A stretch of 64,000 nt of DNA from positions 26,780 to 90,779 of the forward strand of contig JAGVNG010000017.1 of assembly GCA_020053375.1 (NCBI GenBank), read 5' to 3'. Within the stretch, counting starts at the first letter, position 1. The number at the start of each line of letters is the position of its first letter. Below, one piece after another: positions 1 to 64,000 of this stretch. The notes under the pieces were generated by a model that searched no databases, had not been told where the DNA came from, and worked only from the letters and a program-made list of their open reading frames with translations. Source of the DNA: Nanobdellota archaeon (lineage in GTDB: Archaea; Nanobdellota; Nanobdellia; Pacearchaeales; GW2011-AR1). The position numbers and the translations under genes were made by a program.

Positions 1-1
1 G

Positions 2-1168
2 GCTGATAAGATTACTGGAGTATTTGTTCCGACAATTTTGGTAATGGCTATTCTTACTTTTGCAAATTGGTGGTATTTCTCGCAGGATTTAAGCAGGGCA
101 CTTGGAGTTGGAGTTGCAGTGCTTGTTATTGCTTGTCCCTGCGCCCTTGGACTCGCAACACCTACTGCATTGATGGTTGGAAGTGGAATGGGAGCCAAAA
201 GAGGGATATTAATTAGGAAGGGAGAAGCCATTCAGACAATGAAGGAAGTCAAGACGGTGATATTTGACAAGACGGGAACAATAACAAAAGGAAAACCAGA
301 AGTGAGAGAGATATATTCAAAGGCAAAAGAAAACTATATGATGGAAATTGCTGCAAGCCTGGAAAAATTGAGTGAACATCCTCTTTCAAAGGCTATTGTT
401 AATAAAGCTAACTTGAAGAAATACAAAAAAGTAACTGGATTTAGGGTATTAAGGGGAAGAGGAGTTGAGGGAAAAATTGGCAAGAATGAAGTAATAATTG
501 GAAACACAAATTTAATGAAGGAGAAGAAAATCTCTGTAAAAGAATTTGAGAATAAGATACAGAGCTTTGAGGAGAATGGATACACCACAATAATTGTTTC
601 TGAAAACCATAAGGCTATAGGAATTATGGGAATTGCAGATGCTGTGAAGGAAGATTCCCTAAATGCAATTTTTGAATTGAAGGAATTGGGATTTAGGGTT
701 GTTATGCTTACAGGCGATAATGAAAGGACTGCAAAGGCAATAGCAGAGCAGGTCGGAATAAACGAAGTGATTGCAAATGTGCTTCCGGAAGACAAGGCAA
801 AGAAAGTTGAAGCGCTTCAGCTTGAAGGAATGGTTGCATTTGTGGGGGATGGAATAAATGATGCGCCTGCGTTGAAACAGAGCAATGTCGGAATCGCAAT
901 GGGTTCTGGAAGTGATATAGCCATCGAATCTGGGGATATTGTCCTTGCGAATGGAAGCTTGTCCGGAGTTGTGTCTGCGATAAAATTATCAAAGGCAACA
1001 TTTTCAAAGATAAAACAGAATCTTTTCTGGGCTTTTGCATATAATATTATCGCGATTCCTATCGCGATTGGAGGGCTCCTACATCCAGTCATAGCTGAGA
1101 TTGCGATGGCCCTTTCAAGCATAACTGTTGTGACAAATGCAAATCTGCTGAGAAGAAAGAAGATTTGA
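2..1168 (+). CDS. P-type heavy-metal-translocating ATPase, C-terminal part (5' end lies upstream of window)
   Basis: Reading frame is open from window start; DKTGTIT phosphorylation motif, GDGINDAP hinge motif, C-terminal transmembrane helices. Confidence 0.85.
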   Translation, partial: ADKITGVFVPTILVMAILTFANWWYFSQDLSRALGVGVAVLVIACPCALGLATPTALMVGSGMGAKRGILIRKGEAIQTMKEVKTVIFDKTGTITKGKPEVREIYSKAKENYMMEIAASLEKLSEHPLSKAIVNKANLKKYKKVTGFRVLRGRGVEGKIGKNEVIIGNTNLMKEKKISVKEFENKIQSFEENGYTTIIVSENHKAIGIMGIADAVKEDSLNAIFELKELGFRVVMLTGDNERTAKAIAEQVGINEVIANVLPEDKAKKVEALQLEGMVAFVGDGINDAPALKQSNVGIAMGSGSDIAIESGDIVLANGSLSGVVSAIKLSKATFSKIKQNLFWAFAYNIIAIPIAIGGLLHPVIAEIAMALSSITVVTNANLLRRKKI

Positions 1169-1171
1169 TAT

Positions 1172-1648
1172 TCACTTTATTTTATTTCCTTTCTTGATAT
1201 TTTCAGAACCAATTAACCATTGGTGATTTTCAGGAGCAAATGCCTTCTTAATTTCTTTGGATTTTTCTAAATTAAAAGATGATAATGGTTTAATATGGTC
1301 TATGTGCCAATTTTTAATATCCTTGGGAAATGGTTTTAGGTGATTTATTATAACACCAAAGTCTATTCCATATTTTTTGGATGAAGAAGTTTTTCCATTT
1401 TTTGTATATCGCTTAAATGCTTGATATAAAAGATTTCTCAATCTAATAGCAATTTCAAATTGAGTATCTTTCTCTCTCCTATTTTTATGATAAATTTTAT
1501 ACCAGTTATTTCTTTTTCTTTTGAACTCAGGATTATCTTTTATGAGATAATATCTTTTCAGAGAGTTTATTCTTGCCCCTTTCAGATATTTTTCCCGTTG
1601 CTCTTCTGCAACAATTCTATTACAACTTTTACAGTACCATGAAGTCAT
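1172..1648 (-). CDS. HNH-family endonuclease with N-terminal CxxC zinc finger
   Basis: N-terminal CKSC; C-terminal HIDHIKPL...NHQWL...ENIKKGNK resembles the H-N-H catalytic motif; free-standing 158 aa ORF. Confidence 0.5.
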   Translation of the reverse strand: MTSWYCKSCNRIVAEEQREKYLKGARINSLKRYYLIKDNPEFKRKRNNWYKIYHKNRREKDTQFEIAIRLRNLLYQAFKRYTKNGKTSSSKKYGIDFGVIINHLKPFPKDIKNWHIDHIKPLSSFNLEKSKEIKKAFAPENHQWLIGSENIKKGNKIK

Positions 1649-1821
1649 CGACCTTTCTTTATTTTTACCCCTCTTGCAGGGCTTGTTCGTACATAATTAA
1701 TAACACTAAATTACTTTAATATTTTACTGTTTAGTAGTCAATAAAGTATTTAAACAACTTTTATTTTAGGGTTCTCGGTTATACAATAAATGGTAACTTT
1801 TATAAAGAAGCATACAATAGA

Positions 1822-2271
1822 TTGTATATGAAATGCCCACACTGCAACAGCGAAAAACTAAGAGTTACGGATAAAAGAGCCTCTCCTGAAGGCATAAGGA
1901 GGCGAAGAGAGTGCCTGAAATGCAAAAAAAGGTTCACCACATATGAGAAAATAGAGAGGGAAAATCTTTATGTGGTAAAAAAGGATGGGAGAAGAGAAAA
2001 GTTTGACAGACAAAAGATGTCAAACGGAATTTACAGGGCTTTTGAAAAGCGTCCTGTATCGAAAGAAGACATAGACAAAATGATAAACGAAATTGAGGAG
2101 CAACTGGGAAGAAGAGGGAAGAAAGAAGTGAAGAGTTCTGCTATAGGCGAGCTGATTATGAAAAAGATAAAGAGGCTTGATAATGTTGCTTACATAAGAT
2201 TTGCTTCTGTATACAGGGATTTTCAGGACATAAGTGATTTCAAGAAAGAATTGAAGGAGTTGAAGGAATAG
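1822..2271 (+). CDS. nrdR: NrdR-like transcriptional repressor of ribonucleotide reductase genes
   Basis: N-terminal zinc ribbon CPHCNS...RRRRECLKCKKRFTTYEK followed by ATP-cone-like region; stop is 1 nt before RNR start. Confidence 0.7.
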   Translation: MYMKCPHCNSEKLRVTDKRASPEGIRRRRECLKCKKRFTTYEKIERENLYVVKKDGRREKFDRQKMSNGIYRAFEKRPVSKEDIDKMINEIEEQLGRRGKKEVKSSAIGELIMKKIKRLDNVAYIRFASVYRDFQDISDFKKELKELKE

Positions 2272-2272
2272 G

Positions 2273-5200
2273 ATGGTTAAGGAAAATAGGGAAAATTTCC
2301 CAACTCATTCTCCTATAATCTTAAAAAGTTATGATGCTCGAAGACATATTGCTGTTCAAGAGGCATACTCTTTGTTAAATATCCAACAGGATTCTAATTT
2401 ATCGCCCCAGAAGCTTAAAAACGCTGCTGAGGAAGGCACAATACAAATTTATGAGTTTAATGGAGAACAATACTTTGATAGACTAGACGTAGGAAGAGTT
2501 TACCATCAAACTCCAAAAACAAGCGATGGATTAACCATAGATAGATATTTTTCGAAGCCGGATGAAAATCCCTTCGAAAGTGTTGGAAAATATGAAAAAA
2601 GAAATCTAAAAATTGCAAAAACTGACGGAACAGTGGTCTTTGAGATGAAAGATGCAGAGTTTCCAGAATCCTGGAGAGAGGATTCTTTAAGTATTATAGC
2701 CCAAAAATACTTTTTTAAGCCTGATAAGGCAGAATGGAAGGAAAAATTAAAACAAAGGATAGGTAGGGAGCATGAATTTTCACCTGTTCATTTGATTAAT
2801 CGTGTTACTAATTTTATTGCTGACGCTGGACAGAATCTGGGATATTTTGCAACGGAAGAAGATAAGAGGGCTTTTGCTGATGAGTTAAAATGGCTACAGA
2901 TTAATCAGAGGTTTGCATTTAATTCTCCGGTACAATTTAATGCAGGAATTTTCAATGAATATAAAATTTCAGGGAGCCAATCATTGGGATACTGGAGAAA
3001 TCCTAAAACTGGAGAAGTGCAAAAAAATGAGGCTGGAGAATTTGTAAATCCTCAGTGTCATGCTTGTTTCATTAAGGGTCCAAATGATGATTTGGAAAGT
3101 ATTTTAGAACATGTAAAAGATGAGGGAGCGGTATTTTCATTGGGTTCTGGTATAGGTCAGGAAATAGGAGTTCTAAGGGCAGAGGGAGAACTTCTTTCTG
3201 GCGGAGGGAAGGCATCTGGATCTATGAGCTTTATGAAGGGATATGATTTTTGGGCTGGAGTAATAAAGTCTGGAGGAAAAAGCAGAAGAGCTGCAAGGAT
3301 GACTACTATGAGATATCATCACCCAGATATTATGAAATTTATAAGAAGTAAAGTAAGAGAGGAAAAGAAGGCAAAGGTTTTAGTGGAGAATGGTTATGAA
3401 GGAGGAATGGACGGCGAAGCAATTACTACTGTTGCTTTCCAGAATACAAATATCTCTGTCAGATTGGATGACGACTTCTTTAAAAAATTAAAAGAGGGGG
3501 GAGATGTTGAGCTATTTTATGTTAAATCTGGAAAAGTAGCTGGAAAGGTTTCAGCAGAAAGATTACTCAAAGAATCTGCATTTGGTTCATGGAGAGTTGG
3601 TGATCCCAACATCCAATATGAATCTTCAATTCAGGGGATGCACACTTCTTCAAATTCGGGGAATATCAACTCCAGCAATCCATGCTCAGAATATATGTTT
3701 TTGGATGACACCTCTTGTAATCTATTATCGCATAACCTTGGTAAATATGCTGACGAAAAGGGAAAATTTGATATTGAAGGATTCAGAAAGGGGGTTTATG
3801 TTTCATCAATTGCTTCAGATATTCTTAACGACAGTGCGTCTTATCCAATAAAAAGTATTGCAACAATTAGCCCTGAATTTAGAACAATAGGAGTGGGTTA
3901 TGCAAATCTTGGAGGATTGTTAATGAGAAAAGGAATCGCATATGACTCTGAAAGAGGAAGGGCATTGGCTGCTGCAATTACCTCCTTAATGACTGGAACG
4001 GTTTATGAGGCTTCTGCAGATATGGCTGAAAAATTAGGCACATTTACCCACTTTGAATTTAACAAAAAACCTGCAACTGAGGTTATGAAAAAACATGAAA
4101 AAAACCTTGAAAAAATTCTTTGGCAAGATGTAGACATTCTTGGTTTAAAGGAGGCAGCATATAATTCATGGGAAAAAGTTAATAGAAGAATAAGTGAGGT
4201 TGGAATTAGAAATGCTCAGGCAACTGTATTGGCACCAACAGGAACAATAGCCTATTATATGGGTTGTCAAGATTCTACAGGGGTTGAACCATCACCTTCC
4301 TTAAAGATATTTAAAAATTTAGCTGGAGGTGGTTCAATAGAAGTTGTGAATGAGGAAGTTTCAAATGCTCTTAACAATCTTGGATATTCTGAGCAGCAAA
4401 GAAAAGAAATTATGGAGTTTGTTGATAAAAATGGGGTTGTTGTAGGCGCCCCACAAATGCAATCAAGTCATTATAAAATATTTGATACTGCTTTTGGAAA
4501 TGTCAGAGGGGAAGGGACTATTCCTTTTGAAGGGCATATAAGAATGCTTGGAGCAACGCAACCCTTTATTTCAGGAGCAATTTCAAAAACAAATAATCTT
4601 CCAGAAAGAGCAACTGTCAAAGAAATTTATGATGGTTATATTCTTGGGCATGAATTGGGGCTGAAAGCATTAGCAGTTTTTAGGAATAACAGCAAGATAA
4701 CGAGTGCATTGACTTTTGGAGATAAAAGTTTGGTAAAGCTTAAGAGAGGAGAAAAAGATGATTTGATAACCGAAAGAGGAGCATTTGAAAAAGAAGTTAG
4801 GATAGGAGGTTCTTCTATTCATATGATTGTAAGTGAATATAAGGATGGAAGACCTGGACAAATTGCTTTCTTATCCCATAAATCTGGATCAACTCTTAAA
4901 GCATTATTGGAAACACAAGGGATTTTAGCATCAAAGGCTCTTAAACGAGGTGTTCATTTAAGAGATATAATTGGGGCATGGGAAAGTCAATCTTTTGAAC
5001 CAGGAGGTTTTGTTCAGGGAGATAATTATATAAAAAAGGCTGGCTCACCTTTGGATTATGCTGCAAAAGTATTGAAATTGCATTATCTCGGTGATTTAGA
5101 TGCTGCAGAAAAGAGAGAAGAGGTTAATATAGAAGAATTGCAGGGATTCAAGAATGGAGCGTTTTTACATTATGCAAGAGAAGGAATTGATGATTGGGAT

Positions 5201-5410
5201 GTTGACCATGTATTAAAAGACCCTATCCTTGGAGGTTTTGTGCAAGCAGATGAGAATTTGTTAAAAATACTTAAGAAAAAAAATGGTTCTCAGCAAACCC
5301 ATAATTCAAATGAACCTCCCTGTACCTTATGTGGAAATCTTATGAAGCAAACTCTTCCTGGATGTTTTAAATGTACTGTTTGTGGTGATAAAGTTGGTGG
5401 ATGTGGTTAG
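2273..5410 (+). CDS. Ribonucleotide reductase, probably class II (adenosylcobalamin-dependent), with C-terminal CxxC zinc-ribbon tail
   Basis: 1045 aa; active-site NPCSEYMF...CNLLSHNLG block typical of the RNR large subunit (NPC rather than NLC suggests class II); C-terminal CTLCG...CFKCTVCG. Confidence 0.7.
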   Translation: MVKENRENFPTHSPIILKSYDARRHIAVQEAYSLLNIQQDSNLSPQKLKNAAEEGTIQIYEFNGEQYFDRLDVGRVYHQTPKTSDGLTIDRYFSKPDENPFESVGKYEKRNLKIAKTDGTVVFEMKDAEFPESWREDSLSIIAQKYFFKPDKAEWKEKLKQRIGREHEFSPVHLINRVTNFIADAGQNLGYFATEEDKRAFADELKWLQINQRFAFNSPVQFNAGIFNEYKISGSQSLGYWRNPKTGEVQKNEAGEFVNPQCHACFIKGPNDDLESILEHVKDEGAVFSLGSGIGQEIGVLRAEGELLSGGGKASGSMSFMKGYDFWAGVIKSGGKSRRAARMTTMRYHHPDIMKFIRSKVREEKKAKVLVENGYEGGMDGEAITTVAFQNTNISVRLDDDFFKKLKEGGDVELFYVKSGKVAGKVSAERLLKESAFGSWRVGDPNIQYESSIQGMHTSSNSGNINSSNPCSEYMFLDDTSCNLLSHNLGKYADEKGKFDIEGFRKGVYVSSIASDILNDSASYPIKSIATISPEFRTIGVGYANLGGLLMRKGIAYDSERGRALAAAITSLMTGTVYEASADMAEKLGTFTHFEFNKKPATEVMKKHEKNLEKILWQDVDILGLKEAAYNSWEKVNRRISEVGIRNAQATVLAPTGTIAYYMGCQDSTGVEPSPSLKIFKNLAGGGSIEVVNEEVSNALNNLGYSEQQRKEIMEFVDKNGVVVGAPQMQSSHYKIFDTAFGNVRGEGTIPFEGHIRMLGATQPFISGAISKTNNLPERATVKEIYDGYILGHELGLKALAVFRNNSKITSALTFGDKSLVKLKRGEKDDLITERGAFEKEVRIGGSSIHMIVSEYKDGRPGQIAFLSHKSGSTLKALLETQGILASKALKRGVHLRDIIGAWESQSFEPGGFVQGDNYIKKAGSPLDYAAKVLKLHYLGDLDAAEKREEVNIEELQGFKNGAFLHYAREGIDDWDVDHVLKDPILGGFVQADENLLKILKKKNGSQQTHNSNEPPCTLCGNLMKQTLPGCFKCTVCGDKVGGCG

Positions 5411-5451
5411 CAACACAAATTCTTATAAAATAAGTTTCCTAACATTGTAAA

Positions 5452-5877
5452 ATGCAAGAAATTACTCTGAAAGTAAAGAAAATTCATCCAGATGCGAAGC
5501 TTCCGGTCTATGCACATCTCGGAGAGGATGCGGCGATGGACGTCACATCAATAAGCAGAGAAATAAAGGATAAATATGTTGAATACAGGACAGGATTGTC
5601 CTTGGAAGTTCCAAAAGGACATGTTTGTCTGATATTTCCAAGAAGCAGTATTACAAATAAAGATTTAATGTTGAAAAACTCTGTCGGAGTTCTTGATTCA
5701 GGATATAGAGGAGAGTTAATTTTCAGGTTTCAAAAATTTGGAGAGGAAATTTATGAAGTTGGTGATAGAATAGGACAAATTATGATTCTTCCGTATCCTA
5801 TTGTAAAAGTTGAGGAAGTTTTAGAGCTTGGAGAAAGCAAGAGAGGAGAAGGCGGCTGGGGGCATACAGGAAAGTAA
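5452..5877 (+). CDS. dut: dUTP diphosphatase (dUTPase/dCTP deaminase superfamily)
   Basis: 141 aa; GVLDSGYRGEL and GDRIGQIMILP motifs of the dUTPase family. Confidence 0.65.
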   Translation: MQEITLKVKKIHPDAKLPVYAHLGEDAAMDVTSISREIKDKYVEYRTGLSLEVPKGHVCLIFPRSSITNKDLMLKNSVGVLDSGYRGELIFRFQKFGEEIYEVGDRIGQIMILPYPIVKVEEVLELGESKRGEGGWGHTGK

Positions 5878-5908
5878 CTTTTATAAACAGGCTTAATTCT
5901 AAAATAAA

Positions 5909-6223
5909 ATGGCAGTTACAGAATTAACAAACCGGCAATTTGATGAATTCACTAAAAAGGGAGTTGCAATTGTGGATTTCTTTGCAGATTGGTGCATGCC
6001 CTGCCTCATGATGGCTCCTATAATGGATGATTTGAGCAATAAGTTAGGCAAAAAAATCAAGTTCGGCAAGATAGATGTTGATGAAAACCATATAATCGCC
6101 GAAAAATTCCATGTTCATTCAATACCTAACTTTGTTCTTTTCAAGGACGGAAAGGCTGTTGAGAGGTTTGTAGGCTCGATGCCTGCTGAGGATTTTGAGG
6201 AAAAGTTGAAGAAGTTTATATAA
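5909..6223 (+). CDS. Thioredoxin
   Basis: 104 aa, WCMPC active-site CxxC motif, thioredoxin-fold length and pattern. Confidence 0.8.
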   Translation: MAVTELTNRQFDEFTKKGVAIVDFFADWCMPCLMMAPIMDDLSNKLGKKIKFGKIDVDENHIIAEKFHVHSIPNFVLFKDGKAVERFVGSMPAEDFEEKLKKFI

Positions 6224-6227
6224 AAAG

Positions 6228-6301
6228 TGGCCCCGATGGGATTTGAACCCACGACACCTGGATTAAAAGTCCAGTGCTCTACCAGACTGAGCTACGGAGC
6301 C
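6228..6301 (-). tRNA. tRNA-Lys (anticodon UUU)
   Basis: Reverse complement folds as GGCTCCG acceptor / GCTC D-stem / CTGGA-CTTTTAA-TCCAG anticodon arm (TTT) / GTGGG-TTCAAAT T-arm; CCA not encoded. Confidence 0.8.
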
Positions 6302-6446
6302 GTAATCCAGTATAAGTTTCATCATTTAAAAAAGCTTTTGTAGGACTTTAATTATATAGGGGAATTTCCCAAGAAATCTCTCCGTTTCTTCAAAACCTCT
6401 TCTCAAACCAAAATTTAGAAAGATTTAAAAACCAAATTTTGGTTTC

Positions 6447-6456
6447 TTTTATTATT
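6447..6456 (+). promoter_or_regulatory. TATA-box-like element upstream of rpoH
   Basis: ttttattatt ~30 nt upstream of the first ATG of rpoH. Confidence 0.2.
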
Positions 6457-6485
6457 AACCAGTTATTAAAGTCATTAACAATTGG

Positions 6486-6722
6486 TTGAAAGCTAAACAC
6501 TTTCCTGCCCAAAAAATGCACATACTCCAGCCAAAACATTCTAAGTTAAACGAAAAAGAGACTAAAGAAGTATTACTAAACTTTAACGTTTCCAAGTCAC
6601 AGCTTCCAAAAATATACTCTACAGACCCTGCTCTGTCCGAGGGATGCATTAGTGGAGACATAATAAAAATAGAAAGAAAAGAAGGAGAAAAGACCTATGT
6701 TTACTATAGGGTTGTAATATAA
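6486..6722 (+). CDS. rpoH: DNA-directed RNA polymerase subunit H (Rpo5); probable true start at 6516
   Basis: C-terminal ...SQLPKIYSTDPAL...GDIIKIERK...YYRVV matches the RpoH/RPB5 C-domain; directly upstream of rpoB. Confidence 0.8.
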   Translation: MKAKHFPAQKMHILQPKHSKLNEKETKEVLLNFNVSKSQLPKIYSTDPALSEGCISGDIIKIERKEGEKTYVYYRVVI

Positions 6723-6763
6723 TTAATATGAAAATTTCAAGTTTCCAAGGAAGTAACTAAACA

Positions 6764-9700
6764 ATGGAAAAAGGACACAAGCATCTTGTTATGAAGAAAT
6801 ATCTCGAAGAGCATTCGCTGGTAGAGTCAAATGTCATTTCTTTCAACAATTTTATTGAAACAAGAATGCAGAAAATCGTCGAGGAAATAGCAGAAACCAT
6901 AAACAACGAGGACTTTGAAATCAAGCTCGGAAAAATAACCATAGGAAAGCCAAAAATAACAGAAGCTGACGGAAGCTCTTCTTTGATAACGCCAACCGAA
7001 GCAAGATTGAGGAGCCTTACATATGCCGCTCCTGTTTACCTTGAAATCAGCGTGAAGAAGGATGACCAGGTTGATTCAGAGACAGTTGAAATTGGGAAGA
7101 TTCCTGTTATGGTGAAAAGCAAGATATGCAATACTCACGAGATGTCAAAAGATGAATTGATTAAAAATTACAATGACCCTCTTGACCCGGGCGGATATTT
7201 TATAATAAAAGGAAATGAAAGGGTGATGGTAATGGCAGAGGACCTTGCCGAAAATCAGTCTTTTGTGGAAACGGACTCAAGGGGCAATTTGATTCTCAAA
7301 ATGTTTTCTCTTAAGGGAACATACAGGATTCCCGTTACAATATTTGAGGACAAGGAAGGCTTGTTCAATCTTTCTTTCAGTCGGTTCAAGGACTTGCCAG
7401 TAGTTGTTATACTCAAGGCGCTCGGACTTACAAAAGAATCAGACATTGCAAAATACATAGGAAAGGAAACGGACAGTGTCGTTGTTAACCTTTATGAATT
7501 TGTCAACATAGCTGAGAAGGAAGATGCCATGATTTACATTGCAGAGAAAACAAATCTTCAAGGAACAAAAAAAGAAATTCTTGACCGGGTCAAGCAAAGG
7601 ATTGACTCCTATCTTTTCCCCCATATTGGCCAGAAAAAGGAAGACAGGATGAAAAAAGCAATAACACTCTGCAAATTAATAAAGCAATTTTTGACTGCAA
7701 AGGAAAATCCCCAATTAAGAACAGACAAGGATCATTATGCAAATAAAAGGGTTAGACTATCAGGTGACCTTTTAGCAACTTTGTTTAGGGTTAATCTTGG
7801 AATTCTTATCAGGGATATACAATATTCCCTTCAGAAATCATCAAAGAGAAGGAAATTCTTTTCAATAAAAATAATAGCAAAATCAACCCTATTCTCGCAC
7901 AGGATTGAATCTGCAATAGCGACGGGAAGCTGGACAGGAGAAAGAAGCGGAATAACCCAAAATATGGACAAGACAAATTATCTTGCAATAATTTCCCAGC
8001 TTCAGAGAGTATCAAGCATGCTTCCTAGCGATCAGGAAAACTTCATGGCAAGAACTCTTCACCCAACACATTATGGAAGATTCTGTCCGATAGAGACGCC
8101 TGAAGGAACAGAAATTGGGCTTAGGAAAAATCTTGCAATTCTCAGCCAGGTGTCAACCAGAATAAATCTCGACGAGGAAAAATTCCTGAAAGACATGGAA
8201 TCAATGGGGCTGGACAAGGAAGGAATAGAGGGAAGAGAGGTATTCTTTAACGGAATATTCATGGGAAGCGTAAAAAATCATATTGATTTTGTGAAAAAAA
8301 TGAGGGAAATGCGAAGAGAGGGAAAACTGCCTTATGCATTAAACATAAGGGATGATGAAAACTTTCAAAATGTTCTTGTTTCAACAGAGCCAGGAAGAGT
8401 ATTGAGGCCTGTCATCATAGTTGAAAATGGGATATCCAAGTTAAAAATAGAGCATCTTGTGCAGCTTGAACAGGGAGAGCTTAAGTGGGACAACCTTATT
8501 GAAAAAGGAATAATAGAATACTTGGATGCAGCAGAAGAGGAAAATTGCCTTGTTGCGATGCATGAGGAAGGAATTACTTCTGAGCACACTCATCTTGAGA
8601 TAGATGCAACAGATGTGTTCGGAGTTGTCACAAGCCTTGTTCCATACGGGAATCATGACCAAAGCTCCAGATTGAACAGGGGAAGCAAGACGCAAAAACA
8701 GGCATTAGGATTATATGCTGCAAACTATTTAACAAGACTCGATACAGATGTAAGCATTCTTCAGTATCCGCAGAAGCCGATTGTAAGAAGCTTTGTATAT
8801 GACACTCTTAATATTTATCCGGCAGGACAAAACCTTACCGTCGCGATAATGACGTACGAGGGATACAATATGGAAGATGCTTTGGTATTCAACAAGGGAA
8901 GCCTTGACAGGGGAGTTGGAAGAAGCTTTTACTTCAGGCCTTATTCAGCTGTTGAAATGAATTATGCCGGTGGCTTGAAAGATGAGATTGCAATACCTGA
9001 AAAAGACGCATCTGGATACAAGACAGAAGCAAACTATAGATTCCTTGAGTCAGACGGAATAATTTATCCAGAAGCAGATGTCGGCGAGGGAGAAGTTTTG
9101 ATTGGAAAGATGTCCCCCCCAAAATTCCTCTCAGAGGCAAGGGAAATCTCCATCAGAACAAAGAAAGAGTCAAGCATTGAGATGAGGCAGGAAGAAAAAG
9201 GAACCGTTGACGCTGTTTTCGTGGCAGAGGATTCAGAGGGCAACAAGATAGTTCATGTGAAAACAAGGGACCAAAGAATTCCTGAGATAGGAGACAAATT
9301 TGCAACCTCGCACGGACAGAAGGGGGTAATAGGAGCAATAATTCCGGAGGAAGATGTTCCTTTCACCTCAAGAGGCATAAGACCTGACGTCATGTTCAAT
9401 CCGCACGGACTTCCAAGCAGAATGACTGTTGGATATTTGCTTGAACTTCTCGCAGGAAAAACTGGAGCTGCCAAAGGAGAAATAATGGATGGAACTTCCT
9501 TCTCGGGGGAAAGCAAGAAGGATTTGGAAGCGCAGCTTGCGGAATTAGGATTTAGATCTGATGGAAAAGAAACGATGTATAATGGAGTAAGCGGAAAGAG
9601 AATGGAAGTCAAGATTTTCGTTGGAAACTTATATTACCTAAAATTGAAGTATATGGTAAGCAACAAAATACACGGAAGAGCGGCAGGAAAGATTGCCTTG

Positions 9701-10021
9701 CTTACACGACAGCCTATAGAGGGAAGGTCACGAGGAGGAGCATTGAGGCTTGGAGAAATGGAGCAGCAAGCGCTTGTAGCGCATGGAGCATCTCTTCTTC
9801 TTAAGGAAAGATATGATTCTGACAAAGTAGTGCTTCACATATGCACAAAGTGCGGGACAATTGCAATAGAAGACAACATACGAAACAGGATATCTTGCCC
9901 AATATGCAACAGCGAAGAAGTTGAACCAGTAGAGGTATCATATGCATTCAAGCTTCTGCTTGAGGAATTGCAGGGACTTCATATTCACACATCACTTAAA
10001 TTGAAGAATAAGTACGAATAA
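6764..10021 (+). CDS. rpoB: DNA-directed RNA polymerase subunit B (unsplit B'/B'')
   Basis: 1085 aa with RNAP second-largest-subunit blocks (GDKFATSHGQKGV, C-terminal CxxC...CxxC zinc ribbon). Confidence 0.95.
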   Translation: MEKGHKHLVMKKYLEEHSLVESNVISFNNFIETRMQKIVEEIAETINNEDFEIKLGKITIGKPKITEADGSSSLITPTEARLRSLTYAAPVYLEISVKKDDQVDSETVEIGKIPVMVKSKICNTHEMSKDELIKNYNDPLDPGGYFIIKGNERVMVMAEDLAENQSFVETDSRGNLILKMFSLKGTYRIPVTIFEDKEGLFNLSFSRFKDLPVVVILKALGLTKESDIAKYIGKETDSVVVNLYEFVNIAEKEDAMIYIAEKTNLQGTKKEILDRVKQRIDSYLFPHIGQKKEDRMKKAITLCKLIKQFLTAKENPQLRTDKDHYANKRVRLSGDLLATLFRVNLGILIRDIQYSLQKSSKRRKFFSIKIIAKSTLFSHRIESAIATGSWTGERSGITQNMDKTNYLAIISQLQRVSSMLPSDQENFMARTLHPTHYGRFCPIETPEGTEIGLRKNLAILSQVSTRINLDEEKFLKDMESMGLDKEGIEGREVFFNGIFMGSVKNHIDFVKKMREMRREGKLPYALNIRDDENFQNVLVSTEPGRVLRPVIIVENGISKLKIEHLVQLEQGELKWDNLIEKGIIEYLDAAEEENCLVAMHEEGITSEHTHLEIDATDVFGVVTSLVPYGNHDQSSRLNRGSKTQKQALGLYAANYLTRLDTDVSILQYPQKPIVRSFVYDTLNIYPAGQNLTVAIMTYEGYNMEDALVFNKGSLDRGVGRSFYFRPYSAVEMNYAGGLKDEIAIPEKDASGYKTEANYRFLESDGIIYPEADVGEGEVLIGKMSPPKFLSEAREISIRTKKESSIEMRQEEKGTVDAVFVAEDSEGNKIVHVKTRDQRIPEIGDKFATSHGQKGVIGAIIPEEDVPFTSRGIRPDVMFNPHGLPSRMTVGYLLELLAGKTGAAKGEIMDGTSFSGESKKDLEAQLAELGFRSDGKETMYNGVSGKRMEVKIFVGNLYYLKLKYMVSNKIHGRAAGKIALLTRQPIEGRSRGGALRLGEMEQQALVAHGASLLLKERYDSDKVVLHICTKCGTIAIEDNIRNRISCPICNSEEVEPVEVSYAFKLLLEELQGLHIHTSLKLKNKYE

Positions 10022-10022
10022 G

Positions 10023-10298
10023 ATGACAGAAGCATACCCCATAATCTTGGAAGCTGGAAATGAAAAAACTTATGAAGAGGTAACTGTGTTCCTTAGAGGC
10101 TTAACTGAAAAGTCTAAGCAGATGGATGGAAAAAAATATTACTTTTTAGATGGTTATACAGTACCTCCAATCAGAACAGACAAGGGTAAAAAGACAATAG
10201 AGCTAACTTTAAGTGTTGATTCAGAAATAATAAGTTTAATCAAACATACTTTAAACATAAAAAATAATAGGGATATCACCAATATATTCAAAAGTTAA
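10023..10298 (+). CDS. Hypothetical 91-aa protein encoded between rpoB and rpoA
   Basis: ATG 2 nt after the rpoB stop and 12 nt before the rpoA start; no recognisable motif. Confidence 0.45.
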   Translation: MTEAYPIILEAGNEKTYEEVTVFLRGLTEKSKQMDGKKYYFLDGYTVPPIRTDKGKKTIELTLSVDSEIISLIKHTLNIKNNRDITNIFKS

Positions 10299-10310
10299 AA
10301 AAACAAAAAA

Positions 10311-13300
10311 ATGAGAACAAAACCAATAAGAAAAAAAATAGGAGAAATAGGATTTGCATTGTTCAATCCGGAGCAAATCAAGAGAATTTCGGTAGCTAAG
10401 ATAGTAACTCCTGAGCTTTATGATATAGACGGATATCCTGTAGACGGAGGACTTATGGACTTAAGGCTTGGAGCAATAGACCCTGGAGTAAGATGCAGAA
10501 CATGCGGAGGAAGGCTGAAGGAGTGCCTCGGACATCTTGGAAGCATTGATTTAGCAAGGGCAGTCATGCATATAAAATATATCCCCTTAATGGAGCTTGG
10601 ATTGAGATGCTTCTGCTATGAATGCAAGAAATTATTGGTTGATGACAAAGACCTTTACAAATTGCCTGCAAGCCAGAGAGCAAAGAAAGCAAAGGATGCA
10701 AAGAAATGCCCTCACTGCGGCTCACCGCATGAAAAAATCAAGCTCGACAAGCCAACCAACTTTTACAGAGGAAAGACAAGAATATTCCCAACTGAAATAA
10801 GGGAAATGCTGGCCGCAATATCCGACGAGGAACTGGTGAAAGTAGGAGTCAATCCAAAGACTGCAAGACCAGAATGGGCTGTGCTTACAGTTTTCCTTGT
10901 TCCACCAGTCACAATAAGACCAAGCATCATACTTGAAACAGGAGAGAGAAGCGAGGACGATTTGACGCACAAACTTTCTGATATAATTAGAGCAAACCAA
11001 AGACTATGGGAAAATCTTAACGCAGGTGCTCCTGAAGTTATAATAGAAGACTTGTGGGATCTTCTTCAATTCCACATCACAACATTCTTTGACAACACCG
11101 TTGCAAGAATTCCTCCTGCAAGGCACAGAAGCGGACAGCCTCTGAAAACAATAACGGAGAGAATAAAAGGAAAGGAAGGAAGAATAAGAAAGAATCTTGC
11201 CGGAAAGAGAGTCAATTATTCAGGAAGAACGGTTGTTTCTCCCGACCCATCAATAGACATAAATGAAGTTGGAATACCTTTTGAAATAGCTAGAGTAGTA
11301 ACAGTCGCTGAAACCGTAAATGATCTTAACATAGAACATCTGAAAAAAATTGTTGAAAAAGGCGGAGAGTATCCCGGAGCGAATTATGTAATAAGGCCTG
11401 ATGGAAAAAGAAAAAAGATAACACCTGAGTTGAAAGAAGAGATAATAAATGAGATAGTTCCAGGCTACATAATCGAAAGGCATCTTCAGAACGGCGACAT
11501 TGTCCTGTTCAACAGACATCCAAGCCTTCACAGGGGAAGCCTGATGGCTCATTATGTAAAGGTGCTTCCTGGAAGGACGTTCAGGCTGCATCCTGCCGTT
11601 GCGTTCCCTTATAATGCCGACTTCGATGGAGACGAGATGAATATACACTCTCCACAGACAGAAGAAGCAAAGGCGGAAACAAGAGTTCTTCTTGATGTAA
11701 AGAGAAATCTCATTTCTCCAAAAAACAATACCAATCTTATAGGTTGTGTGACAGACTCCATAACTGGAAATTATCTGCTGGGACTTGGTGAGTTTTCAAA
11801 AGAATATGCAAATCAATTGTTATATAGAACAGGAATAGATTACCAATTTTCAAAAAAGATGGTGCTTGGTACAGAAATATTTTCAAAGATACTTCCAAAG
11901 ATAGACTTTTCAAATGATGTGATAAAGATAAAGGATGGGGAAGTCATAAGGGGAATAATTGACAAGACAACTTTTGGAGTTGAGGATGGGGAACTTGTAA
12001 AAGAAATAGATAGGGTAAAGGGGAGAAATGTGGCATTTGAAAGCATTCAGAAGGCATTTAATCTTGGAAAAAACTTCTTGACTGACAAAGGAATATCTCT
12101 TTCTCTGAATGATTTGGATTTGGAAGACAATATAATAAAGATGGCCGACGAAATAATAGAAAAGGCGGAAAAGAGAACAGTTGAAATAATAGGGGAATAC
12201 AATAAAAGAACTCTTGAAATAATTCCTGGGAAGACATTGGAGCAGTCACGAGAAATAAGAATCCTTAAGGTTCTGAACGAGATAAGAACAAAGATAGGAG
12301 AAATAGTCAAGAAAGAATTTCCAAAGGATAATCCAGTTACACATATGATTAACTCTGGGGGCGGAGGAAACATATTGAACATAACACAAATGGCATGCTG
12401 TGTCGGACAGCAGGACCTTGAGGGAAAGAGAATAGACATTGGATATTCAAACAGGACATTGTCATTTTTCAAAAAAGGAGATTTGTCGCCAAGGTCAAAG
12501 GGATTCATAAGAACTCCTTACATAAGGGGATTGAAGCCTGATGAATTTTTCTTCGGTGCAATGACAGGAAGAGCGACGCTGATGGATACTGCGTTAAGAA
12601 CTCCTAAATCCGGTTATCTTTATAGAAGACTTGCAAATGCATTGCAGGACTTGCGAGTTGAATACGGTGGAACAGTAAGGGACAGCAACAACAACATAAT
12701 CCAGTTCAAGTACGGAGATGACGGAAAGGACGTAATAAAGAAGCATACTGACGGAGACATAGAACCTGGAGAGGCAATAGGGATAGTAACCGCACAATCA
12801 TTCGGAGAACCTTCAACGCAAATGGTATTGAGAACATTCCACTTCGCTGGAGTTACCGAGATGCAGGTTACACAGGGACTTCCAAGGCTTATAGAAATAT
12901 TTGACACAAGAAAGAAGCCAACCTCGCCAAAGATGGAGATATACTTCAAGAAGGAATTCAACAATGAAAAGGATGCAAGGACTTTTGCAGAAAAAATAAA
13001 AGAAGTCAACATAGAAGAAATTGCATCAGAAATAAATCTTAATTTCAGCGACAAGAAAATAGAAATAACTCTTGACAAGGAAGCATTAAGACACACGCAT
13101 ACTTCTGTCAAGAAAGTTGCTGAAAGATTGAACAAAATAGGATTTAAGGTCAAGGAAAAAGAAGATGGAATAACTCTGAATGCAGGAGACATGAACTTCA
13201 AGGAAATCTACAAGCTGAAGGAGAAGCTGAAAAAGACAATGATATCCGGGGTGAAGGATGTCAAACAGGTCATAATAGTAAAGAGAGACGCCAATTTTGT

Positions 13301-13802
13301 CATAATTACCCTTGGTTCAAATCTTGAGAAGATTCTTGAATTCAAAGAGATAAATCCCGAGAAATTAATTTCAAATGACCTTTATGAAATGCAAGAAGTT
13401 TTCGGAATAGAAGCTGCAAGGCAGCTGATAATAAATGAGATATATGAAGTATTGAATACCCAGGGACTTGACATAGACATGAGGCACCTTAAACTAGTTG
13501 CGGATGCCATGACAAACACTGGAGGCGTCAAGGGAGTTACCAGAATGGGAATAATTGCGCAGAAGTCATCCATACTTGCAAGAGCAACATTCGAGACACC
13601 TGTAAAACAGTTTGTGAATGCAACTGTGAAGGGAAGCAGAGATAAATTGACAAGCGTCATAGAAAATATAATTCTTAATCAGCCTGTGCCAATAGGAACT
13701 GGGCTTCCAGGGCTTCTTGTGAAGGTTATAGGTTCTTTGACAAAGGATGAATCGGAGAAAAAGGAAGCCAAGAAGAAGGTAGTAGAAGCTGTGGCGGATT
13801 AA
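10311..13802 (+). CDS. rpoA: DNA-directed RNA polymerase subunit A, A'/A'' fused in one 1163-aa polypeptide
   Basis: Zinc-binding N-terminus, NADFDGDEMN catalytic motif near aa 440, and the A''-type GEPSTQMVLRTFHFAGV block near aa 830, all in one ORF. Confidence 0.9.
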   Translation: MRTKPIRKKIGEIGFALFNPEQIKRISVAKIVTPELYDIDGYPVDGGLMDLRLGAIDPGVRCRTCGGRLKECLGHLGSIDLARAVMHIKYIPLMELGLRCFCYECKKLLVDDKDLYKLPASQRAKKAKDAKKCPHCGSPHEKIKLDKPTNFYRGKTRIFPTEIREMLAAISDEELVKVGVNPKTARPEWAVLTVFLVPPVTIRPSIILETGERSEDDLTHKLSDIIRANQRLWENLNAGAPEVIIEDLWDLLQFHITTFFDNTVARIPPARHRSGQPLKTITERIKGKEGRIRKNLAGKRVNYSGRTVVSPDPSIDINEVGIPFEIARVVTVAETVNDLNIEHLKKIVEKGGEYPGANYVIRPDGKRKKITPELKEEIINEIVPGYIIERHLQNGDIVLFNRHPSLHRGSLMAHYVKVLPGRTFRLHPAVAFPYNADFDGDEMNIHSPQTEEAKAETRVLLDVKRNLISPKNNTNLIGCVTDSITGNYLLGLGEFSKEYANQLLYRTGIDYQFSKKMVLGTEIFSKILPKIDFSNDVIKIKDGEVIRGIIDKTTFGVEDGELVKEIDRVKGRNVAFESIQKAFNLGKNFLTDKGISLSLNDLDLEDNIIKMADEIIEKAEKRTVEIIGEYNKRTLEIIPGKTLEQSREIRILKVLNEIRTKIGEIVKKEFPKDNPVTHMINSGGGGNILNITQMACCVGQQDLEGKRIDIGYSNRTLSFFKKGDLSPRSKGFIRTPYIRGLKPDEFFFGAMTGRATLMDTALRTPKSGYLYRRLANALQDLRVEYGGTVRDSNNNIIQFKYGDDGKDVIKKHTDGDIEPGEAIGIVTAQSFGEPSTQMVLRTFHFAGVTEMQVTQGLPRLIEIFDTRKKPTSPKMEIYFKKEFNNEKDARTFAEKIKEVNIEEIASEINLNFSDKKIEITLDKEALRHTHTSVKKVAERLNKIGFKVKEKEDGITLNAGDMNFKEIYKLKEKLKKTMISGVKDVKQVIIVKRDANFVIITLGSNLEKILEFKEINPEKLISNDLYEMQEVFGIEAARQLIINEIYEVLNTQGLDIDMRHLKLVADAMTNTGGVKGVTRMGIIAQKSSILARATFETPVKQFVNATVKGSRDKLTSVIENIILNQPVPIGTGLPGLLVKVIGSLTKDESEKKEAKKKVVEAVAD

Positions 13803-13933
13803 AGAGAGGAATTGATAATTTAATTAAAAAGAAGTGACGATAAATATAAATAGGAGTATTACTTATGATTATTGTTGGCTTTGGTTGGGTGGCAATCGGT
13901 CACTCACTGAGGAAACCCAACTTCCCAACGCTA

Positions 13934-14671
13934 TTATTTCTTTGAATAAAAATAAATTGATTGAACCTCTTTTTTGTTATTTTGAGTCAAAACCCGATGT
14001 TCTTTTGATAAAATTATCTTCCATCCCGTATCTAAAGTTTCTTTTGCCCATTGTACAGATTTTTGCCCACGATTTGCCTTAACCCAATATGAACAAGTAC
14101 AAATAATTAAATCAGATATTTGAAGCATTTCAGATTGAGACATTTCAATATTTATTATTTTTTCAATTAAATTATTATTTGTAACATATTCTGTTCCTTT
14201 TTCATAAAATGTTTTAAACCAACTAGATACTTCTCCCCAGTTATTCATAGTATCAGAAAAGAGAATTCCAAGTTCTTTCTTATTATTCTGTCTTGAAATA
14301 TCTTCTGTGTTTAAGCAAATTCTTTCAAATAAACATTCATAAGCAAATTGAATTTTATTTCTAATTTTTGGAGAATCATCTTTATCAACTTTGCATATGC
14401 AAATTCTTATTGGTTGGGTTTCAATAAATTTGTAAAAGTCATTTAAGAATTCTTTTCTTTTTTCTATTGAAACATTTGAAAACCATCTTTTTCCCTGCAT
14501 AATCATCTTCATATCAATTTTTCTTGTTGAAGTTTCAAAGTGTTTATTTAATATATTTTTAAATTCTTTAATCATATTTTCATAGTTTCCATCATGAATA
14601 GAATAACTACCAACTACTAAATCTCTTTCTTCTTTTGTTATTCCACTTTCATCAATATACCATAAAATCAT
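13934..14671 (-). CDS. DUF3800-like protein
   Basis: N-terminal MILWYIDESG characteristic of DUF3800 family members; 245 aa; opposite strand inside the otherwise co-directional RNAP/ribosomal cluster. Confidence 0.45.
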   Translation of the reverse strand: MILWYIDESGITKEERDLVVGSYSIHDGNYENMIKEFKNILNKHFETSTRKIDMKMIMQGKRWFSNVSIEKRKEFLNDFYKFIETQPIRICICKVDKDDSPKIRNKIQFAYECLFERICLNTEDISRQNNKKELGILFSDTMNNWGEVSSWFKTFYEKGTEYVTNNNLIEKIINIEMSQSEMLQISDLIICTCSYWVKANRGQKSVQWAKETLDTGWKIILSKEHRVLTQNNKKEVQSIYFYSKK

Positions 14672-14733
14672 AACTAAGTAAAGATGAATTAATATATAAA
14701 TTATTATAATTTACAATAGTTTAAATTAACTAA

Positions 14734-14743
14734 CATTTATAAA
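14734..14743 (+). promoter_or_regulatory. TATA-box-like element upstream of nusA
   Basis: tttataaaat ~33 nt upstream of the ATG. Confidence 0.2.
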
Positions 14744-14775
14744 ATAAATATTCATAGGAATTTTACGGCAATAAC

Positions 14776-15192
14776 ATGACAAGCACAATAAATATGCAGG
14801 ATATTAGATATCTGAACCTGTTTGAAAAAATGACACGTGTTCAGACAAGATACTGCTTCAAATACAACGAGTTTATTATTTTCTGTGTTCCAAAGCATCT
14901 TGTCAGCGCTGCAATCGGCGAGCAGGGGATGAATATCAAAAGAATGAGCGAGATATTGAGAAGAAGAATAAAAGTCATTCCAACCCCAGACGGCGTCGCG
15001 CATCTCAGGCAATTCATAGAGGCAATAATCAGCCCATTAAGATTTAAGGACCTGAGCGTAAATGACAACGAGATAATTCTCACGGCAGGGAGCCAGAGCA
15101 AGGCCGCGTTGATTGGAAGAAACAAGAGAAGGCTTCTTGAAATGCAAAAGATAATGAAGGATTATTTCAACAGAGATTTCAGGATAATTTAA
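14776..15192 (+). CDS. nusA: Archaeal NusA-like transcription termination factor (KH domains)
   Basis: 138 aa with KH-like ...AAIGEQGMNIKRM... motif; conserved position after rpoA. Confidence 0.75.
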   Translation: MTSTINMQDIRYLNLFEKMTRVQTRYCFKYNEFIIFCVPKHLVSAAIGEQGMNIKRMSEILRRRIKVIPTPDGVAHLRQFIEAIISPLRFKDLSVNDNEIILTAGSQSKAALIGRNKRRLLEMQKIMKDYFNRDFRII

Positions 15193-15232
15193 TCACATAT
15201 AATTTTTTATACTCCTTCTAATAATAGTTTTA

Positions 15233-15685
15233 ATGCCCAAAACATTAGACGATTTTTATTTTAACACTTTAAGAAATAAATTTCAAGAAAGAAAAAGAGA
15301 AATATCATCATCTTACAGAAGGAGAAAAAAAGCTGAAACATTAATATGGAACGGTTTTGAAAATGAAACTAATAGACTTTTGGCTGTTTTTCACTCGGCT
15401 TTTCAAGATTTAACAACAAAATTATTTGAAGCTGGTGATGATGTGTATATAGAAAAATTTACAGAAACATATAATCCTAAAACTGGCAAAATAAGTGTAG
15501 ATATAACTAATGTTAGATACAAAGGAAAAATTTATCCGATAAACGGAAATAAATGGGAGGGGTATTGCCCTCATAAATTATTGGAATCGTTTATATTTGA
15601 AAAAGATAAGAGAGTAAGAAAATTCAAAAAGGACTTTTTTGTGGAAACCATTAATGAGCCTAAGAATGAATGTAAACATCTATAA
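15233..15685 (+). CDS. Hypothetical protein between nusA and rps12 (not L30e)
   Basis: 150 aa ORF; no similarity to L30e, which usually occupies this position. Confidence 0.45.
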   Translation: MPKTLDDFYFNTLRNKFQERKREISSSYRRRKKAETLIWNGFENETNRLLAVFHSAFQDLTTKLFEAGDDVYIEKFTETYNPKTGKISVDITNVRYKGKIYPINGNKWEGYCPHKLLESFIFEKDKRVRKFKKDFFVETINEPKNECKHL

Positions 15686-15791
15686 ATTCCCTCTAAAAAC
15701 CTTTATAGACAAAAAATCAGGAAGTATTTTTAGCTATAAATTTCTTACAAGAAACTTTATAAACCGATTTCTCAATTAATAATATTATACG

Positions 15792-16214
15792 ATGGGATTA
15801 CGAAACGCAGCAAAATTGATGAAAGTGAGGAGAAAATTCAGATGGAAAGACAAGAGTTACAAAGTGAAAACTCTCGGACTTTATGCAAAATCAGACCCGC
15901 TTGAGGGAGCAAATCAGGCCAAGGGAATAGTTCTGCAAAAAGTTCAGAAGGAAGCAAGACAGCCAAACTCTGGAATGAGGAAATGCTGCAAGGTTCAGCT
16001 CACAAAAAACGGAAAAACAGTAACTGCATTCATTCCCGGAAATCTTGCGCAGAAATTCATAGATGAGCACGATGAAGTTTTAATAGAGAGAATTGGCGGA
16101 AGACAGGGAAGAATAAAGGGAGACATTCCTGGAATCAGATTCCAAGTTATTCAAGTAAATGACCAGCCCCTAAGAAGATTGTGGAAGGGCTGGATAGAGA
16201 AGGGTAGAAGATGA
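15792..16214 (+). CDS. rps12: 30S ribosomal protein S12 (uS12)
   Basis: [20 protein letters not shown] block diagnostic of uS12. Confidence 0.9.
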
Positions 16215-16277
16215 TAATTGTAAATAATTGTTCCTGCGATGGTCTGACGCAGACACATCGGAAGGGTAGAAGATAAA

Positions 16278-16517
16278 ATGGTCGACACTTTAGATGCTGT
16301 GCTTGATGAAGAAAATGTAGATGTCGCAATCCACTTTAAGACTAAGGACGAAAGATATTCTAAACTGCTGAGTTGGGAGGAGATTGAACCTATTAAGAAA
16401 ATTTATGAGATAGTTGAGGTTGATGACAGCAAAGGGTATAGAATAACTGATTTTTTAACAAAGACGGGAAAAATAACTTACGAGGAAAGATACAGACTAA
16501 ATGGAGAGGCAATATAA
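16278..16517 (+). CDS. Hypothetical 79-aa protein
   Basis: ORF between rps12 and rps7, preceded by a 14-nt copy of the rps12 3' end. Confidence 0.4.
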   Translation: MVDTLDAVLDEENVDVAIHFKTKDERYSKLLSWEEIEPIKKIYEIVEVDDSKGYRITDFLTKTGKITYEERYRLNGEAI

Positions 16518-16878
16518 AATGGAAAAAGATATACCAGAAATTATTATAGAACCAGAAGGTTTGTTAGAGAAAAATTTACATGGCACTTTTGTTTTGATTC
16601 AAGGTCAAGATGAAAAATATCATATCTATATGGGAGTTTTAGGAATAAAACATTCAGATTTATATAAAGACTTTTTACTTGTTACTAATTTACAAAATAA
16701 AATAGAACAGTATAAACCTATTGGTGGGGGATTAATAAATTATTTTACAGAAGAACTTTTCGGAAAAAATGAAATTGAAGTAGAAGGTTTTAGTAGAATG
16801 TATGGTAAATTTAATTCAGAAATTACAAAGAAGTTGTTAGAAAATAAATTTAAAGGATTTAAAGTTGTTATAAGATAA
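16501..16878 (+). CDS. Hypothetical 125-aa protein
   Basis: ORF overlapping the previous one by 17 nt; ends 5 nt before rps7. Confidence 0.45.
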   Translation: MERQYKMEKDIPEIIIEPEGLLEKNLHGTFVLIQGQDEKYHIYMGVLGIKHSDLYKDFLLVTNLQNKIEQYKPIGGGLINYFTEELFGKNEIEVEGFSRMYGKFNSEITKKLLENKFKGFKVVIR

Positions 16879-16883
16879 AGAAA

Positions 16884-17501
16884 ATGACAGACGAAGATAA
16901 AAAACCAATGGAATTCAAGATATTTGACATGTATGATGTAAGCGAGATTAAGATAGAGGACCCTGGACTAAGAGCGGTCATAAACTTACAGCCAAAGCTC
17001 ATTTTAAAAAGCCAGGGAAGAAATGTAGTGAAGCATGGGCAGACAAAAGTCAATATTGTTGAAAGGCTTATGAATAGGCTCGGAGTTGCAGGACACAGGG
17101 GAAAGAAGCATAAGATAATAATGGGAAGAAGCACGGGAAAATATTCAAAAAATATGGGAATAATTCTTGAAGCGCTAAAAATTGTCGAGGAAAAAACAAA
17201 GAAGAATCCAATAGCCGTTCTTGTCAAAGCAATAGAAAATTCAGCCCCAAGGGATGAAATTACTGTTATAGAGTATGGTGGAGCAAGATATCCTCAGGCA
17301 GTTGATGTTTCTCCAATAAGAAGGGTTAATCTTGCGCTAAGAAACCTTGTTCACGGGGCTGGTGATAGAGCATTCGGAAAAAAGAAGACAATTGTTCAGG
17401 GGCTTTCGGAAGAAATAATTCTTGCCTTCGAGGGAAACGGGGAAAGCTTGGCAATAAAGAAGAGAAATGAAGCAGAGAAACAAGCAGACTCAGCACGATA
17501 A
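16884..17501 (+). CDS. rps7: 30S ribosomal protein S7 (uS7)
   Basis: NPIAVLVKAIENSAPRDEITVIEYGGARYPQAVDVSPIRRVNLALRNL matches the uS7 signature region. Confidence 0.9.
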   Translation: MTDEDKKPMEFKIFDMYDVSEIKIEDPGLRAVINLQPKLILKSQGRNVVKHGQTKVNIVERLMNRLGVAGHRGKKHKIIMGRSTGKYSKNMGIILEALKIVEEKTKKNPIAVLVKAIENSAPRDEITVIEYGGARYPQAVDVSPIRRVNLALRNLVHGAGDRAFGKKKTIVQGLSEEIILAFEGNGESLAIKKRNEAEKQADSAR

Positions 17502-17518
17502 TTAAATTAATTTTATAA

Positions 17519-17764
17519 TTAAGAATACTCTTCTATTTCTTTCCTTATATCATTCAATTTTCTTGGATTCAAGCTAATATGGATTTCTCCCGTGCTCATT
17601 TTTGAAATTAAATAGCCTTCTTTAATCAAATTTTTTATCTCTTCTTTAACCTCTTTTAGAAGTTGAGGAGGAAAACTTTTCATAGCATTTCTGATTTCAG
17701 TATGCCTTCCGCCAATATATCTATGCCTGAAAAGTTTCTTTAGAATAGCTTTCCTGATAGACAT
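17519..17764 (-). CDS. Hypothetical small protein, possible winged-helix
   Basis: 81-aa ORF, basic N-terminus. Confidence 0.35.
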   Translation of the reverse strand: MSIRKAILKKLFRHRYIGGRHTEIRNAMKSFPPQLLKEVKEEIKNLIKEGYLISKMSTGEIHISLNPRKLNDIRKEIEEYS

Positions 17765-17878
17765 AGATGCTCATATAATCATAATTTTTTATAACTTGCT
17801 ATCTCAGACTTATTTCACCAAAGGTAATTTAAAATCCAAAATAGTAAAATATTTAAACAGTTAAAAATTATATAATAG

Positions 17879-18223
17879 ATGGAAAAATCATCCTTTACAT
17901 TGGTGTTTGGAGAGTCACCCTTCGTGAAAGTATTGGATTTTTTTCTTACATTTGAAGATTTTGATTACCCACTTTCATTCATAGCTAAGGAAACCGAAAC
18001 AAAATGGGAAACAGTCGGAAAGGTAGTTGAATTGCTCATTAAAAGGGGACTTATAAAAAAAACACGAAAATTGGGAAAGTCCTGGCTTTATGGACTTAAT
18101 AAAGAAAGCATGTTGACAAAATTATTAATAGATATAGACATAAAAGTTTCTGATTTTTACATAAACGAAGAACTTAAAAGACAAAAGATTGGCTTTGTTA
18201 AGCAAGCCAACAACATGCGTTAA
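17879..18223 (+). CDS. Winged-helix DNA-binding protein
   Basis: ...ETKWETVGKVVELLIKRGLIKKTRKLGKSWLYGL... recognition-helix/wing pattern. Confidence 0.45.
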   Translation: MEKSSFTLVFGESPFVKVLDFFLTFEDFDYPLSFIAKETETKWETVGKVVELLIKRGLIKKTRKLGKSWLYGLNKESMLTKLLIDIDIKVSDFYINEELKRQKIGFVKQANNMR

Positions 18224-18234
18224 TTATTTTTGTC

Positions 18235-18462
18235 TTATTTAGAATGATGCACAAATGATTCTTCAGGGATGTCTGGCAAATTCAATAGTTTGGAAATACA
18301 TTCTAAGCTGGTCTTTGATTCACCATGAAGAGCGATTTCATCCACATTCGCCTTATCCTTAGGGATAGCTATTCTATTTGTTTTAACAAAAACTCCGTTA
18401 ATTAAATAATCTACACTTTTTTCACCCATCCCAACTGCATTCTCACCATAATTTTTAAGCAA
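18235..18462 (-). CDS. Small protein with possible AbrB/MazE-type swapped-hairpin motif
   Basis: GVFVKTNRIAIPKDKANVDEIALHGE resembles the AbrB-type ...tIPke...gd.v motif; no adjacent toxin gene. Confidence 0.3.
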   Translation of the reverse strand: MLKNYGENAVGMGEKSVDYLINGVFVKTNRIAIPKDKANVDEIALHGESKTSLECISKLLNLPDIPEESFVHHSK

Positions 18463-18567
18463 ATAATTAGCAACATTAGGTATTATCCCTATAAACTACT
18501 GAAAAAATTCCCCTACCTAAATTTGTTTTTTCCATAACCTACTCTTAATGATACTTTATTTAAGGAT

Positions 18568-18915
18568 TTGTATGATCCAACATTTATCTCTTGTTTATTT
18601 CTGAAAACTCAACCAACAGCTTTAAAAACATTTTTTCTATCGCATTTTATGCGCAACAATAACAAATTTCCAATAAAAACCATGATAGCTGGCTTGGCTT
18701 GTGAAGCAGCTACAATATATTTTGATATTGGGAACAGAGAATGGTTTAAGGCAATTAGGCCAGACATCTGGCTGACTCATCCATTGTATGGATATTTCCT
18801 ATCTTCATTAGGAAGATATGGTGCTGAAAAATTTAATTTGTTAAAGAATAAAAAAGACTTGGTTTCAAGGATTGTTGGAGGAACAGGGATAATCCTTAAG
18901 GAAGGGGGGATATAA
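18568..18915 (+). CDS. Hypothetical protein
   Basis: 115-aa ORF. Confidence 0.35.
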   Translation: MYDPTFISCLFLKTQPTALKTFFLSHFMRNNNKFPIKTMIAGLACEAATIYFDIGNREWFKAIRPDIWLTHPLYGYFLSSLGRYGAEKFNLLKNKKDLVSRIVGGTGIILKEGGI

Positions 18916-18969
18916 TTAAATGCGCTAACTTTAACGCGTTTGACCCAGAAGACATGATAGGGGGAGCAT

Positions 18970-19326
18970 TTGGAATTCTTCTTGAAAATTATCAGGAGCT
19001 TAGGAAAAAATCAGACATTAGTCGATAAAAAGGTTTTTAATGAGAATTGTATTAAACCTTTTATGAAAAGAATATTTAAGAGCAAACTTCTCTCAACATT
19101 TATATTTTCACTTATAGCTTCCGTATTGCTTATAATTCACGGACTTTTTTTTGATTTGGACTTATCCCAAATACAAAGGCTTACAATAGAGGGATTTATA
19201 GTAACTTTTGTCCTAACCTTCACTGCATTAGTCATTTTTGAAAGAATATTTAGCCTTGAAGAACATGAGGAAATAATAAAGATAAAGACAAGATTAGGCA
19301 AATTAGAAGGGAAAAGACACAGGTAA
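18970..19326 (+). CDS. Hypothetical membrane protein
   Basis: Two predicted hydrophobic helices. Confidence 0.4.
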   Translation: MEFFLKIIRSLGKNQTLVDKKVFNENCIKPFMKRIFKSKLLSTFIFSLIASVLLIIHGLFFDLDLSQIQRLTIEGFIVTFVLTFTALVIFERIFSLEEHEEIIKIKTRLGKLEGKRHR

Positions 19327-19459
19327 AACTTTAAAAATAAACTTTTTCTTCATTTATGATGACTGGCTGGAACTAAAGATTCTGCTAAGTCATTTTAATA
19401 AATTAAAATGGCAGACAAAGAAAACAGGAAATTTTCAAGTTTCCAATAAAACACTGAAA

Positions 19460-21646
19460 ATGGAAAAAGAAACACAATTTGACAAGATAAGAAGAATCAG
19501 CGCGGACCAGAAGCATATTCGCAATATTGCAACATCCGCGCACATTCATCACGGAAAAACCGCATTGACAGACAATCTCCTTGCTGCATCAGGACATATG
19601 GCCGCAAAATCTGCAGGAGACTTGGATGCAGGAATGGCAACATGGCAGCACTTGGACGAGCAGGAAAGGCTGATGACAGTTGACGCTGCAAATGTCTCAA
19701 TGGTTCACGATTTCCACGGAAAAGAATATCTGATTAATCTAATTGACACGCCAGGACACGTTGACTTCAGCGGAAATGTAACGAGAGCAATGAGAGCGAT
19801 AGACGGAACAATTGTGCTTGTATGCGCTGTCGAGGGAATAATGCCCCAGACAGAAACAGTGATAAAACAAGCATTGAGGGAAAGAGTCAAGCCTATTTTA
19901 TTCATAAACAAAGTTGACAGATTAATCAAGGAGCTTAAACTCACCCCCGAGAAAATGCAGGAGAGATTTGTAAGGATTTTTGAGGAGTTTAACGAACTTG
20001 TCAGCAAGATTGCAGACGGAGAATTCAAGGAAAAATGGCTTGTGGACATAAACGACGGAAGCGTTGCATTCGGCTCTGCAAGGGAAAACTGGGCATTGTC
20101 TGTTCCTTTTATGAAGAAGAAGGGGATAACTTTCAAGGATATATTCACTCTTTATGAAATGGGAGAAAAAGAAAAAAAAGAATGGTGCTGGAAAAACGCC
20201 CCATTGTATGAAGTTCTTCTTGACATGGCTGTAAAGCATCTTCCAGACCCTCTTGAAGCGCAGAAATACAGAATCCCAAAGATATGGCACGGAGATCATG
20301 ACAGCGAATTCGGAAAAAATCTTAGCAACTGCGATCCAAAGGGAAAAATTGCATTTGTAATCACGAGAATTGTCATTGACCCAAGAAGCGGAAAGGAAAT
20401 TTCTGCAGGAAGATTATTCTCGGGAACATTAAGAGTAGGGCAGGATGTTTATCTAAATCTTGCAAAACAAAAACAGAAAATCCAGCAGCTTTTCATCTAC
20501 AATGGCATAAAGCCAGAACAGGTTGATGAAATCGGGTCGGGCAATGTCCTTGCAATAGCCGGAGTAAATGGAGAAGCAGGAGAAACTGTTACAGCAGAAC
20601 CAGAAACACCCTTCGAGGAATTAAAGCATATATTTGAGCCTGTAATAACAAAAGCAATTGAAGTCAAGAAAATGGCAGACCTTCCAAAACTCATTGAAAT
20701 ACTCAGGAAGGTATCAAAAGAAGACCCTTCGGTTAAGGTAACAATAAATGAAGAAACAGGAGAAAGCCTTATTTCCGGAATGGGAGAACTGCATCTTGAA
20801 ATCATAGAAAACAGAATAGTTACTGAAAAAGGGCTGGAGGTAAAAACTTCTTCTCCAATAGTTGTTTATCGGGAAACAGTTGACAAAGAATCTCCAGAGC
20901 TCGAGGGAAGAAGCCCTAACAAGCACAACAGCTTTTACATGAAGGTGGAGCCTCTTGAAACACCTGTATATGATGCAATAAAAAACGGAGACATCCCAGA
21001 GGGAAGAGTCAAAAAGAAGAACAAAGAATTATTTGACAAATTTTCAGAGTTTGGATGGGATGGAGACACCATCAGAAGCATAAAGGATATCTACAAGGGA
21101 AATATTTTCCTTGACCAGACAAGAGGAGAAGTCAGAATTAATGAAATAATTGAAATGGTAGTGGATGCTTTTGAAATGGTCATAGACGCAGGGCCTTTGG
21201 CAAGAGAGCCATGCACACGAATGAAAGTTTCATTGATGGATACAAGAATTCACGAAGACCCTATTCATCGAGGGCCTGCGCAAGTTTATCCTGCAGTAAG
21301 GGAAGCAATAAAAGAATGCATGAAGAAAGCGGGAGCAGGGCTTTTGGAGCCTATTCAGATTCACATAATAGAAATTCCGGACACATTCCTTGGAACAATA
21401 ACAAAGCTTATAGGGGGCAAGAGGGGACAGATGCTTGAAGTAAAGCAGGAGGACACGGGCGTGGAAGTAAAAGCAAAGCTTCCTGTCGCGGAAATGATTG
21501 GATGGAGCAATGATTTGCGTTCCGCAACAGAAGGAAGAGGAAACTCGTCGCTGTCTGACCAGCTGTTTGAAAAGGTTCCTAAAAACTTGCAGGCAGATAT
21601 CATAAAACAAATAAGACAACGAAAGGGACTTGCAGAGAACCAATAG
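19460..21646 (+). CDS. fusA: Elongation factor 2 (aEF-2)
   Basis: GTPase G1 AHIHHGKTALTD, DTPGHVDF, and diphthamide-region HEDPIHRGPAQVYP; 728 aa. Confidence 0.9.
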   Translation: MEKETQFDKIRRISADQKHIRNIATSAHIHHGKTALTDNLLAASGHMAAKSAGDLDAGMATWQHLDEQERLMTVDAANVSMVHDFHGKEYLINLIDTPGHVDFSGNVTRAMRAIDGTIVLVCAVEGIMPQTETVIKQALRERVKPILFINKVDRLIKELKLTPEKMQERFVRIFEEFNELVSKIADGEFKEKWLVDINDGSVAFGSARENWALSVPFMKKKGITFKDIFTLYEMGEKEKKEWCWKNAPLYEVLLDMAVKHLPDPLEAQKYRIPKIWHGDHDSEFGKNLSNCDPKGKIAFVITRIVIDPRSGKEISAGRLFSGTLRVGQDVYLNLAKQKQKIQQLFIYNGIKPEQVDEIGSGNVLAIAGVNGEAGETVTAEPETPFEELKHIFEPVITKAIEVKKMADLPKLIEILRKVSKEDPSVKVTINEETGESLISGMGELHLEIIENRIVTEKGLEVKTSSPIVVYRETVDKESPELEGRSPNKHNSFYMKVEPLETPVYDAIKNGDIPEGRVKKKNKELFDKFSEFGWDGDTIRSIKDIYKGNIFLDQTRGEVRINEIIEMVVDAFEMVIDAGPLAREPCTRMKVSLMDTRIHEDPIHRGPAQVYPAVREAIKECMKKAGAGLLEPIQIHIIEIPDTFLGTITKLIGGKRGQMLEVKQEDTGVEVKAKLPVAEMIGWSNDLRSATEGRGNSSLSDQLFEKVPKNLQADIIKQIRQRKGLAENQ

Positions 21647-21676
21647 TTTTAAATATTCTTTGGATTTATTTACCAC

Positions 21677-21952
21677 ATGAAAGAAAAAAAATATTTTTTG
21701 GATGTTGTAATCAACAAAGAGAAACTTAGCGATGGAAAGGATGTATTTGTGGTTGTATGTCCAAGTCTTGATGTCGCAAGCCAGGGGATGAATGTTGAAG
21801 AAGCCATGAAAAACATAAGAGAAGCTGTTGAACTTTACCTTGAAGAAATGCCTGAGGCTTATGAAGAACTTGATATTACAAGAAAGGAAATACCCACATT
21901 TTCTTTTATTGAGGTAAAAAAACATGGCAAAGTTGCCAATATTGTCAGGTAG
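21677..21952 (+). CDS. hicB: HicB-like antitoxin
   Basis: VVCPSLDVASQGMNVEEAMKNIREAVELYLEE matches the HicB/UPF0150 core; overlaps hicA by 29 nt. Confidence 0.7.
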   Translation: MKEKKYFLDVVINKEKLSDGKDVFVVVCPSLDVASQGMNVEEAMKNIREAVELYLEEMPEAYEELDITRKEIPTFSFIEVKKHGKVANIVR

Positions 21953-22151
21953 AGACCTTGCAAAGATTCTTTCCCGATTAGATTATGTGCATATCAGAAC
22001 ACATGGAAGTCATATGATTCTTGTTAAACAAACTGAAAAGGGAAAGAAGACAATTCCTGTTCCAAATCATAAAGAACTTGCTAAAGGAACGCTAAAGGCG
22101 ATAATGAACCAAGTGGGTTTAAAATTAGATGATTTATTAAACCTGTTATAA
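21924..22151 (+). CDS. hicA: HicA mRNA-interferase toxin
   Basis: ...SRLDYVHIRTHGSHMILV...IPVPNHKELAKGTLKAIMNQVGL matches the HicA consensus. Confidence 0.8.
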   Translation: MAKLPILSGRDLAKILSRLDYVHIRTHGSHMILVKQTEKGKKTIPVPNHKELAKGTLKAIMNQVGLKLDDLLNLL

Positions 22152-22255
22152 ATGGGATATCTCAGTAAAAAATAGTAAAATGTTAGGAAAAAATTCATTA
22201 TTAAATAAAATTACAACCGCAGATAAAGTTCTTGGGATATTAATTTCAAAAATTC

Positions 22256-22501
22256 TTGTACACTTTAAGCGGAAAAAAAGAGTTTCGAAAAATATTTCCT
22301 GAAGTTTTCTTTGATACTCGTGATTATTTTCCTGTCTCAGAACAAATAGAGTATGCTTTTAATAGCCTAATGTTGGCGGGACAGCTGGAAGAATATGGGC
22401 TAAAGAAGGCTTTTTATTATGTAACTGACGGTGCAGTAAGATATTATAATAGAATATTGCATAGTCAATTAGGGAAAGATTTTGAGAAGCTGTTAAACTA
22501 A
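22256..22501 (+). CDS. Hypothetical protein
   Basis: 81-aa ORF. Confidence 0.35.
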   Translation: MYTLSGKKEFRKIFPEVFFDTRDYFPVSEQIEYAFNSLMLAGQLEEYGLKKAFYYVTDGAVRYYNRILHSQLGKDFEKLLN

Positions 22502-23197
22502 ATCTATTACTTTGATTCTTTCAGAAAATGCCTCTCTTAATATTTCTTGGGTGCTGTTATAATTCACCTGTATTGAAAGCCTGTGATTGTCATAACCGGT
22601 GCTTGGGTGAGCTGTGAATGAGAAATCATCAAGACCTCCCTCATTTTTTCTTTGTCCAGTAAAACTTCTATCAAATAATATTGATTCAAGCTTACCCTCT
22701 CCATTTGGCTTATTAAAACTTCTGTGATTTACGAAAGGATGGACAGTTCCAAATTCTATTCCCATCCCAAGAGAATCAAGAAATTCTTTTCTTGCCTTTG
22801 TTATTCTGTTATCATCAATTATCTCTTTGTCATTTATGCCAAGATATCTTCCTAAAGCCAGTCTTATGTCATTAGAATGTTTTGTTCCAGGAATAAAAAG
22901 TCCGTACACTTTTTGTGTTTTAGCATCTTCAAAATAAACACCTTTAATTACTCTTTCAAGGGGCAATCCTGTTAAATCCGCTTTCTCCTGACATGTGCTC
23001 GTTTTTTCAGAGTGTGTTGCAATATGAAAATGAATTCCTCTCTTAAGAGAAATATCTAAGATATAATCCAGCTCAAAATCCTTTAAAAAATCATTCCTAA
23101 ATTCCTGTTCTCTCCAGTCCTGATAACGATAGTCCGGCTCATCAGGCTCCACACAGCTAACAATTCCCTCGCAGTGTATTAATTTGCCTTTTTGCAT
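22493..23197 (-). CDS. YbaK/ProX-like aminoacyl-tRNA deacylase domain protein (tentative)
   Basis: HSEKTSTCQEKADLTGLPLERVIKGVYFEDAKTQKVYGLFIPGTKHSNDIRLALGRYLG resembles the YbaK editing-domain core. Confidence 0.35.
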   Translation of the reverse strand: MQKGKLIHCEGIVSCVEPDEPDYRYQDWREQEFRNDFLKDFELDYILDISLKRGIHFHIATHSEKTSTCQEKADLTGLPLERVIKGVYFEDAKTQKVYGLFIPGTKHSNDIRLALGRYLGINDKEIIDDNRITKARKEFLDSLGMGIEFGTVHPFVNHRSFNKPNGEGKLESILFDRSFTGQRKNEGGLDDFSFTAHPSTGYDNHRLSIQVNYNSTQEILREAFSERIKVIDLV

Positions 23198-23400
23198 GAG
23201 ATTTTGGAAAAGAAATTGTTTTAAATATGTTTGGATTAATCCCTGCTCGCTGTCGATTAAAATTCTTCAAACTTTTTGTTTTTTGCTACAAAAAGTTTAT
23301 AAACCTATTTTTTTATTAAGTAGTATTAAAATTCACTGCGGAATTTTTACCCTTCTCTTTAAGGGAAAGGTAGTGTAGGAAAACCGCAGGTTTTCAAACA

Positions 23401-24684
23401 ATGGCAAGAGAAAAACCAAATATGAACATCGTGTTCGTCGGGCACGTTGACGCTGGAAAGTCAACCATAATCGGAAGATTGCTTTTCGACACTGGCGCTG
23501 TTTCTGAAATGGAAATGAAGAAGTTGAGAGAGGAAGCGGAAAAGCACGGAAAAGTCGGATTCGAATTTGCATACGTAATGGACAAGATTAAAGAGGAAAG
23601 AGAAAGAGGGGTTACAATTGATCTTTCTTACAGAAAGGTAATGACATCAAAATATCAGGTGACAATAATCGACGCGCCTGGGCACAGAGACTTTGTAAAA
23701 AACATGATAACTGGGGCTTCACAGGCTGATGCAGCCTTTTTGGTTATCGCTGCGCAATCTGGAGTTCAACCACAAACAAAGGAACACCTATGGCTATTAA
23801 GGACAATGGGAGTAAGAAATGTTTGTGTTGCCATCAATAAGATGGACGAAATAAAATACGATGAGGCAAAATTCAACAAAGTTAAAGAAGATGTTTCTAT
23901 TCTTTTGAAAACAGTCGGATTAAAACTTGAGAATATTACATTCATTGCGTGCTCTGGATTAAAGGGAGATAATGTTGCTAAAAAAAGCACAACTATGTCA
24001 TGGTACAAGGGACCAACAATATTGGAGCAGTTTGACTTGTTCCCTCAGCCAGAACTGCCTACAAATCTTCCATTGAGAATGCCTGTGCAAGATGTTTATG
24101 AAATAACCGGTATCGGGACAGTCCCTGTAGGAAAGATTGAGACAGGAACAATGAAGCCCGGACTAAAAATAAAAATACTTCCTGGAAGAACAGGAGACGG
24201 TGTTGATGGTGAAATTAAAACGATAGAAATGCATCATGAAGCGCTTCCCGAGGCAAGGGCAGGAGATAATGTTGGATTGAACATAAGAGGAATTGGAAAG
24301 AAGGACATCGCAAGGGGAGATGTGATTTGCGACGCTGCATTCCCTGTTCCTGTTGTAAAAGAATTTATCGCACAGATAGCTGTAATTGACCACCCTACTG
24401 TTTTGGCCAAGGGATACACCCCCGTATTCCACATTCACACAGCGCAGGTTCCTTGCCAGTTTATTGAATTAATAGAGCAGATAGATTCAAAGACAGGACA
24501 AGTCATAAAGAAAAACCCTGATTTCTTGAGAAACGGGGATGTTGCAAAGGTAAGGATAAAGCCGCAGGGAAATCTCTGCCTTGAAACACAGAAGGACAAC
24601 CCGCATATGTCAGGATTTGCAGTAAGAGATGCAGGACAAACAGTTGCAGCAGGAATCTGCATTGAAATAACACAGAAGAAGTAA
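23401..24684 (+). CDS. tuf: Elongation factor 1-alpha (aEF-1alpha)
   Basis: [32 protein letters not shown] motifs; 427 aa. Confidence 0.95.
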
Positions 24685-24685
24685 G
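24643..24685. repeat. Direct repeat copy 1: last 43 nt of tuf including stop codon
   Basis: Matches 25437..25479 at 42/43 positions. Confidence 0.9.
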
Positions 24686-24689
24686 AAGG

Positions 24690-24696
24690 TTTTTTG
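24690..24696 (+). terminator. Oligo-T tract after tuf (archaeal terminator-like)
   Basis: TTTTTTG 6 nt after the stop codon. Confidence 0.25.
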
Positions 24697-24775
24697 ATTC
24701 TTAGATTTTTGGATATTTTTAATAACTAACTGTAAAAATAGAAAAGCTTAAATATGTGTAAACACATAAATATTT

Positions 24776-25009
24776 ATGGCAAATATAACATTGTCTGTTC
24801 CGGAAGAATTAATGAAAAAAATGAAATTGTTCAGGGAAATAAGATGGAGTGAGGTAGCTAGACGCTCAATAGAGGAAAGAATTGCTGATTTAGAAACCAT
24901 GAACAAAATCGCTTCTAAGAGCAAGTTGACGAAAGAAGATGTTGAAGAGATTGGGAAAAGGATAAAAAGCAGAATGACTAAAACATTCTATGAACACGAT
25001 AGCAATTGA
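24776..25009 (+). CDS. vapB: VapB-like antitoxin (ribbon-helix-helix/CopG-like)
   Basis: 77 aa, MANITLSVPEELMKKMK...WSEVARRSIEERI pattern; overlaps PIN gene by 20 nt. Confidence 0.55.
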   Translation: MANITLSVPEELMKKMKLFREIRWSEVARRSIEERIADLETMNKIASKSKLTKEDVEEIGKRIKSRMTKTFYEHDSN

Positions 25010-25415
25010 TACAAACGTCATAATTTCTGCTCTTCTTAAGGAAGGAATAACAAGAAAGATATTATTAGATTACAAATTCAATTTCATATTCCCTGAATAT
25101 GGTTTAAAAGAAATTTATTTTTATAGAGACTATGTAATAAAGAAATCTGGAATAAAAGATTCTGAATTTGATGTGTTAATGTTAAGATTATTTAAATATG
25201 TAAAATTAGTTCCTCTGCATATTATTAAAAAATTTAGAAAACGTGCAGATGAAATAATGAAAAAAATAGATAAGAAAGATACGGTATTTATTGCAACATC
25301 TCTAGCTTTTAAATGTCCAATTTGGTCTGATGACAGACATTTCAAATTACGAAAAGAAATTAAAGTATATAATACCCAAGAATTCATAAATCTTATGCTC
25401 GATAAGCCAAGATAA
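24990..25415 (+). CDS. vapC: VapC PIN-domain toxin
   Basis: IAIDTNVIISAL (first acidic residue), later FIATSL and WSDDRHF acidic positions of a PIN domain. Confidence 0.75.
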   Translation: MNTIAIDTNVIISALLKEGITRKILLDYKFNFIFPEYGLKEIYFYRDYVIKKSGIKDSEFDVLMLRLFKYVKLVPLHIIKKFRKRADEIMKKIDKKDTVFIATSLAFKCPIWSDDRHFKLRKEIKVYNTQEFINLMLDKPR

Positions 25416-25436
25416 AAATTATTACCATCTATAAAT

Positions 25437-25479
25437 GTTGCAGCAGGAATCTGCATTGAAATAACGCAGAAGAAGTAAG
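25437..25479. repeat. Direct repeat copy 2 of the tuf 3' terminus
   Basis: gttgcagcaggaatctgcattgaaataacGcagaagaagtaag; single A->G difference (24672 vs 25466) is synonymous in the tuf frame. Confidence 0.9.
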
Positions 25480-25505
25480 TGGACCCTTGGTTCTAAAAAA
25501 TTATT

Positions 25506-25916
25506 TTATAATTTAATATTTAAAGATTCGTAAAGAGTTGCCTGTACTTCATCGATAAAAAAATACTCAAAAAAATTATGATTAAATTGATTTTTATAGA
25601 TATGATATAATTCATGCTTTAAAGTTGCCCTATTTCTACCTAAATCATCCAAAATAATTTTATAATGACCATCTGGTAGTTTTGTAGATGACCCTGTTCC
25701 TAAACTTGCTTTGCCAAATCTTGCTGAAATCTTTTTATTATTTAAATTAAGTTTAGAAGATTCTTCTATCAATATATTCTCTAATTGTTTTTCGTCTTTT
25801 ATTTTTTCTGACAAAAGAATAGATGCACCCCCAAGACCTAATCTCAGCAGATAGAAGGTTAATCCTACCCTCCAAATTCCCTTCCAAATTTTCTCAATTA
25901 ATTCTATTTTTGTCAT
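25506..25916 (-). CDS. Hypothetical protein with HExxH motif (possible zincin-like)
   Basis: HELYH motif near C-terminus; N-terminal hydrophobic segment. Confidence 0.35.
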   Translation of the reverse strand: MTKIELIEKIWKGIWRVGLTFYLLRLGLGGASILLSEKIKDEKQLENILIEESSKLNLNNKKISARFGKASLGTGSSTKLPDGHYKIILDDLGRNRATLKHELYHIYKNQFNHNFFEYFFIDEVQATLYESLNIKL

Positions 25917-25943
25917 TTTAAATTAAATGTGAATTTAGTTCTC

Positions 25944-26669
25944 CTATAAAGTAAAGATATGATTTTGAAACCATAAATGTTCTTTTTCTAGGGGTATTAG
26001 TATCTCTTTTGCAATTCCTTTCATTTCCTTTTTTATTAACTCATTTCTTTCATTTTCACTTAAATTTTTCTTTTTAGCAATAGCTTCCAAAGTATCCCCA
26101 TGTGGAACCTCTAATATATACAAGGCATCTCCTTTATTGTAAGAACGAACTGTTTGAATCAGCTTTTTGTAAACTTCCCATTCTTTTATCGCAAATTCAC
26201 CTGGATTAATATTTCTGCCATAACATAATCCACTTCCCAAGAGACTTTTTGCTATTACCACATCTTTATTTCCAAATAATCTTTCTCCCTCTTCTTGTGT
26301 AACAGACTCAAGACCAGAATCAAGATCAAATTCAACATAATTAAACCCACGACTTCTTGGTTCGTGGGATTCATATGGGCTATCAATTCCTGTTACATTT
26401 GCACCCATATAACTCAAAGTTTCTGCAACAATAGGAGCATAACTATCTCCACTTCCACATCCCAAGTCAAGTATCTTTAATCCTTTTATTGAGCCACCAT
26501 ATAAGTGAACTAATCTAACAATTTGATCTAATGGGCGAAAAATACCTGCATTTGGATTAGAATATCCTTTTACTCTCTTCTCACCCTCTTTTATAGCTGA
26601 AGCTATTTTTTCTATTAAACCATTTTCAAAATTTCGTTTTGAATTTTCTCTTAGTTGATTAATATCCAT
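25944..26669 (-). CDS. Class I SAM-dependent methyltransferase
   Basis: ILDLGCGSGDS motif I and a downstream acidic motif II. Confidence 0.7.
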   Translation of the reverse strand: MDINQLRENSKRNFENGLIEKIASAIKEGEKRVKGYSNPNAGIFRPLDQIVRLVHLYGGSIKGLKILDLGCGSGDSYAPIVAETLSYMGANVTGIDSPYESHEPRSRGFNYVEFDLDSGLESVTQEEGERLFGNKDVVIAKSLLGSGLCYGRNINPGEFAIKEWEVYKKLIQTVRSYNKGDALYILEVPHGDTLEAIAKKKNLSENERNELIKKEMKGIAKEILIPLEKEHLWFQNHIFTL

Positions 26670-26845
26670 ATCCTCCCCTATGCTTCCCCTTTTATAAATC
26701 TTACTATCTGTTATATCTTAATAGTGACAACCTTTTGCTAATAACCATAAACACTATCCCAATAATCCTTAAATATCCAAATTTAATGTATATTTTATGC
26801 TTAAACTAGAATGGGGGTATTTCGTAGAATCATTTTATAAATAAA

Positions 26846-27406
26846 ATGCTTAAACGAGGGATGTCAAAGTCAGAAATTGAAAAAGAACTGCAGGGCAAGG
26901 GGGACTTTGTCCAGATTGATCACCTTGGTGTTTTTCTGAAGGAAGACCTTCCTACAGATATAAGGAAGTTTGCCATGGAAAAAATGGCAGGGATTTACGA
27001 GAAAAAGATGATGTTTGGCGAAGCAGCAAAGATTTACAACAATCTTTCCATAATTTCAATACCTTTCAAGGAGAAAATGAAATATCATGTCAAAGAAGCT
27101 GAATTATGCATAAAAGGCGGACTTTTAAGGGAAGCGGATTATGCAACACAAAAAGCAATAAGCCAGGCAAACACATTCGAGAAAAATGACATAATGTTCA
27201 GCATAAAGCAATTTTATAAAAAACAGGCGGAAGTCTTTGAAAAAGAGATTAGAAGAAATAATGCAGCTAGACTATATGAAAAACTTCTTGAGCTTTCCAC
27301 CACAGAAGCTGAAAAAAGAGAAGTTCGGGAAAAACTCATGGGGCTTTATGAGAAGCTTGGGAAATTCAGAGAATATAATGTATTGAAGGGTATGAATGGG
27401 AATTAA
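26846..27406 (+). CDS. Hypothetical helical protein
   Basis: 186-aa ORF, repetitive helical character. Confidence 0.4.
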   Translation: MLKRGMSKSEIEKELQGKGDFVQIDHLGVFLKEDLPTDIRKFAMEKMAGIYEKKMMFGEAAKIYNNLSIISIPFKEKMKYHVKEAELCIKGGLLREADYATQKAISQANTFEKNDIMFSIKQFYKKQAEVFEKEIRRNNAARLYEKLLELSTTEAEKREVREKLMGLYEKLGKFREYNVLKGMNGN

Positions 27407-27469
27407 GATTCAAGAAATATTATAATTGATGATACATTTCTTTAAAAATGGTGATTTGAATTTCTAATT

Positions 27470-27940
27470 ATGAGTAAATTAGTGTATCTTGCTGGACCTA
27501 TAAAAGGTCTTTCTTACGAAGGCTCTGCCAGCTGGAGGGAGTATGCAAAAAGGGAATTGGCAAAGGGGGGGATAGTATGCCTCTCGCCTATGAGAGCAAA
27601 GGAATTCACCAAACTTCATCACGAACTTTCAGAAAAACTTTCAGAAAGCCAACTTCAAATTATCTCTGACAGAGGCATTGCAACCCGTGACAAGTGGGAC
27701 GTAAGCAGATGTGACATTGTATTGTCTAATCTTCTTGGCTCTGAAAAAATCTCTATCGGAACAATGATAGAATATGGATGGGCAAGCGCCTTTGGAAAAC
27801 CAATAGTTACAGTGATTGAAGAGAGAGGCGAGGGGAAAGAAAATATACACGAGCATGCAATATTAAGAGATTTGAGTGGGTATAGAATTAGCACTCTTGA
27901 AAGCGGCCTTGAAATAGTAAGGGCATTGTTTAATTATTAG
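27470..27940 (+). CDS. Nucleoside 2-deoxyribosyltransferase-like protein
   Basis: N-terminal VYLAGPIKG motif typical of the NDT/LOG-like Rossmann family. Confidence 0.45.
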   Translation: MSKLVYLAGPIKGLSYEGSASWREYAKRELAKGGIVCLSPMRAKEFTKLHHELSEKLSESQLQIISDRGIATRDKWDVSRCDIVLSNLLGSEKISIGTMIEYGWASAFGKPIVTVIEERGEGKENIHEHAILRDLSGYRISTLESGLEIVRALFNY

Positions 27941-27985
27941 GATCAAAATTATCCCCCCTTACCCCAAAATTTATTTAGCAATTGA

Positions 27986-28408
27986 TTATTTATATGCAAA
28001 GAATTTTTCAACAGAATTTTTAACCTTATCCCATAATTGAACAACTTCTGGTCTATAATTCTCTAATTTCCATTCTGGTGTCAACTGAAATTCTATCCCC
28101 GTAAATAATGAACTAACATTTTCCACTGTCTTCAATCTAAAAACATTAAGATCAACGGTTTCTTTTGTAATTATTGCTCCTGTTATCTGAATGTCTGTTG
28201 ATTCTCTTTGAAAGATTTGGTTTCCTGCAAAATATCCTATATTTTTGTTTTCCAGAAGACTGTATCTTATATTACCATGTAAATCTTCTGCTATTCTTAA
28301 AAAGAGATGTTCTACGTCACGCAAGAAAATTTTTCTTGGGAAATTTATGTTTGTTTTGTTGATAAGTTCTTCAAGATTTTTGTTTGATTCTTCCAATGTT
28401 TGCTTCAT
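27986..28408 (-). CDS. Hypothetical protein, tandem paralog A
   Basis: 140 aa; C-terminal QLTPEWKLENYRPE...VEKFFAYK parallels the adjacent ORF. Confidence 0.45.
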   Translation of the reverse strand: MKQTLEESNKNLEELINKTNINFPRKIFLRDVEHLFLRIAEDLHGNIRYSLLENKNIGYFAGNQIFQRESTDIQITGAIITKETVDLNVFRLKTVENVSSLFTGIEFQLTPEWKLENYRPEVVQLWDKVKNSVEKFFAYK

Positions 28409-28410
28409 AA

Positions 28411-28812
28411 TTATTCTGTTTTTTCCTTAAAGTAATTTTCAATGGACGAACGAACATCATTCAATAACTGCTTTTCTTCCTGCTCATATTGTTCTGTCCA
28501 TTTAGAGGGAAATTCAAAATTAATTGAGTTTAATCTGCTGAGATTCTTTTCTGAATTTCCAAATTCAAAAGGGAGGGAAACAGACGGCTTTACATTGCTG
28601 ATTATTTCTCCTTTTACAATTGAAGTTCCCTCTTCCTTAACAAATTCTCCGTGACTTGTAGGATGTCTTATAACTATATTCTGTGAAAAATGATAATGAA
28701 TGTTTGTATGCATTTGAATGGCTGTATAATTAATCAAGCTCTTTGCTTCATCCAAAGCTAAATCTCTTGGAAGAGTTATGATTGTTTCCTCAAGAACTTT
28801 CTCGATTGCCAT
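28411..28812 (-). CDS. Hypothetical protein, tandem paralog B
   Basis: 133 aa; C-terminal EFPSKWTEQYEQEE...IENYFKEK parallels the adjacent ORF; 2-nt intergenic gap. Confidence 0.45.
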   Translation of the reverse strand: MAIEKVLEETIITLPRDLALDEAKSLINYTAIQMHTNIHYHFSQNIVIRHPTSHGEFVKEEGTSIVKGEIISNVKPSVSLPFEFGNSEKNLSRLNSINFEFPSKWTEQYEQEEKQLLNDVRSSIENYFKEKTE

Positions 28813-29197
28813 GAGATAACCCTCCGCACTTTTATTTAAAAAGATTTATGTGGTGTTGTATCTTTTATCAAATTTTGCCCGAAAGTCTTAAAAACCGCGC
28901 AAAATTAGGATATTCAGAGAAATATATTGAATTCAGGTTCACATATTATCGTCACATTCATTTTCCCTCAACCGGGACAAGGGCATTTTTCCCAAGCGGG
29001 GCAGGCTGGGACAAGTTATGCTTATTGTGGTTTGGATAGTGTAAATTTGAAAGAAGACTGAATCCCTTGCGGGACAAGGTAAACTTCAGGAATTAGGTAT
29101 ATTTTTCTACAAAGCCCTAAGGCTTTGTTATTCCCCTAGCAGGGATGCGTTCCTTTTACAAGGACGCGAATTAAACAAAAAACAAAAACTAAAGAAA

Positions 29198-30373
29198 ATG
29201 GCAAAAATAAGTCCTGTATCTATCAAGTATATGATACATGCAAACTTCAGTGCAGAAGGGGCACTCGAAAAGCCTGATGTAATCGGAGCTCTATTCGGCC
29301 AGACAGAAGGACTGCTTGGCTCTGAGCTCGAAATGAGGGAATTGCAGAAAGAAGGAAAAATAGGAAGAATAGAGGTGGAATTGCAGAGAAGCGATAGAAA
29401 AACCACCGGAATAATCAAGATTCCCACGGCTCTTGATCAGTCTGAAACCACTTTAATTGCGGCTGCCGTTGAGACCATCGAAAGAATAGGCCCAAGCGAC
29501 GCGCAGATAGAAGTGGAGAGGATTGAGGACGTAAGAGGAAGCAAGAGAGATTACATTATAGAAAGGGCTAAAAAACTGATGGGAGAAATCAAGGGTTCTG
29601 CCGACTCAAGGGAAATTTCAAATCAGATAAAGGATTCTGCAAAGACATCCGATGTCATCGAGTACGGGAATGAAAAACTTCCTGCAGGCGACTTGTCTGG
29701 AAATGAGATAATTGTAGTTGAAGGAAGAGCAGACGTTCTGAATCTTATCAGAAGCGGAGTAAGAAACGTAATAGCAATGAACGGGACAAAGCTTCCTGAA
29801 TCCATTAAGGAATTAAGCAAGGAGAAAGATATAACCTTGTTTGTTGATGGTGACAGGGGCGGAGAACTGATTGTTAGGAACGTTGTTGACAATGCCAGAA
29901 TAAAAGACATTGTGGTTGCTCCTGATGGAAAAGAAGTTGAAGAGCTGACTGGAAAAGAGATATTAATGAATTTGAGGAGAAGGATTCCTGTTGAGGAATT
30001 TTTTTCCAAGAGGAGATATCCCTCCCGGGCTCCTAATTATGGATATGAAAGGCAATCAAGACATGAAGAACCAAAAGAACATATTACTGAAATAAAGAGC
30101 GGTGATGAAGAAAAGCTAAAGAAAATATTCAAGGAAAATGAAGGAAGCGAAAAGACAGTGATACTTGACAAAAATATGAATGAAATAAAAAAGGTATCAA
30201 CAAAGAGCGCTGCTGGCTCATTGAAAAGACTAGACAAAGTTCCTTATGCACTGGCAATTGATGGCACATTGACAAATCATCTTTTGAAGGATGCAGAGGA
30301 AGCAGGATGTCAGATTATAATAGCAAAGAATTTCGCAACAACTGACACCAAGATAAAATTGATTAGTGTGTAA
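29198..30373 (+). CDS. dnaG: Archaeal DnaG primase (TOPRIM)
   Basis: N-terminal ...KYMIHANFSAEGALEKPDVIGALFGQTEGLLG... diagnostic of archaeal DnaG; TOPRIM EGRADVLNL...DGDRGG. Confidence 0.85.
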   Translation: MAKISPVSIKYMIHANFSAEGALEKPDVIGALFGQTEGLLGSELEMRELQKEGKIGRIEVELQRSDRKTTGIIKIPTALDQSETTLIAAAVETIERIGPSDAQIEVERIEDVRGSKRDYIIERAKKLMGEIKGSADSREISNQIKDSAKTSDVIEYGNEKLPAGDLSGNEIIVVEGRADVLNLIRSGVRNVIAMNGTKLPESIKELSKEKDITLFVDGDRGGELIVRNVVDNARIKDIVVAPDGKEVEELTGKEILMNLRRRIPVEEFFSKRRYPSRAPNYGYERQSRHEEPKEHITEIKSGDEEKLKKIFKENEGSEKTVILDKNMNEIKKVSTKSAAGSLKRLDKVPYALAIDGTLTNHLLKDAEEAGCQIIIAKNFATTDTKIKLISV

Positions 30374-30376
30374 TTA

Positions 30377-30952
30377 TTAACTAAAAAATTTGTTTAAGAT
30401 TTCTCTTGTTAAATCCAACGATTCGTCGCAGAAATCTTTAAGATTTCTTGAGGAACTATCTTTAAAGCAAATATTTTTCACGGTTTTTCCTTTTTTCTTT
30501 ACAGAAGAAACCGCTGGAACAAAATCTCCATCTCCAGAAACAACAATGGAGATATCAAAATTATTATCATAGGCATTTTCAACCATATCAACTGCCATAT
30601 GTATATCGTCTTCTTTTATTATATAATAGAATTTGTCTGTTCCAGTTATATTCCTTTTAAGCAATTTACACAAAACAAGATGTAGATTTGGAATTTTCTT
30701 TAGTTTTTCGAAGAATTCCCTTTGACTTCTATATTTTTCCTGATTATGCTCTTTATCAAGCAACGCATTATAATAATAAATATCCACAACTTTATCTTTT
30801 CCAGCTAAAAATTTGGAGAATCTTTCAAAATCAAAATCCTTTAAACTTTTACCCTTACCATATAATTTTCTTAACCCAAAATAAAAATTATTCCCATCTA
30901 TAAAAACAGCAACCCTCTCCATTTTAAAAGTGCTCATCCCTTGCCGAAGCAA
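30377..30952 (-). CDS. NYN-domain (LabA-like) protein
   Basis: VAVFIDGNNFYFG N-terminal motif and downstream acidic residues of the NYN/LabA fold. Confidence 0.65.
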   Translation of the reverse strand: MLRQGMSTFKMERVAVFIDGNNFYFGLRKLYGKGKSLKDFDFERFSKFLAGKDKVVDIYYYNALLDKEHNQEKYRSQREFFEKLKKIPNLHLVLCKLLKRNITGTDKFYYIIKEDDIHMAVDMVENAYDNNFDISIVVSGDGDFVPAVSSVKKKGKTVKNICFKDSSSRNLKDFCDESLDLTREILNKFFS

Positions 30953-31027
30953 GGATGAGCGTATATGCTTATAACATAACCTTGAAGCTTTTAATACTTT
31001 CGGCGATAATCAATATAAATATAAATC

Positions 31028-31492
31028 TTGGATAGTTGGGATCTCAAAATGCTCAATATAAGAAAAACGAATATTAACGATTTTAAACAATTATATAGTT
31101 TGGGATTGAAAACTCCTGAATTAAAAGTTAATAAAAAAGATTCTTTTATGGACAGGGATGATTTTAAATTAAGAATATTGGATAAAAAACATATTTTTCT
31201 GGTTGCTGAAGAAGATAAAAAAATCGCAGGTTTTATATGTGCAAGTGCAAAGGATATTGAAAGGCCATTAAAAAACAAATATGCATGTCTTGTTTACATC
31301 GCTGTTTTGCCAGAATACAGAAAGAGGGGGATAGCAACCAAATTATATAATGAGTGTGTTAAAAAATTAAAGAGAAGAGGCATAACCCATATTTATGCAT
31401 GGGCTGACATGAAAAGCGGAATAATAAATTTTTTGAAGAAGAGGGGATTTGATGAGGGAAAACCATCGGTATGGATGGATAGAAAACTATAA
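31028..31492 (+). CDS. GNAT-family N-acetyltransferase
   Basis: RKRGIATKLYNECVKKLKRRG acetyl-CoA-binding motif A. Confidence 0.7.
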   Translation: MDSWDLKMLNIRKTNINDFKQLYSLGLKTPELKVNKKDSFMDRDDFKLRILDKKHIFLVAEEDKKIAGFICASAKDIERPLKNKYACLVYIAVLPEYRKRGIATKLYNECVKKLKRRGITHIYAWADMKSGIINFLKKRGFDEGKPSVWMDRKL

Positions 31493-31516
31493 ATACTATT
31501 TTATAATCGTGCCAAG

Positions 31517-31924
31517 ATGAGTATTAAATCTCTGGTTGATAAATATTTTGAACAGATTGAAGTTGAGAATGCAGATTATGTTCCTTTTGATGACGCAAAA
31601 AGCGATGCTGCATCTATTCTCTTAAATGTTCCAATCACAATGCTGAAGGAATATCTTCAGTTAAAAAGGCAAAGAAAAAAACTTCCTGAGGGGGCAGAGT
31701 TTTGGAAAGAAACAGGGCTTTGCAGCAGACTAAAAAGCAGCAAGAAACATATTAAGCAATTTCGCTCGGTAAACCATCTTCATGATTCTTTTGAAAAGTT
31801 TCCTGATTTTCTAGATGGACTGACTGGTGAAGTCCAAGGAGACTATCAAGAGTTGGGAAGCAAGGAAAGGATTAGATTAAGCATAACTGAAATTCCAACA
31901 GAGTTTTATAAGATAATGTTATAA
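31517..31924 (+). CDS. Hypothetical protein
   Basis: 135-aa ORF. Confidence 0.4.
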   Translation: MSIKSLVDKYFEQIEVENADYVPFDDAKSDAASILLNVPITMLKEYLQLKRQRKKLPEGAEFWKETGLCSRLKSSKKHIKQFRSVNHLHDSFEKFPDFLDGLTGEVQGDYQELGSKERIRLSITEIPTEFYKIML

Positions 31925-32083
31925 ATTATATATAATATCACCCCTTGTTTTGACAGGCAGTGACTAATTTTAGTACTATCCAATTAGGGGATTCTGTTGT
32001 CACAGTAAAGTTTATAAACGCCTGCATATGGGTATAGTTTGTAGGAACTAAGTTCCTATGCAATTAAATTTTAAAATAAAAAG

Positions 32084-33256
32084 ATGAATACAAAAAAAAT
32101 TTGTGTTTCATTTCTCGCAATAGCAGCCGTTTTGTTCTTAGTTGCTAATGTAAGCGCTGGACAGATAACCACAGATTACACTGTTAAGGTTAATGACCAG
32201 AATGCATACGCTTACACTGTTGGCGTTCTTGAGAATGAAAGAATAACTGTTGAAGTTTCTTTCACTTCTTTGGTTAACGACACAGATGTAACAGTCGAAG
32301 CAACACTTAATGGAAAGAAGGCAAATGTCAATGCCGAAACTTCTGTTTTCGATATAGAAGCAGGAGCTAGATATACAAAGACATTGGTTCTTCAAGTGCC
32401 TGCTGGACTTAAGAACGAAGTTAGCGATGCTCTTCTCCTTGAGATGAAGGTCTCAGGACAAGATCATAGAACAGATCTTCAGGATGCGACTTTGAAGGTT
32501 CAGAGAGAATCTTACAGCGTGCAGATACAATCAGTAACAGCTGGAACAATGAAATCTGGACAAGTAGTCCCAGTTGATGTGGTTATCAAGAATGTTGGTT
32601 ACAACAACTTGGATGACCTATATGTAGTTGTTAGAATACCTACATTGAATCTTGAAAGAACAGCATACTTCGGAGACTTGGTGGCTATTGAAGACAAAGA
32701 CAACAATGACAACACTGACACTGTATCCGGAAGATTATTCCTTGAAATTCCATACAGCGCAAAGGCAGGAGTATATGCACTTGAAGTCGAAGCTTCAAAC
32801 GGCGATACAACTGTAAATGCAGTTAAGCAGGTAACAGTATCAAATGAGTTTTCAGGTGGAAACGTAGTTGTTTCCGGTGACAGCTTATTGATTGTTAACC
32901 CTACAAACGAGGTACTAGTTTACAGATTAGTCCCTGAGACTGCGCCTGAGCTTTCTGTCAGCCTAAGTCAGAGCGTTGTAGCTATACCCGCTGGTTCAAG
33001 CAGAACAGTAGACCTAACGGTAACAAGTTCTGCGGTGGGAACATACAACTACAAGATTAACGTGTTCTCCCTAAGCGGAGACTTGTTATATGTAGTCAAC
33101 ATGACAAAAAATGTTGAGGGTTCTAGCACAACAAGTTCAATAGTTGTCTTGACAGTTATACTGGCAATAATCTTTATTGTATTATTGGTGGTTTTGATTG
33201 TCTTGATGGGAAAGAAACCTGAAAAATCTGAAGAGTTCGGAGAAAGTTACTACTAA
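32084..33256 (+). CDS. Secreted cell-surface protein with C-terminal membrane anchor (S-layer-like)
   Basis: N-terminal signal peptide, Thr/Val-rich beta-type repeats, C-terminal TM helix VLTVILAIIFIVLLVVLIVLMGKK. Confidence 0.55.
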   Translation: MNTKKICVSFLAIAAVLFLVANVSAGQITTDYTVKVNDQNAYAYTVGVLENERITVEVSFTSLVNDTDVTVEATLNGKKANVNAETSVFDIEAGARYTKTLVLQVPAGLKNEVSDALLLEMKVSGQDHRTDLQDATLKVQRESYSVQIQSVTAGTMKSGQVVPVDVVIKNVGYNNLDDLYVVVRIPTLNLERTAYFGDLVAIEDKDNNDNTDTVSGRLFLEIPYSAKAGVYALEVEASNGDTTVNAVKQVTVSNEFSGGNVVVSGDSLLIVNPTNEVLVYRLVPETAPELSVSLSQSVVAIPAGSSRTVDLTVTSSAVGTYNYKINVFSLSGDLLYVVNMTKNVEGSSTTSSIVVLTVILAIIFIVLLVVLIVLMGKKPEKSEEFGESYY

Positions 33257-33257
33257 A

Positions 33258-33277
33258 TTTTCTTTTTTTCTTTTTTT
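33258..33277 (+). terminator. T-rich tract after the surface-protein gene
   Basis: tttctttttttctttttttc immediately after the stop codon. Confidence 0.3.
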
Positions 33278-33319
33278 CATAATTTAGCTTTCTCCTTTTT
33301 TATATTAAATGCGTAAGCA

Positions 33320-33685
33320 ATGAGAAAACAAAACAAAATGGGAAAGACAAAGACAATTAAGAGATTAGTAGATGCATTGGAATTTGACAGAAAAAAGAGA
33401 ACAGAAATAGCAGCAGAGATAGCAGAAGTTTTAAGAAATTCTTTTGAAAGTAAATCATACATAATAGTAGATGGTGAAAAATTTCCCTTCATATACAGAT
33501 CTTTAACTCCAATTTCTGATATTATGACAGAATTACATCTAATTCAAAGCATACATCTTCCAAGAAGCATAGACCCTAAAGAAGAACACTGTTTTGAAAA
33601 TTTCTTTGCTTTTAATCCTCAAGCATCACATTTATATAAATCTTTAAAAGAAGACAATTTCTACGAAAAAAGAAAGAGAAAATGA
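33320..33685 (+). CDS. Hypothetical protein, first of six-ORF compact cluster
   Basis: 121-aa ORF. Confidence 0.4.
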   Translation: MRKQNKMGKTKTIKRLVDALEFDRKKRTEIAAEIAEVLRNSFESKSYIIVDGEKFPFIYRSLTPISDIMTELHLIQSIHLPRSIDPKEEHCFENFFAFNPQASHLYKSLKEDNFYEKRKRK

Positions 33686-33942
33686 CAGACGAAGAAAAAA
33701 CAAAGGAAACAAAAATTAGTTTGGAAAAAATTGCTTATACAGTTATACATCTTGGACTCATAAAAGATATTAGAGATGAAGATATTAATAAAGAAACTGT
33801 AAAATTAGCCAGCATGATAATGAATAGGGATCCTGATTGCCGTATCGCAGAAGAGCACCTCCCAGATTTATGGGTTTTAGAACAATATCAGAGATATTAT
33901 GAAGCAGCTAAGATTGCATTAGCAAAATACCGAGTAAAGTAA
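33682..33942 (+). CDS. Hypothetical protein (cluster ORF 2)
   Basis: ATGA start/stop overlap with previous ORF. Confidence 0.4.
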   Translation: MTDEEKTKETKISLEKIAYTVIHLGLIKDIRDEDINKETVKLASMIMNRDPDCRIAEEHLPDLWVLEQYQRYYEAAKIALAKYRVK

Positions 33943-33951
33943 ATAGACAAA

Positions 33952-34539
33952 ATGACAGAAGAAACAAATTCAGAGTACGAAAAGGCAGAAGCGGAAATTA
34001 GGAGTAAATACCGTAAAAAAGTCTATGGAATTACTAAGAAAGGTCTAATCACAGGATTAGCAGGATTTCTTGTAGGATTATCTTTTTCTGGGAAGGGAGT
34101 CTATACCTTTAGTGAGTCAAGCAACACTCCAATATTTAGAGAATATGGAATCAATCAACAGTCTCTATCATATCTAAGGAATAAGTTGGGGGAATATAAA
34201 ATTGTGGAGTTTCCGGAATATCTCTCTGCAGAAACAAAGAGGAATCTTGCTTCCTTAAGATTTGTAGGTCCCTCTGATTCAATTGATATTTCAAATCTGG
34301 AAAAAGAAATTAAAACTGCGGAAAAAGACAGTACAAGGATAGTTAACACAAAAGAAGGTAAGGATTGCTCAGAAAAATTTGCAGAGGCAAGTGGTTTTTT
34401 TAAATATGGACTTTTTGGGGGAATTGGACTGGCTATAATTTCAATGATTGGAATAAGGGTCTTCTCTTTATTTAACGTCGCAAAAAGAGATAAAGAAATA
34501 GATGCTCTTGCTGAGAAGTATGTTATTAATAAAAAATGA
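33952..34539 (+). CDS. Hypothetical membrane protein (cluster ORF 3)
   Basis: Two hydrophobic segments; 195 aa. Confidence 0.45.
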   Translation: MTEETNSEYEKAEAEIRSKYRKKVYGITKKGLITGLAGFLVGLSFSGKGVYTFSESSNTPIFREYGINQQSLSYLRNKLGEYKIVEFPEYLSAETKRNLASLRFVGPSDSIDISNLEKEIKTAEKDSTRIVNTKEGKDCSEKFAEASGFFKYGLFGGIGLAIISMIGIRVFSLFNVAKRDKEIDALAEKYVINKK

Positions 34540-34880
34540 CAGAAAAAACAAGATTAGAGATTGAGGTAAAAACGTGCGGTCATCTAAAAATTAATGTGAG
34601 AAGAGAAATTGGTCATCCAGCCGTTTACATTAATTTAGGCAAGGATAAGAGAGGGGAAATGGACATTGGAAATGTTTTTTGTATAAAAGAAGAAGAAGCT
34701 ATATGCGAACTCACAAAAAAACCTTGTATGCTCTATCATAAAGACAAGAATCATGTCGCTAGAATAGATTTTACACAGGTTAAGAGATGTCCTGTTTATG
34801 ATTTAATTATTCAAAAATACACTGTAGAAGGAAAGAAAAGACGGAAAAATTTTTATGCTGAAAAGGTGAATAGTTTTTAA
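34536..34880 (+). CDS. Cys-rich hypothetical protein (cluster ORF 4)
   Basis: Several Cys/His residues (CGH...C...C...C); ATGA overlap with ORF 3. Confidence 0.4.
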   Translation: MTEKTRLEIEVKTCGHLKINVRREIGHPAVYINLGKDKRGEMDIGNVFCIKEEEAICELTKKPCMLYHKDKNHVARIDFTQVKRCPVYDLIIQKYTVEGKKRRKNFYAEKVNSF

Positions 34881-34889
34881 TAATATAAA

Positions 34890-35117
34890 ATGACAGAAAA
34901 CCTAGAAGATAAAGAAAAACCCTCTTACAAAATACAATTAGATGATTTAGTAGCCTTTACAGGCATACAAAATTATGGGAATAGGAACGAGAAATATATC
35001 CCTTTAGTAAATTCTAATAAGCATATGTTAAGATTTGCCGGAGTTTTTATTTTTCAGATTGCAATGACTTATATCTCATTTGCATCAGCTAATTATCTGC
35101 ATAACTTAGTGAAATAA
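34890..35117 (+). CDS. Small membrane protein, tandem paralog 1 (cluster ORF 5)
   Basis: KPSYKIQLDD...FQIAMTY...LVK parallels the next ORF. Confidence 0.4.
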   Translation: MTENLEDKEKPSYKIQLDDLVAFTGIQNYGNRNEKYIPLVNSNKHMLRFAGVFIFQIAMTYISFASANYLHNLVK

Positions 35118-35125
35118 TAAATAAA

Positions 35126-35359
35126 ATGTCAGCCGAATTAGAAAAGAAGGTAAAGCCTTCCTATAAATTAGATGTGGAGGATTTTCATCCTTTTCCTTTT
35201 GGGCATCATAATTACTATAAAAGAAATAAAGACTTAAATGTAAAATTTGACGAGTATCAAAAAATTAGAGTGAGAACATTTGGACTTCTTGCCTTTAATA
35301 TTGCAATGTTTTCTGGAATAATTTATCTTGACAGATATCTAAGCGGGTTGTTTAAATGA
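35126..35359 (+). CDS. Small membrane protein, tandem paralog 2 (cluster ORF 6)
   Basis: KPSYKLDVED...FNIAMFS...LFK parallels the previous ORF. Confidence 0.4.
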   Translation: MSAELEKKVKPSYKLDVEDFHPFPFGHHNYYKRNKDLNVKFDEYQKIRVRTFGLLAFNIAMFSGIIYLDRYLSGLFK

Positions 35360-35377
35360 TTATAATCGAAGCCAAGA

Positions 35378-38239
35378 TTATAGTTTCAAGCTAATAATCT
35401 TCGATATGCCATCGTGCATGCTTATACCATAGATATTAGTTGCATTTGATATTATCTCATCATTGTGGCTTATCACGATATACTGTCCTTTCTGCATATA
35501 TTTGCTTAGCAGGTTTGCAAGCCTTTCCGAGTTCCTCTTGTCAAGGGCAGCATCTATTTCATCAAGGATGTAGAAACAATATGGACTAAGTTCCTGTATC
35601 GCGAAAATAAGAGAGATAGCAACTAAAGTCTGCTCTCCTCCCGACAAGGAAGTAACATCAAGATATTTTCCATGTCCTGTCTTTACAAGAATATTAACGC
35701 CTGCCTCAAAAGGCTCCTTTGGATTTTCCAATTCAAGAGATACCTGTCCTTTTGTGCTTACCTGCGAGAAATTCCTCAAGAAAGTTTCGTTAAGAGCGTT
35801 CAGTGTTTTTATGAAGGTCTTCTTTTTTTTAATGTCTATCTCCTGAATTATTTTTAGTATGCTTTCCTTTTCCTTTGCAATTATCTCTGTCTTTTCCCTT
35901 ACTGAATCATATTCCTTTTTTACGGAATCATATACTTCCAATGCACGCATATTAACTGTTCCTATCTGGGATATCATTTCTTCTGTCTTTGAAAGCCTTT
36001 CAACAAGGATTTCTCGGCTTGACTTGATTATTTCAATTCCATCATAAACCAGCATTTCTATGCTGAAGTTCTCGATTCCAGCATCTGCCTTTGCCTTTTC
36101 TATCTTGAAGTTATTCATAGCCTGCTCAATATTCTGAACTACGTTTTGCTTTGAAGAAATTTGAATCTCACTCTCGCGTATTCTTTTGCTGAGTGTGTCC
36201 CTATCTGCAATCAGCTTCTGGAATTTTCTGGTTAATTCTTCTTCCTGCTCTTTCTTCTTCTCAAGTGTCTCCTGTTTGCCCTCAATATCCTCTTTTAATC
36301 CGTAAATTTCGTCGTTCAAATCTTCTTCATCTCTTGCTATCTGCTTCAATGCTATTTTTGCACGTTCAAGCTCTCTCTGCTTGAAAGAGATTTCAGAGCT
36401 TATGTTTTCTTCGCTTCGCATGGAAATTTCCTGGACTTCGACCCTTACAATCTCGTATTTCTGCTCAACATTTGCAGAGTCATCAAAGCTTTTTTCAAGC
36501 CTTTTCCTTATGTCTTCCAATTCTGATATTTCTCCTTTAAGATTGTCCAATTTTTCCTGAATTTTTTTGAGAGCAGTCTTCTTTTCATCCACCCCTGAAA
36601 TTTTTATGACATCACCTTCTCTTTTCGAAACTTCTATGTTCATCTGCTCTATATCTTTTGTCAAAACCTCTCGCCTAGAATATATCTCAGCTAGTTCCTT
36701 GTCAGAATCTGCAATTTCACTTTTCAGTTTTTCAACTCTTGGAAATATCTCCTTGTGTATGTGTTCCATGTGGTCTTTTGTTATTTTATTCTTGCATACT
36801 GGACACACATCCATCTTTGATATTTTCTCCATCAGATTATTAGCTTTTTCTATCTCTTTCTCATTGGAGTATGAAACCTTTTCAAGCTCTATCTCCTTTT
36901 TAGCCAGTTCTCCAAGAAGCTTTTTTTTGTTTACAATTGAAATCCTAAGGTTTTCAAGCTTGCCTCTGTCCGCACCCTTATCAAACAATTCATGATAAGA
37001 AGATTCCATCTGTCTGACTAGCAATGCAGACTCATTTGAGTTTGCCTGGAAGAGATTTTTCTTGTCTTCAATTCTTTCTCTTATTGACTTAAGTTCTGAT
37101 TTTATTGTATAGAATTTTTTCCTTTCTTCCTCCAATTTTTCAAGTTCCTTCTTTTTTAAGACAATGTCCCTCTCTTTTTTTGTCTTTGGAGAAGCGCCTG
37201 CAAGATCTTTTATCGACTGCGCGTTCTCGTCTATTGAATGCTTGAGTTCCTGCTTCTGTTTTATAATGGATGAGATTTTGGACTGAAAGTTCTCAAGCCT
37301 TACTCCCATTCCAGCAAGCTCTGCCCTTATATTCGCGATTTCTTGGTTTAGGCTTTCCTGCTGAATTCCTGTTGTTTTTTGAATAACTGCGTTAATATCT
37401 GCAATTTTTGATTCAAAACTTCTTATAGCTGCTTCCAGTTCCATTATCTCTTTCTTTACCTTGTCTATTTCCTTGTTTCTTCCAGCAATTTCCTCATTTA
37501 TATGTTCCAGTTCCTTTTTTCTTTTTGTCAAATCAAAGTGTATTATGCTTGCCTTAAATTTTTTCACATCCGCCTCAAGCTTCTTGAATCTCAGCGCCTG
37601 CTGTCTTTCCTTTTCAAGATTATTTAAGTAAGATGTTCTCTCTCTAAGGATTGCAAGAACTTCTTTCAGTTTTTCTTCTGTTTTTTCAAGTTCGTGCAAC
37701 GACTTCTCCTTTCTGGACTCGTATACAGATATTCCCGCAACTTCCTCTATTATTTTTCTCCTGTCTTCGTTATGCATTCGCACAAAATTCTGGATTTCTC
37801 CCTGAAGGATTATATTAAATCCATTTGGGTCTATTCCAGCCTGTGCAAGAAGAGACAAAATTTCCTGTCTTGTCTTTACTTCATCATTTAATTTGTATAT
37901 GCTTTGTCCGTTTTTTCTTACTATTCTTTTTACGGACACCTCAGCAGAATCGTAAGGGGTGGAAAAGCCCTTGTCAGAGTTGTCAAAAACAACCTCAACC
38001 ATTGCTTCCTTTGCGGGGGAGGCTTCCTTTGTTCCGAAGAAAATAAGATTGCCAGCCTTTGCTGCCCTCATCGATTTACTGCTTAATCTTCCAAGAACAA
38101 AGCACAGCGCATCAGAGACATTGCTTTTGCCAGAGCCATTTGGACCAACAATAACATTTATTCCTTCCGTAAATGGTATTTCTGTCTTTCTTGGAAAACT
38201 TTTGAAGCCATGCATCACCAGTTTCTTGATATAAACCAT
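35378..38239 (-). CDS. smc: SMC-family ATPase with Rad50-like CPVC zinc hook in place of a hinge domain
   Basis: N-terminal FKSF...VIVGPNGSGKSNVSDALCFVLG, Q-loop ILQGEI, C-terminal LSGGEQTLVAISLIFAIQ...FYILDEIDAALD (all SMC-type); at the midpoint KMDVCPVCKNKITKDH; no Gly-rich hinge; 953 aa. Confidence 0.8.
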   Translation of the reverse strand: MVYIKKLVMHGFKSFPRKTEIPFTEGINVIVGPNGSGKSNVSDALCFVLGRLSSKSMRAAKAGNLIFFGTKEASPAKEAMVEVVFDNSDKGFSTPYDSAEVSVKRIVRKNGQSIYKLNDEVKTRQEILSLLAQAGIDPNGFNIILQGEIQNFVRMHNEDRRKIIEEVAGISVYESRKEKSLHELEKTEEKLKEVLAILRERTSYLNNLEKERQQALRFKKLEADVKKFKASIIHFDLTKRKKELEHINEEIAGRNKEIDKVKKEIMELEAAIRSFESKIADINAVIQKTTGIQQESLNQEIANIRAELAGMGVRLENFQSKISSIIKQKQELKHSIDENAQSIKDLAGASPKTKKERDIVLKKKELEKLEEERKKFYTIKSELKSIRERIEDKKNLFQANSNESALLVRQMESSYHELFDKGADRGKLENLRISIVNKKKLLGELAKKEIELEKVSYSNEKEIEKANNLMEKISKMDVCPVCKNKITKDHMEHIHKEIFPRVEKLKSEIADSDKELAEIYSRREVLTKDIEQMNIEVSKREGDVIKISGVDEKKTALKKIQEKLDNLKGEISELEDIRKRLEKSFDDSANVEQKYEIVRVEVQEISMRSEENISSEISFKQRELERAKIALKQIARDEEDLNDEIYGLKEDIEGKQETLEKKKEQEEELTRKFQKLIADRDTLSKRIRESEIQISSKQNVVQNIEQAMNNFKIEKAKADAGIENFSIEMLVYDGIEIIKSSREILVERLSKTEEMISQIGTVNMRALEVYDSVKKEYDSVREKTEIIAKEKESILKIIQEIDIKKKKTFIKTLNALNETFLRNFSQVSTKGQVSLELENPKEPFEAGVNILVKTGHGKYLDVTSLSGGEQTLVAISLIFAIQELSPYCFYILDEIDAALDKRNSERLANLLSKYMQKGQYIVISHNDEIISNATNIYGISMHDGISKIISLKL

Positions 38240-38303
38240 TACAGGAAAGAATTAAAAGGTATTTTTAAAGAATTCTGTGGCAAATTTTCTTGGTAGATTG
38301 TTT

Positions 38304-38510
38304 TTAATTTATCAGGGAATAAAAATTGCAAAAAAATTCTGAAGGAGAAAGAGAGTATTTAATTTCATCTATGATAGTTTCATCATCCTCATTTTCAATG
38401 TCATTTAGCATATTCTCCAAACTTACTGTGTCCTTTGAAGGAGTATTCAAAATAACATGCCCTATTTCATGTAATAATAGCCTTTTATAAGTGAAATCCC
38501 TATCTGTCAA
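38304..38510 (-). CDS. ImmA/IrrE-like metallopeptidase fragment
   Basis: 68 aa containing LLLHEIGHVIL (HExxH); too short for a full peptidase. Confidence 0.3.
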   Translation of the reverse strand: MTDRDFTYKRLLLHEIGHVILNTPSKDTVSLENMLNDIENEDDETIIDEIKYSLSPSEFFCNFYSLIN

Positions 38511-38597
38511 AATATAAAATTGGTTCTCCGAAGAATAGGTTAATCCTATAAGAAAGGGTTCTGTGAAATCTTCGGTTGATAAAATTGATAAAAAAAT

Positions 38598-38744
38598 TTA
38601 ATATTTCTTCCTTGGTTCTTTATCCCATCTTGCTGATTTACACTTTGGGCAGATTAAAGGTTTTTCCTTGCTAGAACGGGGTTGCCAAATATAACTGCAG
38701 TTATTACACTTATATCCTTTAACTTTAATTTCTACTTCTGGCAT
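38598..38744 (-). CDS. Small zinc-ribbon protein (48 aa, below ORF-track cutoff)
   Basis: Hand translation MPEVEIKVKGYKCNNCSYIWQPRSSKEKPLICPKCKSARWDKEPRKKY: CxxC...CxxC. Confidence 0.3.
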   Translation of the reverse strand: MPEVEIKVKGYKCNNCSYIWQPRSSKEKPLICPKCKSARWDKEPRKKY

Positions 38745-38838
38745 GAAGTTTATAATAGTTCTAACTATTTAAATGTTACTATACAAAGTTATACTTTACA
38801 ATAGAAATGTTTATATAGTAGGTATTACTATATAAAGT

Positions 38839-39735
38839 ATGAATAAACAAAGTAATAAAGGATATAAAAACATAAGTTATCATAAACCAAAAGAATGTCC
38901 TTATTGTAAGAACAAGAACATTGTTAAGTTTGGATATAGATATAATTGCACGAAGAAAAAGCAACGTTGGAAATGTAAAGATTGTTTTAAACTCTGGGTT
39001 ATAGAAGATGGTTTTTGGAAGATGAAAAAGACAAGAGAGTTGATAACTCAATGTTTAAATTTGTATATGAACGGAATGTCTTTAAGGAAAGTTGCAAGGC
39101 ATATCAATCAATTTTCAGAAGTAAAGACGACTTATAGAAGCGTTCATAATTGGTTAATGAAGTATAGTTTTATGCTTAATCCTTTTTCTCAAACAATAGA
39201 TTATGATTTATCAAGAGTTTATCATGTTGATGAGATTTTTGTTAAGTGTAAGGGTGAACAACATTACTTTTGGGATATTATAGACAGAGATACAAGAGTT
39301 TTAGTTGCTAATCACTACTCAACTAAAAGAGATGGCAGGAGTGCAAGAACATTATTCTTGAAAGTCAAAAATCCACCAATGAGATTATTTTCTGATGGCT
39401 TGCAAGGATATAGAAAAGCATTTAGAAAAGTTTGGGGGCAGAAAACAAGAAGGCAGGATAGATTAATCTACACAAGATTAAAGCAAAGCCAAGATAGAAG
39501 AAATAACATAGTTGAAAGAATACAAGGAACAATCAGAGAAAGAGTAAAGGTTATGCGGGGATTTAAGGCAATTTGGAGTGCTAAAGCATTTCTTGAATTG
39601 TTTGCAGTCTATTATAACTTCTTGCGTTATCACGAAGGTATAGATAGCACACCAATAGAAAAAGCAGGAATTAACCTTAATCTCGAAGGCAACCAATGGC
39701 TAAATCTGATTTATAGGAGTAAGGGAATATTTTAA
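38839..39735 (+). mobile_element. IS6-family transposase gene with N-terminal zinc finger (IS ends not resolved)
   Basis: CPYCKN...CTKKKQRWKCKDC zinc finger, DDE-type core, C-terminal RNNIVERIQGTIRERVKVMRGFKAIWSAKAFLELF block characteristic of IS6/IS26-family transposases. Confidence 0.7.
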
Positions 39736-40182
39736 CTAAAATAATGAACCCTTAAAAACCGAATCCAATTTAATCAGAGAATCAAAATCAACTTTAAATA
39801 TAGAGCCCATATTAACATTGAGATTTATAGCAATATTCTTTCTCTCTTTAGATTTTGTAGGACTTTCTATCAATTCAATGCCCTCAGAAGTGCATTTTAT
39901 ATCTTTTCTAATTCCTGAAAGGTCTTTGTAAGAGTAAGTTATCAATCCTTTTTGCTCAAGAAATTCCATAGATTGTTTTACTCTTTCTTTATCAAAATCA
40001 CTAGCCTCAATAATCTTTAGTTGATTGGTCTTTTTTTCTTTGTAAATATATGCTAAGATTTTTATTGAATCTTCTATTATAGCCATATAATTTGATAATG
40101 GGTATTGTTTATAAGTTTTATTAAGATTCTCTTTATTGGTCTTTTCCGAAATATGTTTTAGTTTCAATCTTGTCTGCAACAA
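39736..40182 (-). CDS. Winged-helix protein (probable true start near 40086)
   Basis: ...KTNQLKIIEASDFDKERVKQSMEFLEQKGLITYSYKD... wHTH-like; stop codon abuts the transposase stop. Confidence 0.4.
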   Translation of the reverse strand: MLQTRLKLKHISEKTNKENLNKTYKQYPLSNYMAIIEDSIKILAYIYKEKKTNQLKIIEASDFDKERVKQSMEFLEQKGLITYSYKDLSGIRKDIKCTSEGIELIESPTKSKERKNIAINLNVNMGSIFKVDFDSLIKLDSVFKGSLF

Positions 40183-40789
40183 GCTCTAAACCATATTTAT
40201 CTAAATCATCACAGATGTCTTGAAAGTTTTCTTTAATAAACTTTAACGCCTCTTCAGAATTTATTTCTCCCTTTGGAAATTCTAGATGTTTCATTACTTC
40301 TAGAGCATAATTCTCTATATCTTCATCCTTTAGGTCTTCCCATTCATCTTCTTCTTCATTAATTTCATTTTCGTCAGGTCCGGACTCATAAGAATCTTTT
40401 GCATCTTCAAACCAGTTGGTTTTTATTTCAAAAAAGTGATTAACACCATTTAATGGGCAACTTAATATAAGAAAAGGAATTTCCCCTATATTTTGCTCTA
40501 AAATTCTTTCCGACTTAAAATTTTCTGGCTCAGTAACATCCTCATTTTTTACTTCCAAAGCACATAGATAAAACATTTTTACACCCATCTCTTTTGCTTG
40601 CTCTAAGAAAATTGCTAAATCCTCATCCCACTCTATTGCATTTTCTATATTCAACTTTCTTCTTGCAATATCGTAAAATTCTTCTAACATATCCTGTTCT
40701 TTATTTTTAATCTCAAATAATTTTATGCTATTCAATTTACAAAAATCTATTATCTTCTGTTTAACTGATTTTAAATTTTCATCACTCAT
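40133..40789 (-). CDS. Acidic hypothetical protein
   Basis: 218 aa, Asp/Glu-rich (DENEINEEEDEWEDLKDEDIENY); 8-nt overlap with upstream gene. Confidence 0.45.
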   Translation of the reverse strand: MSDENLKSVKQKIIDFCKLNSIKLFEIKNKEQDMLEEFYDIARRKLNIENAIEWDEDLAIFLEQAKEMGVKMFYLCALEVKNEDVTEPENFKSERILEQNIGEIPFLILSCPLNGVNHFFEIKTNWFEDAKDSYESGPDENEINEEEDEWEDLKDEDIENYALEVMKHLEFPKGEINSEEALKFIKENFQDICDDLDKYGLELVADKIETKTYFGKDQ

Positions 40790-41666
40790 CTTTTTTCTCC
40801 AAATCTTCTTCGTAGAGAGTTATTTCTTGCTTACAATGTGGGCAGTCTGTTTCAATACCTTCCTTTAAGTTATCTTCTTCATCTAATTCTAAGGTAATAA
40901 CTTTGCCACATTCAGGGCATACAAAATCTGTTTCTTCCTCTTCACCTTCTTCTGTTTTGTATTTTTTTAATTTCGGCACCTTACCTTTTACAGAAGAAAC
41001 TTTTTGTTCAATCGTATCATATAAGTCCTTTATGCTTGTATCTTCATTTGCCATATCTTTATCTGGGAGATTATCATCTGCAGTATCAATATTAATCTCC
41101 TTCCAACCAACTCTCTTTTTCTCAATAGTTTCCTTCAAACTTTTTTCCCTTTTTGTTAATTTGCTACTTCCTGTCTTTACTTCAACAAAAATGACTCGGT
41201 CAATTTTATCTTCATGCAAACCTTGAAAAACAATATAATCCACTGGTTGTCCTAAAAAGTGCATATCAGAAGGCTCATAAGGTAACTTTTTTAAGAAAGG
41301 GATAAATCTCTCAATGAATTTTCCGACTAAACTCCTTCTTGAACTAGAAACTGATTTTGACCTTATGATTTTTTCAGAGTCTTTGAATAATCTTTTTAAT
41401 TCTTCTATGTCTGAAATGTATTTAACCTGCCATTCTTTTGCCAATTTTTCTAAATGAGTTTTATTCTCCTCTTTAATCTTTTCTAATAGAGAATTACCTT
41501 TCTCTATTTTTACTTCATAATCCTTCTCAAGATTAGCTATTTTCTTTTCCCATTGAGCATTTAATACAGATTCTCTATCTCCAAATTTCTGTTTTTGTGT
41601 TAAATATCTCCCAATGAAATATCCTATAATCAAGGAAATAATGATAATAATTATCCATTCAATCAT
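40782..41666 (-). CDS. Membrane-anchored coiled-coil protein with PD-(D/E)xK nuclease-like domain and C-terminal zinc ribbon (RmuC-like architecture)
   Basis: N-terminal TM helix IIIIIISLIIGYFIG, long Lys/Glu coiled coil, VDYIVFQG...IDRVIFVEVKTGSSKLTKRE (D...E-V-K core), C-terminal CPECG...CPHCK. Confidence 0.5.
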   Translation of the reverse strand: MIEWIIIIIISLIIGYFIGRYLTQKQKFGDRESVLNAQWEKKIANLEKDYEVKIEKGNSLLEKIKEENKTHLEKLAKEWQVKYISDIEELKRLFKDSEKIIRSKSVSSSRRSLVGKFIERFIPFLKKLPYEPSDMHFLGQPVDYIVFQGLHEDKIDRVIFVEVKTGSSKLTKREKSLKETIEKKRVGWKEINIDTADDNLPDKDMANEDTSIKDLYDTIEQKVSSVKGKVPKLKKYKTEEGEEEETDFVCPECGKVITLELDEEDNLKEGIETDCPHCKQEITLYEEDLEKKDE

Positions 41667-41716
41667 AATTTTAACAAAGAAAGCTGTTATAAAAATTTAT
41701 CTAAAATAATTATTTT

Positions 41717-42016
41717 TCATTCCAAATACTTTTTTCTTGCGATTTTCTTCCTAGTCTTTTTACCCTTCCTTAATTCAGCTTTATCTAACTGAATATATAC
41801 AAAAACAAAAAAGGCTATTCCAATAAAGTAAATAACAAGTGGAATCATAAGTCCTACTTCTTCAGGTGGAAAAAGAAGAAAAGATATAATCAGAGAGGGT
41901 ATTATCCCAAATATGATCCAAATTATACATGACATAATAATAAATTCACTCCAACCCCAAGGATTATCAGAAACATAGCTATTATAATATATTGGATTAG
42001 GGTGATTCCATCCCAT
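41717..42016 (-). CDS. Small membrane protein (2 TM)
   Basis: Two hydrophobic helices, basic C-terminus. Confidence 0.4.
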   Translation of the reverse strand: MGWNHPNPIYYNSYVSDNPWGWSEFIIMSCIIWIIFGIIPSLIISFLLFPPEEVGLMIPLVIYFIGIAFFVFVYIQLDKAELRKGKKTRKKIARKKYLE

Positions 42017-42084
42017 CTTGTTCTAATTAGTTCATTGTTTTTATTTGTTTAGGTCTTTTAGAGAATTAGAAAGTTTTAAATTAA

Positions 42085-42378
42085 TCAACCGATAACTTCA
42101 CAGAACCTAAGAAAGTTATCTTTAAGAGGATTGCCTTCAAGTGAAACAAAATTAATTTTTTTATTTTTTAGGTAAAATTTCTCCTGCTGAGATTTTATTA
42201 TTTCCTCAGCCTGTTCATAGTTTATTACATTGCCAGAAAATTTGGTTGTGATGAAATTTAAAACTAGAGAAGATTCTGCATAGATACATAGAGCTAATAA
42301 TGATTTGAGTACTAATTTTTTGATGTTCTTTCTAACTTTTGTCATATATTTTGTATCAAACCCTCTATATTTAAGCAT
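42085..42378 (-). CDS. Hypothetical small protein with hydrophobic N-terminal segment
   Basis: 97-aa ORF. Confidence 0.35.
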   Translation of the reverse strand: MLKYRGFDTKYMTKVRKNIKKLVLKSLLALCIYAESSLVLNFITTKFSGNVINYEQAEEIIKSQQEKFYLKNKKINFVSLEGNPLKDNFLRFCEVIG

Positions 42379-42408
42379 TTATGAAATAAACATTGATAGA
42401 AGGAGCAT

Positions 42409-43080
42409 TTATGCTATTTTTGCCTGTTCTAACTTTGCGGAGGCATTTTTCCAGGTGGCCCATGTTTTTCTGAACAAGCCTTCATCTTTGTATTTATGGG
42501 CGTGCTTTTCCAGGAATTTAATAGTGTATGGGTCAGAGGCATAACCTGAGCCTATCTCATGTCCGTATTTCTCTTTCAAAAGGGTCATTTCCTTCTCACG
42601 AACATCTTTTGCTATTATTGATGCTGCCGAGACTGCGACATGATTTACGTCTGCCTTGTGCTCGCAAACAACTTCAAGATTTGACAAGTCATTTATTTTT
42701 GTCTGCAGAAAATCCCTCCACTTGTTTATTCCTGTTGACGGGCAATCGAGAACAACTTTTATTCTATCATATCCCTTGTTTATCCTGTTTATTATTTCCG
42801 CGCATGCTATTGCTTCTACTTCATTTAGTTTTGTTCCACTTAAATTATTGCTTTCAATTTCGTCGGGATAAACAATAACAACCTCAAAGTTCTCTGCTTT
42901 CTCTCTTATGACATCAGCCAAAAAAGCTCTTCGTTTTGGAGTAAGCTGTTTGCTGTCTTTAACCCCAATCTTTTTGAATTCTTTTTCCATCTCATCATTA
43001 ATAAGGCATCCCGCAAGAACCATTGGACCAATCACAGGCCCTCTCCCTGCATCATCTATCCCGAGAATTAATTGAGACAT
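42409..43080 (-). CDS. rnhB: Ribonuclease HII
   Basis: LGIDDAGRGPVIGPMVLAG N-terminal motif and length (223 aa). Confidence 0.9.
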   Translation of the reverse strand: MSQLILGIDDAGRGPVIGPMVLAGCLINDEMEKEFKKIGVKDSKQLTPKRRAFLADVIREKAENFEVVIVYPDEIESNNLSGTKLNEVEAIACAEIINRINKGYDRIKVVLDCPSTGINKWRDFLQTKINDLSNLEVVCEHKADVNHVAVSAASIIAKDVREKEMTLLKEKYGHEIGSGYASDPYTIKFLEKHAHKYKDEGLFRKTWATWKNASAKLEQAKIA

Positions 43081-43160
43081 AAGCTAAAGAAAAATTCATT
43101 CATTTTTAAGCATTTCTAACTTCTTGAGAATGGTTTTATATTTATAAAAAAATAGCAATA

Positions 43161-43241
43161 CGCCCAGTGCAGGAATCGAACCTGCGAACCCCGAAGGGTC
43201 AAGGTTAGCAACCTTGTGCAATACCACTTTGCGAACTGGGC
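43161..43241 (-). tRNA. tRNA-Ser (anticodon GCU), class II with long variable arm
   Basis: Reverse complement: GCCCAGT acceptor, CAAGG-TTGCTAA-CCTTG anticodon arm, 14-nt variable arm with CCC/GGG stem, GCAGG-TTCGATT-CCTGC T-arm. Confidence 0.8.
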
Positions 43242-43303
43242 ATATAATGGCCTAAATTTTCTATCATATAAATCTTTATAAATTATTTGATTTAAATATT
43301 AGA

Positions 43304-43612
43304 ATGACCACAGTAGAAGCAAAAGTTGAATTATCTGAAGAACAAAAGCAGGAGAATCTTAAAGTAAGAGATCGTTTTGCTGAATGGAAAAAAGGCACTT
43401 TGACATCAATTCAGCAACATAAAAATCAGATATCAGAGCTTGAAGAAGAAATAAAGGATATGAGGCCTATTCTTAAGGATTGCACAACAAAAGCAGTTTG
43501 CAATTTATGTGATATTTACAGCATGAAATACAATAGTGATGAAATCCATGATGATGGTTTACATCATGTATACAATTGTTTAATATGCGGATCAAGACAA
43601 AGTTATACCTAA
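43304..43612 (+). CDS. Hypothetical Cys-containing protein
   Basis: 102 aa; CNLC...CLICG. Confidence 0.4.
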   Translation: MTTVEAKVELSEEQKQENLKVRDRFAEWKKGTLTSIQQHKNQISELEEEIKDMRPILKDCTTKAVCNLCDIYSMKYNSDEIHDDGLHHVYNCLICGSRQSYT

Positions 43613-43675
43613 TCTTCTTTCTAATATTTTCTTATCCAGAAACCTTTAAAAGCGACTGAACATAAAATTCATTAT

Positions 43676-43750
43676 AGCAGCGTGGAGGAGCCTGGAGTCC
43701 TCACCGGGCCCATAACCCGGGGATCGGTAGTTCAAATCTACCCGCTGCTA
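43676..43750 (+). tRNA. Initiator tRNA-Met (anticodon CAU)
   Basis: AGCAGCG acceptor with A1:U72, anticodon stem with three consecutive G:C pairs (CCGGG-CCCATAA-CCCGG), GGTAG-TTCAAAT-CTACC T-arm: archaeal initiator features. Confidence 0.8.
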
Positions 43751-43841
43751 CTTTTATTTTTGGCTAAAAATCAAACATTTTTTAAATTGCTTCTGACTTA
43801 ATATTACATAAAAAGAGGTTTTGTTAACTGATTAAATTAAA

Positions 43842-45680
43842 ATGGCAGATGAAGATGACGAGGAGAATTTTATTCCCCTGACTAAGGAAAAAAGGGCGAA
43901 TATACTCTATAGCTTCAAGGTCTACCTTGGTTTCCTGAAAAACTATAAGGTTTTGTCTGGAATTATCCTTCTTCTTGTATTCTTTCTAGAGGCTAGGCAT
44001 ATTGCGGAAAGTTATTTATTTAAGGTCTTAGTGGATGACGGGACTTCGTTTGCGGCAGGAACGCTTCTTCGGGATGAATTTTTAAGCATATTGCTGATGT
44101 TGCTTGGTGTTTTCGCAATAATCGTTTTTTCAGGTTTTGTAGGAAGATGGATTGAGCAGCATCTCGTTAATGTTCTTGAATCAAAGCTTATAATTGATTT
44201 GAAGAAGAAATACTTTGACCATCTCATTGAACTGGATTATGGATTCCATGTTACAAACAAAACGGGGAATGTAATCTCAAGGCTGTCCAGAGGAAGCGAT
44301 GCGATGGAAAAAATAACAGATGTCATGACTTATAACATTGCTTCTGTTGTCTTCAGCTTCATTGGGGTTATGGCAAGTCTGATTTACTTTGATCTTACAT
44401 CTGCAATAGTCACTTTAGGCGTAGTTTCAGTGTTCGTTACTTTTAGTTATTATATGCAGAAAATTGCGCAGGAGTCAAATGTGCTTGCAAATGACGCGGA
44501 AGACATTGAAAAAGGAAATATCTCAGATATTTTCACAAACGTGGAATCAGTAAAGTATTATGGGAAGGAAAAAGTCGTCGAGAAGAAATTTGAGAACATT
44601 ATCAATGCAACAAAAGACGCTTTCATGAAAAATTGGGGATATTACAGATGGCTTGATTCAGCAAACAGCATAATTATCGGAATAGGAACATTCCTTCTTT
44701 TATTCTTCCCAATCATGAGGTTCTTGAATGGTGAGCTTGACCTTGGAACAATAGTCTTCATTTATTCAGTCTATGGGTTGCTTGTTGAGCCTTTATATGA
44801 ATTTATCTACGGATTGAGGAGTGTTTATAGTGCAATGGCAGACTTCCAGTCTCTCTTTGAATATGGAAAAATTGAGAAAAAGATTATAGATAAGCCAGGC
44901 GCGCAGAAAATGGTAATAGATGAAGGGGAGGTTGAATTTAAGAATGTATCATTTAATTATGGAAAGAGAAAAATATTTGACAATTTCAATTTGAAAATAC
45001 CAAAGAACAACAAGGTTGCATTGGTTGGACATTCAGGTTCAGGAAAAACAACTTTAGTCAAACTCCTCTACAGATTTTATAATATAAACGCAGGAGAGAT
45101 ACTCATTGATGGAAAAGATATAAGAGATTTCAAACAGGATTCATTGAGAAGCGAGATGTCCATTGTCCCTCAAGAATGCATTTTATTTGATGACACTATC
45201 TACAATAATATCTTGTTCTCAAATCCTTCCGCTTCCAAGGAAGAGGTTATGCGGGCAATAAAATTCGCACAATTGGACAAAGTGATAGACCGATTTGCCA
45301 AGAAGGAATATACAATCGTTGGGGAAAGGGGAATCAAACTATCTGGTGGAGAGAAACAAAGAGTTTCAATTGCTAGAGCAATACTTGCAGACAAGAGGAT
45401 ATTAGTATTGGACGAAGCAACAAGTGCTTTGGACAGCGAGACTGAATTTGAGATACAGAAGGACCTTGCCAAGCTGATGAAGGGAAGAACCTCAATAATT
45501 ATTGCCCATAGATTATCCACAATTATGGAAGCAGATAAGATTATAGTTTTAAAAAACGGAGAGATTGTACAGCAGGGAAAACATTCCCAACTTATAAACC
45601 AACCAGGCGATTACAAGAAATTCTGGAATCTTCAAAAAGGTGGATATTTGAAGAAAAAGACCTTGACTGAAAATATTTAA
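43842..45680 (+). CDS. ABC exporter, fused permease/ATPase (MsbA-like)
   Basis: N-terminal 6-TM region; Walker A GHSGSGKTT, signature LSGGEKQRVSIARA, Walker B ILVLDEATSALD. Confidence 0.85.
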   Translation: MADEDDEENFIPLTKEKRANILYSFKVYLGFLKNYKVLSGIILLLVFFLEARHIAESYLFKVLVDDGTSFAAGTLLRDEFLSILLMLLGVFAIIVFSGFVGRWIEQHLVNVLESKLIIDLKKKYFDHLIELDYGFHVTNKTGNVISRLSRGSDAMEKITDVMTYNIASVVFSFIGVMASLIYFDLTSAIVTLGVVSVFVTFSYYMQKIAQESNVLANDAEDIEKGNISDIFTNVESVKYYGKEKVVEKKFENIINATKDAFMKNWGYYRWLDSANSIIIGIGTFLLLFFPIMRFLNGELDLGTIVFIYSVYGLLVEPLYEFIYGLRSVYSAMADFQSLFEYGKIEKKIIDKPGAQKMVIDEGEVEFKNVSFNYGKRKIFDNFNLKIPKNNKVALVGHSGSGKTTLVKLLYRFYNINAGEILIDGKDIRDFKQDSLRSEMSIVPQECILFDDTIYNNILFSNPSASKEEVMRAIKFAQLDKVIDRFAKKEYTIVGERGIKLSGGEKQRVSIARAILADKRILVLDEATSALDSETEFEIQKDLAKLMKGRTSIIIAHRLSTIMEADKIIVLKNGEIVQQGKHSQLINQPGDYKKFWNLQKGGYLKKKTLTENI

Positions 45681-45721
45681 AAATACATTTTCAATAATAT
45701 ATTAAGTAAAAAAGAGGAAAT

Positions 45722-46879
45722 ATGAAATTTGACTTCATTGTTATAGGCGCTACGGGGATGCAGGGAAGGATAGTAACGCGGGATTTGGTTGAAAATGGAT
45801 ATTCTGTTCTTATGTGCGGACGTGACCAGAGCAGGATAGAGCACTTTTTGAGAAAATATGGAAATAAGGTTGCTTTCGTCTATCTTGACTTAACAAATCA
45901 GAAATCAGCCGAAAAAGTGATAAGAAACTCAGGAGCAAAAGTTGCGGTAAACTGCGCTGAGGGAGACTGGAACTTTGAGGCATTGGAAATGTTCGCGAAT
46001 TGTGGGATTCATTCTATTGATTTAGGTTCTGATATTCCAATACTGAAAAAACAGCTGGCTATGAATCATGAATTAAAGAAAAAGGGACTAATACATATAA
46101 CAGGATGCGGCTCTGTTCCTGGAATTGGGAATGTTATGCTTAATTACGCAGACAAGAGATTTGATACAATTGATACAGTAAAAGTCGGCTTTGCATGGAC
46201 TTCAAATATGCCAAAATTTGTGGTGCCTTTTTCAATGGAAAGCATCCTGGAAGAATTTACAATGAATGCGCCTTATCTGCACCATAGCAAAACAATTAGA
46301 GTAAAGCCAACAGATTCTATAGTGAGAGTTTATCACAAAGGTGTTGGAAGAGAAGACCAATTTAATGTAGGACATCATCCTGAAACATACACATTTTATC
46401 AATTTTGCAAGAAGAAAGGAGTGAAAAATATTGAATTTTATGCGGGCTTCCCTGATCATTCGATGAAATTTATAGAGATGCTTGTTGAACTGGGTTTTGC
46501 AGACAAAAAGCCAGTTTATTTTAAGGGAATGAAAATAGTACCAGATGAATTTCTTACTGAAATGCTGAAAAAGCTGAAATTTCCAAGGGGATATACTGAA
46601 ACAGAGAATCTTTGGATTTACATAGAGGGAAAGCATAAAGGAAAAAAGAAGGAAATAATGATGGAATGCATTGTTCCTCCATTGAAAGGATGGGAAGATG
46701 CTGGCTGCAATATAGACACAGGCATGCCTGCAAGCATAATGGCACAGATGATTTTCAAGGGAATAATCAACAAGCCGGGAAGTTATTCACCAGAGGACAT
46801 TGTTCCTGTTGAGCCGTTTTTCGCAGAATTAAGAAAACGAAATATGCTTGTGTATGAGAATGGGAAGGTTATTAATTAA
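45722..46879 (+). CDS. Saccharopine dehydrogenase-like NAD(P)-binding oxidoreductase
   Basis: N-terminal Rossmann FIVIGATGMQGRIV; ~385 aa typical of the saccharopine/carboxynorspermidine dehydrogenase family. Confidence 0.5.
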   Translation: MKFDFIVIGATGMQGRIVTRDLVENGYSVLMCGRDQSRIEHFLRKYGNKVAFVYLDLTNQKSAEKVIRNSGAKVAVNCAEGDWNFEALEMFANCGIHSIDLGSDIPILKKQLAMNHELKKKGLIHITGCGSVPGIGNVMLNYADKRFDTIDTVKVGFAWTSNMPKFVVPFSMESILEEFTMNAPYLHHSKTIRVKPTDSIVRVYHKGVGREDQFNVGHHPETYTFYQFCKKKGVKNIEFYAGFPDHSMKFIEMLVELGFADKKPVYFKGMKIVPDEFLTEMLKKLKFPRGYTETENLWIYIEGKHKGKKKEIMMECIVPPLKGWEDAGCNIDTGMPASIMAQMIFKGIINKPGSYSPEDIVPVEPFFAELRKRNMLVYENGKVIN

Positions 46880-46987
46880 GAAGAGTGCAGTTTAATGAAT
46901 GACGAATAAGAATTCTAACGTTAGAATTAATTTAGCAGCTGGTTTTATTAGTTAACAATCTTTTAAATATCAATAAACCAAACAGGA

Positions 46988-47818
46988 TTATTTTTTAATA
47001 TCACTCGTCTTCTTTGAGTTAAGATAAAGCTTATCCAAAATTCCCTTTAAAATTTTCCTATGCTCCTCATTTCCCAAGCCCTTCCAGTCAAGAAGAACAA
47101 AATCAATTTCTTCCTCTGTTTTTTGTATTGCTTCCTTGACCATCTCCTCTGTCAGCGGAAAAACATATTGGGATATAACATGAGAGATTGCAATATTTGA
47201 AGATGCCTGAATCTTATTGAAATTGGGGCAGTAATGAGGACCTCCAATCGCTATTACAACTTCATTGTAAGGATTTGGCTTGAACTCTTCTATGGCTTCT
47301 GATATTGCCTTCGCAACCACAAAACCTGCTTTGTTATCCCTCCATTCATTTTCTGTCGAGCCTATTTCTGCAAAAAGGCACGGCTTGTCTATTAAAGGAC
47401 CATGATGAGTTGCTTCCATTGTCAAATCATAATCACGAAGATGATATTTTTCAGCATTCTCAATCAGTTTTTCAAACAATTGCTTCTGAAACATTGCAGA
47501 TGTCCTGCATAACTTGCCTTTTTCTCCGCCAAACCTTGCCTCTCTGAAATTTCCGGGTGCATGGACTGTAAGAGACTTTTCTCCTTTTTCGGACTCGTGC
47601 TTTGAGGCAAAGATTATGAAGTCATATTGATTTATCCGGTCTAAGTCAAGGCTGCGGGTCTGGATTATTTCATCTTCAACCAGATAAAAATCAAATGAAG
47701 GAGTTTTTTTTAATGATGAGAAGAGAGGGTTTTCTCTGAACTGGCTTAACTGGGTGGTTATGTTTATTCCAGCCCTGTCTTTCTTGCTTGCAACTACAAG
47801 ATATTTTTCATATGACAT
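46988..47818 (-). CDS. dtdA: Archaeal-type D-aminoacyl-tRNA deacylase (DtdA)
   Basis: EATHHGP, IGGPHYCP and DWKG blocks match the archaeal DTD family; 276 aa. Confidence 0.8.
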   Translation of the reverse strand: MSYEKYLVVASKKDRAGINITTQLSQFRENPLFSSLKKTPSFDFYLVEDEIIQTRSLDLDRINQYDFIIFASKHESEKGEKSLTVHAPGNFREARFGGEKGKLCRTSAMFQKQLFEKLIENAEKYHLRDYDLTMEATHHGPLIDKPCLFAEIGSTENEWRDNKAGFVVAKAISEAIEEFKPNPYNEVVIAIGGPHYCPNFNKIQASSNIAISHVISQYVFPLTEEMVKEAIQKTEEEIDFVLLDWKGLGNEEHRKILKGILDKLYLNSKKTSDIKK

Positions 47819-47966
47819 GGAGTTAGAAAAATATCTTAGGTTTTAAAGTTTATTGGGATAAGATAGTAATTAAATAAGGATCTTAAAAAATTAGTATGAT
47901 AATCATTTTTACAGACTGTTATATCTCAACATTAAATTATTTAAAGCATTTGTCCCTAAATATAAA

Positions 47967-48209
47967 ATGCAGGAAATGCTAAAAATATTCATTGGAATCG
48001 CAGTTTTGCTTCTTGGCATTCCAATCGGCTCTTATCTTGCCAAAAAGACAAAGGAAGAATTAAAACAGGGAAGAAAGTGGTTCAAGAGAATAGTCGAGGT
48101 AAGCCTGATAGGTTCGGTGATTTCACTGATAATAAAAAACGACTTCTTATTTTTTAGCCTTTTGTTTATTGCCGTTGTTACGAGCAGAAGTCTGAAGCAG
48201 AGAAGATAA
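47967..48209 (+). CDS. Small membrane protein
   Basis: 80 aa, two hydrophobic segments. Confidence 0.35.
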   Translation: MQEMLKIFIGIAVLLLGIPIGSYLAKKTKEELKQGRKWFKRIVEVSLIGSVISLIIKNDFLFFSLLFIAVVTSRSLKQRR

Positions 48210-48527
48210 ATCATAAGGTTTTCTTTCTATTGTGCCTTCAAGGGATTTTACTTGCGGGGGAAGTCTGCTTAGAAGAGTAACGCCCGGTCTTTTTCTTAGA
48301 TAGGTTAGTTCAGTTTTGATAAAATTTTCATCTAGAGAATGCATTTTAGAGCAGCCATTTTTAAGATGCCCCTTATATGCAATGATATAAACAGGCTGGT
48401 TTTTCCTTGAACTTTCCATTGAGTTATCTATTTCTATATATACGAAAGCTTGCATTAGTGATAAAATTTTTATCGGTTTAAAAACCTTGTCATATAAGAA
48501 AGAGTTTTTAAATTTGATTTTCCTGAG

Positions 48528-51350
48528 GTGAAAGAAGTTAAAATGCACGATTTCAAGAAGATTGAAGAAGATATAAGGAAATTTTGGGAGAAGGATAAGA
48601 CATATGAAAAAGTAAAAAAGAAAAATTCCAGGGGAAAAAAATTCTATTTTATGGATGGTCCCCCGTATGCAACAGGACATATTCATATGGGAACAGCATT
48701 AAACAAAGTTCTGAAAGATATTGCAATGCGTTCCCAGAGATTGATGGGCAAGGATGTATTTGATCGGGCAGGGTATGATACCCATGGTTTGCCAATAGAA
48801 AATAAGGTGGAAAAAAAGCTGGACTTCAAGAAAAAGGAAGATATAGAAAAATACGGCGTCAAGAAATTCATAAAAGAATGCAAGAATTTTGCAACGGAAT
48901 TCATAGGCGTAATGAATGATGAATTCAGAAATCTTGGAGTTTGGATGGACTTTGACAATCCATATCTCACTTTGACAAATGATTATGTAGAATCAATATG
49001 GGACACTTTCAAAAAGGCGGATGAGAAGGGGCTTCTATATCTCGGAAAATATCCCGTCCATGCATGCCCGCATTGCGAAACAGCTGTAGCCTATAATGAA
49101 ATAGAATATACAAAGCAGTCAGATGCTGCTGTTTATGTGAAATTCAAAATAAAAAGAGAGAAAAACAAATACCTTATAATCTGGACAACAACTCCATGGA
49201 CCCTGCCAAGCAATGCAGGGGTTATGGTCAATCCAAAGTTTGAATATGCACAAGTGGAAATAAACGGAGAAGAATGGATAATTGCAAGGGAAAGGGTAAA
49301 GAGCTTAATGGAAAAATTAAATGCGAAATACAAAGTAAAAAAGGAATTTAAGGGAAAAGAATTGGAAGGGATAAGATATGAAAATCCTTTGGCTAAGCAC
49401 TTGAAGCTTTCTGAACTGAAGAATGCATATAGGGTGATTATGAATGAGAGATATGTCAATCTAGAAGATGGAACTGGATTGGTTCATACTGCTCCTGGTT
49501 GCGGTAAGGAAGACTTTGATGCCGGACAAAAAGCAGGTTTGCCAATCATAGCCATTGTAAATATTGATGGAACCTTCGCAGAACAGGGAGGAAAATATTA
49601 CGGGAAAAAAGCGAGAATTGTTGATGAAGAAATAATTAATGACTTAAAAAAAGACAACGCCTTTGTTTACAAGGAGAATTATAATCATGATTATCCGATA
49701 TGCTGGAGATGCAAGTCTCCTCTTTTGATGATATCCGTTCCTCAATGGTTCTTCAAGATAAGCGAAATACAAAAAAATATTCTTAAATCAAATGAAGAAG
49801 TCACATGGCTTCCCCCATATATGAAGCTTAGGATGAAAGCGTGGCTTGAGGGAATTTCTGACTGGCCGATATCTAGAAATAGGTATTGGGGAACTCCTCT
49901 TCCAATATGGATGTGCAATAAATGCGATGGAAAAGAAGTGATAGGATCTATAAAAGAACTGGAAAAGAAATCCGAGAAAAAAATATTGGAAGTTCACAAG
50001 CCCGAGATAGATGAAGTAAAAATTAAATGCAAATGCGGAGGAGAAATGAAAAGGGTCTCCGAAGTCCTCGATGTATGGTTTGATTCTGGAGTTTCAAGCT
50101 GGGCTGCATTGGGATATCCAAAAGACGAGAAGCTTTTCAAGAAATTCTGGCCTGCCGATTTGAATATAGAAGGAAAAGATCAGTTCAGAGGCTGGTGGAA
50201 TTCACAATTGATATTATCCGAGATAAGATTTGGAAAAAAACCATTTAATAATATTGTTGTTCATGGAATGGTGCTTGACATAGGAAAAATAAAGATGTCA
50301 AAATCCCTTGGAAATATAATTTCTTCACATGAACTTATAGAAAAGTATGGAAGAGACAGTTTAAGATATTATTTTGCAAAAGTATCCAAGGGAGAAGACT
50401 TTGCATTCAACGAAAAAGATTTTGAAGAAATCCAAAGGATGTTCAGAGTTTTGGTTAACACAGATAATTTTGTCAATCAATTGGAAAAAGGAAAAAATTC
50501 TTTGGCAATAGAAGATAAATGGATAATTTCACGATTTAATTCCTTAATTAGGGAACTTGAAAAAAATTATAATGAGTTCAAATATCCGGAAACTGTCCAA
50601 CAAATTGAGAAATTTTTAATTGAAGACTTGAGCAAGACTTATATCAAAATAATAAGAGACAGGTCTGAAGAAACACATGGTTTGCTGAATGAAATAAGAA
50701 AAAACTTATTGATAATGCTATCTCCTGTAATACCTTATCTGACAGACCATCTTTACAGAAATTTCTCTAAGGAATCAGTGCATCTTTCCTCCTGGCCAAA
50801 ACCAAACACAAAAAAAATAAATAAAAAACTTGAAGAAGAATTTGCAAGTGCATTGTCTCTGATTGAAAAGGGATTGGCTGAAAGAGACAAACTTCAGATT
50901 GGGCTGAAATGGCCTCTTCAATCAATAGACATAACTGCCGGTTTTGATTTGAAAAAAGAATTGTTTGATATGATTAAATCCCAATTAAACGTCAAGGAAG
51001 TTCATTTTAACAAGACCGAAAAATCAGACGCGGTCTCAATTAAATTCAATACCAAAATAACTCCAGAGCTAGAAGCAGAGGGTTATGCAAGAGAGCTGTC
51101 AAGACAGATACAGGCTGAGAGGAAGAAGGCTGGGCTGGTTAAGAGGGAGCAGATTATATTGGAAATAAAATCCGATGATTTGAGACTGCTTGCACATATA
51201 CCAAAAAAATTTGTTGAAGAGAGAGTTAATGCTAAGAGAACTTCTTGGAGTGTAAAAGTGGATATAAATGGAGTAAGAAATTATCAGCATAAGGCGGAAT
51301 TTAAAATTAAAGATAAGAGTTTTCAGGTGTTTTTCAACAAGGCAAAATAA
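48528..51350 (+). CDS. ileS: Isoleucyl-tRNA synthetase (true start possibly Met6 at 48543)
   Basis: HIGH-type PYATGHIHMGTALNK, WTTTPWTLPSNAG (IleRS-specific), KMSKSLGN. Confidence 0.9.
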   Translation: MKEVKMHDFKKIEEDIRKFWEKDKTYEKVKKKNSRGKKFYFMDGPPYATGHIHMGTALNKVLKDIAMRSQRLMGKDVFDRAGYDTHGLPIENKVEKKLDFKKKEDIEKYGVKKFIKECKNFATEFIGVMNDEFRNLGVWMDFDNPYLTLTNDYVESIWDTFKKADEKGLLYLGKYPVHACPHCETAVAYNEIEYTKQSDAAVYVKFKIKREKNKYLIIWTTTPWTLPSNAGVMVNPKFEYAQVEINGEEWIIARERVKSLMEKLNAKYKVKKEFKGKELEGIRYENPLAKHLKLSELKNAYRVIMNERYVNLEDGTGLVHTAPGCGKEDFDAGQKAGLPIIAIVNIDGTFAEQGGKYYGKKARIVDEEIINDLKKDNAFVYKENYNHDYPICWRCKSPLLMISVPQWFFKISEIQKNILKSNEEVTWLPPYMKLRMKAWLEGISDWPISRNRYWGTPLPIWMCNKCDGKEVIGSIKELEKKSEKKILEVHKPEIDEVKIKCKCGGEMKRVSEVLDVWFDSGVSSWAALGYPKDEKLFKKFWPADLNIEGKDQFRGWWNSQLILSEIRFGKKPFNNIVVHGMVLDIGKIKMSKSLGNIISSHELIEKYGRDSLRYYFAKVSKGEDFAFNEKDFEEIQRMFRVLVNTDNFVNQLEKGKNSLAIEDKWIISRFNSLIRELEKNYNEFKYPETVQQIEKFLIEDLSKTYIKIIRDRSEETHGLLNEIRKNLLIMLSPVIPYLTDHLYRNFSKESVHLSSWPKPNTKKINKKLEEEFASALSLIEKGLAERDKLQIGLKWPLQSIDITAGFDLKKELFDMIKSQLNVKEVHFNKTEKSDAVSIKFNTKITPELEAEGYARELSRQIQAERKKAGLVKREQIILEIKSDDLRLLAHIPKKFVEERVNAKRTSWSVKVDINGVRNYQHKAEFKIKDKSFQVFFNKAK

Positions 51351-51609
51351 AAAATCACCGACGACAAATTCAAGAAAATATTGGAAAAACACAGCGATTT
51401 CATAAAGCAAAGGACCAACTCAAAAAACCTCCAGTTTGTCACAACTGGCAAGGAAAGATTTAAAAATATAATTCAATTTGAAATAAGAGATAAAAAGGGT
51501 GACATTGCAGTAGTATACTAGAATAACTACCGCTGAGTAATTCAATAATTTCACTCTTAAAATATAATAATATTTAAAAGGAAGAAAAACACTTTAAAAC
51601 TACTGAAAA

Positions 51610-52416
51610 ATGATAATAAAGGAAGAATTTTTAAGCAGACTAAGGAAAATTTTTGATTTGAATTTATATGAAGTAAAGGTATGGGCAGCGCTTCTTTCAA
51701 GGGGAACTTCAACGGCAGGAGAGTTGAGCAATATATCTGATGTTCCAAGATCCAGAACTTATGATATTCTTGAAAGCCTTGAAAAAAAAGGGTTCATAGT
51801 TATGAAGCTTGGCAAACCTATAAAATTTGTCGCGCTCAAACCTGAGGAAGTTGTTGAAAGAGTAAAAAAGAACCTGATGCAGGATGCCAAGGAAAGAACA
51901 CAAAGATTGGAAAAGTTGAAGGGAGATGAAGTTCTTGAGGAATTAACAGGATTATTCACCAAGGGAATAAAGTTTGTGGAGCCTTCAGACCTTTCAGGAA
52001 GCTTGAGAGGAAGACAGAATCTGTATAATCACTTAGATATGATGATAAGAGATGCTGAGAAGACAATAACTATTGTAACAACATCAGAAGGATTGAGCAG
52101 AAAACTTGAGGTGTTGATGCCAAGCCTTGAGAAGTGCAAAAAAAGAGGAGTAAGAGTGAGAATCGCAGCTCCAGTAGACAATAATAATATTAAGGTGGCA
52201 AGAGAATTTAAGAAAGTAGCGGAAGTAAGAAATCTTGACAAGATGAAGGCAAGGTTTGTAATAATTGACGGCAATCAGATAATGTTCATGCTTCTTGACG
52301 ACGAGAAATTCCATCCCAATTATGACATTGGAGTGTGGATTAACACAGAGTTCTTTGCGCAGGCATTGGAGCAGATGTTTGAACTTGCCTGGAATGACAT
52401 GAAGCAAGTGAAGTAA
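51610..52416 (+). CDS. TrmB-family transcriptional regulator
   Basis: N-terminal LNLYEVKVWAALLSRGTSTAGELSNISDVPRSRTYDILESLEKKGFIV wHTH of TrmB type plus C-terminal domain. Confidence 0.65.
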   Translation: MIIKEEFLSRLRKIFDLNLYEVKVWAALLSRGTSTAGELSNISDVPRSRTYDILESLEKKGFIVMKLGKPIKFVALKPEEVVERVKKNLMQDAKERTQRLEKLKGDEVLEELTGLFTKGIKFVEPSDLSGSLRGRQNLYNHLDMMIRDAEKTITIVTTSEGLSRKLEVLMPSLEKCKKRGVRVRIAAPVDNNNIKVAREFKKVAEVRNLDKMKARFVIIDGNQIMFMLLDDEKFHPNYDIGVWINTEFFAQALEQMFELAWNDMKQVK

Positions 52417-52474
52417 GATATACTTTGTTTCTTGATAATCTTTAAAAGTAGATAGAATATGTTAAGTAAATAAG

Positions 52475-52738
52475 ATGGTAGAAGAAAAAATTGATTTGGT
52501 AAAAATGCTAAATGGGACTACAACTTTGGAAGAGGCATTTAAAGTATTAAGACGAAATAAACTTGGAGTTCGTATTGTTAAAGATGTAAGAAGTGATATT
52601 GGAAGAGAAATTTTATTATCGCAAAAAGATTATGTGGTATTAACAGGGGGTTCTTATCCTGGACAAGATTATATACATTCACATGGGGCAAATATAATGT
52701 ATGTCCCAAAGGTAATGGACAAGAAAGCCCCCAAATAA
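52475..52738 (+). CDS. Hypothetical protein
   Basis: 87-aa ORF. Confidence 0.35.
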   Translation: MVEEKIDLVKMLNGTTTLEEAFKVLRRNKLGVRIVKDVRSDIGREILLSQKDYVVLTGGSYPGQDYIHSHGANIMYVPKVMDKKAPK

Positions 52739-52743
52739 AAATT

Positions 52744-53181
52744 TTATTTCTCTTGTAACCTCTTATTAACAACATTAAGCCAGTTTAGCCAAAGAATAAG
52801 AGATGTTGAAGCCTGCTTGAAACCATCGCTGTTATGAGGGATGTAGCGTATATAATTATTATCCGTCAACAATGCATCATCAAAGTTAGGGTCAATATCA
52901 ATAGCGTGTGCATCTCTCTGAACACCCAGAACTTTTACATGAGTTACAAGGCACTTTGATTTTTCATCTGAGCTTTCGTAAAAAATATAAGGCTGATAAG
53001 AAAGAGGTATATCGTGAAAAGTTTTTTCAGCGAGGCATCTTCCTCCTTCCTGAAGTTCCCTTTGAAGAGAATCAGGCAATTCCTGTGCCAGTGCTTTTTT
53101 AACAAAGCTTCCTTGAAGAAACAATCCATAGGAATATCTTGGGGGCTGAAATCCCTCAATCTTGTAAAGAGAGCCACTCAT
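52744..53181 (-). CDS. Hypothetical protein
   Basis: 145-aa ORF. Confidence 0.4.
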   Translation of the reverse strand: MSGSLYKIEGFQPPRYSYGLFLQGSFVKKALAQELPDSLQRELQEGGRCLAEKTFHDIPLSYQPYIFYESSDEKSKCLVTHVKVLGVQRDAHAIDIDPNFDDALLTDNNYIRYIPHNSDGFKQASTSLILWLNWLNVVNKRLQEK

Positions 53182-53258
53182 GAGTAAAGCCCGACCCTCT
53201 TTCTTTTAAAGATTTGGATAATCAAAGATAATAAAAAATAATAAAAAAATAAGATAAC

Positions 53259-53462
53259 TTATTTCTTGAGCAATACCAATATGACGCTCAGCAATGTTGT
53301 TATGATTACTATCCATCCTGCAATCATTGCAACCACATCGCCGCCCAGCCATGTTGGAAGAGTCAATGTTCCACCGACCATTCCAAAACCTACGGCAAGA
53401 GACACAATAACTCCTGTAAGCCATGCGACAAGATTCAAGACAGATGATGTTTCTTTAGCCAT
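53259..53462 (-). CDS. Small membrane protein
   Basis: 67 aa, two hydrophobic helices. Confidence 0.3.
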   Translation of the reverse strand: MAKETSSVLNLVAWLTGVIVSLAVGFGMVGGTLTLPTWLGGDVVAMIAGWIVIITTLLSVILVLLKK

Positions 53463-53555
53463 TTTGAAACCTCCTTTTTGTTTGATTATATCCTTGAATT
53501 CTCATTTTATTCATCGAACAAACCAAAAACGAAAATAAAAAAATAAAAAATTTAA

Positions 53556-53936
53556 TTATTTTTTCTTATGATGCTTCTTGGATTTCTTCTTTCCTGAACT
53601 GCCGCCGCCAACAATCCCTGAAAGTGTTGCCTTGTAATGCGTAGGTGCCTGAGCCGATACTGTCTTCATTGCCCTATCTGCAGCCTGCCTAGATTTTGAC
53701 ATATTCTCTCTTATCTCGTTGTCAAGTCTATGCAATTCATTATTTGTCTTCTTAACAGAAGATGCCAAAGATCTCTCTGATATTTTTCCAAAGAAAAATC
53801 TTTTGCATTCCTTATCGAATTCATCAAGAAGTCCTTGCTTTTCTTCTTCTCTTGCCCTCAAAAGCTCTCCAGCAACATTAAACTCTTTCAAAGTCTTTGC
53901 GAAGAATTCCTCATTCATCATTTTTACTCTAACCAT
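53556..53936 (-). CDS. Hypothetical coiled-coil protein with poly-Lys/His C-terminal tail
   Basis: 126 aa ending GGGSSGKKKSKKHHKKK. Confidence 0.4.
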   Translation of the reverse strand: MVRVKMMNEEFFAKTLKEFNVAGELLRAREEEKQGLLDEFDKECKRFFFGKISERSLASSVKKTNNELHRLDNEIRENMSKSRQAADRAMKTVSAQAPTHYKATLSGIVGGGSSGKKKSKKHHKKK

Positions 53937-54116
53937 CTTTTTTTAACCTCCTTTTGATTGTTTAACAAACAATATGATATTTAAATAGGTTTTGACTAAG
54001 CAAAACCTGTTGGGATTTTTAGTTTTAATATAATATAATTATTGCAGTAAATTTTTTAATCTTTTTATTAAAGATATTTTTATTGGCAAATATTACAGAT
54101 TGCATATAAATTATTC

Positions 54117-55805
54117 CTACATTTTATCCAAAACATCAATTCCAAGCAGACTCATTGAATTCTTCAGTACCTGCCTGAAAGACTGGACGAGAGCGAGCCT
54201 GAAAGTTTCCTGCTGCGAGCCGAGAACCCTGCATCCATGGTAAAACTCATTGAATGTCTGAGCAAGATGATAAGAATAATTTGCCACCAATGAAGGATTC
54301 AAACTTTGCTGAGCAGCCAGAACCACCTCAGGAAACTGGGAAAGTTTTTTTACAAGCTCAAGCTCCTTGTCCTCCAAATCATAAACCTGAAACTTTTCCT
54401 TCACATCTATCTTTTTTATTATGGAGCTTGCTCTTGCATAGCTGTAAAGTATATAGGGACCTGTGTCTCCTTCGAAAGAAACAAACTTTTTCAAGTCAAA
54501 GACAATATTATTTTGGCGATTATTTTTTAAGTCTCCGTAGAAAATCGCCGCGATTGCTATCTTCAATGCCTTTTCATCAAGCCCTCTCTTTGAGACGCTG
54601 GGCTCTCTCTTTTTTATTTCTTTTTTTGCAAGGCCGAGGGTTTCATCGATAATATCTTTTAAGAAAACCATTTTTCCTTTCCTTGTCGAGAATTTTTTGC
54701 CGTCCTTGTCAAGATAAAGCCCGTGGTCAGCATGGACGCAATCTTTTGACCATTTATAACCAAGAATTTCCAGTGTTTTGAAAAGCTGCCTAAAATAAAG
54801 CTTTTGCTCCTGTCCGACTTCGTAAATCATTCGGTCAAATTTGTATCTCTTGTACCTGTCGATTGCCGCGGACAAATCCCTCGTTGCATAAAGGGTTGTT
54901 CCGTCGCTCTTTTCCACCAGCGCGTTTCCAAGCCCGTATTCCTCAAGATTAATCACATAAGCCCCCTGGCTTTTCTTAACAATCTTTTTTTCCTTTAGCT
55001 CCTCAAGCAATGCTTTTGCCTTTTTGTTATAATTTGATTCTCCTTCATAAGCATCAAATTTTATTTTAAGCAATTTGTACATTTTTTTGAAATCCTCCAT
55101 TGTAAATCCCTTGAATAATTTCCACAACATAAGAGTTTTCTTGTCTTCCTCTTCCATCTTCTTGAACTCTTCCCTCGCAATTTTTTCATATTGCTTCTTA
55201 TTTGTCTTCACATAAATCTTCAGCAGGTAATTAATTGGGTCTTTCAAGAGTTCTTTTTCTCTCCCAAATTTGCGGTAACCAGCAAGAAGCCTTCCGAATT
55301 GCGCTCCCCAATCGCCAAGATAATTTATTCTCACTGTCTTGTATCCTGAAAACTCCAGTATATTTGCAATTGAATTCCCAATGATAGTGGATCTAAGGTG
55401 CCCTATTCCAAAAGGCTTTGCTATATTCGGCGAGGAAAACTCGACTATGGCTTTCTTTTTATTTCCAATAGTTGCTCGTCCATAATTCTTTTTTTGTGTT
55501 ATTATATCCCAGACTGTCTGCCTTGCCAGGCTCTTTCTGTTGACAAAAAAATTCACATATGACCCTTCCACCTGAATATCATAGAATTCTGTTTCTAGAA
55601 AATCCCCTATTTTCTCCCTTACCTGAAGTGCTATTTCATGAGGATTCATCTTTAGCTTTTCCGCAAGAGAAAAACATGGAAAAGCGTAGTCTCCCATTTC
55701 CGGAGAAGGTGGAGATTCAATGGTCTTTTCAATCTGCTCACCTGTCAGAACAATCTTCAAATCCTTTAATGGTTTCTTTAGCAGATTTACAACCTCTTTT
55801 TTCAT
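54117..55805 (-). CDS. argS: Arginyl-tRNA synthetase
   Basis: FSSPNIAKPFGIGHLRSTIIGNS (ArgRS HIGH region) and C-terminal DALK-type anticodon-binding domain; 562 aa. Confidence 0.9.
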   Translation of the reverse strand: MKKEVVNLLKKPLKDLKIVLTGEQIEKTIESPPSPEMGDYAFPCFSLAEKLKMNPHEIALQVREKIGDFLETEFYDIQVEGSYVNFFVNRKSLARQTVWDIITQKKNYGRATIGNKKKAIVEFSSPNIAKPFGIGHLRSTIIGNSIANILEFSGYKTVRINYLGDWGAQFGRLLAGYRKFGREKELLKDPINYLLKIYVKTNKKQYEKIAREEFKKMEEEDKKTLMLWKLFKGFTMEDFKKMYKLLKIKFDAYEGESNYNKKAKALLEELKEKKIVKKSQGAYVINLEEYGLGNALVEKSDGTTLYATRDLSAAIDRYKRYKFDRMIYEVGQEQKLYFRQLFKTLEILGYKWSKDCVHADHGLYLDKDGKKFSTRKGKMVFLKDIIDETLGLAKKEIKKREPSVSKRGLDEKALKIAIAAIFYGDLKNNRQNNIVFDLKKFVSFEGDTGPYILYSYARASSIIKKIDVKEKFQVYDLEDKELELVKKLSQFPEVVLAAQQSLNPSLVANYSYHLAQTFNEFYHGCRVLGSQQETFRLALVQSFRQVLKNSMSLLGIDVLDKM

Positions 55806-55894
55806 AATGGAAAAAAGCTAATAGCGTTAATAAATTTAATGGAAAAGAGGCTTCACTAAAATCTTTAAATATTGATTGTTAAGCTATTATATGT

Positions 55895-55966
55895 GCCTGT
55901 GTAGCTTAATGGTTGAGCAATTGCTTCGTAAGCAATAGGTTGGGGGTTCAATTCCCTCCACAGGCT
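55895..55966 (+). tRNA. tRNA-Thr (anticodon CGU)
   Basis: GCCTGTG/CACAGGC acceptor, ATTGC-TTCGTAA-GCAAT anticodon arm, GGGGG-TTCAATT-CCCTC T-arm. Confidence 0.75.
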
Positions 55967-56170
55967 CTTTAAATTGTTAAAGAGACTTCGCGGAAAATTT
56001 CCTGTTTTCCAGCGGGGCTTTGAACGGAGTGAAAAGCATGTATGACGGAATTTATCGAAGCGAACCTAATGCAATCAGCAATTATTTTAATCGTCCTTCA
56101 ACGATGCGTGCATATCATTTATTCAGTAAGCTTTTTAAGTAGTTTAACTTTGTTTTTTATATCAATATAT

Positions 56171-56271
56171 GCGGGTGTGCCGGAGTGGTCAAACGGACAG
56201 CCCTTAAGAGCTAGAGAGCTAAGTGAGGCTGTGGCTTAGTGCCTGCGAAGGTTCGAACCCTTCCATCCGCA
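56171..56271 (+). tRNA. tRNA-Leu (anticodon UAA) with ~17-nt intron after the anticodon loop
   Basis: GCGGGTG acceptor, 3-bp D-stem CCG/CGG, CAGCC-CTTAAGA then a ~17-nt insert before the matching GGCTG strand, long variable arm, GAAGG-TTCGAAC-CCTTC T-arm, CATCCGC-A 3' end. Confidence 0.6.
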
Positions 56272-56323
56272 TGGTTCGTTAGAGACGTGCGCATATATGC
56301 CGCATGTTTACAAAAAAACAAAA

Positions 56324-56877
56324 ATGATTAAAGCAATGTTTGGGACATTGGAGGAGTTTTAATAGAAAATCCAGACATAGAAGGATTATGGGGAAATAGC
56401 ACGAAGTCCAAAGAGATAAGAGATAAATTTGGGTCAGGGCAATTAAGTGCAAAAAAATTTATTTCTAAGGCATCAAAACTATTAAATAAATCAGAAGAAG
56501 AATTCATCTCTTCTTATAAAAAAATTTATTCTGTTTCTGAAAGGATAGAGAATACAATTGAGATATATAAAAATGTTAAAGTGAAAAATTATATTTTTTC
56601 AGACACAAATCCATTAAGAGAAGATTTGATAAAAGAAAAAACAAAAGATATTTTTGAAATTGCCACAAAAATATTCCTGTCACATCAGATAAAAAGGGGA
56701 AAGAACGATATGCAAACTTATGAGTATATAATAAATGAAATTGGCCTTAAACCAGAAGAAATATTATTCATAGATGACCATGAAAAGAATATCGTTTTGG
56801 CACAGAAAGCGGGCATAAATGGGATATTATATGAAAATTCCAAAAAACTAAGACAGGATTTAGATAGATTATTATAA
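56324..56877 (+). pseudogene. HAD-family hydrolase with apparent frameshift after the first four codons
   Basis: ATG att aaa gca (MIKA) at 56324 is in a different frame from the long ORF encoding VWDIGGVLIE (HAD motif I) through IDD...AGI motifs; first in-frame start of the long ORF is GTG at 56581. Confidence 0.5.
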
Positions 56878-56897
56878 CTTTAATTCTTTTATATTCA

Positions 56898-57614
56898 ATG
56901 AACATAAAGAAGATAGACATCTTGATTCTGGTCTTTCTTGTTCTTGCAGTTCTCTCTTTGAATTATTCTCCTATTGATTCTTTTCTTGAGCAGGCTTTTT
57001 CGTCAAGGCAGGAAGTTCTTGTTGAAAGGGTAATAGATGGAGACACTGTTGAATCAGACATAGGAAACATAAGGCTTTTAGGAATTAACACTCCCGAGAG
57101 AGGAGAAATTTATTATGAGGGGGCAAAGAAGTTTCTTGAATCAAGGATTTTTAATAAAACAGTTGAACTTGAATTCGGAAAAGACAAGCGGGACAAATAT
57201 AACAGAACACTTGCTTATCTTTTTCTTGACGGGAAAAACATAAATATTGAGATAGTGAAAAATGGTTTCGCTAATTATTATTTTTATGGCGGAAGAGACA
57301 AATATTCAAGTGATTTGGAGAATGCATGGACAATTTGCGTTAATAATAAAATAAATCTATGCGAACCTTCAGCAAATCAATGTTCATCCTGCATAATTAT
57401 TAAGGATTCCGGCGCTTTAAAAAATATCTGCGGTTTTTCGTGCAACATAACTGGATGGAAAATAAAAGCAGAAGGGAGAAACAACACGATTTTTCAAAGT
57501 GAAATCCTGAACAGCGGAGAAGAAGTTTTATTTAAGCTTGAGCTGATAGGAACAGGAGACACAATCTTTTTGCGGGACAGGGAGGGAAAACTGGCGCTTT
57601 GGAAGAAATATTGA
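56898..57614 (+). CDS. Thermonuclease (SNase-like) family protein with N-terminal signal/anchor and Cys-rich C-terminal domain
   Basis: VERVIDGDTVESDIGNIRLLGINTPE...KDKRDKYNRTLAYLFLDGKNINIEIVKNGFA matches the staphylococcal-nuclease fold. Confidence 0.7.
   Translation: MNIKKIDILILVFLVLAVLSLNYSPIDSFLEQAFSSRQEVLVERVIDGDTVESDIGNIRLLGINTPERGEIYYEGAKKFLESRIFNKTVELEFGKDKRDKYNRTLAYLFLDGKNINIEIVKNGFANYYFYGGRDKYSSDLENAWTICVNNKINLCEPSANQCSSCIIIKDSGALKNICGFSCNITGWKIKAEGRNNTIFQSEILNSGEEVLFKLELIGTGDTIFLRDREGKLALWKKY
57585..57612. repeat. Direct repeat copy 1: last 28 nt of the thermonuclease gene
   Basis: ggaaaactggcgctttggaagaaatatt; matches 58841..58868 except a synonymous third-position a/g. Confidence 0.85.
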
Positions 57615-57634
57615 GAGCAGAAAATTCAGCAGTT

Positions 57635-58123
57635 TTATTTCAGCATATTCTTTATATGTGAGACAAAAAGGGTAGCATTATGCATTGAATCCTCAGCGGG
57701 ATCCTTATTTGCTTGCGGAAAAGTCTTGTATGTGAATTTCCCCCTTTTTGATTTTTCATCCTTCATTATTTGCAGTAAATCTTCTGCCCTTATTAGCATT
57801 TTTTCATAAGCTTCCAGAATATGCTTGTCTAATTTTCCGCTGCCTACAAATATCCTCTTGAATTCATCATATGCTTTATTATGAATGAATGGAGCAGAGA
57901 TTTTTATTCCTGCGTTCAATAAAGCAGCCCTTGCAGAATAAAAGAGGGAATAATAAGAATGGTTTATGACTGAACTGTAAAATGTTGTTTTTGCGGGAAC
58001 AGCCAGATTATTCTTTAAAACGTCTTCTTCGCTTATTCGTTTTAGGGCCTTGGCTGCAAGAAGTTCATTATCTGCCCTCTCCAATAAAAATTTAACCTCT
58101 GAATCCATGTTTAATTGCCTCAT
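57635..58123 (-). CDS. HEPN-domain protein (toxin component of HEPN/MNT pair)
   Basis: ...NHSYYSLFYSARAALLNAGIKISAPFIHNKAYDEF... resembles the HEPN helical core; overlaps the MNT gene by 32 nt. Confidence 0.5.
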   Translation of the reverse strand: MRQLNMDSEVKFLLERADNELLAAKALKRISEEDVLKNNLAVPAKTTFYSSVINHSYYSLFYSARAALLNAGIKISAPFIHNKAYDEFKRIFVGSGKLDKHILEAYEKMLIRAEDLLQIMKDEKSKRGKFTYKTFPQANKDPAEDSMHNATLFVSHIKNMLK

Positions 58124-58718
58124 TTATTATTGCATAATATTGTGAGCCACCATAGAATATAAGATTATGCCTTACAGATTCCTTACTGTAATTTTCTTCT
58201 TCATCCAAGAGCATATCTAAAAATTGCTTGCTTGTAAAAACATAAGGATGAACTGGGGGGATGCTTGTCTCGCTTTCATGGCTTATTTGGGCATAGATGC
58301 TCTTGGGATTAACTTTATCATCACAAATAACAGCAATATCCAAATCAGATTCTTTATTTTGGGTTTTCTTAGCATAACTTCCTGTAAGCAGGAGAATAAA
58401 AAATTTGGTTGGAATTTTGTTTCTTATATTTTCTATAATCTGCAGGGGAATCTGCTTTTGATTCCAAGAAATATACTCATGCAAAAATCCCATATAGCTT
58501 TGTGCAGAAACTGAAGACAGATTAAGAATGTAAAGAATAGACTTGCCTACTTTTTCGGTAACAATAATCTTTTCTTTTTCCAGCCTTTTCAAGGCGCTAT
58601 AAATATATCCCTTTGAGCGATTTTTAGTTATTTTTTGGATTTCAGAATATGTTAATTTCTTCCAAGGTTCTTTTAAAAAAGCCGAATCAATATGGTATTG
58701 TTCTTTTAGTATTTCCAT
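58092..58718 (-). CDS. Minimal nucleotidyltransferase (MNT) with N-terminal winged helix
   Basis: LLLTGSYAKKTQNKESDLDIAVI = GS...D.D Pol-beta-type NTase motif; N-terminal wHTH. Confidence 0.7.
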   Translation of the reverse strand: MEILKEQYHIDSAFLKEPWKKLTYSEIQKITKNRSKGYIYSALKRLEKEKIIVTEKVGKSILYILNLSSVSAQSYMGFLHEYISWNQKQIPLQIIENIRNKIPTKFFILLLTGSYAKKTQNKESDLDIAVICDDKVNPKSIYAQISHESETSIPPVHPYVFTSKQFLDMLLDEEENYSKESVRHNLIFYGGSQYYAIINEAIKHGFRG

Positions 58719-58840
58719 CTTAAAGTCTATATACTTATAAGTCCTATTTTATAGACTATATAGTCCTATATTATAGACTTTAAATAACTTTCGTTCTTAA
58801 GCTTGCTCAAAAAATCTGATTTTTCATAAGTGGGATATGG

Positions 58841-58868
58841 GGGAAACTGGCGCTTTGGAAGAAATATT
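58841..58868. repeat. Direct repeat copy 2 of the thermonuclease 3' terminus
   Basis: gggaaactggcgctttggaagaaatatt followed by TAG; still reads GKLALWKKY-stop. Confidence 0.85.
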
Positions 58869-58959
58869 AGGTGATTTAGAGGTTGAAGAAAAGAGGTATT
58901 AATCTTTAAGTAGCAACTTTAAATAGATTTATAAACATTAAATTAAATATCAAGTTACA

Positions 58960-60723
58960 ATGAAACATGGCAGGCTGATATTAGGCGTATTTATGTTATT
59001 CTTTTTATTAGCCAGTATAAATGCAGCAGTTGATACAGTTATAATTCAATATAATCACCAAAATTATGATTATGCTGTCATCAATAGAACGTATGATTTG
59101 TTTGTGGGGGGAACTGGTTTGCAGAATATAACTAGTTCTCAATTAACATTAATTAGTAACGATGGGAGCATAGCTCAGTACACGTTTGCTCCGGGAAATG
59201 TTGCCGGAATAAGAACTTTTAATGATGGAATTAATAGTTTTAATGTGAATGTTTTAAGCGAAGCTGATGAACTTGCTGATTCTATTGGAAGCGTTGCTAT
59301 TGAGATTACTGATCATTCTTCATCTGTCAAGATAAATAATTTAAATTTGAGTCACAGAATAATAAGAGTAATAAATCTAAGTAAAATTTCCGAATTAAAA
59401 AGCATCAGCGGCAATTTAGACTTGAGCAATATCCTGAAAGGTTTAGATTTTAATCTGGATTTTACCAATGGCTCAAGGTATCCCGCCTATAATTCACTAT
59501 CCATTGATGGAGGTTCCAGCGCTGGAACAGTGATAAATGCGGTATTAACATTTAATGATATTGACTGCAACGGTTTTATCTGCAATTCCAATGATATAAA
59601 TGCTAATCCTGAAAAATTGAATGAAGTCATAGACAAATATGATGCAAATGCGGAGTATATGGCAAATGCAACCGCGATAAAACAGGGGAATGATTTTTCA
59701 TTCTATACAGATGAAGGCTACTCTGATTTAAATGGAACTAACTTGGAAAATGCGCAGGAGATAATCAATGAGAAAATTAAATTCATTGACCCGGATGAGG
59801 TTATTGACGTCCTGCTTCCAATAAAAGATTTCTCAGAATTTAAGCAATTTGTTGATTTTGACATCAGTGTTGATTTTGACAATTTAACAATGGAAGACGG
59901 CACTTATGCCTTGAAAGTTTTATATGAAGACAAATACGGGAATGAGGGAGAAATGCCATTTACAGTTATACTGGACATTACCAATACAATCTCCTCTGAA
60001 CTGGAAGTTAATGGGACAGTAACATTTGCAAATGTTGTGAGCAGCCAAACAACATTGCAAAGAGTTGAAAATCTGCCTGCAGGCATCGCTCTAACGACCA
60101 CATCATTTGGAAACAGCAAGCCTTCCACTTTCATTAGCATTCCCTCAAATGTCGACGCATTGAATTATATCCAGATAGATTCAAGTAATCCAAGCGCAAC
60201 AAGCAGCGGGGCATTTGATTTATATTTCAAAATATTAAAGACTTCAATTCCTTCAAGCGATAAGAACGATGTCAGGCTGTATGTTCAGGAAGGAAATTCA
60301 TGGACCCAACTTCCAACTACCTTAATCAATGAAACACCAACAGAGTATGAGTATAAAGCAGTAATACCTCATTTCAGCAATTTCTTGATAGGTGTTCTTC
60401 AGCCAAGTAGCGGGGGAGGAGGCGGGAGTTCAAGCACAATTTATGAATTTGGAAAAAATGTTAATAATAATCAAACTAATAATACTGCTTCTAATCCAAT
60501 TAATCTTGGGGGCACTCCTCCAGAAGCAGCACCACCAGGATTTTTTGCAACAATAACAGGAGCAATAATCGGAGCATTGGGAACAGGAGGAACAATATTT
60601 GTGGTTGTATTTATTGTTGGCATTGTTGGGGCAATGATTATTCTTAGGGTTGGAAGAAAAACAAATAAAAAAGGGAAGGACAAAAAATTAAATGATAGGG
60701 GTGATAAAGTTGATGAACTATGA
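58960..60723 (+). CDS. Large secreted protein with C-terminal PGF-containing membrane anchor
   Basis: Signal peptide; C-terminal ...APPGFFATITGAIIGALGTGGTIFVVVFIVGIVGAMIILRVGRKTNKK. Confidence 0.55.
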   Translation: MKHGRLILGVFMLFFLLASINAAVDTVIIQYNHQNYDYAVINRTYDLFVGGTGLQNITSSQLTLISNDGSIAQYTFAPGNVAGIRTFNDGINSFNVNVLSEADELADSIGSVAIEITDHSSSVKINNLNLSHRIIRVINLSKISELKSISGNLDLSNILKGLDFNLDFTNGSRYPAYNSLSIDGGSSAGTVINAVLTFNDIDCNGFICNSNDINANPEKLNEVIDKYDANAEYMANATAIKQGNDFSFYTDEGYSDLNGTNLENAQEIINEKIKFIDPDEVIDVLLPIKDFSEFKQFVDFDISVDFDNLTMEDGTYALKVLYEDKYGNEGEMPFTVILDITNTISSELEVNGTVTFANVVSSQTTLQRVENLPAGIALTTTSFGNSKPSTFISIPSNVDALNYIQIDSSNPSATSSGAFDLYFKILKTSIPSSDKNDVRLYVQEGNSWTQLPTTLINETPTEYEYKAVIPHFSNFLIGVLQPSSGGGGGSSSTIYEFGKNVNNNQTNNTASNPINLGGTPPEAAPPGFFATITGAIIGALGTGGTIFVVVFIVGIVGAMIILRVGRKTNKKGKDKKLNDRGDKVDEL

Positions 60724-61949
60724 AAGCCCTCGTTTATCTTATAATTTTTTTGCTGCTCATTTCTACGGTTAGTTCTAAGCATATCTCTCTTCCATACAAA
60801 CAAACTTTAAACAAAGCAAATTTGCTTGAAACTGCAAATGTTAATTTTGAAATTAAAGATTCTAGTGGAAATCCCTTGAAAAATACTCTTATAATAATTC
60901 AGGGAATTTCAAATACTGATTTCAACCAAAATTTACTAACCGACATTAATGGCAAAACCTCTATTGCCTTAAATAAAAATGAAATTTTTGCATATGCAAT
61001 ATACAAATTAGCCTATGAAGAAAAGACAGGGAATTTCTTCACAAATTCAGACAAAAATATCCAGATAACATTAAACAAAGTTCCAAAAGATAAATGGTAT
61101 TTTTATTACGAGAATAATGGGGAAATTGAGTTAAAATTTAAAAGTCTTGATTCGGATACAAATTATTATTCAGGGGATTCTGTCAATGAGGTGCTTGATA
61201 TAAAGAATGTTGCTGGGAAGAATATAGATTTGGTCAAAGAAAAAACTTCCATTGAAACAGTAGATAGTCTAACATTAAAAAGATTGAGATGGTGGGGAGA
61301 CTTAAGACCACAAAATGTTTTAGTAGATTTAACCTTAAAAAAAGACGGATGGCTGAAAGCAACAATTCAGAATGATGCTCTGGAAGTTTGTGCCGGCAAT
61401 GCAATCGGAACATATAAAGGACAAGCTTTTGATGTTTCTGGCAGCGAATTTATATGCAAGGATGATAAAGGAAGTAACATCATTCCAGATTGGATATTAA
61501 AGAACAATTATAAATTCAAATTAGGAGTTGCATATAAGATAGATGGCAACGAAAAGAATTTGGATTTGTTAACGCAGGACTTCTTTATAGACAATGTAGA
61601 ATGGAAACCTGAAATTAGCTCACATCCAATAAAAAATATATTTGCAGATAAACAATGGCTCTATAATATAACGCCAAAATATCCTAATAATTTTGTATAT
61701 TATAAACTGGAAAAAGCGCCGAATAGAATGAGCATAGATAACAAGGGGGGAACATTAACCTGGAGCCCTGTTAAATTTGGCTACTATGATGTTATTGTAA
61801 GAGCATATTATCCATATTTTGATAATGATGATACTAATATTACTTATACTGACCAAAAATTTACCTTGAGTGTATATAACGAAGAGGGTTGTATGCCAAA
61901 ACCACGGAATAAACCACGGAATAAATATTCAGAGGCAATTTGTTTTTAA
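60720..61949 (+). CDS. Secreted hypothetical protein
   Basis: N-terminal signal peptide; ATGA overlap with previous ORF. Confidence 0.5.
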   Translation: MKALVYLIIFLLLISTVSSKHISLPYKQTLNKANLLETANVNFEIKDSSGNPLKNTLIIIQGISNTDFNQNLLTDINGKTSIALNKNEIFAYAIYKLAYEEKTGNFFTNSDKNIQITLNKVPKDKWYFYYENNGEIELKFKSLDSDTNYYSGDSVNEVLDIKNVAGKNIDLVKEKTSIETVDSLTLKRLRWWGDLRPQNVLVDLTLKKDGWLKATIQNDALEVCAGNAIGTYKGQAFDVSGSEFICKDDKGSNIIPDWILKNNYKFKLGVAYKIDGNEKNLDLLTQDFFIDNVEWKPEISSHPIKNIFADKQWLYNITPKYPNNFVYYKLEKAPNRMSIDNKGGTLTWSPVKFGYYDVIVRAYYPYFDNDDTNITYTDQKFTLSVYNEEGCMPKPRNKPRNKYSEAICF

Positions 61950-61950
61950 A

Positions 61951-63015
61951 ATGAAGCTTAAATATCTATTGCCTTTTTTATTTTTGTTTAATACTCAAGA
62001 TATTCGGGCACAATTTAAAGCGGAATCCAATTTACAAGAACTAGATGTAAAAAGCAAATATGTTGATGTTACAGCAAGAGACACTTTTGGATTAAAAGAT
62101 GGATATAACCTAAAAGGAATAATAAAATTAAAGTATGCTAATAATTCTGTTTACTTAAATAGAAATGGATTACTTAATCATTCTTACGGCATTAATATTG
62201 GTTTAGACCTTGCAGAAGGTTATTATAATAATTCTCAACAAAATATTAAAACTGAAAATTCAAGTTCCCAAGATTCTCAGATAGGACAAATAAATACTAA
62301 AACAACTTTATTGAATGAAAATTATACAAATGATTTTGGGATTAAATTTAATTATAACAATTACTTTGTTAGTTATGAAGATGCAAAGAATAGGAATAAA
62401 GTTGATGGGGAGACATTAGTAGAAATTAATGATGAAAAAGATTTAATAAAATATCAATTTAATTTCAATAATTCAAGCCAAATTTATGGACTTGGTTTTG
62501 AATATGGATTTTTTAAGTTTATACAAAACAGGCAGGATGAAAATAAATTTAATAATTATCTTGCAGGAGTCGGTTATTCCGGCCTGAATGTCTATTACGG
62601 GGAAGAGATCGCCGGATTTTTCAATTTTAATGCATTTGATAAGGTTGATTTTAATTTAACCTATGATAAAAATTTTAAGTTAAATATCTCAACATCTGAT
62701 TATTCCAAATTAGCCCAAAAAGATTTTGAAAGAACATTGGAAAATAAGCTCAGATTAGCCCCGAGATTTTATGACTCTGGTCTGGAAACATCAAGAAGCT
62801 ACTTGGAAGACATGTTTTTCACAGATGATTTTAATTTTTCCATAGATAAGAAAAGCATAACAGCCAATCTCAATTTAGGCTACATTTTATTTCATTACTT
62901 AGAAGATAACAAAAATTTTAGATACAGCAAGAAAATAGGTCTTAAATATAAATTTGCTTTGGTAACATATGATTTTAACCAAAAAGAAGCAAAGTTAGGA
63001 GTATTTTTTAATTAA
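61951..63015 (+). CDS. Secreted Asn/Tyr/Phe-rich protein with beta-barrel-like C-terminus
   Basis: Signal peptide MKLKYLLPFLFLF; alternating hydrophobic pattern and terminal ...LGVFFN; ATG 1 nt after previous stop. Confidence 0.45.
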   Translation: MKLKYLLPFLFLFNTQDIRAQFKAESNLQELDVKSKYVDVTARDTFGLKDGYNLKGIIKLKYANNSVYLNRNGLLNHSYGINIGLDLAEGYYNNSQQNIKTENSSSQDSQIGQINTKTTLLNENYTNDFGIKFNYNNYFVSYEDAKNRNKVDGETLVEINDEKDLIKYQFNFNNSSQIYGLGFEYGFFKFIQNRQDENKFNNYLAGVGYSGLNVYYGEEIAGFFNFNAFDKVDFNLTYDKNFKLNISTSDYSKLAQKDFERTLENKLRLAPRFYDSGLETSRSYLEDMFFTDDFNFSIDKKSITANLNLGYILFHYLEDNKNFRYSKKIGLKYKFALVTYDFNQKEAKLGVFFN

Positions 63016-63057
63016 ACTCCGTATGCAGAAACCCTTAAAAACTCACGTTTTATCCTT

Positions 63058-63324
63058 AATGTCGTAGACTAGGTTGGCAGGTTAGCCCTCTGCCGCTTGC
63101 AAACGGGCTTTATGGCAGACTGCAAGGAGTGGCGTGATTAGCGCGTCGATAAGTCTCTATTCCGACGTTGACGTTTTGTCCGCTTTGATCTTGCATATGC
63201 GAAACGGGTCAGGCCTTGATCGGAGCAGCCCTAAACATTTGCGTGGATGCTTAACGGGTAGCAAAGCCGAGAGAGAACAGAGGAAGCTTCTTCGACAATC
63301 TATGAGCAAAACTCCGAGTCTACA
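63058..63324 (+). ncRNA. Signal recognition particle RNA (7S-like), tentative
   Basis: ~50% GC island in a 33% GC genome; GGGTCAGGCC...GGAGCAGCCCTAAAC resembles the SRP RNA helix-8 motif; 5' GTAGACTAGG can pair with 3' CCGAGTCTAC. Confidence 0.45.
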
Positions 63325-63460
63325 AAGAATGCCGAAGCATCGTCATTCTGGAGGAAATCGCCAAAGCGTTGTCAATTTGGAGCAAAACTCCGAGTCTACA
63401 CTTTAAAATATACTTCTAAACATATCAATATTTATATAATTAAAAATAATTAAAAAATAA

Positions 63461-63811
63461 ATGACAAAGAAAAGGCCATTTGCAGACATGTATAAATTTG
63501 AATCAGAATTCTTAGAAGGAAGAGAGGGTAATAGGGTTAGAATTTATATTAATAATTCCTGGCCCCGAAGCCCTGCTGAATTTTCTGAGGGCGCAAAAAA
63601 ACTTGAAATAAGAGAGGGAAAAGTGTTAGAGGCTCTTGACTGGAAAACTCCAAGTTTTTTTCCAAGATGCGGGGGAGGACCTTCTTTAGTGATGCATGTT
63701 GATAAAAAAGGCTGCGGAAATAGCAGAAACATCCGACTGGAACAAGCTGATTACACAGGAAATTATTTATATTATAAAATAGGGCGCATTGAAATAATTT
63801 CATCCAAGTAA
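63461..63811 (+). CDS. Hypothetical protein
   Basis: 116-aa ORF. Confidence 0.35.
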   Translation: MTKKRPFADMYKFESEFLEGREGNRVRIYINNSWPRSPAEFSEGAKKLEIREGKVLEALDWKTPSFFPRCGGGPSLVMHVDKKGCGNSRNIRLEQADYTGNYLYYKIGRIEIISSK

Positions 63812-63872
63812 ATTTATTCATTAAGTTTTCTTATGTCAAAACTTTAATAAACTATTTTTTCCTCTGGATACC

Positions 63873-64000
63873 ATGATAAAGAGGTTGAATAAGAGAGGAC
63901 AATTTTATCTTATCGCAGCAATAATCATTGCGGCCATATTAATGGGATTCATAACCATGTCAAATTATTCTACGAAGTGGGAATCAATAAGCGTGCAGGA
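63873..64000 (+). CDS. Archaeal type IV pilin-like protein, 5' part (runs off window)
   Basis: MIKRLNKRGQFYLIAAIIIAAILMGF = class III signal peptide (KRGQ followed by a hydrophobic stretch). Confidence 0.45.
   Translation, partial: MIKRLNKRGQFYLIAAIIIAAILMGFITMSNYSTKWESISVQ

Follow-up and report, generated by a model that had tools for sequence, protein, structure and literature searches.

A probable SMC orthologue of Pacearchaeota-lineage archaea with a putative Rad50-type zinc hook instead of a hinge

The hinge is regarded as a defining and universally conserved part of SMC proteins, and beyond dimerization it has been credited, for example, with binding DNA, acting as the gate for DNA entry and making contacts while loops are extruded. 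A gene in the stretch of 64,000 nucleotides analyzed here (the window) raises the question whether an SMC protein can do without this part, since its 953-aa product had been proposed in a preliminary description to combine SMC heads with a zinc hook of the Rad50 type. The results indicate that this gene (Table 1) probably encodes a condensin-type SMC orthologue of the Pacearchaeota lineage of DPANN, in which the hinge is replaced by a Rad50-type zinc hook that would hold the dimer together through Zn.

The ATPase heads were of the SMC type, as had been proposed, with profile scores, matches to solved structures and Foldseek comparisons all favoring SMC over Rad50. The Pfam SMC_N profile covered aa 3–946 (1.6e-57), and the NCBIfam scores were 542.5 bits for TIGR02169 and 507.8 bits for TIGR02168, followed by ASRP (123), the Rad50 models (71–110), SbcC (46) and RecN (41). 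Both SMC scores stayed below their cut-offs of 729.4 and 567.35 bits, respectively, and the alignment fell into two stretches with the hinge region skipped; the shortfall against the TIGR02169 equivalog cut-off (542 versus 729) is due to the replacement of the ~165–170 aa hinge portion by a CPxC loop of ~12 aa. The best PDB matches were the heads of Pyrococcus SMC (1e-103, compared to 1e-15 for Rad50), and condensin, Smc5/6 and Pyrococcus SMC ranked first in the Foldseek search with the full-length AlphaFold2 (AF2) model. The ATPase motifs were complete and invariant across the hook-type family; every motif quoted in the preliminary description was present at verified coordinates, including the SMC-type D-loop DEIDAALD in the C-terminal half of the head.

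The hinge itself was missing, as had also been claimed. The SMC_hinge profile (PF06470) gave no match to the 953-aa protein even at E<=10 and was absent from the 25 most-matched Pfam families listed for 45 family members, and a local hinge HMM matched none of the hook-type sequences, while as a positive control the hinges of the nearest hinge-type relatives, proteins of similar length included, scored from 1e-31 to 1e-34. The full-length AF2 model contained no globular middle domain. In length, the hook-type SMC was 180–213 aa below the canonical sister SMCs (1133–1166 aa), in line with the earlier estimate of ~200 aa. Alignment with a hinge-type sister protein (P0160) located the exchange: aa 1–476 were homologous to aa 1–480 of P0160 and aa 501–952 to its aa 669–1132, the P0160 hinge occupying aa 502–655, and the exchanged segment comprised the hinge plus ~19 aa of adjoining coil, roughly 165–170 aa. 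Within the core clade, 441–454 aa separated the Walker A motif from the hook and 385–391 aa the hook from the signature motif; the arms (coiled coils of ~300–340 residues) kept their length, and the SMC ATPase head stayed complete, while the hinge was swapped out.

In the full-length AF2 model the arms were formed by near-continuous helices at aa 157–475 and 488–827 with a pLDDT of about 75–90 (aa 157–345, 355–416 and 425–475 in the N-terminal strand; aa 488–587, 591–607, 613–730, 742–759 and 765–827 in the C-terminal strand), with the predicted breaks in the two strands equidistant from the apex. The CPVC motif was placed in the loop joining helices 425–475 and 488–587, and a model of the hook region was a helical hairpin (pLDDT 93, pTM 0.72), so that two AF2 models put the CxxC at the end of the antiparallel arms, where the preliminary description had expected it; neither of the two findings that it had named as refuting, a hinge in profile searches or a CxxC away from the apex, was obtained. 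When the hook region was compared with 350,542 chains by Foldseek, the zinc hook of Pyrococcus furiosus Rad50 (PfRad50; 1L8D) took the two top ranks; the hook of human Rad50 followed in third place, and the PfRad50 rod was sixth. The apex motif reads VCPVCKNKITKDHMEHI in the hook-type SMC and KCPVCGRELTDEHREEL in 1L8D; the pattern CPxCxxx[I/L]TxxH of the hook-type SMC parallels CPVCGRELTDEH of the P. furiosus Rad50 hook, and the two share the motif CPVCxxx[L/I]Tx[E/D]HxE. A sequence search of the hook against solved structures, either with the single sequence or with a 26-sequence profile, returned only noise, including a collinear alignment with 1L8D at E=0.28. The expected resemblance to the Rad50 zinc-hook profile held in part: Pfam Rad50_zn_hook (PF04423) matched 20 of the 45 family members (best E 6.8e-6) but not the 953-aa protein itself. 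Judging from motif and models, a Rad50-type CPxC zinc-hook feature is present at the predicted apex of the coiled coil.

The CPVC motif (aa 479–482, within KMDVCPVCKNKITKDH at aa 475–490) was found close to the midpoint of the chain (476.5 of 953), as described before, and CPxC occupied the midpoint in 119 of 120 close homologues as well. Residues C479, P480, C482, T487 and H490 were invariant in an alignment of 45 sequences, and the strict hook pattern was matched in 214 GTDB species genomes, nearly all of the 80 loci listed for it carrying a DPANN label. Because of this midpoint position, the invariant residues and the spread over 214 genomes, the CPxC is not a chance occurrence. Across the hook-type members, only the two Cys were universal; in the divergent ones Y, E or A stood at the position of His490, and a second (+16) His was present in only 27 of 71. 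With only two Cys universal per chain, four Zn ligands need two chains. The arrangement in Rad50 is the same, with two ligands per chain and two chains per Zn.

A neighbor-joining tree of the head domains, built with SMCs only and without non-SMC outgroups, recovered a hinge-less clade of hook-type and derived hook-less forms with a bootstrap support of 97/100, nested in hinge-type SMCs; the labelled sister sequences were Woesearchaeota SMCs. This spoke against the earlier suggestion of a separate SMC-like lineage: since the derived clade is placed inside canonical archaeal SMC, the protein is best regarded as an SMC orthologue with its hinge replaced. Hook-less orthologues of ~780–840 aa fell in the same clade as the hook-type SMC. 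Among near-complete assemblies of Pacearchaeota, GCA_040961635.1 and GCA_041643395.1, for example, contain the hook-type gene and GCA_002780285.1 a hook-less one. An apparent SMC duplication in one MAG (two hook-type copies, L033 and L034) was rejected, because the copies are 100% identical and therefore represent an assembly or binning duplicate.

Table 1. Features of the hook-type smc gene and its upstream region (positions in the window)
Feature	Residues	Position	Strand	Remarks
Hook-type smc	953 aa + stop	35378..38239	(-)	ATG start; matches to SMC_N, TIGR02169 and Pyrococcus SMC head
ATPase head, N-terminal half	1–156	37772..38239	(-)	Walker A and Q-loop; 49–50% identity to Pyrococcus SMC N-head (Foldseek alignments)
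Walker A GPNGSGKS	32–39	38123–38146	(-)	
DALCFVLG motif	43–50			
Q-loop ILQGEI	144–149	37793–37810	(-)	
Coiled-coil arm, N-terminal strand	157–475	36815..37771	(-)	AF2 helices; collinear with P0160 arm to aa 476
Predicted break, N-terminal strand	346–354	37178–37204	(-)	AF2
Apex loop MDVCPVCKNKIT	476–487	36779..36814	(-)	Non-helical in AF2; bears CPVC
CPVC, putative Zn ligands	479–482	36794–36805	(-)	
Coiled-coil arm, C-terminal strand	488–827	35759..36778	(-)	AF2 helices; homology to P0160 arm resumes at aa 501
Predicted break, C-terminal strand	605–614	36398–36427	(-)	AF2
ATPase head, C-terminal half	828–953	35378..35758	(-)	Aligns to Pyrococcus SMC C-head
Signature LSGGE	865–869	35633–35647	(-)	
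Walker B/D-loop FYILDEIDAALD	889–900	35540–35575	(-)	
H-loop ISHNDE		35456–35473	(-)	
Insertion between rnhB and smc		38557..42107		Absent from relatives, where rnhB adjoins smc; Pfam and repeats
Inverted repeats, 30 nt, imperfect		38557–38586 / 42078–42107		Flanks of the insertion
IS6/IS240-type DDE transposase		38839–39735	+	Within the insertion; Pfam
rnhB (RNase HII)		42409..43080	(-)	Same strand, upstream of smc; displaced here by the insertion

The hook-type smc sits in a conserved housekeeping slot. The gene for RNase HII was located directly upstream on the same strand in 71 of 84 related loci, within the conserved order rnhB-smc...dnaG...EF-1alpha, and clustering of the neighbors over the 84 loci yielded only rnhB, a PCMT-like methyltransferase, an Ig-like surface protein of ~400 aa, dnaG and EF-1alpha. 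Apart from the transposase, the insertion that separates rnhB from smc in the window encodes a protein with a wHTH, an acidic one of 218 aa, an endonuclease resembling Holliday-junction resolvases and a small TM protein.

The nuclease partner Mre11/SbcD is usually encoded beside Rad50/SbcC. A Pfam scan of ~40 ORFs of the window detected no ScpA, ScpB, Mre11, Rad50 or second SMC, and none was found within ±10 kb in the 84 related loci, which bears out and extends the earlier observation that mre11, scpA and scpB are not adjacent, and a Metallophos-type partner was likewise absent beside smc in the window and in related loci. A more directed search for a kleisin gave the same picture: the kleisin- and ScpB-sized ORFs of the window included no ScpA or ScpB according to the Pfam scan, a regular expression for the ScpA N-terminal motif matched none of 1,786 ORFs from the 84 loci, and no kleisin was found beside a Woesearchaeota hinge-type sister smc, where a downstream 285-aa ORF was rejected as a secreted or membrane repeat protein. 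Two ORFs of the window, the wHTH (148 aa) and the acidic (218 aa) one, lie upstream of smc on the same strand and were considered as ScpB and ScpA, respectively; they were dismissed because they are part of the window-specific insertion and missing in relatives.

From the motif, its position and the analogy with Rad50, we infer Zn-mediated dimerization: one Zn2+, held tetrahedrally between two CPxC pairs, would join two protomers at the tips of their arms, as in Rad50, while the heads would pass through ATP-driven engagement and disengagement, as in Smc-ScpAB. The Zn-linked dimer, presumably assisted by a kleisin partner, would act in chromosome organization or segregation. Alternatively, the CPxC loop might stabilize the hairpin turn within a single chain, be it as a zinc knuckle, a structural cap or a redox-active disulfide, in which case the protomers would be unlinked and any dimer would form via arm-arm and head contacts. 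A weak Pfam match of aa 475–496 to the C2H2-type zf-Di19 finger (E 0.0023) and the invariance of His490 in close homologues, with His493 and His495 nearby, would suit this arrangement, and the hook-less orthologues in the same clade suggest that an apex link is dispensable. However, a third or fourth ligand is not conserved, given the substitutions of His490 and the patchy +16 His described above, whereas the two universal ligands per chain correspond to the Rad50 arrangement, in which each Zn requires a pair of chains; motif and spacing also match the PfRad50 hook, and Rad50 hooks were the best structural matches, which makes a purely intramolecular role improbable.

With the Rad50 models reaching 71–110 bits against cut-offs of 700–1087 and the SMC models 508–542, with PDB Rad50 heads at 1e-15 against 1e-103 for SMC, an SMC-type D-loop, nesting in the SMC clade and no Mre11/SbcD gene in the window or 84 related loci, it is very improbable that the protein is a Rad50/SbcC-like ATPase for tethering or repair of double-strand breaks whose heads merely resemble SMC, even though its apex is of the zinc-hook type and NCBIfam Rad50 models align over the full length with low scores (for example NF041034, aa 4–946). 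The archaea-specific SMC-related proteins (ASRP: ClsN/coalescin, Sph1/Sph2) are likewise archaeal, have SMC-like heads and mostly a zinc-hook motif in place of the hinge (PMC9389158), and their model NF045487 gave a partial match. This match was confined to aa 17–323, with 123.1 bits (cut-off 300) compared to 542 for the SMC equivalog model; since, in addition, the arms remain collinear with those of canonical SMC as far as the borders of the hinge and the head tree gives a sister relation to Woesearchaeota SMC, assignment to this separate and more divergent family is extremely unlikely. The reading as an SMC-like component of a mobile element or a defense system (Lamassu LmuB, Wadjet JetC, MADS) deserves hardly any more credence: the PADLOC matches (mad3 180 bits, LmuB 85, JetC 45) stem from the general likeness of SMC_N heads and lie far below the SMC scores, the transposase-bearing insertion adjoining the gene is specific to this window, and the neighbors in 71–84 loci are housekeeping genes (rnhB, dnaG, EF-1alpha) without defense partners, in a synteny conserved throughout the lineage.

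Compared to canonical archaeal SMC (Pyrococcus, PDB 5XEI/5XNS/4I99; Woesearchaeota, 1142–1166 aa), the hook-type SMC has the same head motifs and collinear antiparallel arms, but a CPxC loop of ~12 aa instead of the hinge, and no adjacent scpA was found, whereas scpA adjoins smc in some archaea. With the Rad50/SbcC hooks (PDB 1L8D, 6ZFF, 5GOX) it shares a CPxC at the apex of antiparallel coiled-coil strands; in contrast to Rad50/SbcC, which has Rad50-type heads and the Mre11/SbcD partner, it has SMC-type heads, SMC-length arms homologous to SMC arms and no Mre11 nearby.

The closest precedent is an engineered Bacillus subtilis chimera, Smc(Zh), in which the zinc hook of P. furiosus Rad50 replaces the hinge and which supports normal growth (Burmann et al., 2017; PMC5344682). 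Its architecture of SMC heads, SMC arms and a Rad50-type apex hook is identical, and the arm-length constraints that it shows (PMC5344682) have a counterpart in the tightly conserved arm lengths found here. The hook-type SMC, known from sequence and models, can thus be regarded as the natural counterpart of that swap, fixed in a lineage of at least 214 species genomes, whereas the hook of Smc(Zh) was transplanted from Rad50; the natural hook may go back to capture from rad50 or to convergence. A search of the openly accessible full-text literature returned no published description of a natural zinc-hook SMC in DPANN. The hinge-less SMC variants of marine bacteria, which branch with Actinobacteria, have been reported to be without the CXXC zinc-hook motif (Sussfeld et al., 2025; PMC12153180); as members of the SMC clade that have lost the hinge, they resemble the ~780–840-aa hook-less relatives described here, while the hook-type SMC has a conserved CXXC.

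That the apparently orthologous SMC of an entire lineage of archaea, with at least 214 species-level genomes, carries a ~12-residue hook for a hinge at near constant arm length argues that in these archaea the apex need only hold both arms together, the geometry of the arms being the constrained element. In a more far-reaching and unlikely scenario, the hook was captured from rad50, and a single SMC/Rad50 hybrid in these genome-reduced DPANN would perform chromosome folding or segregation as well as Rad50-like DNA tethering, perhaps with no canonical kleisin involved. The hook-less orthologues of ~800 aa would then be a further step to a minimal apex-free SMC; if this were true, neither the chemistry of the hinge nor a covalent or metal link at the apex would be fundamental to SMC function. 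As a small, natural and hinge-free SMC, the hook-type protein also lends itself to biochemical work and to loop-extrusion assays on single molecules, and one clade offers a graded series from hinge through hook to no apex link, in which the need for the apex can be probed.

The minus-strand smc ORF 35378-38239 in the window starts with ATG and encodes a protein of 953 aa, in which all motifs quoted in the preliminary description were present at verified positions (see table), CPVC being located 3 residues off the arithmetic midpoint. Its heads, as had been claimed, are of the SMC type and not of the Rad50 type: Pfam SMC_N covered aa 3-946 (1.6e-57), and the NCBIfam SMC equivalogs TIGR02169 and TIGR02168 scored 542 and 508 bits, respectively (below the equivalog cut-off), against 71-110 bits for Rad50, 123 for the model of archaea-specific SMC-related proteins (ASRP), 46 for SbcC and 41 for RecN. 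Among solved structures, the best match was to the Pyrococcus SMC heads (5XEI, 1e-103), followed by bacterial and eukaryotic SMCs, while Rad50 heads matched only at 1e-15. Foldseek with the full-length model ranked condensin Smc4/Smc2, Smc5/6 and Pyrococcus SMC first, with an N-head identity of 49-50% in these alignments.

Coordinates of the features discussed (nucleotide positions refer to the window unless a locus is named)
Feature	Amino acids	Nucleotides	Strand	Remark
Walker A GPNGSGKS	32-39			position verified
Q-loop ILQGEI	144-149			position verified
Apex segment KMDVCPVCKNKITKDH	475-490			position verified; CPVC at 479-482
Signature LSGGE	865-869			position verified
Walker B/D-loop FYILDEIDAALD	889-900			position verified
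H-loop ISHNDE	923-928			position verified
Arm break, N-side	346-354	37178-37204		low confidence in AlphaFold2 model
Arm break, C-side	605-614	36398-36427		low confidence in AlphaFold2 model
Insertion		38557-42107		30-nt imperfect inverted repeats 38557-38586 / 42078-42107 at ends
IS6/IS240-type DDE transposase		38839-39735	+	within insertion
wHTH protein		39736-40182	-	within insertion
Holliday-junction-resolvase-related endonuclease		40782-41666	-	within insertion; C-terminal zinc ribbons
Acidic 218-aa protein				within insertion
Small membrane protein				within insertion
DUF3800 protein		13934-14671	-	
PIN-domain protein		24990-25415	+	
HEPN-like and nucleotidyltransferase gene pair		57635-58718	-	overlap ~30 nt
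Hook-type smc, locus L033		6290-9148		MAG CAZOAN01
Hook-type smc, locus L034		8723-11581		MAG CAZOAN01
Hook-less smc, locus L087		6279-8693		
Hook-less smc, locus L088		6069-8483		

The hinge is missing from the hook-type SMC. As predicted, the hinge profile PF06470 (Pfam) did not match the query even at E<=10, nor did it figure among the families listed for 45 family members; the TIGR02169 alignment broke off at aa 475 (profile position 481), continuing in a second stretch. This is not a matter of search sensitivity, since the nearest hinge-bearing relatives, among them short ones (943-963 aa), gave SMC_hinge matches of 1e-31 to 1e-34 in the same searches. A local HMM, seeded with Pfam-validated hinges of relatives, matched 99 out of 151 sequences (the query and 150 representatives), none of them hook-type. 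The full-length AlphaFold2 model had no globular middle domain, only helices between the heads: H157-345, H355-416 and H425-475 in the N-side arm and H488-587, H591-607, H613-730, H742-759 and H765-827 in the C-side arm. The two breaks in the modelled arms, equally distant from the apex (~125 aa), might represent an elbow-like or conserved coiled-coil discontinuity.

The sole non-helical stretch linking the two arm strands in this model was aa 476-487, holding CPVC, and the confident model of aa 425-535 alone (pLDDT 93.1, pTM 0.72) was a hairpin of two helices tipped by the CPVC loop, i.e., the CxxC was at the coiled-coil apex in both predictions. A midpoint CPxC was present in 119 of 120 close homologues and, down to 38% identity, in all full-length hook-clade members among the 50%-identity representatives, while C479, P480, C482, T487 and H490 were invariant in a 45-sequence alignment. 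Matches to the strict peptide pattern CP[LVI]CK[SN][KQM]IT were confirmed in 214 GTDB species-representative genomes; the labels in 80 listed loci were nearly all Pacearchaeota, Woesearchaeota, Nanoarchaeota or Nanoarchaeia. In two hook-type SMCs, P0122 (1479 aa) and P0130 (1483 aa), an intein containing a LAGLIDADG homing endonuclease (about aa 84-563) follows shortly after the Walker A P-loop, and the CPLC hook is kept at aa 1005 and 1011, respectively. Patescibacteria or Parcubacteria group bacteria are the stated sources of the contigs with the hook-type archaeal smc loci L036 (JAHYJW010000001.1) and L041 (JBAZBJ010000017.1), and Nitrospiraceae that of P0169 from the Woesearchaeota sister clade; mis-binning or mislabelling of DPANN contigs is the probable cause. 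An apparent smc duplication in MAG CAZOAN01 (L033 and L034) was rejected: with proteins 100% identical between the two contigs, the second copy is a duplicate from assembly or binning, not a paralogue.

The P. furiosus Rad50 hook (1L8D), KCPVCGRELTDEHREELL, has CPVC, [L/I]T, [E/D]H and the next E in common with the window protein, VCPVCKNKITKDHMEHIH. When the hook-region model was searched against 350,542 PDB chains, 1L8D occupied Foldseek ranks 1 and 2 (E 5e-3 and 9e-3; chain A TM 0.66/0.71), the human Rad50 hook rank 3 and the PfRad50 rod rank 6. The suggested profile check succeeded in part: Rad50_zn_hook (Pfam) matched 20 of 45 family members (best E 6.8e-6) and left the window protein itself unmatched. 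By motif and position, a 'Rad50-type hook' in the SMC apex is well supported; its common descent with Rad50 hooks is unproven. Only the two cysteines were universal at the apex, His490 being replaced by Y, E or A in divergent hook-type members and a second His at +16 being found in 27 of 71 loci; therefore, no chain has four conserved ligands. An intermolecular site, in which two chains would each give two Cys to one Zn as in Rad50, appears the best reading of the apex. With heads, hinge absence and CPxC at the predicted apex confirmed, the earlier interpretation of SMC heads on a zinc hook was upheld, and the window protein is quite probably an SMC orthologue dimerising through Zn by a Rad50-type hook in place of the hinge.

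The same architecture has been engineered in the Smc(Zh) chimera, B. subtilis Smc with the P. furiosus Rad50 hook, which supported normal growth, its authors concluding that chromosome segregation does not depend on the fold of the dimerisation domain (PMC5344682); the reciprocal swap, a MukB hinge in Rad50, was functional in fission yeast (PMC6969161). The ASRPs (ClsN, Sph), a distinct family of archaeal SMC-related proteins (PMC9389158), also possess zinc hooks, and the window protein fell short of the ASRP model cut-off. Hinge-less SMC variants of marine bacteria are expressly without a CXXC motif (PMC12153180), whereas the window protein has CPVC. Full-text literature searches yielded no account of a zinc hook in a natural SMC, and public annotation of the hook-type proteins is 'chromosome segregation (SMC family) protein'. 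They constitute a lineage-wide natural experiment on the dispensability of the SMC hinge.

Instead of the 'distinct SMC-like lineage' proposed initially, a neighbour-joining tree of 105 full-length representatives (349 head-domain columns) indicated a derived clade within archaeal SMC: a hinge-less group (bootstrap 97/100), made up of 19 hook-type proteins and four that lack both hinge and cysteines, was nested among hinge-type SMCs, adjoining an 18-member hinge-type clade. The labelled hook-type members were Pacearchaeota or Nanoarchaeota, and those of the sister clade were canonical Woesearchaeota SMCs of 1142-1166 aa. Phylogenetically, the window protein is an SMC orthologue, and it lacks the hinge, the classical architectural mark of SMC. 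In a pairwise profile alignment with the hinge-type sister P0160, residues 1-476 and 501-952 of the query corresponded to 1-480 and 669-1132, with the P0160 hinge (502-655) between them. Judging from this alignment, ~165-170 aa (the hinge and roughly 19 aa of N-side coil) were swapped for the hook loop, the arms being otherwise kept. The spacing in the core clade was 441-454 aa from Walker A to hook and 385-391 aa from hook to signature, and such tight conservation is in line with the arm-length constraints on B. subtilis Smc (PMC5344682).

The four hook-less proteins (P0141, P0143, P0144 and P0145; ~780-804 aa) have no mid-protein cysteine; three were placed inside the hook clade and P0145 at its base, and one form is found in Pacearchaeota MAG GCA_002780285.1 at the syntenic smc position next to RNase HII. 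They look like orthologues with a secondarily lost hook and each arm strand ~75 aa shorter, making an evolutionary series from hinge through hook to no apex link available in one setting. Outside the hook clade, neither hinge nor CPxC was detected in P0224, P0231, P0240, P0252, P0257, P0259 and P0268; the tree positions of P0224 beside hinge-type P0226 and of P0240 beside P0262 suggest that, over the diversity of SMC, the hinge was lost independently several times. There were also 'mini' SMCs that have a hinge and far shorter arms (P0155, P0156 and P0226, 943-963 aa; P0206, P0210, P0223, P0227, P0232, P0236 and P0247, 810-838 aa). Total lengths grouped at ~830, ~950 and ~1150 aa, which recalls the functional arm lengths of B. 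subtilis Smc, reported to be quantised.

The window covers part of an archaeal chromosome, with genes for RNAP B and A', EF-2, S7, IleRS-type and ArgRS proteins, NrdR with class II RNR, DnaG and RNase HII. Of 84 related loci, 71 had RNase HII as the same-strand gene directly upstream of smc, with DnaG and EF-1alpha conserved farther downstream. Searches of the window and of the surroundings of smc in relatives detected no ScpA, ScpB, Mre11, Rad50 or further SMC, agreeing with the reported lack of adjacent mre11, scpA or scpB. A role of the hook-type SMC in a defence system might be read from its PADLOC matches; these were generic and at head level only and, together with the housekeeping synteny, argue against such a role. 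In the window, rnhB and smc are parted by a ~3.5-kb insertion, a possible composite mobile element that the relatives do not have. The HEPN-like (weak match) and nucleotidyltransferase genes look like a HEPN/MNT toxin-antitoxin pair and, as the PIN-domain and DUF3800 genes, bear no relation to the smc finding.

What the first reader, a model, noticed from the sequence alone, without database searches (positions are those of the whole stretch)
39736..42378. Minus-strand five-gene unit next to tRNA-Ser/rnhB encoding a membrane-anchored coiled-coil PD-(D/E)xK nuclease-like protein, an acidic protein and a wHTH protein
The unit runs from 42378 down to 39736. It encodes a 97-aa protein, a 2-TM protein, and a 294-aa protein with an N-terminal TM helix, a long coiled coil, a D...EVK nuclease-like core and a C-terminal CxxC...CxxC ribbon (RmuC-like architecture). 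These are followed by a 218-aa strongly acidic protein and a winged-helix protein, with overlapping start/stop codons. The unit is flanked by an IS6 transposase and remnants of an ImmA-like/zinc-ribbon module, and lies near tRNA-Ser, a classic integration hotspot. The combination of membrane sensor-like anchor, nuclease and acidic partner is not a described defence or DNA-uptake system that I recognise.
Basis: inference. Interest (0 to 1): 0.6.

Follow-up and report, generated by a model that had tools for sequence, protein, structure and literature searches.

The report
Membrane-tethered Hjc-like nuclease with acidic partner
The proposed five-gene system is really one member of an already catalogued but never tested family of membrane-anchored DNA-cutting enzymes (PF10107/COG4741) in a DPANN archaeon. 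It is coupled here to a very rare acidic protein whose few relatives also sit beside DNA-repair nucleases, and the other genes are unrelated neighbours.

Summary
All five minus-strand ORFs exist as described. Only ORF3 (294 aa) and ORF4 (218 aa) overlap, by 8 nt.

**ORF3.** It is not a new architecture. It matches Pfam PF10107 Endonuc_Holl (COG4741) at E=1.6e-34. It has the family's N-terminal TM helix and an invariant E119/D143/E162-x-K164 motif, described computationally in 2005 and never characterised. Its homologues in DPANN archaea lie in changing housekeeping neighbourhoods. In four distinct loci they sit next to radA, in three different orientations.

**ORF4.** It has net charge -31, no Pfam match, and only eight relatives among 1.84 billion representative proteins. 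Those relatives include:
- two in or abutting Mre11/Rad50-like operons;
- one in a conjugative-like element;
- one C-domain fused to a membrane Mrr nuclease;
- one fused to an ORF3-like tail in a close relative of this genome.

**ORF5.** This wHTH protein has a homologue directly after an ORF3 homologue elsewhere, with no ORF4 between them.

**ORF1 and ORF2.** No relatives were found, but they were tested only shallowly.

**Other tests.** There was no PADLOC hit for ORF1-4, no integrase and no att repeat.

**Best reading.** ORF3 is a membrane-tethered recombination or branched-DNA nuclease with a lineage-specific acidic accessory protein and a regulator. It is not a five-gene defence or uptake system. 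Interest is modest.

The parts
40782..41666 (-). ORF3, 294 aa: PF10107/COG4741 Endonuc_Holl nuclease. Layout is TM anchor, ~80-aa coiled-coil stalk, minimal PD-(D/E)xK core, acidic linker, Cys4 zinc ribbon.
   Evidence: Pfam E=1.6e-34, residues 56-192 cover model positions 23-158 of 159. All 80 homologues carry PF10107. AF2 mean pLDDT 77.8.
41595..41666 (-). ORF3 residues 1-24: single N-terminal transmembrane helix. The basic residues (R20, K25, K27, R31) follow it, so the rest of the protein is predicted to face the cytoplasm.
   Evidence: Kyte-Doolittle maximum 2.43 over residues 1-24. The positive-inside reading is inference. PMC1189080 predicts the same orientation for the family.
41082..41351 (-). 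ORF3 residues 106-195: nuclease core with E119 (helix 1), D143 and E162-V-K164.
   Evidence: These four residues are invariant in 31 homologues at 31-78% identity and in the core alignment A4. AF2 secondary structure is helix 108-121, three strands, helix 172-182. The core is basic, pI 9.6.
40785..40931 (-). ORF3 residues 246-294: acidic CPxC...CPxC zinc ribbon. This tail is variable: absent, single or double in homologues.
   Evidence: Alignment A1. pLDDT above 90 for residues 250-290. It is 53% identical to the ribbons at the C-terminus of the ORF4 homologue P0083.
40133..40789 (-). ORF4, 218 aa: acidic protein whose start overlaps the ORF3 stop by 8 nt, with GGAG about 10 nt upstream. It has an N-domain (1-~130), an acidic linker and a C-domain.
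   Evidence: Sequence. Net charge -31, pI 4.3. No Pfam, NCBIfam, PADLOC or PHROG family. Only eight relatives among 1.84 billion representatives.
40154..40357 (-). ORF4 residues ~145-212: helical C-domain with the signature (D/E)EWEDLxxEDIExY...FIKxNFxEI..E.DxxGL..IA. It is a mobile module found in other proteins.
   Evidence: pLDDT about 90 for residues 150-217. It recurs in P0077, P0085 and P0086 (two copies each), P0087 and P0088.
39736..40086 (-). ORF5, 116 aa from ATG 40086: small winged-helix (MarR/TrmB-like) protein, the likely local regulator.
   Evidence: HTH_24 E=6.7e-4, below the Pfam cutoff. The public gene call uses this start. A homologue (29% identity, E=3e-9) lies 5 nt after an ORF3 homologue in L119.
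41717..42016 (-). ORF2, 99 aa: orphan protein with two TM spans, 50 nt upstream of ORF3. Not shown to belong to the module.
   Evidence: Hydrophobic spans 20-52 and 51-80. No family hits. No relatives in 120 fetched loci or in viral contigs.
42085..42378 (-). ORF1, 97 aa: basic orphan protein starting 30 nt after the rnhB stop. Not shown to belong to the module.
   Evidence: No family hits. No relatives in the fetched loci or in viral contigs.
38839..39735 (+). IS6-like DDE transposase whose stop codon abuts the ORF5 stop. An incidental insertion, not part of the module.
   Evidence: PF13610 E=3.7e-19; NCBIfam IS6 107.8 bits, below the 125 cutoff. Fragments at 90% identity or more occur on other contigs. 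No clear terminal inverted repeats.

Best explanation
ORF3 is a member of the PF10107/COG4741 family. It is a metal-dependent endonuclease with a minimal Hjc/YraN-like PD-(D/E)xK core (E119, D143, E162, K164). An N-terminal membrane anchor and a long coiled-coil stalk, probably dimerising, hold the core on the cytoplasmic face of the membrane. A variable acidic zinc-ribbon tail follows the core.

In DPANN archaea this is a chromosomal, housekeeping-type gene. I infer that it cuts branched or recombination-intermediate DNA in the RadA pathway.

In this lineage it is co-translated with ORF4, a rare acidic two-domain protein. ORF4's relatives are embedded in Mre11/Rad50-like operons or fused to other membrane nucleases. 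I infer that ORF4 is an accessory or regulatory partner: either an inhibitory, DNA-mimic-like 'tail in trans', or an adaptor to the end-processing machinery. ORF5 is a small wHTH regulator that is ancestrally paired with the nuclease gene.

ORF1, ORF2, the IS6-like element and the HExxH/zinc-ribbon ORFs are unrelated neighbours.

Shown: family membership, motif conservation, the ORF3/ORF4 overlap, and the genomic associations. Inferred: substrate, topology, the ORF3-ORF4 interaction, and the regulatory role of ORF5.
For: - Family and motif: Pfam PF10107 E=1.6e-34. E119, D143, E162 and K164 are invariant. The published family description matches (PMC1189080; PMC3424549).
- Housekeeping context: ribosomal L1/L10/L12, adenylate kinase, eIF2-alpha and S8e/Sm-type neighbours.
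- Recombination link for the family: radA (Pfam Rad51, E<=2e-78 where complete) lies next to PF10107 genes in four distinct DPANN loci. The arrangement is convergent in L006/L011, divergent in L017 and tandem in L025 and L037. The nucleases are 39-82% identical to ORF3.
- ORF3-ORF4 coupling: 8-nt ATGAGTGA overlap with an upstream GGAG. In L090, a contig 89% identical in DNA, the ORF3 tail and the ORF4 C-domain are colinear and in one frame. The ORF4 homologue P0083 carries zinc ribbons 53% identical to ORF3's.
- ORF4 family and nucleases: P0083 lies between Mre11-like and Rad50-like genes with gaps of 6 and 2 nt. P0086 overlaps the start of another Mre11/Rad50-like pair. P0087 fuses the C-domain to a TM segment and Mrr_cat (E=4.6e-34).
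- ORF5: a homologue lies immediately downstream of a 77%-identical ORF3 homologue.
Against: - No member of PF10107 has been characterised, and no solved structure is detectable by sequence. Fold searches with the AF2 model returned only coiled coils and zinc fingers.
- radA is not in this window. It is adjacent in only about 4 of 25 DPANN loci, and shared ancestry may inflate that signal.
- ORF4 is absent next to every other ORF3 homologue examined, so the nuclease does not need it.
- None of the ORF4 homologues P0082, P0083 and P0086 is next to a PF10107 gene.
- The ORF4 family has only about 9 members, so guilt by association rests on five contexts.
- L090 is an 819-nt contig at 1.5x coverage whose nuclease part is truncated at the 5' end.
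Confidence: 0.45

Rival explanations
1. ORF3 is a gatekeeper or salvage nuclease. Tethered at the membrane, it degrades incoming foreign DNA (defence) or imported DNA for nucleotide salvage in an auxotrophic DPANN cell. ORF4 modulates it.
For: - Membrane tether.
- Feder & Bujnicki proposed exactly this for COG4741.
- The PARIS study lists PF10107 among nuclease domains used to annotate AAA15/21-ATPase defence proteins.
- ORF4 homologues P0082 and P0086 lie in integrase-bearing elements that also carry HamA/helicase, Cas4-like and T4SS genes.
- DPANN dependence on external nucleotides is general knowledge, not tested here.
Against: - No PADLOC match for ORF1-4.
- The DPANN homologues sit among ribosomal, translation and radA genes, not in defence islands.
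- No DNA-uptake channel genes were seen beside the gene here or in the loci examined.
- The core occurs in only 6 of 50,697 phage records.
Confidence: 0.2
2. The ORF3-ORF4 adjacency is accidental. ORF4 is a lineage-specific gene, possibly derived from a mobile element, that landed between the nuclease gene and its wHTH partner and does something unrelated.
For: - L119 has nuclease followed directly by wHTH, with no ORF4.
- ORF4 is absent from all other PF10107 loci.
- The closest full-length ORF4 homologue lies in a conjugative-like element.
- An IS6-like element sits immediately downstream.
Against: - The 8-nt start/stop overlap with an upstream SD-like GGAG is typical of co-translated partners.
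- Two independent module exchanges link the two protein types: Endonuc_Holl plus ORF4 C-domain in P0077, and ORF4-like plus ORF3-type zinc ribbons in P0083.
- ORF4 relatives recur beside other nucleases.
Confidence: 0.2
3. ORF3 and ORF4 form a nuclease-inhibitor (toxin-immunity-like) pair. ORF4 is a DNA-mimic anti-nuclease comparable in charge to ArdA or Ocr, and the block is a decaying remnant of a mobile element.
For: - ORF4 has net charge -31 and lies immediately downstream of a basic nuclease core of pI 9.6.
- P0082 lies in a T4SS element, where anti-restriction genes are typical. That placement rule comes from my own knowledge of ArdA.
- IS6-like and HExxH fragments lie nearby.
Against: - No similarity to any Pfam immunity or anti-restriction family.
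- Most ORF3 homologues exist without such a partner, in housekeeping contexts, so ORF3 is not an obligate toxin.
- No integrase and no att site.
Confidence: 0.1
4. One reading: a novel five-gene membrane-sensor/nuclease/acidic-partner system inserted at a tRNA hotspot.
For: Five co-directional ORFs lie between rnhB and an IS element. GC is slightly low, 0.29-0.30.
Against: - ORF1, ORF2, ORF4 and ORF5 are absent from 89 loci with ORF3 relatives.
- Intergenic gaps of 46-68 nt contain TATA-like AT boxes before ORF2, ORF3 and ORF5 (weak evidence in an AT-rich genome).
- rnhB separates the block from tRNA-Ser, and there is no att repeat.
- No PADLOC hits.
Confidence: 0.05

Closest known systems
[quoted passage not shown] 2012)
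   Same: ORF3 has the N-terminal TM helix, the minimal PD-(D/E)xK core and the E-(V/I)D-E(V/I)K motif. The HMM score is far above threshold. ORF3 is a member.
   Different: ORF3 and its Woesearchaeota relatives add a long coiled-coil stalk and one or two acidic Cys4 zinc ribbons. Here it also has a co-translated acidic partner. The family has no experimental characterisation in the literature I could search.
Archaeal Hjc and bacterial YraN (UPF0102) Holliday-junction-resolvase-type nucleases
   Same: Same superfamily and the same catalytic motif arrangement. PMC1189080 reports a profile-profile link to YraN at P~1e-5. The radA adjacency in DPANN loci fits a recombination role.
   Different: ORF3 gives no direct sequence hit to any solved Hjc or YraN structure. 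It is membrane-anchored and has a smaller core. Junction specificity is untested.
RmuC
   Same: Analogous layout: N-terminal hydrophobic and coiled-coil region followed by a PD-(D/E)xK domain. This is from my own knowledge of RmuC.
   Different: A different Pfam family. No RmuC match appeared among ORF3's hits at E<=1.
Accessory genes of archaeal mre11-rad50 operons (e.g. herA-nurA) and membrane-associated SbcCD-like pairs with AAA_27 ATPases
   Same: ORF4 relatives P0083 and P0086 are operon partners of Mre11-like and Rad50-like genes. One of the Rad50-like proteins has AAA_27 and a central TM segment in place of a zinc hook.
   Different: No sequence relation to HerA or NurA. In the window ORF4 is paired with a PF10107 nuclease, not with Mre11/Rad50.
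Acidic DNA-mimic or nuclease-inhibitor proteins (ArdA, Ocr, colicin immunity proteins)
   Same: Small, very acidic protein encoded directly after a nuclease gene.

Membership tests
PF10107 / COG4741 Endonuc_Holl | Match to the family HMM above Pfam's gathering score | tested here: met
   119.4 bits against a cutoff of 23.8, E=1.6e-34, covering model positions 23-158 of 159. All 80 homologues are annotated PF10107.
PF10107 / COG4741 Endonuc_Holl | Conserved E-(V/I)D-E(V/I)K catalytic motif | tested here: met
   E119, (V)D143 and E162-V-K164 are invariant in 31 sequences and in the core alignment. The motif is as given in PMC1189080.
PF10107 / COG4741 Endonuc_Holl | N-terminal hydrophobic helix (membrane anchor or leader) | tested here: met
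   Residues 1-24, Kyte-Doolittle 2.43. Conserved in the alignment.
PF10107 / COG4741 Endonuc_Holl | Minimal PD-(D/E)xK fold (alpha-beta-beta-beta-alpha-beta) | tested here: inconclusive
PF10107 / COG4741 Endonuc_Holl | Nuclease activity | not testable with these tools
   No biochemical data for any member in the searchable literature.
RmuC (PF02646) | Match to the RmuC HMM | tested here: not met
   RmuC does not appear among the best 25 of 39 Pfam hits at E<=1, all 25 with E<=0.16.
Known anti-phage defence systems (PADLOC-DB v2) | Any component matching a defence-system model | tested here: not met
   No hits for ORF1-4. ORF5 gives only weak wHTH-type hits to CARF/JetD models, E>=2.6e-4.
tRNA-integrated genomic island | Integrase gene plus a direct repeat of the tRNA 3' end bounding the insert | tested here: not met
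   No integrase ORF between smc and rnhB. No repeat of tRNA-Ser sequence. rnhB lies between the tRNA and the block.
IS6 family insertion sequence (flanking element) | DDE_Tnp_IS240 transposase and short terminal inverted repeats | tested here: inconclusive
   PF13610 E=3.7e-19, but the NCBIfam IS6 score of 107.8 is below the 125 cutoff. No convincing terminal inverted repeats were found.
   0 of 89 loci with ORF3 relatives encode an ORF4 relative. None of the P0082, P0083 and P0086 loci encodes PF10107. The only recurrence is a fused fragment in a contig 89% identical in DNA (L090).

The most novel reading that the evidence does not exclude
ORF4 defines a new, very rare two-domain protein family. 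Its ~70-residue helical C-domain (EWEDLxxEDIExY...) would be a dedicated accessory or regulatory module for membrane-associated DNA nucleases in DPANN archaea: PF10107 Hjc-like nucleases, Mre11/Rad50-like complexes including a Rad50-like ATPase with a TM segment instead of a zinc hook, and Mrr-type nucleases. Together with the radA-PF10107 linkage, this would point to a membrane-tethered recombination and DNA-end-processing apparatus in these reduced archaea.
Probability: 0.25. Interest if true: 0.55.

Novelty: new member of a known kind. Interest (0 to 1): 0.3.

Why it matters
PF10107/COG4741 has been catalogued for twenty years without a function. It is widespread: relatives were found in 358 of the genome-collection stretches scanned, from DPANN archaea to Gemmatimonadota.

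The repeated radA adjacency in DPANN loci gives a concrete, testable hypothesis: a membrane-tethered resolvase or branched-DNA nuclease. The ORF4 family's attachment to Mre11/Rad50-like operons and to other membrane nucleases supports the same idea. It also offers a candidate regulatory partner to test biochemically.

For the scan itself, the main result is negative. The 'novel five-gene system' dissolves into one known-family gene, one rare partner, one regulator and unrelated neighbours.

Tried and rejected
- **Enlarging the ORF4 family.**
  - The k-mer search found only ORF4 itself.
  - The profile search recovered four known members.
  - A back-translated EWEDLxxEDxxxY pattern gave 19 metagenome loci, of which only one was real and was already known.
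  - Viral contigs gave none and plasmids gave none.
- **Mobile or viral origin of ORF1, ORF2 and ORF5.** No viral relatives were found.
- **Island boundaries.** No att-like repeat and no IS terminal repeats.
- **The source contig.** It was not in the gene-position index, so I could not test synteny of smc-rnhB in sister genomes.
- **Rejected by eye.** An 'ALEVK' string in the ORF4 N-domain is not a nuclease motif, because it is not conserved in P0082-P0084.
Full report
**1. What is there**

The ORF scan confirms five co-directional minus-strand ORFs between rnhB and an IS element:
- ORF1, 42378-42085, 97 aa
- ORF2, 42016-41717, 99 aa
- ORF3, 41666-40782, 294 aa
- ORF4, 40789-40133, 218 aa
- ORF5, 40182 (TTG) or 40086 (ATG) to 39736

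tRNA-Ser(GCT) lies at 43242-43160 and RNase HII at 43080-42409, upstream on the same strand. smc (38239-35378) lies beyond the IS element.

Reading the DNA gives these spacings:
- rnhB to ORF1: 30 nt
- ORF1 to ORF2: 68 nt
- ORF2 to ORF3: 50 nt
- ORF3 and ORF4: an 8-nt overlap (ATGAGTGA), with GGAG about 10 nt upstream of the ORF4 start
- ORF4 to the ORF5 ATG: 46 nt

The public gene call for ORF5 uses that ATG (116 aa). The 'overlapping start/stop codons' therefore apply only to ORF3/ORF4.

Composition checks show:
- ORF3 has a single N-terminal TM segment (residues 1-24).
- ORF2 has two hydrophobic spans.
- ORF4 has 57 D+E against 26 K+R (pI 4.3).
- Within ORF3, the nuclease core is basic (pI 9.6) and the tail (residues 196-294) is acidic (net -18).

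GC in this stretch (0.29-0.30) is slightly below the window mean, but three other parts of the window are equally low.

**2. ORF3 belongs to a described family**

Pfam gives PF10107 Endonuc_Holl at E=1.6e-34 (119.4 bits against a cutoff of 23.8). Residues 56-192 cover almost the entire model. RmuC does not appear among the listed hits.

All 80 homologues from the 5.8-billion-cluster search carry PF10107. Where named, they come from Woesearchaeota or Nanoarchaeota MAGs. The identical protein sits on a 94.6-kb contig and JGI names it 'predicted Holliday junction resolvase-like endonuclease / Zn-ribbon protein'.

In an alignment of 31 homologues at 31-78% identity, the invariant residues include E119, D143, E162 and K164, as well as G115, P123, G139, P141, G166 and R173. 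The C-terminal zinc ribbon is absent, single or double among them.

This is the description Feder & Bujnicki gave for COG4741 in 2005: a TM helix, a minimal core of four strands and two helices, an E-(V/I)D-E(V/I)K motif, a predicted cytosolic nuclease domain, and a profile link to YraN (PMC1189080). Steczkiewicz et al. list the family as PD-(D/E)XK family 85 (PMC3424549).

I found no experimental work on it and no solved structure detectable by sequence.

The AF2 model (mean pLDDT 77.8) has these elements:
- a helix spanning residues 2-103;
- helix, three strands and helix over residues 108-182, carrying the catalytic residues;
- a confident four-stranded ribbon over residues 245-284.

Fold searches on the whole model were swamped by the long helix and the ribbon, so they neither confirm nor contradict the nuclease fold.

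The basic residues follow the TM helix and the tail is a Cys4 zinc site. I therefore infer that the nuclease faces the cytoplasm.

**3. The five genes are not a conserved unit**

A scan of one genome per species found 358 stretches encoding ORF3 relatives. They come from DPANN archaea, Methanosarcinales, Gemmatimonadota, Acidobacteriota, Spirochaetota, Chloroflexota and Moraxella.

tblastn of ORF1, ORF2, ORF4, ORF5 and the flanking ORFs against the 89 loci held at that point gave no hit.

Close homologues sit in unrelated places:

| Homologue | Identity to ORF3 | Neighbourhood |
|---|---|---|
| P0005 | 72% | between a 23S-IVP-type gene and adenylate kinase |
| P0013 | 82% | between an MJ0043_C gene and radA |
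| P0011 | 83% | directly after ribosomal L1-L10-L12 |
| P0008 | 70% | convergent with a double-wHTH Lrp/AsnC-like gene |

Clustering the neighbours of 82 non-redundant loci found no universal partner.

Two partial recurrences exist, both in near relatives:
- In L119, a 77%-identical nuclease is followed after 5 nt by a 135-aa protein homologous to ORF5 (29% identity, E=3e-9), with no ORF4 between. This suggests that nuclease plus wHTH is the older pair and ORF4 a later arrival.
- In L090 (819 nt, 1.5x coverage), nt 173-447 match window 41239-40965 at 89%, and nt 488-676 match 40350-40162 at 75%. The ORF3 tail and the ORF4 C-domain are colinear in one reading frame (P0077). The zinc ribbon and the ORF4 N-domain are missing. 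The junction is unique diverged sequence rather than an obvious misjoin. The nuclease part there is truncated at the 5' end.

Nothing supports an integration event or a defence island:
- ORF1-4 have no PADLOC hits and no meaningful PHROG hits.
- There is no integrase ORF between smc and rnhB.
- There is no att-like repeat.
- ORF1, ORF2, ORF4 and ORF5 have no relatives in viral contigs.

**4. What the contexts say about function**

*(a) The nuclease family and radA.* RadA lies beside PF10107 genes in four distinct DPANN loci, in three arrangements:
- convergent in L006/L011;
- divergent in L017, where the nuclease is 39% identical to ORF3;
- tandem in L025 and L037, where the nucleases are short (135-146 aa).

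RadA was identified by Pfam Rad51 (E=2e-78 to 4e-87). The L025 copy contains an intein, and only the N-terminal HhH part lies on the L037 contig. Adjacency that survives rearrangement across this divergence points to homologous recombination. It is the best functional clue for the family, but it covers only about 4 of 25 DPANN loci. radA is not in this window.

*(b) ORF4.* ORF4 has no Pfam, NCBIfam, PADLOC or PHROG match. JGI's name for it, 'predicted peroxiredoxin', is unsupported.

An exhaustive phmmer search of 1.84 billion representatives found eight other proteins:
- **P0082** (45% identical). It lies after a 316-aa double-wHTH gene in an element with a tyrosine recombinase, a VirB4/TraC-like ATPase, a TrbC-like pilin, MT-A70 and HamA plus a helicase. 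That wHTH gene is homologous, at E=6e-25, to the one convergent with the P0008 nuclease.
- **P0083** (39% identical). It has the ORF4-like N- and C-domains followed by two zinc ribbons 53% identical to ORF3's. It lies between Mre11-like and Rad50-like genes with gaps of 6 and 2 nt, on a chromosomal-looking contig seen in 17 assemblies. The best NCBIfam hits for those neighbours are Mre11 and Rad50, below the equivalog cutoffs. The Rad50-like protein has AAA_27 and a central hydrophobic segment, with no CxxC hook.
- **P0086** (a Cys-rich N-terminus and two C-domains). It overlaps the start of another Mre11/Rad50-like pair inside an integrase-bearing element.
- **P0087.** Its layout is Laminin_G_3, TM, C-domain, then Mrr_cat (E=4.6e-34).
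- **P0085 and P0088.** They carry the C-domain with other N-termini.

So the ORF4 family, tiny as it is, keeps company with DNA nucleases, several of them membrane-associated. It also exchanges modules with ORF3-type proteins.

**5. Most likely mechanism**

*Shown:*
- ORF3 is a PF10107 member with intact catalytic residues and a membrane anchor.
- ORF4's start overlaps its stop.
- The family-level links to radA and to Mre11/Rad50 exist.

*Inferred:*
- ORF3 dimerises through its stalk and cuts branched or recombination-intermediate DNA at the inner face of the membrane.
- The acidic zinc-ribbon tail and the acidic ORF4 act on the basic nuclease head. They either restrain it, like a DNA mimic, or connect it to the end-processing machinery.
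- ORF5 regulates transcription of the locus.

I put this at about 0.45.

*Rivals:*
- a gatekeeper or nucleotide-salvage nuclease, the original 2005 speculation, 0.2;
- accidental ORF3-ORF4 adjacency, 0.2;
- a nuclease-inhibitor pair on a decaying mobile element, 0.1;
- the five-gene system as proposed, 0.05.

**6. Novelty and verdict**

- ORF3 is a new member of a known, uncharacterised family.
- The 'system' is not supported.
- The residual novelty lies in the rare ORF4 family and in the radA/PF10107 linkage. Both are leads, not findings.
- Interest is 0.3.

Noticed in passing
L091:3508-16215: The contig carrying ORF4 homologue P0082 holds what looks like an integrated conjugative-type element. 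It has a tyrosine recombinase, TrmB and double-wHTH regulators, a 975-aa VirB4/TraC-like ATPase (PrgI-like N-terminus, TM segment), a TrbC/T4SS-pilin-like gene, an MT-A70 methylase and HamA plus a helicase (Hachiman-like). By eye, the ATPase C-terminus contains 'PDLVF...IAIEVETGS', a PD-(D/E)xK-like string, but no Pfam nuclease hit was obtained.
   Followed up: partly
L093:7068-9134: A Rad50/SbcC-like ATPase (AAA_27/AAA_23, 688 aa) has a strongly hydrophobic segment (about residues 336-358) in the middle of its coiled coil and no CxxC zinc hook. This suggests a membrane-inserted apex. A 79-aa TM protein follows it.
   Followed up: partly
L025:1539-4037: The radA gene next to a short PF10107 gene in a Pacearchaeota MAG is interrupted by an intein with a LAGLIDADG domain (832-aa product).
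   Followed up: no
window:43676-43751 and window:56171-56271: The tRNA callers disagree. ARAGORN reports tRNA-Met(CAT) at 43676-43751 (+), which Rfam at gathering threshold does not list. Rfam reports a 101-nt tRNA match at 56171-56271 (+), possibly intron-containing, which ARAGORN misses.
   Followed up: no
window:38598-38744; L120:3597-4079; P0085: A small zinc-ribbon motif ((Y/W)xCxxCxYxW...KPxxCPxC) recurs three times. It appears in the 48-aa ORF beyond the IS element. It appears at the N-terminus of a 160-aa ribbon-TM-acidic-tail protein 6 nt downstream of ORF3 homologue P0011. It also appears at the N-terminus of P0085, which carries two ORF4 C-domains. The similarity is weak (E~1e-4) and the motif is common, so its significance is unclear.
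   Followed up: partly
window:38839-39735: The stop codon of the IS6-like transposase (39735) directly abuts the stop codon of ORF5 (39736) on the other strand, so the insertion may have altered the ORF5 C-terminus. Fragments of the transposase at 90% identity or more occur on other contigs. No terminal inverted repeats were identified.
   Followed up: partly
window:43304-43612: A 102-aa ORF between tRNA-Ser and tRNA-Met has a coiled-coil N-half and a C-terminal CxxC...CxxC pair. It has no family assignment.
   Followed up: no
P0018 and P0051: Two different PF10107 homologues are both listed with a longest contig of 31,523 nt. They may be paralogues on one contig.
   Followed up: no
window:40133-40789: JGI's public product name for ORF4, 'predicted peroxiredoxin', has no support in Pfam or NCBIfam searches and looks like an annotation error.
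   Followed up: yes

Follow-up and report, generated by a model that had tools for sequence, protein, structure and literature searches.

Gene-end repeats around an MNT-HEPN cassette in a Nanobdellota archaeon suggest a possible homology-guided route of insertion

In the archaeal DNA analyzed here (a stretch of 64,000 nucleotides, referred to below as the window), an MNT-HEPN gene cassette lies directly behind an SNase/thermonuclease-family gene and is bracketed by two copies of the 3' end of that gene. We consider it about an even bet (a probability of roughly 0.5) that the insertion arose by homology-guided recombination of a cassette that carries a travelling copy of a gene end. The locus is laid out as follows, with coordinates given on the window.

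56898–57614, + strand: host SNase/thermonuclease-family gene, 238 aa, intact, ending in GKLALWKKY then TGA (Pfam SNase, 1.7e-16)
57584–57612, + strand: direct-repeat copy 1, the working SNase 3' end, GGGAAAACTGGCGCTTTGGAAGAAATATT
57615–57634, no strand: left junction, 20 nt, between the SNase stop and the HEPN stop; not common to cassettes in other contexts
57635–58123, − strand: HEPN-like partner gene, 162 aa, overlapping the MNT gene by 32 nt
58092–58718, − strand: wHTH-MNT gene, putative antitoxin/autorepressor, 208 aa (Pfam Polbeta, 7.8e-7; NTP_transf_2, 1.3e-6)
58719–58804, − strand: cassette promoter/operator region, with a perfect 12-nt inverted repeat (58720–58731 / 58772–58783) and TATAGACT repeats
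58805–58839, no strand: right junction, 35 nt, common to a single related locus only (L157)
58840–58868, + strand: direct-repeat copy 2, the orphan SNase 3' end, then TAG, GGGGAAACTGGCGCTTTGGAAGAAATATT

The original prediction was that the final 28 nt of the SNase gene recur after a 1.2-kb insert. They do, and the repeat search gave a match of 29 nt with one mismatch (25 nt exact) at a spacing of 1256 nt. Also as predicted, the two copies differ only at a synonymous Gly codon (GGA/GGG) and in the stop codon (TGA/TAG). Copy 2 would encode the same nine residues and lies outside any long ORF, with an in-frame TGA at 58817–58819. The C-terminal GKLxxW of the SNase is kept in orthologues with and without the cassette. 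With up to three mismatches allowed, the 29-mer had two sites only within the 64-kb window, and none of 100 dinucleotide-preserving shuffles of the window gave any such match; hence, the repeat is real and not a product of chance. A window-wide search for direct repeats (exact matches of at least 18 nt, spacing 300–5000 nt) returned only this pair and one at the end of the EF-1alpha (tuf) gene, whose features are listed here.

23401–24684: EF-1alpha gene, last 43 nt duplicated
24643–25479, + strand: EF-1alpha-end repeat and enclosed gene pair, with copies at 24643–24685 and 25437–25479 and one synonymous mismatch
24776–25009: VapB-like gene, between the EF-1alpha-end copies
24990–25415: PIN gene, between the EF-1alpha-end copies (PIN_2, 1.6e-24)

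The same signature had been claimed for a vapBC pair behind tuf, and the 43-nt EF-1alpha end is indeed repeated around the VapB-like/PIN pair. The tuf relatives L167–L171 have one tuf-end copy, no vapBC, and a different downstream gene.

The insert at the SNase gene is 1227 nt long and holds two ORFs; the cassette itself spans ~1.17 kb and consists of the operator/promoter, the wHTH-MNT gene, and the HEPN-like gene. The two ORFs are on the minus strand, in agreement with the overlapping pair that was expected on the strand opposite to the SNase gene. The MNT protein scored above the Pfam cut-offs for Polbeta and NTP_transf_2, has a wHTH-like N-terminal part, and carries a GS...DxD motif in which G113, S114, D125, and D127 are invariant in 27 homologues. 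Its profile matches MntA (5yep) at 7e-5, and the NCBIfam model MntA_antitoxin gave 1.3e-6, under the cut-off. The partner was weakly matched by Pfam HEPN (18.3 bits against a cut-off of 22, E = 0.0026), and the profile of its family matches the PDB HEPN proteins 9xbd_A (7e-4) and AF0298/2hsb (2e-3). A single-sequence AF2 model of the partner was weak (pLDDT 66), and its best PDB matches were HEPN proteins (E = 0.02–0.17). Moreover, the HEPN gene adjoins or follows MNT in nearly all of ~150 related loci. The Rx4-6H RNase motif is, however, absent from the partner, where R127-x4-Y132 is invariant instead (20 homologues). Of the predicted toxin-antitoxin module, the MNT with its GS...DxD motif and the paired HEPN-like gene were thus found, but the catalytic Rx4-6H motif was not; because of this, the toxin role is one that we infer, and the pair may act as toxin and antitoxin. 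Type VII HEPN-MNT systems (Shewanella MntA/HepT, PDB 5yep) are alike in the adjacent, overlapping genes for a GS...DxD MNT and a partner that, in the window, probably has the HEPN fold as well. Unlike MntA/HepT, the MNT in the window carries an N-terminal wHTH, and its partner appears to belong to a UPF0332/PF05168-like HEPN branch in which R-x4-Y replaces R-x4-6-H.

Blastn homology to cassettes in other contexts stops at 57634/57635 (the HEPN stop) on the left and at ~58782–58804 on the right, the right end of the shared homology being ~80 nt upstream of MNT. The operator motif was also found upstream of MNT in L001, another SNase-adjacent locus. A blastn-short search with the junction spacers (57615–57634 and 58805–58839) gave no informative match except L157. 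In its GC content, the insert carried no foreign signal, exact look-ups of the window SNase and MNT proteins returned no match, and viral contigs yielded no MNT relative.

Flanking direct repeats characterize the cassette family, and they are specific to the cassette position. They were detected at 25 of 97 real loci, as compared with 5 of 359 shifted pseudo-cassettes drawn from the same loci (Fisher odds ratio 24.6, p = 6e-14). Exact flanking repeats of at least 17 nt were present at 20 of 119 loci and at 0 of 119 in an inverted control, and local alignment placed 28 of 115 loci above the maximum of two controls. Across loci, the repeats are 18–175 nt long (often 18–45 nt) and consist of locus-specific host DNA: the 3' ends of polB, dUTPase, SNase, and EF-1alpha genes, the 5' ends of PD-(D/E)XK nuclease and DUF58 genes, DNA upstream of an ABC-transporter gene, and intergenic DNA. 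No core motif is common to the repeats of different loci. In these genomes, mazEF, vapBC-like, and other MNT-HEPN pairs also lie between short-range repeats. The suggestion to look for the pair behind other genes with duplicated ends was fruitful, for example at the polB and dUTPase 3' ends. The more general proposal, in which recombination at conserved gene ends brings cassettes into genomes, is favored by the repeat enrichment, by the recurrence of sites, and by a bias toward silent differences (see below), but does not cover the 5' ends and intergenic DNA that are duplicated too. The repeats at L034/L149 and L065 were considered as target duplications and rejected, since neighbouring cassettes there contain small paralogous genes (XRE-type HTH, among others). 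We noted that ~75% of loci, including the SNase-adjacent L001 and L079, have no detectable repeat, which counts against a carried gene-end copy; L172 and L174, which are close relatives of the cassette, have no flanking repeat.

The repeat might not be a footprint of mobility at all but an old, vertically inherited hot-spot feature kept by gene conversion, or an assembly artefact, a reading that we regard as very improbable. It would fit with L157, the nearest SNase relative, which keeps both SNase-end copies around a cassette remnant (a degraded filled site). Since L157 has the same right junction and orphan copy, the insertion in the window is older than the split of the two lineages. The SNase to SRP-RNA interval is also variable in every relative examined. 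By contrast, relatives without the cassette have a single SNase end, and those without vapBC a single tuf end; the footprint is seen in dozens of independent assemblies, with copies that carry mismatches, unlike a collapsed-repeat artefact; and the enrichment is tied to the cassette position. The comparison with orthologous thermonuclease loci, which had been proposed from the outset, therefore showed no tandem duplication in the absence of the cassette. L161 and L164–L166 combine the single SNase end with a different downstream neighbour, and in more distant relatives the SNase gene is followed by SRP RNA. For neither window case did the relatives include a strict empty site, with one repeat copy between two conserved flanks. 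Separately, ATTAGAAACCCTTAA upstream of MNT in L001 was considered as an SNase relic and rejected; this sequence serves as promoter for the SRP-like RNA gene next to it and is found at the same place in L161, L164, and L165. At the gathering threshold, Rfam gave no match for the SRP-like RNA or for the recurrent flanking repeats.

The window also has a short microhomology, located as follows.

57800–57810, + strand: microhomology TTTTTCATAAG, second copy at 58820–58830

The cassette deletion in L157 runs exactly between the two TTTTTCATAAG copies and shows the decay of a cassette by microhomology deletion. The orphan copy in L157 has 3–4 mismatches to the window copies, versus 7–8 of 30 to its own gene end. 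Window and L157 are 91% identical in the HEPN remnant, 85% in ArgRS, and 77% in SNase, values that are too close to separate transfer from vertical descent and that are compatible with vertical descent under constraint.

The insert contains no recombinase, integrase, or transposase gene and no terminal inverted repeats that pair its two ends, and neither window junction has a hairpin or attC-like structure. A tyrosine recombinase supplied in trans (the integrase of a larger element, or an Xer-type or integron-type enzyme) could nevertheless be responsible, in which case the repeat would be an att core and the cassette a non-autonomous or decayed remnant; we think this distinctly unlikely. A rebuilt target 3' end and direct repeats are typical of integrative elements, and the window case resembles those at gene 3' ends, as well as att-flanked cis-mobilisable remnants, in its restored gene end and orphan copy. 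Some related cassettes sit in tRNA-flanked islands (L054, and L096 with a 68-nt tRNA repeat around 3.5 kb), and others in same-strand hairpin-repeat arrays between TA pairs (six copies in L051; also L023 and L153) that resemble integron cassette arrays. Integron gene cassettes and attC clusters, TA cassettes included, are on record in Archaea (Ghaly et al., 2022; PMC9668308), and the likeness extends to TA pairs as small promoter-bearing mobile cassettes. However, no tyrosine recombinase was found in the insert, among 18 large window ORFs, or among the ORFs scanned earlier, the sole mobility-type gene among the scanned window ORFs being an IS240-type DDE transposase 18 kb away. Unlike integrative elements, the window case has neither an integrase nor a conserved att core, its cargo is two genes, and the repeats of the family vary widely in length. 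Unlike integron cassettes, it lacks an attC-like hairpin and is flanked by a repeat made of coding sequence from the housekeeping gene next to it; the hairpin-repeat families of L005, L023, L051, L135, L153, and L156 are absent from the window. DNA transposons differ as well, given that the window insert has no terminal inverted repeats and that duplications of 18–175 nt have no fixed length.

We then considered what distinguishes the two copies of a repeat. Seven coding-end pairs show 24 nucleotide differences between copies in total, of which 17 are silent; 4 of the 7 non-silent ones fall in the boundary codon, and stops stay stops (TGA/TAG, TGA/TAA, TAA/TAG). Random changes in these coding-end segments would be silent in 19% of cases. 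The probability of at least 17 silent differences in 24 is 3e-6 at an assumed silent fraction of 0.25 and 2e-3 at 0.40, and the bias is not significant at 0.55 (p = 0.086). A predominance of silent differences would follow if each copy had evolved as a working gene end; furthermore, the orphan copy of L109 and the working polB end of L120 have the same sequence. Together, these observations indicate that both copies have a coding history. The silent bias can also be explained by a later swap of the working gene for the allele of a relative.

The same gene ends are also reused in diverged hosts. Between the polB-end loci L120 and L105, the cassettes are 92.2% identical in nucleotides and the polB (family-B DNA polymerase) genes 67.1%; between L120 and L044, the values are 70.9% and 76.9%, respectively. 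At the SNase site, the window cassette is 86% identical in nucleotides to that of L079, with the SNases at 52% in amino acids, and 79% identical to that of L001, with the SNases at 62%; L161, L164, and L165 are closer SNase relatives, yet lack the cassette. Judged from these identities, cassette divergence does not track host divergence at the polB and SNase ends. The start of the repeat is identical (KKQ codons, 31 nt) in L120, L105, and L109. L044 has three polB-end copies with two different cassettes between them, which is what serial insertion at one homology handle would give.

These data bear on a further alternative, in-situ long target duplication, which we rate as possible, though rather unlikely. 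Here, a cassette without a handle would enter by way of a staggered break or of a template switch during replication, 20–175 nt of host DNA would be duplicated, and the silent differences would stem from later allele exchange. The variable repeat length (18–175 nt), the varied targets with their 5' ends and intergenic DNA, and the varying distance between cassette and repeats all agree with such a process. So does L105, in which both copies have a lineage-specific ...LDGF end around a cassette that is 92% identical to those at ...LGEF ends; after simple handle transfer from an LGEF donor, one of the two copies should be LGEF, hence this locus argues against such a transfer. On the other hand, duplication and mutation alone would be expected to leave random differences, mostly in the orphan, rather than the 17 of 24 silent ones observed (P ~2e-3 even at a generous 40%). 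Independent in-situ events would not yield identical boundaries in three polB-end genomes, and the return of one cassette lineage to the same gene end in diverged hosts would be left unexplained. The silent differences, the incongruent divergence, and the constant polB boundary therefore favor the carried gene-end copy over in-situ duplication with decay.

In-situ duplication does have a published precedent, which is also the closest one for our loci: insertion with long target duplication was proposed for bacterial RM units (Nobusato et al. 2000; Furuta, Abe & Kobayashi 2010, PMC2853133). The RM units in question have no mobility gene and are flanked by variable, locus-specific duplications of 30–400 bp, often over the 3' end of a neighbour. 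An H. influenzae case has 46-bp repeats that overlap 15 bp of a gene end, and a cycle of invasion, repeat-mediated release, and re-invasion was hypothesised (PMC2853133). That screen gave bacterial cases only, with no archaeal case surviving (PMC2853133), and a later review ascribed this behaviour to RM units, not to classical TA pairs. The criteria of Furuta et al. 2010 were a unit of <20 kb, no mobility gene, a duplication of >30 bp, an empty site, and a unique repeat (PMC2853133). The window insert (1227 nt, no integrase or transposase) fits in size and gene content, as does the repeat in being unique within the 64-kb window; in length, the SNase repeat (29 nt, 25 exact) falls just under the limit, and the tuf repeat measures 43 nt. 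Our loci and RM units are alike in the addiction-type unit, the lack of a mobility gene, and the variable locus-specific host repeats. They differ in that ours are TA-type pairs in DPANN archaea with often shorter repeats (18–45 nt), and also in the silent-site differences between copies and in the repeated use of one gene end by cassettes in diverged hosts. The latter two differences speak for a homology handle that travels with the cassette, as opposed to a duplication made in place.

In the homology-guided recombination that we favor, cassette DNA already carrying a short SNase 3'-end copy would come from a relative with the same insertion place, and the carried copy would recombine with the resident SNase 3' end. 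The host recombination machinery might achieve this through one cross-over with a circular intermediate or through some equivalent ends-in event; both the circular intermediate and the role of host recombination are parts that we infer. No circle junction or circular contig was found, and no fetched contig had terminal overlaps suggesting a free circular cassette. The host gene would be left intact, with one gene-end copy on each side of the cassette. Later, the repeats could loop the cassette out together with one copy, ready for any genome with the same conserved end, and addiction, should the pair confer it, would help to keep the cassette in place. Against this proposal, we know of no demonstration in these organisms of recombination over just 25–45 nt of homology. 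More tentatively, and at somewhat less than even odds, DPANN TA cassettes might be mobile elements free of a recombinase, with a captured copy of a conserved housekeeping gene end (25–45 nt; SNase, polB, EF-1alpha, or dUTPase) as their attachment site. Host homologous recombination would then insert the circular cassette at this end in any related genome, and the full cycle would be free of integrase, transposase, and vector.

The passage of chromosomal TA pairs from genome to genome has long wanted an explanation: their mobility is plain, yet most have no mobility gene. If gene-end copies serve as portable homology handles, this would provide a concrete mechanism for the spread of TA pairs and would give addiction modules a complete, self-propagating life cycle via host homologous recombination. 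It would also account for the accumulation of cassettes behind housekeeping genes in DPANN genomes, which are tiny and poor in recombinases, and would provide a link to the unexplained "long target duplication" insertions of bacterial RM systems. Lastly, in metagenome-assembled genomes, orphan gene-end copies would be a simple feature by which to spot recently acquired cassettes computationally.

The 3' terminal 29 nt of the SNase-family gene (57584-57612) are present again at 58840-58868, with one mismatch and 25 nt exact. Even with up to three mismatches allowed, the repeat has just these two sites in the 64 kb. In 100 dinucleotide-preserving shuffles no match for it appeared. The second copy would code for the identical nine residues followed by TAG, and the copies differ solely at GGA/GGG and TGA/TAG. 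Both copies, these differences and the overlapping gene pair on the opposite strand are as described in the original prediction. The contig is DPANN archaeal and low in GC (35%), and annotations place its closest relatives in the Pacearchaeota, Woesearchaeota or Nanoarchaeota. The relevant features of the window are as follows:

38839-39735, forward strand: DDE_Tnp_IS240 ORF, 298 aa (domain 3.7e-19)
56171-56271, forward strand: tRNA of ~100 nt, Rfam match without an ARAGORN call
56898-57614, forward strand: SNase-family ORF (Pfam SNase, 1.7e-16), C-terminus GKLALWKKY, stop TGA
57635-58123, reverse strand: divergent HEPN-like protein, 162 aa, Pfam HEPN score under the cut-off
58092-58718, reverse strand: wHTH-MNT protein, 208 aa, with a Pol-beta/MNT nucleotidyltransferase core and a wHTH-like N-terminal part
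58720-58783, upstream of MNT: perfect 12-nt inverted repeat with TATAGACT repeats, a motif conserved in relatives

The tRNA presumably carries an intron, in keeping with DNA from an archaeon. Immediately before the SNase gene, a 98-aa ORF (56581-56877, forward strand) matches HAD-type hydrolases over their C-terminal third only and may be a gene fragment.

The insert between the SNase-end repeats is 1227 nt long, and its two ORFs overlap by 32 nt. MNT residues G113, S114, D125 and D127 are invariant among 27 homologues, and the family profile matches MntA (PDB 5yep) at 7e-5. The HEPN-like family profile matches HEPN chains 9xbd_A and AF0298, and the best matches of a low-confidence AF2 model are HEPN proteins, albeit weak ones. 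An invariant R127-x4-Y132 takes the place of the catalytic R-x4-6-H in this family, hence "toxin" is a putative label. The predicted HEPN/MNT toxin-antitoxin (TA) module stands as an overlapping pair of an MNT gene and a HEPN-like gene, with a presumptive toxin role. DNA homology with cassettes in unrelated contexts spans only the HEPN stop (57635) to ~58782-58804, so that the unit measures ~1.17 kb and has its own promoter; the inverted repeat is consistent with an autoregulated operator. The remaining junction pieces, 20 nt and 35 nt, are private to the SNase locus. Neither a recombinase gene nor terminal inverted repeats turned up in an ORF listing and repeat search of the 1227-nt insert.

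The predicted parallel with a vapBC pair behind tuf was borne out: the final 43 nt of the EF-1alpha gene (23401-24684) are present again at 25437-25479 with one synonymous mismatch, and a VapB-like gene and a PIN gene lie as a pair between the two copies. The SNase and EF-1alpha pairs are the window's only direct repeats with an exact match of at least 18 nt at a spacing of 300-5000 nt.

We then compared 154 loci coding for MNT relatives, fetched from genome and metagenome collections (L-numbers below); in nearly all of them, MNT is followed by a HEPN-like gene. In 20 of 119 loci, the 600 nt before the pair and the 900 nt after it share an exact direct repeat of at least 17 nt (inverted control, 0/119), and local alignment placed 28 of 115 loci above the maximum of two controls. 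Flanking repeats occurred at 25/97 loci versus 5/359 pseudo-cassettes, that is, positions shifted by 2.5-4.5 kb inside the same loci (Fisher odds ratio 24.6, p=6e-14); about three quarters of related loci lack them. The repeats are 18 to 175 nt long and locus-specific in sequence. Those that could be identified are host DNA: 3' ends of genes for family-B DNA polymerase (polB; L120, L105/L104, L109, L044) and dUTPase (L071), in L126 the 5' end of a PD-(D/E)XK nuclease gene, in L059 that of a DUF58 gene, and, in L004, DNA upstream of an ABC transporter gene that comes after a tRNA. The anticipated generality therefore holds for the recurrence of bracketed cassettes, but not for a restriction to 3' ends. 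A recombinase acting in trans is less likely as a source of these footprints than the two readings set out below, because the repeats share no common core and vary in length. Among the large ORFs of the window, the one mobility-type gene found codes for the IS240-type DDE transposase and lies 18 kb away.

Other loci showed further arrangements. In L051 (48-6770), six same-strand copies of a hairpin-containing repeat lie between two MNT-HEPN pairs and an RHH+PIN pair, and L023 (5845/7127/8226) and L153 (2037-4837) are similar; these arrays of three to six copies separating TA pairs appear similar to the integron-type attC clusters described for Archaea (Ghaly et al. 2022, PMC9668308). No such hairpin-repeat family is present in the window. 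The L096 cassette sits within a 3.5-kb island (5827-9439) flanked by 68-nt tRNA-derived repeats, L054 has a second wHTH-MNT/HEPN pair (7106-8833) between 94-nt repeats resembling a tRNA 3' end, and the L068 and L066 cassettes lie within larger islands bounded by repeats. Direct repeats also bracket mazE-mazF pairs adjoining the MNT-HEPN cassette in L005/L095 (5106-5827, 40 nt) and L135 (130-789, 30 nt), hence these genomes often have TA pairs, from more than one family, set between repeats. In L034/L149 and L065, the repeats were rejected as target duplications, being paralogous small genes.

At orthologous SNase loci, four relatives (L161, L164, L165 and L166; SNase 67-71% identical to the window) have a single gene-end copy and no cassette; downstream of the SNase gene comes either a 53-aa gene or, immediately, an SRP-like RNA gene. 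The comparison proposed in the original prediction showed no tandem gene end in these four. Because of these single copies, and because the footprint occurs in many independent assemblies, an artefact or a purely ancestral tandem is very unlikely. L001 (SNase 62%) and L079 (SNase 52%) carry an MNT-HEPN cassette between the SNase and SRP-like RNA genes, with no detectable flanking repeat; their cassettes are 79% and 86% identical to that of the window, respectively, the opposite of the SNase order. The nearest relative, L157 (SNase about 76-77%), has the same arrangement as the window, except that most of the cassette is gone through a deletion with its ends precisely at two copies of the 11-nt microhomology TTTTTCATAAG (window 57800-57810 and 58820-58830). 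In window coordinates, L157 4422-4643 is thus 57635-57810 fused to 58820-58870. A 175-nt HEPN remnant (91% identical to the window), the right junction and both SNase-end copies survive. The L157 orphan copy (the one beyond the cassette) has 3-4 differences from the window copies and 7-8/30 from its own working copy, the end of the SNase gene. Elsewhere, L157 and the window are 85% (ArgRS), 77% (SNase), 75% (downstream intergenic region) and 79% (587/590-aa gene) identical. This comparison matches, without proving, an orphan copy that travels with the cassette.

The relatives and the window hold other features. L079 has a short ORF, MKKVDFLNKIREEGKLKIVEPSEEMKIL (240-330, forward strand), between cassette and SRP-like RNA that resembles a piece of a further small cassette gene and suggests repeated insertions in this interval. 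L001 has an Rfam RT-16 RNA match (15674-15850, forward strand, 102 bits) beside a 257-aa gene. The window's SRP-like RNA gene (63028-63415, forward strand) is 83% identical to the L164 copy, with no Rfam call at the gathering threshold. Its terminal 21 nt are duplicated exactly (63304-63324 and 63380-63400) around a 55-nt insert, possibly left behind when something else inserted at the end of a conserved gene; an analogous duplication is found in L164, and a single copy in L001 and L166.

Our best reading, at roughly even odds (about 0.5), is homology-guided recombination at the gene end. On this view, a cassette that has a short stretch of an orthologous gene end attached to it (a handle) would recombine with the resident end, leaving the gene intact and one gene-end copy on either side of the cassette; the repeats would then permit excision with one copy, and the cycle could be repeated. 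The polB site offers the clearest evidence for such a mechanism. In four genomes, MNT-HEPN comes right after polB, and an orphan copy of the final ~10 polB codons lies past HEPN. At the nucleotide level, L120 and L105 have cassettes 92.2% identical and polB only 67.1%, whereas L120 and L044 have polB 76.9% identical and cassettes only 70.9%. The repeat begins at the same codon in L120, L105 and L109. The L109 orphan copy is identical to the working polB end of L120 and three silent sites apart from L109's own end. L044 carries the polB end three times, and these copies set an AAA_14/DUF4143 gene and the MNT-HEPN pair apart.

The main rival, to which we give clearly lower odds, is duplication in place, a route suggested for restriction-modification (RM) units. 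With neutral decay of the orphan, differences between copies should then be mostly random and in the orphan. Seven pairs have a repeat over a coding 3' end (window SNase and EF-1alpha, L071 dUTPase, and polB in L120, L105, L109 and L044). By contrast with that expectation, 17 of their 24 nucleotide differences are silent, although just 19% of the point mutations that these segments could undergo would be silent (P(≥17/24) = 3e-6 at p=0.25, 2e-3 at p=0.40 and 0.086 at p=0.55). The boundary codon holds four of the seven non-silent differences, and stop codons remain stop codons. These patterns indicate that both copies diverged as parts of working genes, as two alleles brought together would have. 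Nevertheless, a later exchange of the working gene for another allele could produce a similar bias.

Homology-guided recombination would account for the silent-site bias, the repeated use of one gene end in different hosts, the repeat boundary that genomes have in common, serial arrays of the L044 kind and the lack of a recombinase gene. Counting against it, both L105 copies are of L105's own ...LDGF type, most loci are repeat-free, and no empty site or circular cassette was found among the fetched relatives' loci and contigs.

The closest precedent is the "insertion with long target duplication" of bacterial RM systems, which lack mobility genes and have long, variable, locus-specific repeats, often over a neighbouring gene's 3' end; no archaeal case passed that screen (Furuta, Abe & Kobayashi 2010, PMC2853133). 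A later review assigns this behaviour to RM units, not classical TA pairs, and in the literature, incompletely covered, we found no description of archaeal TA cassettes bracketed by duplicated housekeeping-gene ends. The footprint itself has a bacterial precedent; new are the TA-type cargo, the DPANN hosts and the evidence for a travelling homology handle. Collectively, the duplicated gene ends are real and recurrent, and bear on the mechanism.
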